DNA of 10,646 nucleotides, from the IMG/VR virus record IMGVR_UViG_3300029459_000089; one strand, written 5' to 3'. Below, one piece after another: positions 1 through 10,646 of this stretch. The position numbers and the translations under genes are program-made. Positions within the stretch are counted from its first letter, which is position 1, and each line of letters begins with the position of its first letter. The notes under the pieces are model-generated. The model searched no databases. It saw only the letters and a list, made by a program, of their open reading frames with translations, and was not told the DNA's origin. This DNA comes from a virus. Its lineage: Duplodnaviria > Heunggongvirae > Uroviricota > Caudoviricetes.

Positions 1-3000
1 CGTACACGGTCAGCGCCTCGGTAAGCGACAAAGCGGGTAACCCGGCGACCGCCACTCACGGCCTGGCGGTGGATCTCACCGTGCCAGTTTTAACCATTAA
101 CACCGTCTCCGGCGATGACATCATTAATGCCGCCGAACACGGGCAGGCGCTGGTGATCTCCGGTTCCAGCACTGGCGGGGAAGCGGGCGATGTCATCACC
201 ATCACGTTAAACAGTAAAACCTACACTACCACGCTGGACGCCTCCGGCAACTGGAGCGTCGGCGTTCCGGCAGCAGACGTCACTGCGCTGGGCAGCGGCC
301 CGCAAACCATCACTGCGGCAATTACCGATGCGGCAGGCAACAGCGATGATGCCAGCCGCACGCTCACCGTGAATCTCACCTCGCCAACCATTGGTATCAA
401 CACTATCGCCAGCGATGACGTGATTAACGCCACAGAAAAAGGCGCGGATCTGCAAATTACTGGCACCAGTAATCAGCCCGCAGGCACCACCATTACAGTG
501 ACGCTGAACGGACAAAATTACACCGCTACCACCGATAGCAGTGGCAACTGGAGCGCCACGGTGCCAGCCTCGGCAGCTAGCGCGTTGGGTGAAGCCAACT
601 ACACGGTAACGGCGAGCGTTACCGACACGGCAGGCAACAGTAATTCCGCCAGCCATAATGTGCTGGTCAACAGCGCCTTACCTGGCGTTACCATTAACGC
701 AGTGGCAACCGATGACATTATTAATGCCGCCGAAGCGGGCAGTGCGCAAACCATCAGCGGGCAGGTGACGGGCGCGGCGGCGGGCGATACGGTCACCGTC
801 ACGCTGGGCGGCAACACCTACATCGCTACGGTGCAGGCTAATTTAAGCTGGAGTGTCAGCGTTCCGGCGGCGGATATTCAGGCGCTGGGTAACGGCGACC
901 TGACAGTTAACGCCTCGGTCACCAATGGCGTTGGCAACACGGGCAGCGGCTCGCGGGATATCACTATCGATGCCAATCTGCCTGGTTTGCGGGTCGATAC
1001 CGTAGCGGGCGATGATGTTATTAACAGCATTGAGCACAATCAGGCGCTGGTGATAACAGGTAGCAGCACCGGGCTGACGGCAGGAACGGCATTAACGGTC
1101 GTGATTAACAACGTCACTTACGCTGCCACGGTGTTAGCTGACGGTACATGGAACCTCGGCGTTCCGGCGGCAGACGTCAGCAACTGGCCTGCGGGTACGG
1201 CGGATATCACGGTAAGCGGTACTAACAGCGCTGGAACAACCTCCACCATTACCCATCCGGTTACCGTCGATCTGGCGGCGGTCGCCATAACCATTAACAC
1301 TCTCTCCGGCGATGATGTGATCAATGCCGTCGAAAAAGGCGAAACGCTGGTGGTGAGCGGCAGTACCAGCGGTGTAGAAGCCGGGCAGAGGTGACCGTCA
1401 CCTTTGGCGGCAAAAATTACACCACCACCGTGGAAGCCAACGGTAGCTGGACGGTGAATGTGCCGCCTGCCGATCTCGCTGCGTTGCCGGACGGCGCGGG
1501 CAACGTGCAGGCGAGTGTCAGCAACATTAACGGCAACAGCGCCCAGGCCGATCGCGCGTACAGCGTCGATGCCACCGCGCCGCTTGTGACCATCAACACC
1601 ATCGCCAGCGACGATATTCTCAACGTGAGTGAAGCGGGCGCGGGGATAACCATCAGCGGCACCACCACGGCGCAGGCCGGGCAGACGCTGACTGTCACGC
1701 TCAATAACAACACGTACCAGACCACCGTTCAGGCGGATGGCACCTGGAGCGTGAACGTTCCGGCGACAGATTTAAGCGGATTAACCGCCAGCAGTTATAC
1801 CGTGACCGCCACGGTGAGCGACAAAGCGGGTAATCCGGCAAGCGTCGATCATGCACTGGCGGTGGACGTTACCGCGCCGGATCTCACCATTAACACCGTC
1901 GCGGGAGATGACATTATCAACGCCATCGAACACGGGCAGGCGCTGGTGGTGAGCGGAACCAGTACGGGCGCGGCGGCAGGCGATGTGGTGACCGTCACGC
2001 TGAACGGTAAAAACTACACCACAACGCTGGACGCCTCCGGTAACTGGAGTGTGGGTATTCCGGCGGCGGATGTCACGGCACTGGCAATCGGTAGCCAGAC
2101 CATCACCGCCAGCCTGAGCGATCGCGCGGGCAACAGCGACAGCACGACTCACGATGTGACCGTTGATCTCAGTGGCCCGACGCTGACCATTAACACTGTC
2201 TCCGGCGATGACATTATTAATAATGCGGAGAAAACCCAGGATCTGATCATCAGCGGCGGATCCAGCGGTCTGGCGGCAGGCACCACGGTCACTGTGATGT
2301 TGAACGGCCTGGCGTACAGCGCCACCACCGACGGCTCCGGCAACTGGAGCGTTACCGTGCCGGCTTCGGCGGTCGGCGCACTGGGCGAGGCGGTTTATTC
2401 GATTAGCGCCAGCGCCACCGACAGCGCGGGTAACAGCGGTAGTACTACCCATACGGTGAATGTCGAATCGCTCCTGCCAGGGGTAATCATTAATACTGTG
2501 GCGGGTGATGACATTATCAACGCCGCTGAAATCGCCGTTAACCAGACCCTCAGCGGTCAGGTGACGGGGACGGCAGCAGCAGGAGATTCGGTCACTGTCA
2601 CGCTCGGCGGTAATCAATACATTGCCACCGTGCAGCCAGATTTAAGCTGGAGCGTCAGCGTGCCTGCGGTAGATTTGCAGGCGCTGGGTAACGGTGAACT
2701 GACCATCAGCGCCTCGGTGACCAATTCCGCAAATAATACCGGCACCGCGACGCACGATATCGTGATAGATGCTAACTTGCCAGGTCTGCGGGTTGATACC
2801 GTGGCAGGCGATGATGTGATTAACAGCATTGAGCACACTCAGGCACTGGTGGTCACCGGTAGCAGTAGCGGACTGGCGGCGGGCGCGGCGTTGACGGTGG
2901 TTATCAATAGCGTCACCTACGGCGCAACGGTACTCGCCGATGGCACCTGGAGCGTCGGCGTTCCGGCGANNNNNNNNNNNNNNNNNNNNNNNNNNNNNNN

Positions 3001-6000
3001 NNNNNNNNNNNNNNNNCAATATTGCCGTCTCTGGCACCAATACCGCAGGAACCACAACCAGCATTACTCATCCGGTCACCGTCGATCTTGCGGCCGTGGC
3101 GATTACCATCAACACCCTTTCCACTGACGATGTGATAAACGCCGCCGAGAAAGGCACTGATTTGCAGCTTTCCGGCACCACCTCCGGCGTGGAAGCGGGG
3201 CAGACTATTACCGTTATTTTCGGTGGCAAAAGCTACACCACCACGGTTGCCGCGGATAATACCTGGGGGCTGACGATCCCAGCAGCCGATCTCGCAACCT
3301 TGCCGGATGGCGCAGCAAACATCCAGGCCAGCGTCAGCAACGTCGCGGGTAACAACGCCCAGGCAACGCATGTTTATAGCGTCGATGCCACCGCGCCCTC
3401 CGTTACTATCAACACCATCGCCAGCGACGATATTCTTAATGCCGCCGAAGCGGGATCGGCGCTGACCATCAGCGGCACCAGCACCGCAGAAGCCGGGCAG
3501 ACAGTGACCGTGACGCTAAACGGCATCAATTACAGCGGCAACGTGCAGGCAGACGGGAGCTGGAGCGTCAGCGTACCAACTGGCGATTTAGCCGACCTTA
3601 CCGCCAGCTCCTATACGGTGAGCGCGGCGGTCAGCGACAAAGCGGGCAACCCGACCTCGGTAACGCATAATCTGGCGGTGGACCTTGCCGCTCCAGTCGT
3701 CACCATTAACACGGTAGCGGGCGATGACGTGATTAACGCCACGGAACATGCCCAGGCGCAGATTATCAGCGGCTCGGCAACGGGCGCGACGACGGGTAAC
3801 ACGGTTTCCGTGACGATTGGCACGACCACCTACACCACCGTGCTGGACGCCAACGGCAACTGGAGCATCGGTGTGCCTGCCAGCGTGATTTCCGCACTGG
3901 AGCAGGGTGATGTAACCATTACCGCCACGGTTACCGACTCCGCAGGCAACAGCGGCACGGCCTCGCACACTGTCAGCGTGGCGCTCGGTGCACCGATACT
4001 CGCCATTAACACCATCGCCGTCGATGACATCATCAACGCCACGGAGAAAGGCGCGGATCTGTCGATTTCCGGCACCAGCAACCAGCCTGCGGGCACGCAG
4101 GTAACTGTTACGCTCAACGGGCAAAATTACACCACCACTGCCGATGCTTCCGGGAACTGGAGCGTGACTGTTCCGGCGTCTGCGGTTGGTACGCTCGGTG
4201 AAGCGACTTATACGGTGACTGCCGCCGCAACCGATGTTGATGGCAATAGCGGTTCCGCCAGCCATAACGTGCAGGTTAATACCGCGCTACCGGGCGTCAC
4301 CATTAACGTTGTGGCAACGGACGATATTATTAACGCCGCCGAAGCGGGGGCAACTCAAACTATCAGCGGGCAGGTCACGAGGGCCGTGGCGGGCGATACG
4401 GTGACCGTGACGCTCGGTGGGGCGACTTACACCGCTACGGTACAGGCAGACTTAAGCTGGAGTGTCGATGTTCCGGCTTCGGCGTTACAGGCGTTGGGCA
4501 ACGGAGAGCTGACCATTTCGGCTTCGGTAACGAACAGCGTTGGCAATACCGGTAACGGCACGCGCGAAATCACCATAGACGCGAATCTCCCCGGTCTGCG
4601 GGTCGATACCGTAGCGGGCGATGACGTGGTCAACATTATCGAGCATGGGCAGGCGCTGGTGATTACCGGCAGCAGCTCTGGGCTGGCGGTGGGTAGCAAT
4701 GTCACGCTGACCATTAACGGGCAAACCTATGTTGCGGCAGTNNNNNNNNNNGGCGGATGGCACCTGGAGCGTCGGCGTTCCGGCGGTGGATGTCAGCGCC
4801 TGGCCTGCGGGGGCGGTGACGATTACGGCGAGCGGCAGCACTACCGCCGGAAACTCGGTCAGCGTTACGCATCCAGTGACTGTCGATCTCTCGGCGGTGG
4901 CGGTCAGGATCAACGCCATTACCGCCGATGATGTGATTAACGCCGCTGAAAAAGGCGCGGCATTAACGCTCTCCGGCAGCACCTCTGGCGTGGAGGCCGG
5001 GCAAACGGTCACCGTGACCTTTGGCGGTAAAACCTATACTGCAAGAGTCGCGGCGAATGGTTCCTGGAGCACCACGGTTCCGGCGGCGGATATGGCAGCC
5101 CTGCGTGATGGTGATGCCAGCGCGCAGGCCAGCGTCAGCAACGTTAACGGCAACAGTGCCACCACTACCCACGCTTACAGCGTCGATGCCACCGCGCCAA
5201 CGGTGACCATTAACACCATTGCGGGCGACGATATTCTTAACGCCGCCGAAGCGGGTGCGGCGCTGACCATCACCGGCAGCAGCACGGCGGAAGCCGGGCA
5301 GACGGTGACCGTCACGCTCAATGGCGCAAACTATACTGGCACGGTACAAACGGACGGCAGCTGGAGTATCAGCGTGCCGTCAGCCGACTTAAGCGCCCTG
5401 ACCGCCAGCAACTACACCGTTAGCGCGGCGGTGAGCGACAAAGCCGGAAACCCGGCCTCCGCTAACCATAACCTGACGGTGGATACATCCGTTCCGGTCG
5501 TCACCATCAACACGGTGGCGGGCGATGATGTGATCAACGCGACGGAACACGCCCAGGCGCAGATCATCAGCGGCTCCGCCACGGGTGCGGCAACCGGTAG
5601 CACCGTGACGGTGACTATCGGCACAAACACCTTTACCACCGTGCTGGATGCCAGCGGCAACTGGAGCGTCGGCGTTCCGGCAAGCGTCGTCTCGGCGCTG
5701 GCGAACGGCACGGTGACCATTAACGCCAGCGTCACCGACGCCGCCGGAAACAGCGGCAACGCCACGCATCAGGTGACGGTCAATACGGGTCTGCCGTCAA
5801 TTACCTTTAACGCCATCAGCGGCGATAACGTCCTGAATGCCGATGAAAAAGGCCAGCCGTTGACCATCAGCGGTAGCAGTACGGGGCTGGCGACGGGCGC
5901 ACAGGTTACCGTCACGCTCAACGGTCATAACTACAGCGCCACCACCGACGCGGCGGGCAACTGGACCTTAACCGTTCCGGTCAGCGATCTGGCGGCTCTA

Positions 6001-9000
6001 GGTCAGGCCAACTATACCGTCAGCGCCAGTGCCACCAGTGCGGCAGGCAACACCGCCAGCAGCCAGGCGAATTTACTGGTCGACAGCGGCCTGCCGGGCG
6101 TCACCATCAATACTGTGGCGGACGACGATATTATCAACGCCGCCGAAGCCGGGGCCGATCAAACCATCAGCGGAGTGGTCACTCGTGCCGCCGCAGGCGA
6201 TACGGTTACCGTGACGCTGGGTGGCAATACTTATACTGCACAAGTTCAGGCCGATTTAAGCTGGAGCGTCAGCGTTCCGGCAGCCGATCTCCAGGCGTTG
6301 GGCAATGGCGATTTGACCATTAACGCCTCGGTTACCAACGCGAATGGCAATACGGGTAGCGGCACGCGAGATATCACCATTGACGCCAACCTGCCAGGTC
6401 TGCGCGTGGATACCGTGGCGGGTGATGATATCGTCAACAGCATCGAACACGGGCAGGCGCTGGTGATCACCGGCGGCAGTAGCGGCCTGAATGCAGGCGC
6501 AGCGCTGACGGTCACCATCAACGGTGTGGCCTATGCCGCCACGGTACAGGCTGACGGTAGCTGGAGCGTTGGCATTCCGGCGGCGAACGTTAGCGCATGG
6601 CCAGCGGGGCCGTTGGCCGTTGACGTGGCAGGACAGAGCAGCGCCGGAAATCCGGTCAGCGTCAGCCATCCGTTCACCGTCGATTTAACGGCGGTGGCGA
6701 TCAGCATCAACACCGTTGCCAGCGACGACGTGATTAACGCCGCCGAGAAAGGCACCAATCTGACCCTTTCCGGCAGTACCAGCGGGATTGAAAGCGGGCA
6801 AACCGTCACCGTCACTTTTGGCGGCAAAACCTACACCGCAAGCATCGCCGCCAACGGAAGCTGGAGCGTGAATGTTCCGGCGGCAGATCTGGCATCTCTG
6901 CCAGACGGCGCGGCGAATGTACAGGCCAGCGTTAGCAGCGCGAGCGGCAACAGCGCCTCGGCGACCCATGCGTATAGCGTTGACGCCAGCGCACCGACGC
7001 TCACCATAAACACCATCGCCAGCGACGATATCCTTAACGCCACAGAGGCCGGAAGCCCGCTCACCATCAGCGGTACCAGCACCGCCGAAACCGGGCAGAC
7101 GGTCACCGTCACTCTTAACGGTGCAACCTACAGCGGCACTGTACAGGCGGATGGTAGCTGGAGCGTCAGCGTTCCCACTTCAGCCTTAGGCGCGCTAACC
7201 GCAAGCAATTACACCGTCAGCGCCACGGTCAACGACAAAGCAGGCAACCCCGGCAGCGCCAGCCATAATCTGGCGATAGACACCACCGCGCCGGTTCTTA
7301 CCATTAACACCGTCGCAGGCGATGACATCATCAACGACGCCGAACACGCCCAGGCGCTGGTGATTTCCGGCACCAGTACCGGCGGGGAAGCGGGCGATGT
7401 GGTGAGCGTTGTGCTCAACGGCAAAACGTATACCACGACGCTGGATGCCTCCGGCAACTGGAGCGTTGGCGTACCGGCGGCGGATGTTACGGCACTGGGT
7501 AGCGGCGCACAGACCATCACCGCCAGCGTCAGCGATCGGGCGGGTAACAGCGACGACGCCAGCCGCACCGTGACCGTCAGCCTCAGCGCGCCAGTGATTA
7601 GCATCAACACCATCGCGGGCGATGATGTGATCAACGCGATGGAAAAAGGATCAAATCTGGCGCTTTCCGGCACCAGCGATCAGCCTGCGGGTACGGCGAT
7701 CACCGTGACGCTGAATGGACAAAACTACAGCGCCACCACCGATGCCTCCGGCAACTGGAGCGTTACCGTGCCTGCCTCGGCAGTCAGTGCGCTGGGCGAA
7801 GCGACATATAGCGTCACGGCGAGCGTCACCAACGCCCAGGGCAACAGCAGTACTGCCAGCCATAATGTGCAGGTCATTACCGCGCTGCCGGGCGTCACCA
7901 TTAATCCGGTGGCGACGGACGATATTATCAATGCTTCAGAGGCGGGCAGCGCGCAAACTATCAGCGGCCAGGTAACCGGGGCGGTGGCTGGCAGCACCGT
8001 CACCGTTGAACTGGGTGGTAAAACTTACACCGCCACCGTCCAGGCTGATTTAAGCTGGAATGTAAGCGTACCAGCCGCTGACTGGCAGGCGTTAGGTAAC
8101 GGTGAATTAACGGTTAATGCCTCGGTGACCAACGCCGTTGGCAACACCGGCAGCGGCATGCGTGATATCACCATCGATGCCAGTCTGCCCGGTCTGCGGG
8201 TGGATACCGTCGCGGGCGATGATGTGGTCAATATCATCGAACACGCTCAGGCGCAGGTGATTACCGGGAGCAGCTCTGGCTTTACGGCAGGCACGGCGCT
8301 GACCGTGGTGATAAATAACCAAACTTATGCCGCCACGGTGTTGGCGAACGGCAGCTGGAGCGTCGGCGTTCCGGCGGCGGATGTCAGTAACTGGCCTGCG
8401 GGAACGCTGAATATTACCGTTAGCGGCGCGAACAGTGCCGGAACGCAAACCAGCATTACCCATCCGCTGACCGTTGATCTCACTACCGTTGCCATCAGCA
8501 TTAACGCTATTACCCCTGATGATGTGATTAACGCCGCCGAAAAAGGCGCGGCGCTAACGCTTTCCGGCAGCACGTCCGGCGTCGAAGCGGGGCAAACCGT
8601 TACTATTACCTTTGGCGGCAAAACCTACACCACCACGGTGGCGGCAAACGGTAGCTGGAGCACCACCGTTCCGACTGCGGATTTGGCGGCTTTGCGTGAC
8701 GGCGATGCCAGCGCCCAGGTGCGGGTGACTAACGTCAACGGCAACAGCGCCACGACAACGCATGAATACAGCGTCGATAGCGCCGCGCCAACGGTGACCA
8801 TCAACACCATTGCCAGCGATAACATCATCAACGCCAGCGAAGCGGCGGCGGGCGTCACGGTGTCCGGCACCAGCACCGCGGAAACCGGGCAGACGCTGAC
8901 CGTCACGCTTAATGGCACTAACTACCAGACCACGGTGCAGGCAGACGGCAGCTGGAGCTTAACGCTGCCTGCCAGTGACCTAACCGCACTTGCCAATAAC

Positions 9001-10646: not shown

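Follow-up and report, generated by a model that had tools for sequence, protein, structure and literature searches.

Assignment of a 10,646-nucleotide DNA to the interior of siiEA, a giant RTX-type adhesin gene of Escherichia coli

Results

Identity of the window

The window, by which we mean the whole stretch of 10,646 nucleotides analysed here, almost certainly comes from the interior of siiEA, which encodes a giant RTX-type adhesin and lies in the ybaT–cueR island of Escherichia coli (O-island 28, OI-28, of O157:H7). It corresponds approximately to codons 1,942–5,483 of ~6,924. The reference allele is the intact siiEA of E. coli R32_14_1F (20,775 nt, 6,924 aa, “BapA-related adhesin SiiEA”), with which the window is colinear at a nucleotide identity of 97.7% over positions 1–2968 and 95.7% over 3017–10646; the final part, 8500–10646, is 99.4% identical. 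In the R32_14_1F locus sequence (L031), the first of the four sense segments described below aligns from position 11524 onward and the region of the fourth lies at 14525–22147.

Matching DNA is found in 959 of 5,426 complete E. coli genomes, in every case on the chromosome, and siiEA is annotated in most of the records listed. The best matches among the GTDB representative genomes are to Escherichia sp. E1V33 (97%) and E. ruysiae (96%). A plasmid collection returned only two E. coli chromosomes that had been mis-filed and a match of 119 nt in Rahnella, so the gene is not plasmid-borne. When compared with proteins, as had been proposed for a presumed giant adhesin, the window is nearest to E. 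coli entries named “BapA-related adhesin SiiEA”, “Ig-like domain-containing protein” and “type 1 secretion protein”; no identical protein is found among the 120 database matches listed. The length of siiEA among the homologues is 20.5–21.7 kb, which bears out the expectation in the initial annotation that the full gene would be well over 10.6 kb. That annotation also saw no separate novel system here, and rightly: siiEA is ordinary and described before. It is a catalogued virulence-associated adhesin gene with an NCBI family model (NF047714), and its locus was characterised functionally in 2025.

Reading frame

Once joined at three disruptions, the window reads from edge to edge as 3,526 sense codons on the + strand with no stop, in agreement with the single sense frame of more than 3,500 codons first described. 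The open stretches on this strand are 3–1391 (frame 3), 1316–3124 (frame 2), 2895–4928 (frame 3) and 4711–10644 (frame 1). The remaining frames contain 86–203 stops each and the longest open stretch on the minus strand is ≤286 codons, so that an open stretch of 1,978 codons is far beyond chance. The four sense segments of siiEA, all on the + strand, are 3–1388 (462 codons, frame 3), which exits the left edge and carries modules 1–4 and the start of module 5; 1391–2968 (526 codons, frame 2; modules 5–10); 3018–4739 (574 codons, frame 3; modules 10–16); and 4753–10644 (1,964 codons, frame 1; modules 16–35), which exits the right edge.

The GC content at the third position of the sense frame is 71%, and we ascribe the antisense ORFs to this GC richness of the coding strand; the six longest (149–278 aa) have no Pfam match. 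An Rfam scan of both strands of the window found no RNA family. The encoded protein is acidic (278 Asp + Glu against 54 Lys + Arg) and contains no Cys.

Modules and super-repeat

The sense frame is made up of 35 tandem modules of ~100 aa each, with a period of 297–303 nt. Residues D1, N5, E8, G17, G26 and W48 are invariant in all 35 and D2 is present in 32; the conserved Trp noted at the outset in modules of ~100 aa is thus found in every one of them. At periods of up to 500 nt, TRF detected no tandem repeat in the DNA, because neighbouring modules are too diverged (~45% amino-acid identity between adjacent modules) and the super-repeat described next, at 1.8 kb, exceeds the period limit; the periodicity was obtained from protein anchors instead.

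Modules 1–30 (114–9114, + strand) form a higher-order repeat in which a unit of six modules (~1.8 kb) occurs five times, with boundaries at the DD(I/V)IN anchors at 114, 1907, 3723, 5524, 7321 and 9115. The mean identity between modules is 69% at lags of 6, 12 and 18 modules and 44–48% at every other lag. Modules 31–35 (9115–10646, + strand) lie outside the super-repeat and are mostly divergent, with modules 31 and 33 still ~60% identical to one earlier module type. The end of the window (..GINIDSLQADTGLSASDF) is the start of the C-terminal non-repeat region in the full-length gene.

Repeat families and solved structures

Curated models match the repeats in many tandem copies above their cut-offs (50 bits for Ca_tandemer and for Ig_like_ice, 27 bits for Big_13), which places the protein among the Ca2+-stabilised tandem Ig-like repeat adhesins. 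Ca_tandemer (NCBIfam NF033510) scores 395, 503 and 1,749 bits in segments 1, 3 and 4, over 5, 6 and 20 stretches, respectively. The search of the bacterial Ig-like families of Pfam that had been suggested found Big_13 (PF19077) with 87, 98 and 367 bits over 4, 5 and 17 stretches, the last score being that of the 1,964-aa segment, and NCBIfam Ig_like_ice scores 848 bits in segment 4.

With the 600-aa super-repeat as the query and a threshold of E ≤ 0.01, the matches in the PDB are the RII tetra-tandemer of MpAFP (4P99, E = 1.3e-62), an RTX adhesin (5IRB, 5.6e-42), 4KDV (1.8e-14) and Marinobacter Lap (6XI3, 1.9e-9). The repeats are moderately identical to the solved RII repeat. No SiiE chain was found in this search at E ≤ 0.01, and no SiiE-type family is among the Pfam and NCBIfam matches of the window segments. 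The modules had been likened to the BIg repeats of BapA-, SiiE- and LapA-type proteins; by sequence they are of the MpIBP-RII/BapA (Big_13) kind and not detectably of the SiiE kind.

Disruptions of the reading frame

All three disruptions had been taken as technical. The two that are runs of N are most likely assembly gaps, whereas the third, a deletion of 1 nt, may be a real frameshift. At 1389–1391 (+ strand), one C is missing compared with the intact allele (CAG A-G GTG against CAG ACG GTG); the context at ~1390/1391 is GGGCAGA-GGTGACC in the window and GGGCAGACGGTGACC in the intact allele. The deletion shifts the frame, and a TGA arises at 1392–1394 in the old frame. Since it is not in a homopolymer run, a sequencing error and a real mutation are both possible and a technical origin is not certain. 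An error of assembly would account for the deletion, and so would a real mutation of the inactivating or splitting type seen in other strains; the latter is a possibility because several E. coli siiEA alleles are split or frameshifted.

If real, the frameshift parts the N-terminal portion from the C-terminal secretion signal, and the copy might be non-functional. It would then be a pseudogene or split gene whose product is, as in O157:H7, an N-terminal fragment lacking the secretion signal, accompanied at best by a C-terminal fragment made through reinitiation. We consider this possible, if somewhat doubtful. There are precedents in the annotation of siiEA as “frameshifted” in A16 and as “frameshifted; internal stop” in 042, and in the division of the O157:H7 Sakai gene into ECs_0541, without a C-terminal signal, and ECs_0542, but the O157:H7 proteins are split at another point than the window. 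None of the 120 database proteins listed starts or stops at the frameshift. The position outside a homopolymer and the GTG at 1391, directly after the shift, are consistent with a genuine split, while the window shows no further stop or decay in 3,526 codons and comes from a draft scaffold with N gaps in the same repeat region, which makes a consensus error equally plausible.

The longer run, of 47 N (2970–3016), takes the place of ~33 nt of module 10 in the reference allele (11 codons, ..ADVTNWPAGT..), and the shorter, of 10 N (4742–4751), that of ~3 nt of module 16. No exact repeat in the window is longer than a 30-mer that occurs at 2939–2968 and 4756–4785; the 47-N run comes directly after the first copy and the 10-N run 4 nt before the second. 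Because both runs abut this repeat, they look like contig breaks of a short-read scaffold, and we regard them as most likely scaffold gap placeholders, the arbitrary length of which gives rise to the apparent change of frame across them. It is improbable that the order or copy number of the segments is itself an artefact of an assembly in which 1.8-kb super-repeats were merged or wrongly joined at the N runs and the true number of units differs. Such an error would fit the location of the two runs beside the longest exact repeat, one super-repeat (1,817 nt) apart, and the disagreement of their lengths with those of the real sequence, but no unit is lost or doubled at either gap in the colinear alignment to the finished R32_14_1F chromosome, and the super-repeat copies, with only ~70% amino-acid identity, differ enough for unique placement.

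The secretion locus and the ends of the intact gene

We inspected neighbourhoods of 36–49 kb in five complete E. coli genomes. In A16, 042, R32_14_1F, O55:H7 CB9615 and O157:H7 Sakai, the order is ybaT, TolC-family gene, siiEA, T1SS ABC gene, HlyD gene, cueR, and in Escherichia sp. E1V33 an ORF of ABC size and one of HlyD size come after the giant ORF. The locus proteins match TIGR03375 (ABC, 837 bits, cut-off 693), TIGR01843 (HlyD, 328 bits) and TIGR01844 (outer-membrane protein, 412 bits), all above the cut-offs of the models. The T1SS genes that the initial annotation proposed to look for in the flanks thus adjoin the adhesin gene in the five homologous E. coli loci, which are colinear loci and not the window's own flanks.

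The intact gene also has the two kinds of end that had been suggested as a check. The N-terminus of the R32_14_1F protein matches adhesin_SiiEA (NF047714) with 510.5 bits (cut-off 425; signature region of 229 aa), BapA_N (PF22783) with 65 bits and biofilm_BapA_N (NF033677) with 71 bits. At its C-terminus there are matches to HemolysinCabind (23.2 bits, cut-off 23) and T1SS_VCA0849 (33.6 bits, cut-off 17.6) together with GGNDTLNIGNGGHDTL repeats, and the protein has an FG-GAP_3 match as well.

The window has neither a gene end nor a neighbouring gene, so its membership of a T1SS locus rests on the 96–98% identical, colinear alleles; from these, the window copy probably belongs to such a locus. 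A giant Ig-repeat protein of another secretion class (inverse autotransporter/intimin, Sec-dependent or sortase-anchored) is effectively refuted: Ig-like repeats are found in such classes too and the window is without a terminus, but every close homologue belongs to a T1SS operon and has RTX and a T1SS target domain at its end, the protein has no Cys and an acidic composition, and no family of invasin/intimin type is among the Pfam matches listed for the window segments.

Discussion

The window encodes 35 of the Ig-like β-sandwich modules, probable “extenders”, of the full protein. This protein, carrying a C-terminal RTX and T1SS target domain, would stay unfolded in the low-Ca2+ cytoplasm and be threaded C-terminus first through a dedicated T1SS, encoded on either side of siiEA and made up of an ABC exporter of the LssB/LapB type, an HlyD adaptor and a TolC-family channel. 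Outside the cell, it would fold upon binding Ca2+ within and between modules. This binding would make the chain a stiff rod, a few hundred nanometres long, that holds the distal C-terminal region, including FG-GAP-like and other domains, at a distance from the cell surface. The N-terminal BapA-prefix/SiiEA module would plug the protein in the outer-membrane channel and so probably retain it there.

The Ca2+ rigidification and extender role of the SiiEA modules are suggested by their homology to MpIBP RII, the repeats of which are rigidified by Ca2+ into an extender rod (PMC4083281; PMC7493085). Indirect support for Ca2+-dependent folding and rigidity comes from the invariant D1 and E8, D2 in 32 of the 35 modules, the excess of Asp and Glu, and the Ca2+-dependent adherence conferred by OI-28 (PMC12758282). 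In that experimental study of 2025, OI-28 was shown to mediate Ca2+-responsive epithelial adherence; adherence and mouse colonisation were lost in the deletion and single-gene mutants, with a dependence on Ca2+ and RstA (PMC12758282).

The result settles the finding and opens no new question. To the first reading it adds the six-module super-repeat, the location of the N runs at the longest exact repeat and a frameshift that may be real. In practice it is of use to annotators, as an example of how a 21-kb repeat gene falls apart in draft assemblies, with N gaps where a 30-mer is shared and a possible frameshift, and of why such fragments get called “Ig-like domain-containing protein, partial”.

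Comparison with known systems

The gene owes its name to Salmonella SiiE, which is encoded in SPI-4. This protein, too, is a giant adhesin from an enteric bacterium (>5,000 aa), built of BIg repeats, that binds Ca2+ and is secreted by a T1SS. However, the solved SiiE domains BIg50–52 are unmatched at E ≤ 0.01, and a direct relationship is rejected at the sequence level; as far as the sequences go, the resemblance is in name only. SPI-4 also holds the accessory genes siiA and siiB, for which the annotation between ybaT and cueR shows no counterpart.

Salmonella BapA has several features in common with SiiEA. The full-length SiiEA homologue has a BapA prefix-like N-terminal domain, both proteins have Big_13-type repeats and are T1SS-secreted, and NCBI names SiiEA “BapA-related”. 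BapA is set apart by its size of ~3,800 aa, about half that of SiiEA, and by a different gene order in its operon.

With the Pseudomonas LapA-type adhesins, SiiEA shares an ABC exporter of the LssB/LapB subfamily (the TIGR03375 match of 837 bits), named lapB in Sakai, and the super-repeat matches the Marinobacter Lap adhesin 6XI3 in the PDB. Outside the window, the N-terminus of intact SiiEA has a TAAG di-alanine motif at approximately residues 97–100, a putative cleavage site that may be compared with the (T/P)AA(G/V) motif of LapG; neither lapG (BTLCP protease) nor lapD is annotated in the 36–49-kb neighbourhoods of the five genomes. One could combine this motif with the frameshift in a joint reading, in which the deletion is genuine, the repeated and independent splitting of siiEA (in the window, O157:H7, 042 and A16) reflects a tolerated or selected two-piece or phase-variable adhesin instead of simple decay, and TAAG marks release by a LapG-like protease new to E. 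coli. We think this combination unlikely.

A solved relative is region II of the ice-binding adhesin MpIBP/MpAFP of Marinomonas primoryensis (4P99, 4KDV; Ig_like_ice), which has homologous Ig-like modules of ~100 aa (E = 1.3e-62) that share with those of SiiEA the N-terminal motif ..TVNAITSDDVINASEA.. and a (G)xW core. Both proteins are RTX adhesins that are secreted by a T1SS and possess an extender region. However, MpIBP has ~120 identical repeats of 104 aa, whereas SiiEA has diverged modules (~45% between neighbours) in a six-module super-repeat, and the ligand-binding regions differ, SiiEA being without an ice-binding domain.

Finally, E. coli SiiEA, the OI-28 RTX adhesin (z0609/z0615 = rtxA28/rtxB28; ECs_0541/ECs_0542; NF047714), is the product of the same gene as the window. 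Its alleles and the window have 96–98% nucleotide identity, are colinear and have an equal order of modules, and the locus of the alleles is the ybaT–cueR T1SS locus (PMC12758282). The split in O157:H7 is at another place than the frameshift in the window. The window copy is thus a variant of siiEA, 95.7–97.7% identical to that of the closest finished genome in which 1 nt is deleted and two assembly gaps occur.

The open frame and its disruptions

Four overlapping open stretches on the plus strand cover the window (10,646 nt, G+C 60%, 57 N) from edge to edge, at 3–1391 (frame 3), 1316–3124 (frame 2), 2895–4928 (frame 3) and 4711–10644 (frame 1). All other frames hold 86–203 stops each, and the minus strand is never open for more than 286 codons. 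Spliced at three switch points, the stretches give a stop-free run of 3,526 sense codons, in exact agreement with the initial annotation, which had claimed more than 3,500 codons broken by three disruptions only.

The further claim that all three disruptions are technical stands for the two N runs, which are placeholders. Those at 2970–3016 (47 N) and 4742–4751 (10 N) align with ~33 and ~3 real bases, respectively, in E. coli R32_14_1F, whose allele is intact; since their lengths differ from the real sequence, the frame changes there are artefacts of the placeholders. A 30-mer encoding DGTWSVGVPA, the longest exact repeat of the window, lies at 2939–2968, immediately before the first run, and at 4756–4785, starting 4 nt past the second, the copies being 1,817 nt or one super-repeat apart. 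This position is as expected from, and points to, contig breaks at a shared k-mer followed by scaffolding. The third disruption, a single C absent at ~1390 (CAG A-G GTG against CAG ACG GTG in the intact allele) where there is no homopolymer, may be a draft-assembly consensus error or a genuine mutation.

The six longest antisense ORFs (149–278 aa) have no Pfam match, neither strand of the window matches Rfam, and the window hides no further feature.

Modules and super-repeat

Anchoring on the D(D/N)xxN motif divides the window into 35 modules with a period of 297–303 nt, and D1, N5, E8, G17, G26 and a Trp (column 48) are invariant in every one. Ala, Thr, Val, Ser and Gly abound in the protein, which is acidic (278 Asp+Glu, 54 Lys+Arg) and lacks Cys. 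Adjacent modules are 44–48% identical and those 6, 12 or 18 apart ~69% identical, so modules 1–30 are organised as a six-module super-repeat (~1.8 kb) present five times and spanning 114–9114, with modules 31–35 outside the periodicity. TRF reported no tandem repeat in the window because neighbouring modules have diverged and likeness appears only at the six-module spacing. The array has apparently expanded through duplication of a six-module block, leaving no two adjacent domains alike.

Searches of three databases bear out the assignment to an Ig-like repeat family. The NCBIfam model Ca_tandemer ('Ca2+-stabilized repeat-containing adhesin') matches a 1,964-aa segment in 20 stretches (1,749 bits), followed by Ig_like_ice (NCBIfam, 848 bits) and Big_13 (Pfam, 367 bits). 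In the PDB, the matches are the RII tetra-tandemer of the Marinomonas primoryensis adhesin (4P99, E = 1.3e-62), an RTX adhesin (5IRB, E = 5.6e-42) and the Marinobacter Lap adhesin (6XI3, E = 1.9e-9).

Identity of the gene and its secretion locus

The top protein matches, at up to 96% identity, are E. coli proteins named 'Ig-like domain-containing protein', 'BapA-related adhesin SiiEA' and 'type 1 secretion protein'. The sequence is found in 959 of 5,426 complete E. coli genomes, chromosomal in every case. R32_14_1F is the closest (99.4% identity across 8500–10646) and is colinear with the entire window (97.7% over 1–2968, 95.7% over 3017–10646), which corresponds to codons ~1,942–5,483 of its intact siiEA of 20,775 nt and 6,924 aa (5700–26474 of its locus, L031). 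The gene is also intact in O55:H7 CB9615 (20,778 nt; 5173–25950 of locus L032). The window is therefore, as first read, the interior of a giant Ig-like-repeat adhesin gene. Its G+C (60%, and 71% at third codon positions), clearly above the roughly 51% of the E. coli chromosome, fits a horizontally acquired island, as does its Ala/Gly/Thr/Val-rich composition.

In A16, 042, R32_14_1F, CB9615 and O157:H7 Sakai, the gene order is ybaT, TolC-family gene, siiEA, type I secretion (T1SS) permease/ATPase, HlyD adaptor, cueR, the context foreseen for a T1SS adhesin. The neighbours match TIGR01844 (outer-membrane protein, 412 bits, cut-off 225), TIGR03375 (ABC exporter of LssB type, 837 bits, cut-off 693) and TIGR01843 (adaptor, 328 bits, cut-off 209). 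Escherichia sp. E1V33 has a giant ORF followed by ABC-size and HlyD-size ORFs. At its N-terminal end, intact SiiEA carries the adhesin_SiiEA signature (510 bits against a cut-off of 425) together with a BapA prefix-like domain, and its C-terminal end has FG-GAP-like repeats, RTX nonapeptides and a T1SS_VCA0849 target domain; sortase or autotransporter features, the alternative architecture, are absent from the full-length protein. Frame, homology, colinearity and, in these loci, T1SS neighbours are all direct observations.

In each of the loci inspected, a short gene for a YadA-like trimeric autotransporter adhesin is found 1–2.5 kb past cueR and on the opposite strand (L031 32208–33224; L032 30403–31419; 39702–40751 of L001, the A16 locus), so that a second adhesin adjoins the island. 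The final 400 aa encoded by the window have relatives at 60–91% identity (L006, L008, L016, L018 and others) in Pseudocitrobacter, Salmonella enterica strain s1, Buttiauxella, Lelliottia, Cedecea, Rosenbergiella, Pantoea and E. whittamii; the family is widespread in Enterobacterales.

Split and disrupted alleles

The Sakai annotation breaks the adhesin into two CDSs 207 nt apart, ECs_0541 (4.4 kb, 6355–10740 of locus L033) and ECs_0542 (15.9 kb, 10948–26823), where O55:H7 and R32_14_1F have a single intact CDS of ~20.8 kb. The rtxA28 and rtxB28 of the OI-28 study discussed below therefore look like halves of a split siiEA, of which the upstream half would be without the C-terminal secretion signal. 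siiEA is also flagged as a pseudogene in A16 ('frameshifted', L001 12267–33936) and 042 ('frameshifted; internal stop', 7377–28154 of its locus, L002). Disrupted alleles, or assembly errors in siiEA, are common even among finished genomes.

Function and comparison with known systems

The siiEA locus is O-island 28 (OI-28) of EHEC O157:H7, comprising z0608 (tolC28), z0609 and z0615 (RTX proteins), z0634 (hlyB28) and z0635 (hlyD28) (PMC12758282). In that 2025 study, others showed that mutants lacking OI-28 or single genes adhere less to epithelial cells and colonise mice less well, and that extracellular Ca2+ raises expression of OI-28 as well as OI-28-mediated adherence; direct activation of OI-28 by RstA is also reported (PMC12758282). 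The feature is already known, as a curated family and an experimentally studied locus.

For the homologous RII repeats of MpIBP, crystallography and SAXS have shown that Ca2+ bound within and between repeats rigidifies the chain into a rod holding the ligand-binding end off the cell surface (PMC4083281, PMC7493085, PMC5550230). We infer a similar rigidification of the window's modules, and N-terminal retention of SiiEA. The T1SS would export the protein unfolded, C-terminus leading; Ca2+ outside the cell would trigger folding; the 35 modules, with others on both sides, would form a stiff stalk; the N-terminal module would anchor the protein within the outer-membrane channel; and contact with the host would be made by the C-terminal region. 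Extrapolating from ~45 Å per RII repeat (PMC4083281), the 35 modules alone would be ~0.16 µm long.

LapA-type adhesins are cleaved by LapG at a di-alanine motif of the TAAG sort, and SiiEA carries TAAG near its N-terminus, at residues ~97–100 within FADTAAGGLAP (encoded in L031 5700–6599); neither lapG nor lapD is annotated in the 36–49 kb neighbourhoods inspected. Salmonella SiiE is absent from the PDB matches at E ≤ 0.01. SiiEA thus shares the 'Sii' name by analogy, without detectable repeat homology to SiiE, and its repeats are of the MpIBP-RII/BapA kind.

Follow-up and report, generated by a model that had tools for sequence, protein, structure and literature searches.

Mosaic of module subtypes in the giant adhesin gene siiEA points to ancient recombination between its super-repeat units

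RESULTS

The window lies within siiEA

The DNA analyzed here (the window, 10,646 nucleotides) is the internal, repetitive 10.6-kb middle of siiEA, a giant type-I-secreted adhesin gene of the BapA/RTX class. The E. coli product, "BapA-related adhesin SiiEA," is 6,923 aa long and belongs to a type I secretion operon that stands between ybaT and cueR in complete E. coli genomes, 959 of 5,426 of which (~18%) hold a siiEA match. Over its whole length, the window aligns collinearly with siiEA on the complete chromosome of E. coli EC42405, at 96-97.5% nucleotide identity and with identical module order, in two blocks broken only by the first of two N-runs. TolC-family, ABC, and HlyD genes flank siiEA in EC42405, and TolC-family, ABC permease/ATPase, and HlyD-family neighbors were present at every E. 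coli locus fetched with full flank; at one further E. coli locus the fetched stretch stops within the ABC gene, and the window itself is without flanks. Since the best E. coli match is ~95-97% identical, the source of the window is a related strain or lineage, and its copy differs further by a 1-nt frameshift and two assembly gaps.

A single open frame on the plus strand runs off both ends of the window, broken only at these three places. The 1-nt deletion at 1389/1390 (plus strand; GGGCAGA-GGTGACC against GGGCAGACGGTGACC in EC42405) shifts the reading from frame 3 to frame 2. The gaps have lengths that are not true, with 47 N at 2970-3016 for 32 nt in the E. coli orthologue and 10 N at 4742-4751 for 3 nt. 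Several E. coli siiEA copies are annotated as pseudogenes, and in strain UMN026 the gene is annotated as "adhesin for cattle intestine colonization" (PMC3256949). In the papers searched, SiiEA had a single relevant mention, and there was no account of its repeat structure or of a super-repeat mosaic.

The modules of the window have the hallmarks of tandem Ca2+-stabilized, Ig-like extender repeats of the beta-sandwich type: unit U4 (see below) scored 549 bits with Ca_tandemer (NCBIfam NF033510; cut-off 50) in 6 stretches and E=2e-35 with Pfam Big_13, and the modules share homology with the MpIBP RII tetra-tandemer of PDB 4P99 (E=3e-55). Scores for the terminal domains, both termini lying outside the window, are those of a collinear orthologue (L061; 96-97.5% nucleotide identity), which carries the SiiEA N-terminal region (NCBIfam model NF047714; 510.6 bits against a cut-off of 425), the BapA_N prefix domain (70 against 35), the T1SS C-terminal target domain TIGR03661 (33 against 17.6) and, near its C terminus, the motif GGNDTLNIGNGGHDTL of RTX-like Gly/Asp repeats. 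The window codes for part of an adhesin for which Ca2+ binding, secretion, and adhesion are predicted.

Five super-repeat units of six module types

With the conserved DD.[ILV]N motif as anchor, the frame was divided into 35 Ig-like modules of 99-101 aa, the first 30 of which make up five 1.8-kb units of six module types (T1-T6), with amino acid identities of 55-87% within a type and at most 59% between types. No repeat was reported for the window by Tandem Repeats Finder, given that the copies, whether of 300 nt or of 1,800 nt, share only 58-85% identity and that a period of 1.8 kb is beyond the 500 nt to which the program is limited; the repeats were then mapped by a general repeat search together with the motif anchoring. 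The latter placed exactly the module starts of the initial annotation (78, 378, 1275, 1871, 2171, 3090, 3687, 3987, 4891, 5488, 5788, 6688, 7285, 7585, 8482, and 9079).

All modules lie on the plus strand. Positions 3-77, where the reading frame is already open, hold the C-terminal end of a module that begins upstream of the window and is, in the full E. coli gene, T6 of unit B. Unit U1 (78-1870), unit C of E. coli siiEA, consists of T1 (78-377, EHGQALV/GGEAGD subtype), T2 (378-674, SNQPAG), T3 (675-974), T4 (975-1274), T5 (1275-1573, LPDGA), and T6 (1574-1870). Its neighbor U2 (1871-3686; unit D) has a T1 of the EHGQALV subtype (1871-2170), a T2 with SSGLAAG (2171-2470) from a "D2" lineage that is present in Enterobacter and Citrobacter too, T3 (2471-2773), a T4 that holds the first N-run (2774-3089), T5 (3090-3389, LPDGA), and T6 (3390-3686). 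Unit U3 (3687-5487; unit E) joins a T1 of the EHAQAQII subtype (3687-3986) to an SNQPAG-type T2 (3987-4283), followed by T3 (4284-4583), a T4 with the second N-run (4584-4890), T5 (4891-5190, LRDGDASAQ), and T6 (5191-5487). At none of the Salmonella, Enterobacter, and Citrobacter loci read was an F1-type T1 combined, as it is in U3, with a T2 of the SNQP type. In U4 (5488-7284; unit F), an EHAQAQII T1 (5488-5787) precedes a T2 with STGLATG (5788-6087) from an "F2" lineage shared with Salmonella, Enterobacter, and Citrobacter, then T3 (6088-6387), T4 (6388-6687), T5 (6688-6987, LPDGA), and T6 (6988-7284). The last unit, U5 (7285-9078; unit G), comprises T1 (7285-7584, EHAQALV/GGEAGD), T2 (7585-7881, SDQPAG), T3 (7882-8181), T4 (8182-8481), T5 (8482-8781, LRDGDASAQ), and T6 (8782-9078), the last of the G6 lineage that forms the terminal T6 in all genera examined. 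Beyond it stand module H1 (9079-9378), a T1-like module conserved in position in all genera examined and nearest to the EHAQAQII subtype (63-66% amino acid identity to the T1 modules of U3 and U4), and a stretch (9379-10644) with the divergent modules H2-H5, outside the six-type periodicity, and the start of the next region, where the frame runs off the window.

The subtype motifs first proposed for this array were confirmed in place, with two caveats on the groups drawn from them. The division of T1 into an EHGQALV/GGEAGD-like group (78, 1871, and 7285) and an EHAQAQIISGSATGA group (3687 and 5488, with the related module at 9079) held, and the SNQPAG/SDQPAG motif of T2 (378, 3987, and 7585) and the LRDGDASAQ motif of T5 (4891 and 8482) were correctly placed. 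So was the LPDGA motif of T5 (1275, 3090, and 6688), but the modules that carry it are a loose grade at 69-72% nucleotide identity rather than a tight cluster. The T2 modules at 2171 and 5788, which had been joined in an SSGLAAG/STGLATG subtype, are no group at all: the pair is only 54% identical in amino acids and 59% in nucleotides, and the two match different old lineages that are conserved in Enterobacter and Citrobacter. The combination of subtypes does differ in each of the five units, and the subtypes are also present in Salmonella, Enterobacter, and Citrobacter, at other array positions. A coupling of the T6 subtype to the subtype of the next T1, as an interface constraint would produce, was considered and dropped, as inspection revealed no consistent pairing.

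Trees of the module types conflict

Had the units been serial duplicates, the trees of the module types would agree and whole units would form clean clades; instead, the trees are significantly incongruent. For the five units of the window, the parsimony ILD was 31, against a null of 8.2 +/- 3.8 with a maximum of 26 (p=0.0002), and bootstrap analysis grouped units 3 and 4 in T1 (100), 2 and 4 in T2 (89), 3 and 5 in T5 (92), and both 1 and 5 (86) and 2 and 3 (77) in T6. In maximum-likelihood analysis with JC+gamma, T5 lost 12.6 lnL when held to the best single topology and T1 lost 42 lnL under topologies without the grouping of units 3 and 4, whereas for the conflicts of T2 and T6 the cost was only 1.6-2.5 lnL, so with the five units of the window alone the conflict between T1 and T5 is the only one that is strong under maximum likelihood. 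Those of T2 and T6 became strong only once orthologues were added, in bootstraps of the window plus orthologues from five more genomes (T1, AEF 100 and EF 98.5; T5, EG 99.5; T6, ACG 93.5; T2, DF 99). The T1 split is carried by 31 biallelic sites, more than three times as many as any other split in T1, and in the protein alignment the subtype differences span the full module length, beyond any single motif.

Segmentation of the unit alignment agrees, with 2-4 breakpoints compared with null means of 0.05-0.9. The breakpoints fall at columns ~345, 639, 1223, and 1536, i.e., 17-45 nt past the module starts at 300, 603, 1206, and 1506, with a positional uncertainty of tens of nucleotides and with the link to the module-start motif seen post hoc; near them, identity between units peaks at 77-80%. 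It follows from the incongruent trees that, as the initial annotation had proposed, the units are not simple serial duplicates, and that recombination between units is the best explanation. Incongruence along the unit is, however, common to conversion and unequal crossing-over and therefore not specific to conversion.

The mosaic is old

The more specific proposal of gene conversion between repeats stood only in part, since exchange between units is borne out by the trees while the window offers no long tracts that would identify conversion as the mechanism. A GENECONV-style run test on the window units gave no convincing long identical tract (best global P 0.03, all others >0.09); the longest run covered 14 polymorphic sites (~15-25 nt), and exact matches of one unit to another in register reach 30 nt at most. 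In view of this result, recent conversion in the window is rejected.

Subtype partners are saturated at synonymous sites: where their amino acids agree, the codons agree as well in 53% of cases for E1-F1 and 58% for E5-G5, against a background of ~50-55%, and there is next to no signal in third-codon positions or synonymous codons for E-F in T1 or E-G in T5. As the grouping signal comes almost wholly from nonsynonymous positions, the shared ancestry of the subtypes is inferred from protein similarity and from their presence in other genera.

Comparison with orthologues likewise spoke against recent or ongoing exchange in the window and for an arrangement fixed by position. This arrangement is conserved in E. 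coli, E. ruysiae, Escherichia sp. E1V33, Enterobacteriaceae bacterium G50, and Pseudocitrobacter faecalis, and the order A1 to G6 followed by H1-H5 is kept in four relatives (L001-L004). Positional orthologues are 85-100% identical in amino acids versus 55-90% for paralogues, so that the signature of concerted evolution, paralogues closer than positional orthologues, was not found. In the T5 and T6 trees, each unit is recovered as a clade with 100% bootstrap, and in those of T1 and T2 this is mostly the case, the only exceptions being T3/T4 of units A-D in single genomes. The subtypes are older than the split of Escherichia, Salmonella, Enterobacter, and Citrobacter, and the exchanges postdate the origin of the subtypes and predate the Escherichia radiation; since then, the modules have behaved as positional orthologues in the lineage of the window, without homogenization.

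Relatives show unit loss, duplication, and a copied patch

Unit-number alleles were read from annotated gene lengths and our own module maps. The E. coli siiEA lengths of 20,772, 18,975, and 17,187 nt correspond to 7, 6, and 5 units; where entire units have been lost, a hybrid unit marks the junction, as expected of unequal crossing-over. In E. coli 266917_2 and WP3-W18-ESBL-08, exactly one unit is missing and a C1-C5|D6 hybrid is left, with the junction inside a 29-nt identity island (ATCAACACCATCGCCAGCGACGATATTCT), two identical copies of which stand in the window on the plus strand, at the start of T6 in U1 (1592-1620) and in U2 (3408-3436); the first of these is the crossover site of the one-unit deletion in 266917_2. 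E. coli GPEC1446 lacks two units and has an E1-E5|G6 hybrid with its junction at the T5/T6 boundary, while in GPEC1337 just one module, F3, is missing and the junction lies in the shared motif. It is in this conserved motif, at module starts, that the E. coli deletions have their junctions, and the ancient breakpoints map there too.

Salmonella strain s1 carries a staggered one-unit duplication [T2..T6,T1], its copies 96-98% identical in nucleotides and out of phase with the unit frame. In the relative L001, module C3 contains a ~100-nt patch (columns ~135-240) that matches its own B3 at 97-98% identity but C3 orthologues at only 83-87%; a patch of this kind, with orthologous flanks and unchanged array length, was found in L001 and not in the window. 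A second conversion patch, in module A4 of L003, is probable.

Nucleotide identity between units B and C of E. coli is 83-85% over T1-T4 (1.2 kb) and drops to 71% over T5-T6. As the source of this similarity, a single staggered whole-unit duplication was ruled out, given that A6 and B6, at 65%, are the least similar T6 pair. The arrays of Escherichia have 7 units, and those of Salmonella, Enterobacter, and Citrobacter have 5. Unit G has retained a T6 of the terminal G6 lineage, yet its T1 groups with those of B and C (BCG, 88% bootstrap), while the last unit in Salmonella and Enterobacter begins with F1/F2-type modules.

DISCUSSION

The subtype mosaic of siiEA is the product of ancient recombination between repeats, not of active gene conversion, and is an ordinary phenomenon in a known gene that had been accurately seen; it calls for no new mechanism. 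That genes for surface proteins recombine internally, from repeat to repeat, is well established. In our judgment, the mosaic is probably a fossil of homologous recombination between super-repeat units, in which crossing-over and short-tract conversion both took part long ago. Exchanges would have been in register and would have begun at short identity islands of at most ~30 nt, most of them within the conserved 'T-I-N-T-x-A-G-D-D-I-x-N' stretch with which modules open on their 5' side. Unequal crossing-over would have added or removed units and left a hybrid unit at the junction, and every now and then short-tract gene conversion would have overwritten a patch. Both processes occur in relatives, and we infer that they also made the mosaic of the window, in whatever share each.

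How large these shares were is a matter on which the evidence points both ways. It is possible, though doubtful, that gene conversion proper, the non-reciprocal copying of patches at constant unit number, made most of the mosaic. The similar tract of B and C contains no whole unit and is of a kind that a single unequal crossover cannot yield, the patch in L001 C3 is clear and that in L003 A4 probable, and unit G has kept its G6 lineage while its T1 sides with B and C, unlike the last unit in Salmonella and Enterobacter. Against this, the best run in the GENECONV-style test on the window is ~15 nt long, and all structural variants among the sampled E. coli alleles are deletions with a hybrid junction, which speak for crossing-over or slippage and not for conversion. 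Moreover, the staggered duplication in Salmonella gives the same type of apparent mosaic without conversion, and repeated gain and loss of units with varied junctions could also give tracts shorter than a unit. Unequal crossing-over with staggered duplication and deletion might have sufficed without any conversion; the array would then have grown and shrunk in steps of whole units, with junctions at varied module boundaries, and the mosaic would be the sum of the hybrid junctions. The series of 7, 6, and 5 units with hybrid junctions among E. coli alleles, the out-of-phase Salmonella duplication, and the difference in unit number between genera (7 versus 5) are what such a history would leave. 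We regard this reading as no better than tentative, however, because the four-module tract of B and C is no multiple of a unit and the L001 patch sits inside an otherwise orthologous module at constant unit number.

Rather than being frozen accidents, the six-module period and the fixed, unit-specific subtype combinations could have been selected, which we consider rather unlikely. Six modules may be the structural period of a Ca2+-stiffened rod or may present position-specific binding surfaces; alternatively, modules of the same type may be held below the DNA identity that efficient RecA recombination needs, to which the longest shared run (~30 nt), the saturation of silent sites, and the 58-85% DNA identity of same-type modules across units are relevant. 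The persistence of the six-module period in at least six genera and the lack of homogenization in Escherichia are compatible with selection, but neither demonstrates it. Should the variant with low identity be true, the mosaic would record selection for a recombination-resistant, structurally uniform extender.

Convergent or parallel amino acid evolution, with motifs arising independently under selection and no exchange between units, strikes us as very unlikely. The silent sites without signal in E-F (T1) and E-G (T5), where the likeness is at the protein level, are what convergence would predict, but the occurrence of the same subtypes in other genera and at other array positions fits old lineages whose silent sites are saturated. 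In addition, the 31 biallelic sites of the T1 split and differences along the whole module, breakpoints at DNA identity islands, and hybrid units that form today in E. coli alleles all argue for exchange. Finally, a short-read assembler that fused reads of different units into chimeras can be dismissed, even though the two N-runs of untrue length and the 1-nt frameshift mark the window as a scaffolded draft, since the whole of it is collinear with a complete E. coli chromosome, the module order recurs in several independent complete genomes and four other species, and units that differ by 15-40% in DNA are too far apart for read confusion.

Related and comparable adhesins share features with siiEA of Escherichia and differ from it in others. 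The BapA-type homologue of S. enterica strain s1 (L005; for the Salmonella BapA-type adhesin, see Latasa et al. 2005, as cited in PMC4647330) shares the module family, the six-type super-repeat, the T1/T2 subtypes, and H1-H5, but has five units, T3-T5 modules at 86-98% nucleotide identity across all units, and the recent staggered duplication; it is in active concerted evolution, in contrast to the frozen array of Escherichia at 58-85%. The extender repeats of MpIBP and other RTX adhesins are Ca2+-rigidified beta-sandwiches that hold the ligand-binding end off the cell surface, and those of MpIBP are 100% identical, also at the DNA level (PMC7493085), a case of full concerted evolution, whereas siiEA has six diverged types, old subtypes, and no recent homogenization. 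Bap of Acinetobacter baumannii, a giant biofilm adhesin with highly strain-polymorphic arrays of several Ig-like module types, represents another protein lineage with module types other than those of siiEA, and the account of it reports polymorphism of array composition, not incongruence between the trees of module types (PMC4647330).

The grammar of siiEA, a large and little-studied adhesin gene, consists of seven six-module units with position-specific subtypes, together with recombination-prone islands at module starts. It aids the correct assembly and annotation of the gene, helps to tell true unit-number alleles (7, 6, and 5 units, or the loss of a single module), and helps to sort pseudogenes from sequencing errors. 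With a super-repeat that is frozen in Escherichia and partly homogenized in Salmonella, the family offers a natural contrast for studying the limits on concerted evolution in bacterial repeat proteins.

Results

The window falls in siiEA, annotated as "BapA-related adhesin SiiEA" (Megablast). Pfam Big_13 and NCBIfam Ca_tandemer (549 bits) both hit its modules, which also share homology with the MpIBP RII tetra-tandemer of known structure (4P99). Of 5,426 complete E. coli genomes, 959 contain a match. In strain EC42405 (locus L061) the gene is 20,772 nt long (6,923 amino acids), lies between ybaT and cueR, and adjoins TolC-family, T1SS ABC permease/ATPase, and HlyD-family genes. This orthologue has the SiiEA/BapA N terminus and a T1SS C-terminal target domain, and the complete gene runs from leading modules P1 to P5 through seven six-module units (A to G) and trailing modules H1 to H5 to other domains and the secretion signal; U1 to U5 of the window are units C to G. 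The upstream TolC-family gene is annotated as a pseudogene with an internal stop in EC42405 (L061 1733-3088) and GPEC1446 (L065 7266-8621), while siiEA is intact in both. Related RTX adhesins use Ca2+-rigidified beta-sandwich repeats to project an adhesive end (PMC7493085), and by analogy the siiEA repeats may be an extender of this kind.

With the conserved DD.[ILV]N motif as anchor, 35 modules of 99 to 101 amino acids were delimited in the window, at exactly the starts given in the initial annotation, whose listed motifs were likewise all found in place. Modules 1 to 30 form five units of six types (T1 to T6), with amino acid identities of 55 to 87% within types and at most 59% between them, and DNA identities of merely 58 to 79% between same-type modules. 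The annotation had claimed that subtypes are combined differently in each unit, and the five units do carry five distinct T1/T2/T5 combinations. Two of its groupings do not hold as proposed: the T2 SSGLAAG/STGLATG modules at 2171 and 5788 are not a group, as they share 54% amino acid identity and each comes from an old lineage of its own, and the T5 trio with the LPDGA motif is a loose grade rather than a tight cluster. Assembly artifact as the source of the mosaic is ruled out, since the window is collinear with EC42405 siiEA (window 1-2968 with L061 9024-11992, 97.5%; window 3017-10646 with L061 12025-19641, 95.9%).

The trees of the module types conflict rather than agree. Parsimony with bootstrap on all 15 five-taxon topologies of the window units gave splits {3,4} for T1 (100%), {2,4} for T2 (89%), {3,5} for T5 (92%), and {1,5} and {2,3} for T6 (86% and 77%), and the incongruence length difference was 31, where permuted data gave 8.2 ± 3.8 (maximum, 26; P = 0.0002). 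Under JC+gamma likelihood with the window units alone, the robust conflict is that of T1, which loses 42 lnL on trees without {3,4}, with T5, which loses 12.6 lnL under the overall best tree; T2 and T6 conflict only weakly (1.6 to 2.5 lnL). Adding positional orthologues from five more genomes broke the long branches and sharpened the trees, with bootstraps of 100 (AEF), 98.5 (EF), and 99 (BC) for T1, 100 (BC) and 99 (DF) for T2, 99.5 (EG) for T5, and 93.5 (ACG) for T6, splits that are mutually incompatible.

When the five-unit alignment was segmented by dynamic programming under the 15 topologies, breakpoints fell at columns ~345, ~639, ~1223, and ~1536, four against a mean of 0.9 for shuffled site orders, and these lie 17 to 45 nt downstream of module starts 300, 603, 1206, and 1506. 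This zone is the "TINTxAGDDIxN" stretch, in which DNA identity between units peaks at 77 to 80%; a second peak lies at columns 165 to 180, and the majority of 20- to 30-nt exact runs sit in the two peaks.

A GENECONV-style test of the window units for the proposed gene conversion found no long identical tracts (maximum, 14 polymorphic sites; best global P, 0.03), and no exact in-register match between them exceeds 30 nt. Codon identity at identical amino acids is 45 to 70% over all pairs, with subtype partners at background (E1-F1, 53%; E5-G5, 58%) and only the youngest pair, B-C, at 65 to 69%. The order A1 to G6, H1 to H5 is kept position by position in Enterobacteriaceae bacterium G50, Escherichia sp. 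E1V33, Pseudocitrobacter faecalis, and E. ruysiae, where the nearest match of each module is its positional orthologue (85 to 100% amino acid identity), not a paralogue (55 to 90%). Together, the lack of long tracts, the background codon identity, and the conserved order show that the mosaic is old.

The subtypes predate the genera: homologues in Salmonella, Enterobacter, and Citrobacter have the same six-type period as Escherichia, and the A1, C1/D1, F1, SNQP, D2, and F2 lineages are recognizable in them. In these homologues F2 comes after every F1, and every D2 is preceded by a D1-type module; the U3 pairing of an F1-type T1 with an SNQP T2 was not found among them. Because their T5 is L[RK]DGDASVQ throughout, LPDGA appears to be a form derived in Escherichia. 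Enterobacterial-type siiEA/bapA arrays also occur in metagenome-assembled genomes of unrelated taxa, labeled Collinsella sp. and Vibrio sp. (71% and 58% amino acid identity to unit F), contigs that are probably misbinned.

Relatives display two mechanisms directly, the first being unequal crossing-over or deletion. In E. coli 266917_2 and WP3-W18-ESBL-08, siiEA (18,975 nt) is shorter by exactly 1,797 nt and lacks C6 to D5, leaving a hybrid unit C1-C5|D6 whose switch point lies within a 29-nt stretch over which C6 and D6 do not differ and which is found twice in the window (1592-1620 and 3408-3436). GPEC1446 siiEA (17,187 nt) lacks E6 to G5 and is joined at the T5/T6 boundary, and in GPEC1337 an out-of-register exchange in the shared motif has removed module F3 alone. 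These E. coli alleles have six units, five units, or seven units minus one module, and all three deletion junctions fall within the first ~50 nt of a module. In Salmonella enterica s1, a recent one-unit duplication of the block T2 to T6 plus T1 (96 to 98% nucleotide identity) is offset from the unit frame and so mimics a mosaic without conversion. In the same array (L005 ~3712-12700), T3 to T5 are 86 to 98% identical over all five units and T1, T2, and T6 keep their subtypes (57 to 76%), homogenization being limited to half of each unit.

The second mechanism seen is gene conversion. Over ~100 nt, C3 of Enterobacteriaceae bacterium G50 is 97 to 98% identical to its own B3 and only 83 to 87% to C3 orthologues, and the tract is flanked left and right by orthologous sequence; A4 of P. 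faecalis is B4-like (B4/D4-like) over ~230 nt. The first is a lineage-specific copy from a paralogous module, and the second probably is. The B-C similarity in E. coli (83 to 85%) covers T1 to T4 only, with flanks at 71% (T5, T6) and 65% (A6-B6), an extent that rules out one whole-unit duplication as its source.

The window's plus strand carries one reading frame, which extends past both ends and has three apparent breaks. At 1389/1390 (plus strand) a 1-nt deletion relative to EC42405 (GGGCAGA-GGTGACC versus GGGCAGACGGTGACC) changes the frame; this may be a draft sequencing error or a true pseudogene. Runs of 47 N (2970-3016) and 10 N (4742-4751) replace 32 and 3 nt of the E. coli orthologue, and because both alter the apparent frame they are padded scaffold gaps, not masked sequence. 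Frame change and N-run lengths mark the window as a scaffolded draft; corrected at the three points, it reads through 3,540 codons with zero stops. The annotations of O157:H7 ECP19-798 and Combat11I9 list siiEA as a pseudogene. The minus strand carries many long antisense frames over the array (up to 278 amino acids; e.g., 1781-2617 and 3588-4265), which we guess to be by-products of GC-rich repetitive coding sequence, not genes.

Discussion

The observed subtype mosaic is accurate and statistically supported. Its attribution to gene conversion between repeats holds as to recombination between units, but conversion is too specific a mechanism and the tempo is ancient, not ongoing. siiEA is a known gene with an annotation, and repetitive adhesins are already known to undergo intragenic recombination; an earlier description of the siiEA super-repeat mosaic was not found in the searchable literature. 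The mosaic provides no evidence of ongoing gene conversion; it is ancient and fixed, produced by unequal crossing-over, conversion, or both at short islands of identity, and the modules in the window's lineage behave as stable positional orthologues.

Follow-up and report, generated by a model that had tools for sequence, protein, structure and literature searches.

The giant adhesin gene siiEA appears to be interrupted by a one-base deletion in a strain of Escherichia coli from the human gut, and a real, recent and strain-private frameshift is the reading that we favor, with a probability of about 0.6. The window, that is, the whole 10,646-nt stretch of DNA analyzed here, lies with all of its bases inside this one gene on the + strand. 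Positions 1383–1396 read GGGCAGAGGTGACC, and the closest orthologue from a complete genome, that of E. coli 24A16CRGN010 (L001), reads GCCGGGCAGACGGTGACCGTC; the C of an ACG codon is gone. The intact orthologue stretch at the site is GGGCAGACGGTGACC, and the window sequence (GGGCAGA^GGTGACC) is one C short. Pairwise alignment with L001 places the deletion junction at 1389..1390 (+ strand; ACG GTG to A-G GTG), and Thr-Val-Thr is thereby changed to Arg-stop. The triplets CAG AGG TGA at 1386..1394 (+ strand), exactly where a preliminary description of this DNA had put a Gln-Arg-stop, specify Gln2404, Arg2405 (Thr in the intact allele), and a premature stop, with codon numbers counted from the true start codon at position 115 of a contig of the same strain (L009). 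The loss of the C is the sole gap in a 2,968-nt alignment of the window with L001 and the sole indel in 9,920 collinear nucleotides between L009 and L001. The lost C stands alone in the context GACGG and belongs to neither a homopolymer nor a short tandem repeat, and Tandem Repeats Finder reported no tandem repeats in the window.

The window encodes a series of Ig-like modules of ~100 amino acids each, organized as a super-repeat about 1.8 kb in length. The deletion was originally recognized by comparison with paralogous modules, and this comparison holds: four FGGK-type modules are one base longer at the corresponding site, where they read GGGCARACN (A or G at R) in an intact frame, and the orthologue alignment agrees with them. 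Module comparison locates these paralogous intact sites on the + strand at 3198..3212 (GGGCAGACTATTACC), 4999..5013 (GGGCAAACGGTCACC), 6796..6810 (GGGCAAACCGTCACC), and 8590..8604 (GGGCAAACCGTTACT), with a spacing of 1794–1801 nt. The + strand of the window is open in frame 3 (3–1391), frame 2 (1316–3124), frame 3 again (2895–4928), and frame 1 (4711–10646). The first of these stretches holds the last 463 codons of the upstream frame (3..1391, + strand, window frame 3), which form the C-terminal end of a truncated product of 2,405 amino acids that was called in full on the metagenome contig ERZ773532 NODE_2173. Past the site, window frame 2 is open and module-like, as the preliminary description had stated for the shifted frame. 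This downstream frame starts from a GTG overlapping the new stop codon and carries on the module series (1391..2969, + strand), and the ORF call P0136 on the metagenome contig starts at exactly this GTG.

The downstream ORF changes frame twice more within the window, although neither change is a mutation because both fall exactly at runs of N of the wrong length. Scaffold gap 1 (2970..3016) is filled with 47 N, and positions 2968–3016 (GA plus the 47 N) correspond to 33 bases in the same-strain contig and in the orthologue, which leaves a true gap content of 31 bases. Scaffold gap 2 (4742..4751) is filled with 10 N and has a true content of three bases (GCT). The segment at 3017..4741 (+ strand) thus belongs to the same downstream ORF and stands in frame 3 merely by the mis-sized gap 1, as L009 has an uninterrupted frame 3 between 7254 and 11765, a span that includes both gap positions. 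Likewise, the segment from 4752..10646 (+ strand), which is collinear with L001 22103–29726, continues this ORF to the window end and stands in frame 1 merely by the mis-sized gap 2. Once the lengths of the N runs are corrected, no true frame break other than the one-base deletion remains in the 10.6-kb window. A heavily decayed pseudogene, as three frame changes might suggest, was accordingly rejected, and ORF calls across the N runs of the window are not to be trusted, given that the mis-sized gaps produce two false frame changes. Exact-repeat comparison further identified two copies of a 29-nt repeat (GATGGCACCTGGAGCGTCGGCGTTCCGGC), of which the first (2939..2967, + strand) ends at gap 1 and the second (4756..4784, + strand) begins just past gap 2. 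Gaps at both copies would point to scaffolding by a short-read assembler run with small k. The two bases before gap 1 (window 2968–2969) read GA, whereas L009 and L001 read AG, and this GA is probably a contig-end base error of the window assembly.

The gene is siiEA, a BapA-related giant adhesin gene of E. coli whose product is exported by type I secretion. The window is 95–97% identical to and collinear with the annotated siiEA of complete E. coli genomes; nucleotide identity with the siiEA of NZ_CM148325.1 is 95.4–96.9% over the whole window, and the best match among complete genomes is 97.6% identical. Translations of the window match the NCBIfam model Ca_tandemer (NF033510) at 916.7 and 775.5 bits and Pfam Big_13 at E = 1e-53. 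The N-terminus lies outside the window itself and was examined on the same-strain contig, where L009:115–1614 scores 511.6 bits on NF047714 (“BapA-related adhesin SiiEA”) against a cut-off of 425. In the orthologue L001, the N-terminus matches the SiiEA-specific model and BapA_N. Matches at its C-terminus comprise FG-GAP repeats, RTX repeats, HemolysinCabind, and TIGR03661, a type I secretion target domain (34.8 bits, cut-off 17.6); the window stops ~1.6 kb before the gene end. In complete E. coli genomes, siiEA is 19–22 kb long and located between ybaT and cueR. The flanking genes lie beyond the ends of both the window and L009, and the neighborhood was therefore read from five orthologous loci (L001, L002, L005, L007, and L008), in which a gene for a TolC-family outer membrane protein lies upstream and genes for a type I secretion ABC permease/ATPase and an HlyD adaptor lie downstream. 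A protein homology search, in which the listed proteins were of at most 1,724 amino acids, returned the intact module copies P0102 and P0111, and SiiEA proteins of 6,925 amino acids are present in the protein collection. A plasmid search with the window matched only two E. coli chromosomes that are filed as plasmids.

Like BapA of Salmonella, the siiEA product has a BapA_N prefix domain (PF22783, NF033677) at its N-terminus, long arrays of Ca2+-stabilized Ig-like repeats, and a C-terminal type I secretion signal, with TolC, ABC, and HlyD-family genes adjacent in the siiEA orthologue. However, SiiEA is a separate family at the equivalog level (named “BapA-related” by NCBI), is much longer, and is encoded at another locus (ybaT–cueR). 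The product also resembles Salmonella SiiE, encoded on SPI-4, in being a giant non-fimbrial Ig-domain adhesin that is exported by type I secretion, and SiiE is the source of the gene name siiEA (PMC6272769; PMC3256949). On the other hand, the N-terminal domain and the repeat type of the siiEA product are those of BapA, and no match specific to the SiiE family was obtained with the siiEA sequences. In the stretch that separates the start codon from the collinear block, the gut strain has ~894 nt (approximately three Ig-like modules) fewer than the orthologue (L009 115–1833 compared with L001 12384–14996), which reflects either variation in repeat number or an assembly collapse.

The deletion allele is confined to one strain among the sequences searched. 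Comparison with the orthologous gene in sister strains, which the preliminary description had proposed as a check, finds the C intact in L001 and the deletion in none of the 381 complete E. coli genomes that have the module, as judged from a 101-nt query across the site that matched none of them above 99% identity. Among the 40 matches listed out of these 381, every one spans 102 bases, i.e., the intact length. Among 63 fetched loci, the deletion allele occurs only in L004/L009. A scan of 241 million metagenome records for a pattern of either allele gave two matches, L003 and L004. The former (ERZ1026901) shares 96.9% identity with the window and retains the C, and the latter, which is the same contig as L009 (ENA USZI01002173.1, i.e., ERZ773532 NODE_2173), is an 11,831-nt contig with a coverage of 4.1 from a human gut metagenome and has the deletion allele. 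This contig is 100% identical to the window over 1–2967 and at every called base of 3017–5839, contains no N, reads through both gap positions, and holds the true siiEA start codon (L009 position 115). Because the called bases of 1–5839 match in this way and the contig boundaries differ, L004 represents the same strain as the window, assembled differently. Both ORF products are called on it, the 2,405-residue product ending in GVEAGQR and a second one from the GTG overlapping the stop, and among about 15 billion proteins their exact sequences occur on that one contig only. The final 77 nt of the contig (L009 11755–11831) leave siiEA abruptly, have no match in 5,426 complete E. coli genomes, and give the downstream ORF P0136 a false stop; this tail is probably a chimeric contig end of a low-coverage metaSPAdes assembly.

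The preliminary description had left the choice between an error and a real frameshift, and both still stand, although the presence of the deletion in the second assembly, with its different contig boundaries (ERZ773532 NODE_2173), tilts the balance toward a real mutation or at least toward support at the read level. The same base call was made by different assemblers or under different parameters, because the window assembly broke at both 29-nt repeats and the metaSPAdes contig did not. The lost C lies outside any homopolymer, and therefore the usual mode of indel error in 454, Ion Torrent, Nanopore, and PacBio data does not apply. Indel errors are rare in Illumina data, and sequencing chemistries do not tend to lose bases in a context such as that of the deletion. 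Confusion between paralogues is unlikely as well, since every junction-spanning k-mer is unique at k ≥ 12 and no exact repeat longer than 22 nt lies within 60 nt of the site. A de Bruijn mis-join between paralogous modules was rejected on the basis of these unique k-mers. Further points in favor of a real mutation are that no second indel occurs in the 9,920 collinear nucleotides and that siiEA is demonstrably inactivated in other natural E. coli lineages. Template switching at a quasi-palindrome was also considered as an origin of the deletion and rejected; the intact allele has a 6-bp inverted repeat (GACGGT-G-ACCGTC), and the deletion breaks this palindrome rather than perfecting it.

Against a real mutation count the absence of the deletion from all of the complete genomes and the restriction of both products to one contig. 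A possible, though less probable, explanation is that siiEA is intact in this strain and that the C was lost at a low-coverage spot of the metagenome, during gap closing or through a few erroneous reads, and was then passed into two assemblies of the same reads. The window assembly and ERZ773532 may indeed derive from the same reads, in which case their agreement would be no independent confirmation. Coverage is low for the metagenome contig (4.1), although this SPAdes k-mer coverage corresponds to a read depth of roughly 9x or more. The assemblies are also flawed elsewhere: the window is a scaffold whose gaps are mis-sized and whose two bases before gap 1 diverge from the other assembly, and that assembly has a tail that is probably chimeric. 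Moreover, the gene is otherwise fully intact and evolves under purifying selection, with dN/dS relative to the orthologue being 0.08 downstream of the deletion and 0.14 upstream. This absence of decay downstream would fit a very recent mutation and an error alike; a real mutation would have to be young, given the lack of any other lesion in the downstream frame and the purifying selection on it. Speaking against an artefact are the agreement of two differently built assemblies and the position of the site in unique, non-homopolymeric sequence at a distance of 1.58 kb from the closest contig end. In addition, a de Bruijn mis-join between paralogues would be expected to join the modules in register and not to drop one base. 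On balance, the frameshift is better explained as a real mutation of the gut strain.

If the frameshift is real, loss of the C from the Thr2405 codon (ACG) would place AGG (Arg) at codon 2405, followed directly by TGA. The upstream product of 2,405 amino acids comprises the N-terminal domain of SiiEA/BapA and about 40% of the Ig-like repeats. Judging from collinearity with the orthologue, it would lack the FG-GAP and RTX repeats and the secretion target domain of the C-terminus in addition to the remaining ~3,600 amino acids of repeats. Substrates of type I secretion are recognized via a C-terminal signal, and with this signal lost, the N-terminal fragment would not be exportable and a full-length adhesin of ~6,000 amino acids would not be made. 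The overlap of the start codon of the downstream ORF with the stop (GTGA, window 1391–1394) is created by the deletion, and the only Shine-Dalgarno-like sequence, GAGG, abuts the GTG with no spacer. The downstream ORF would retain the secretion signal, but as it has no properly spaced ribosome-binding site, it is best regarded as a predicted ORF only. In functional terms, such an allele would be either a null or a split gene.

A programmed recoding event, either a –1 ribosomal frameshift or transcriptional slippage that restores the full-length adhesin, might be suspected from the more than 3,000 codons over which the downstream frame stays intact and from the rare codon AGG immediately before the stop. 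Nevertheless, the sequence at the site (GAA GCC GGG CAG AGG TGA) contains no slippery heptamer of the form X XXY YYZ and no run of A or T, a +1 shift of a ribosome stalled at AGG would lead into the wrong frame, and the predicted fold of the downstream RNA is unremarkable (z = –1.63), with 15 of 200 shuffled sequences folding as well. All 381 orthologues and all paralogues are single-frame at the site, and the two-frame arrangement is thus not conserved, which makes recoding very improbable. Reversible on/off switching of a contingency locus by slipped-strand mispairing is just as remote. Giant adhesins and other surface proteins are, in general, frequent targets of phase variation, but no homopolymer or short tandem repeat lies at or beside the site, Tandem Repeats Finder being negative over the window, and no length variation occurs at the site in the 381 genomes. 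The earlier judgments that the site is neither a homopolymer nor a slippery sequence and that slipped-strand phase variation is unsupported are therefore borne out, and a plain frameshift mutation remains the preferred account of the deletion.

Naturally inactivated siiEA alleles are found in at least two other lineages of E. coli. The O157:H7 strains 86-24 (two assemblies) and 644-PT8 (L005, L006, and L010) have in common an in-frame stop of the TAG type at codon 1462, which yields the z0609/z0615 pair of strain EDL933. The locus is O-island 28 of enterohemorrhagic E. coli O157:H7, where rtxA28 and rtxB28 correspond to z0609 and z0615 (PMC12758282). The O157:H7 allele is like that of the gut strain in that the same gene is divided into two ORFs, whereas it is divided there by a nonsense codon at codon 1462 and here by a one-base deletion at codon 2405. 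Three further isolates, from a dog in South Korea and from humans in Japan and Mali (L002, L007, and L008), whose genomes differ by only 1–3 bases over 21.7 kb, have an identical siiEA pseudogene that carries a CAG to TAG change at codon 2813 (gene positions 8437–8439) as well as a frameshift (~12698–12921). This clonal lineage is among the complete genomes closest to the window, with 97.4% identity. These lineage-fixed pseudogenes resemble the window allele in having a single lesion or a few lesions in an otherwise intact giant ORF. However, they are observed in several independent complete genomes, while the deletion in the window is observed in the assemblies of one strain only.

The two O157:H7 halves were taken in a 2025 paper as separate RTX adhesins, rtxA28 and rtxB28, both of which were needed for adherence and for colonization of mice, with only partial complementation (PMC12758282). 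That paper never applies the words pseudogene, stop codon, or frameshift to rtxA28/rtxB28, nor does it note their origin from one gene. By analogy, there is a small chance that split siiEA alleles may keep some function. In the gut strain, re-initiation at the GTG might give a C-terminal protein of ~3,600 amino acids that would be exported without the BapA-type prefix, an arrangement that would parallel the z0609/z0615 split, although a working two-part adhesin of this kind is improbable. If it were nonetheless the case, split siiEA alleles would be recurrent functional variants, giving a released rather than a cell-anchored adhesin, and not pseudogenes.

The deletion in the window was thus accurately observed, and the event is ordinary, as it affects a known and frequently pseudogenized giant adhesin gene and is not novel in kind. 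If the frameshift is real, a gut strain of E. coli has lost or split a giant colonization adhesin, which would add one more inactivation to those of siiEA. If it is an artefact, it illustrates that low-coverage metagenome assemblies can split giant repeat genes into false ORFs. The significance beyond annotation is small in both cases.

Sequences related to the siiEA N-terminus also occur under unrelated taxonomic labels. A sequence 95% identical to the query is located on an 8.4-kb scaffold (L011, JAGZNZ010000034.1) of a metagenome-assembled genome labeled Collinsella sp., and a 60% identical relative is found in a genome labeled Vagococcus sp. (L018, NZ_JBQPOM010000067.1). Both look like contamination with Enterobacteriaceae sequence.
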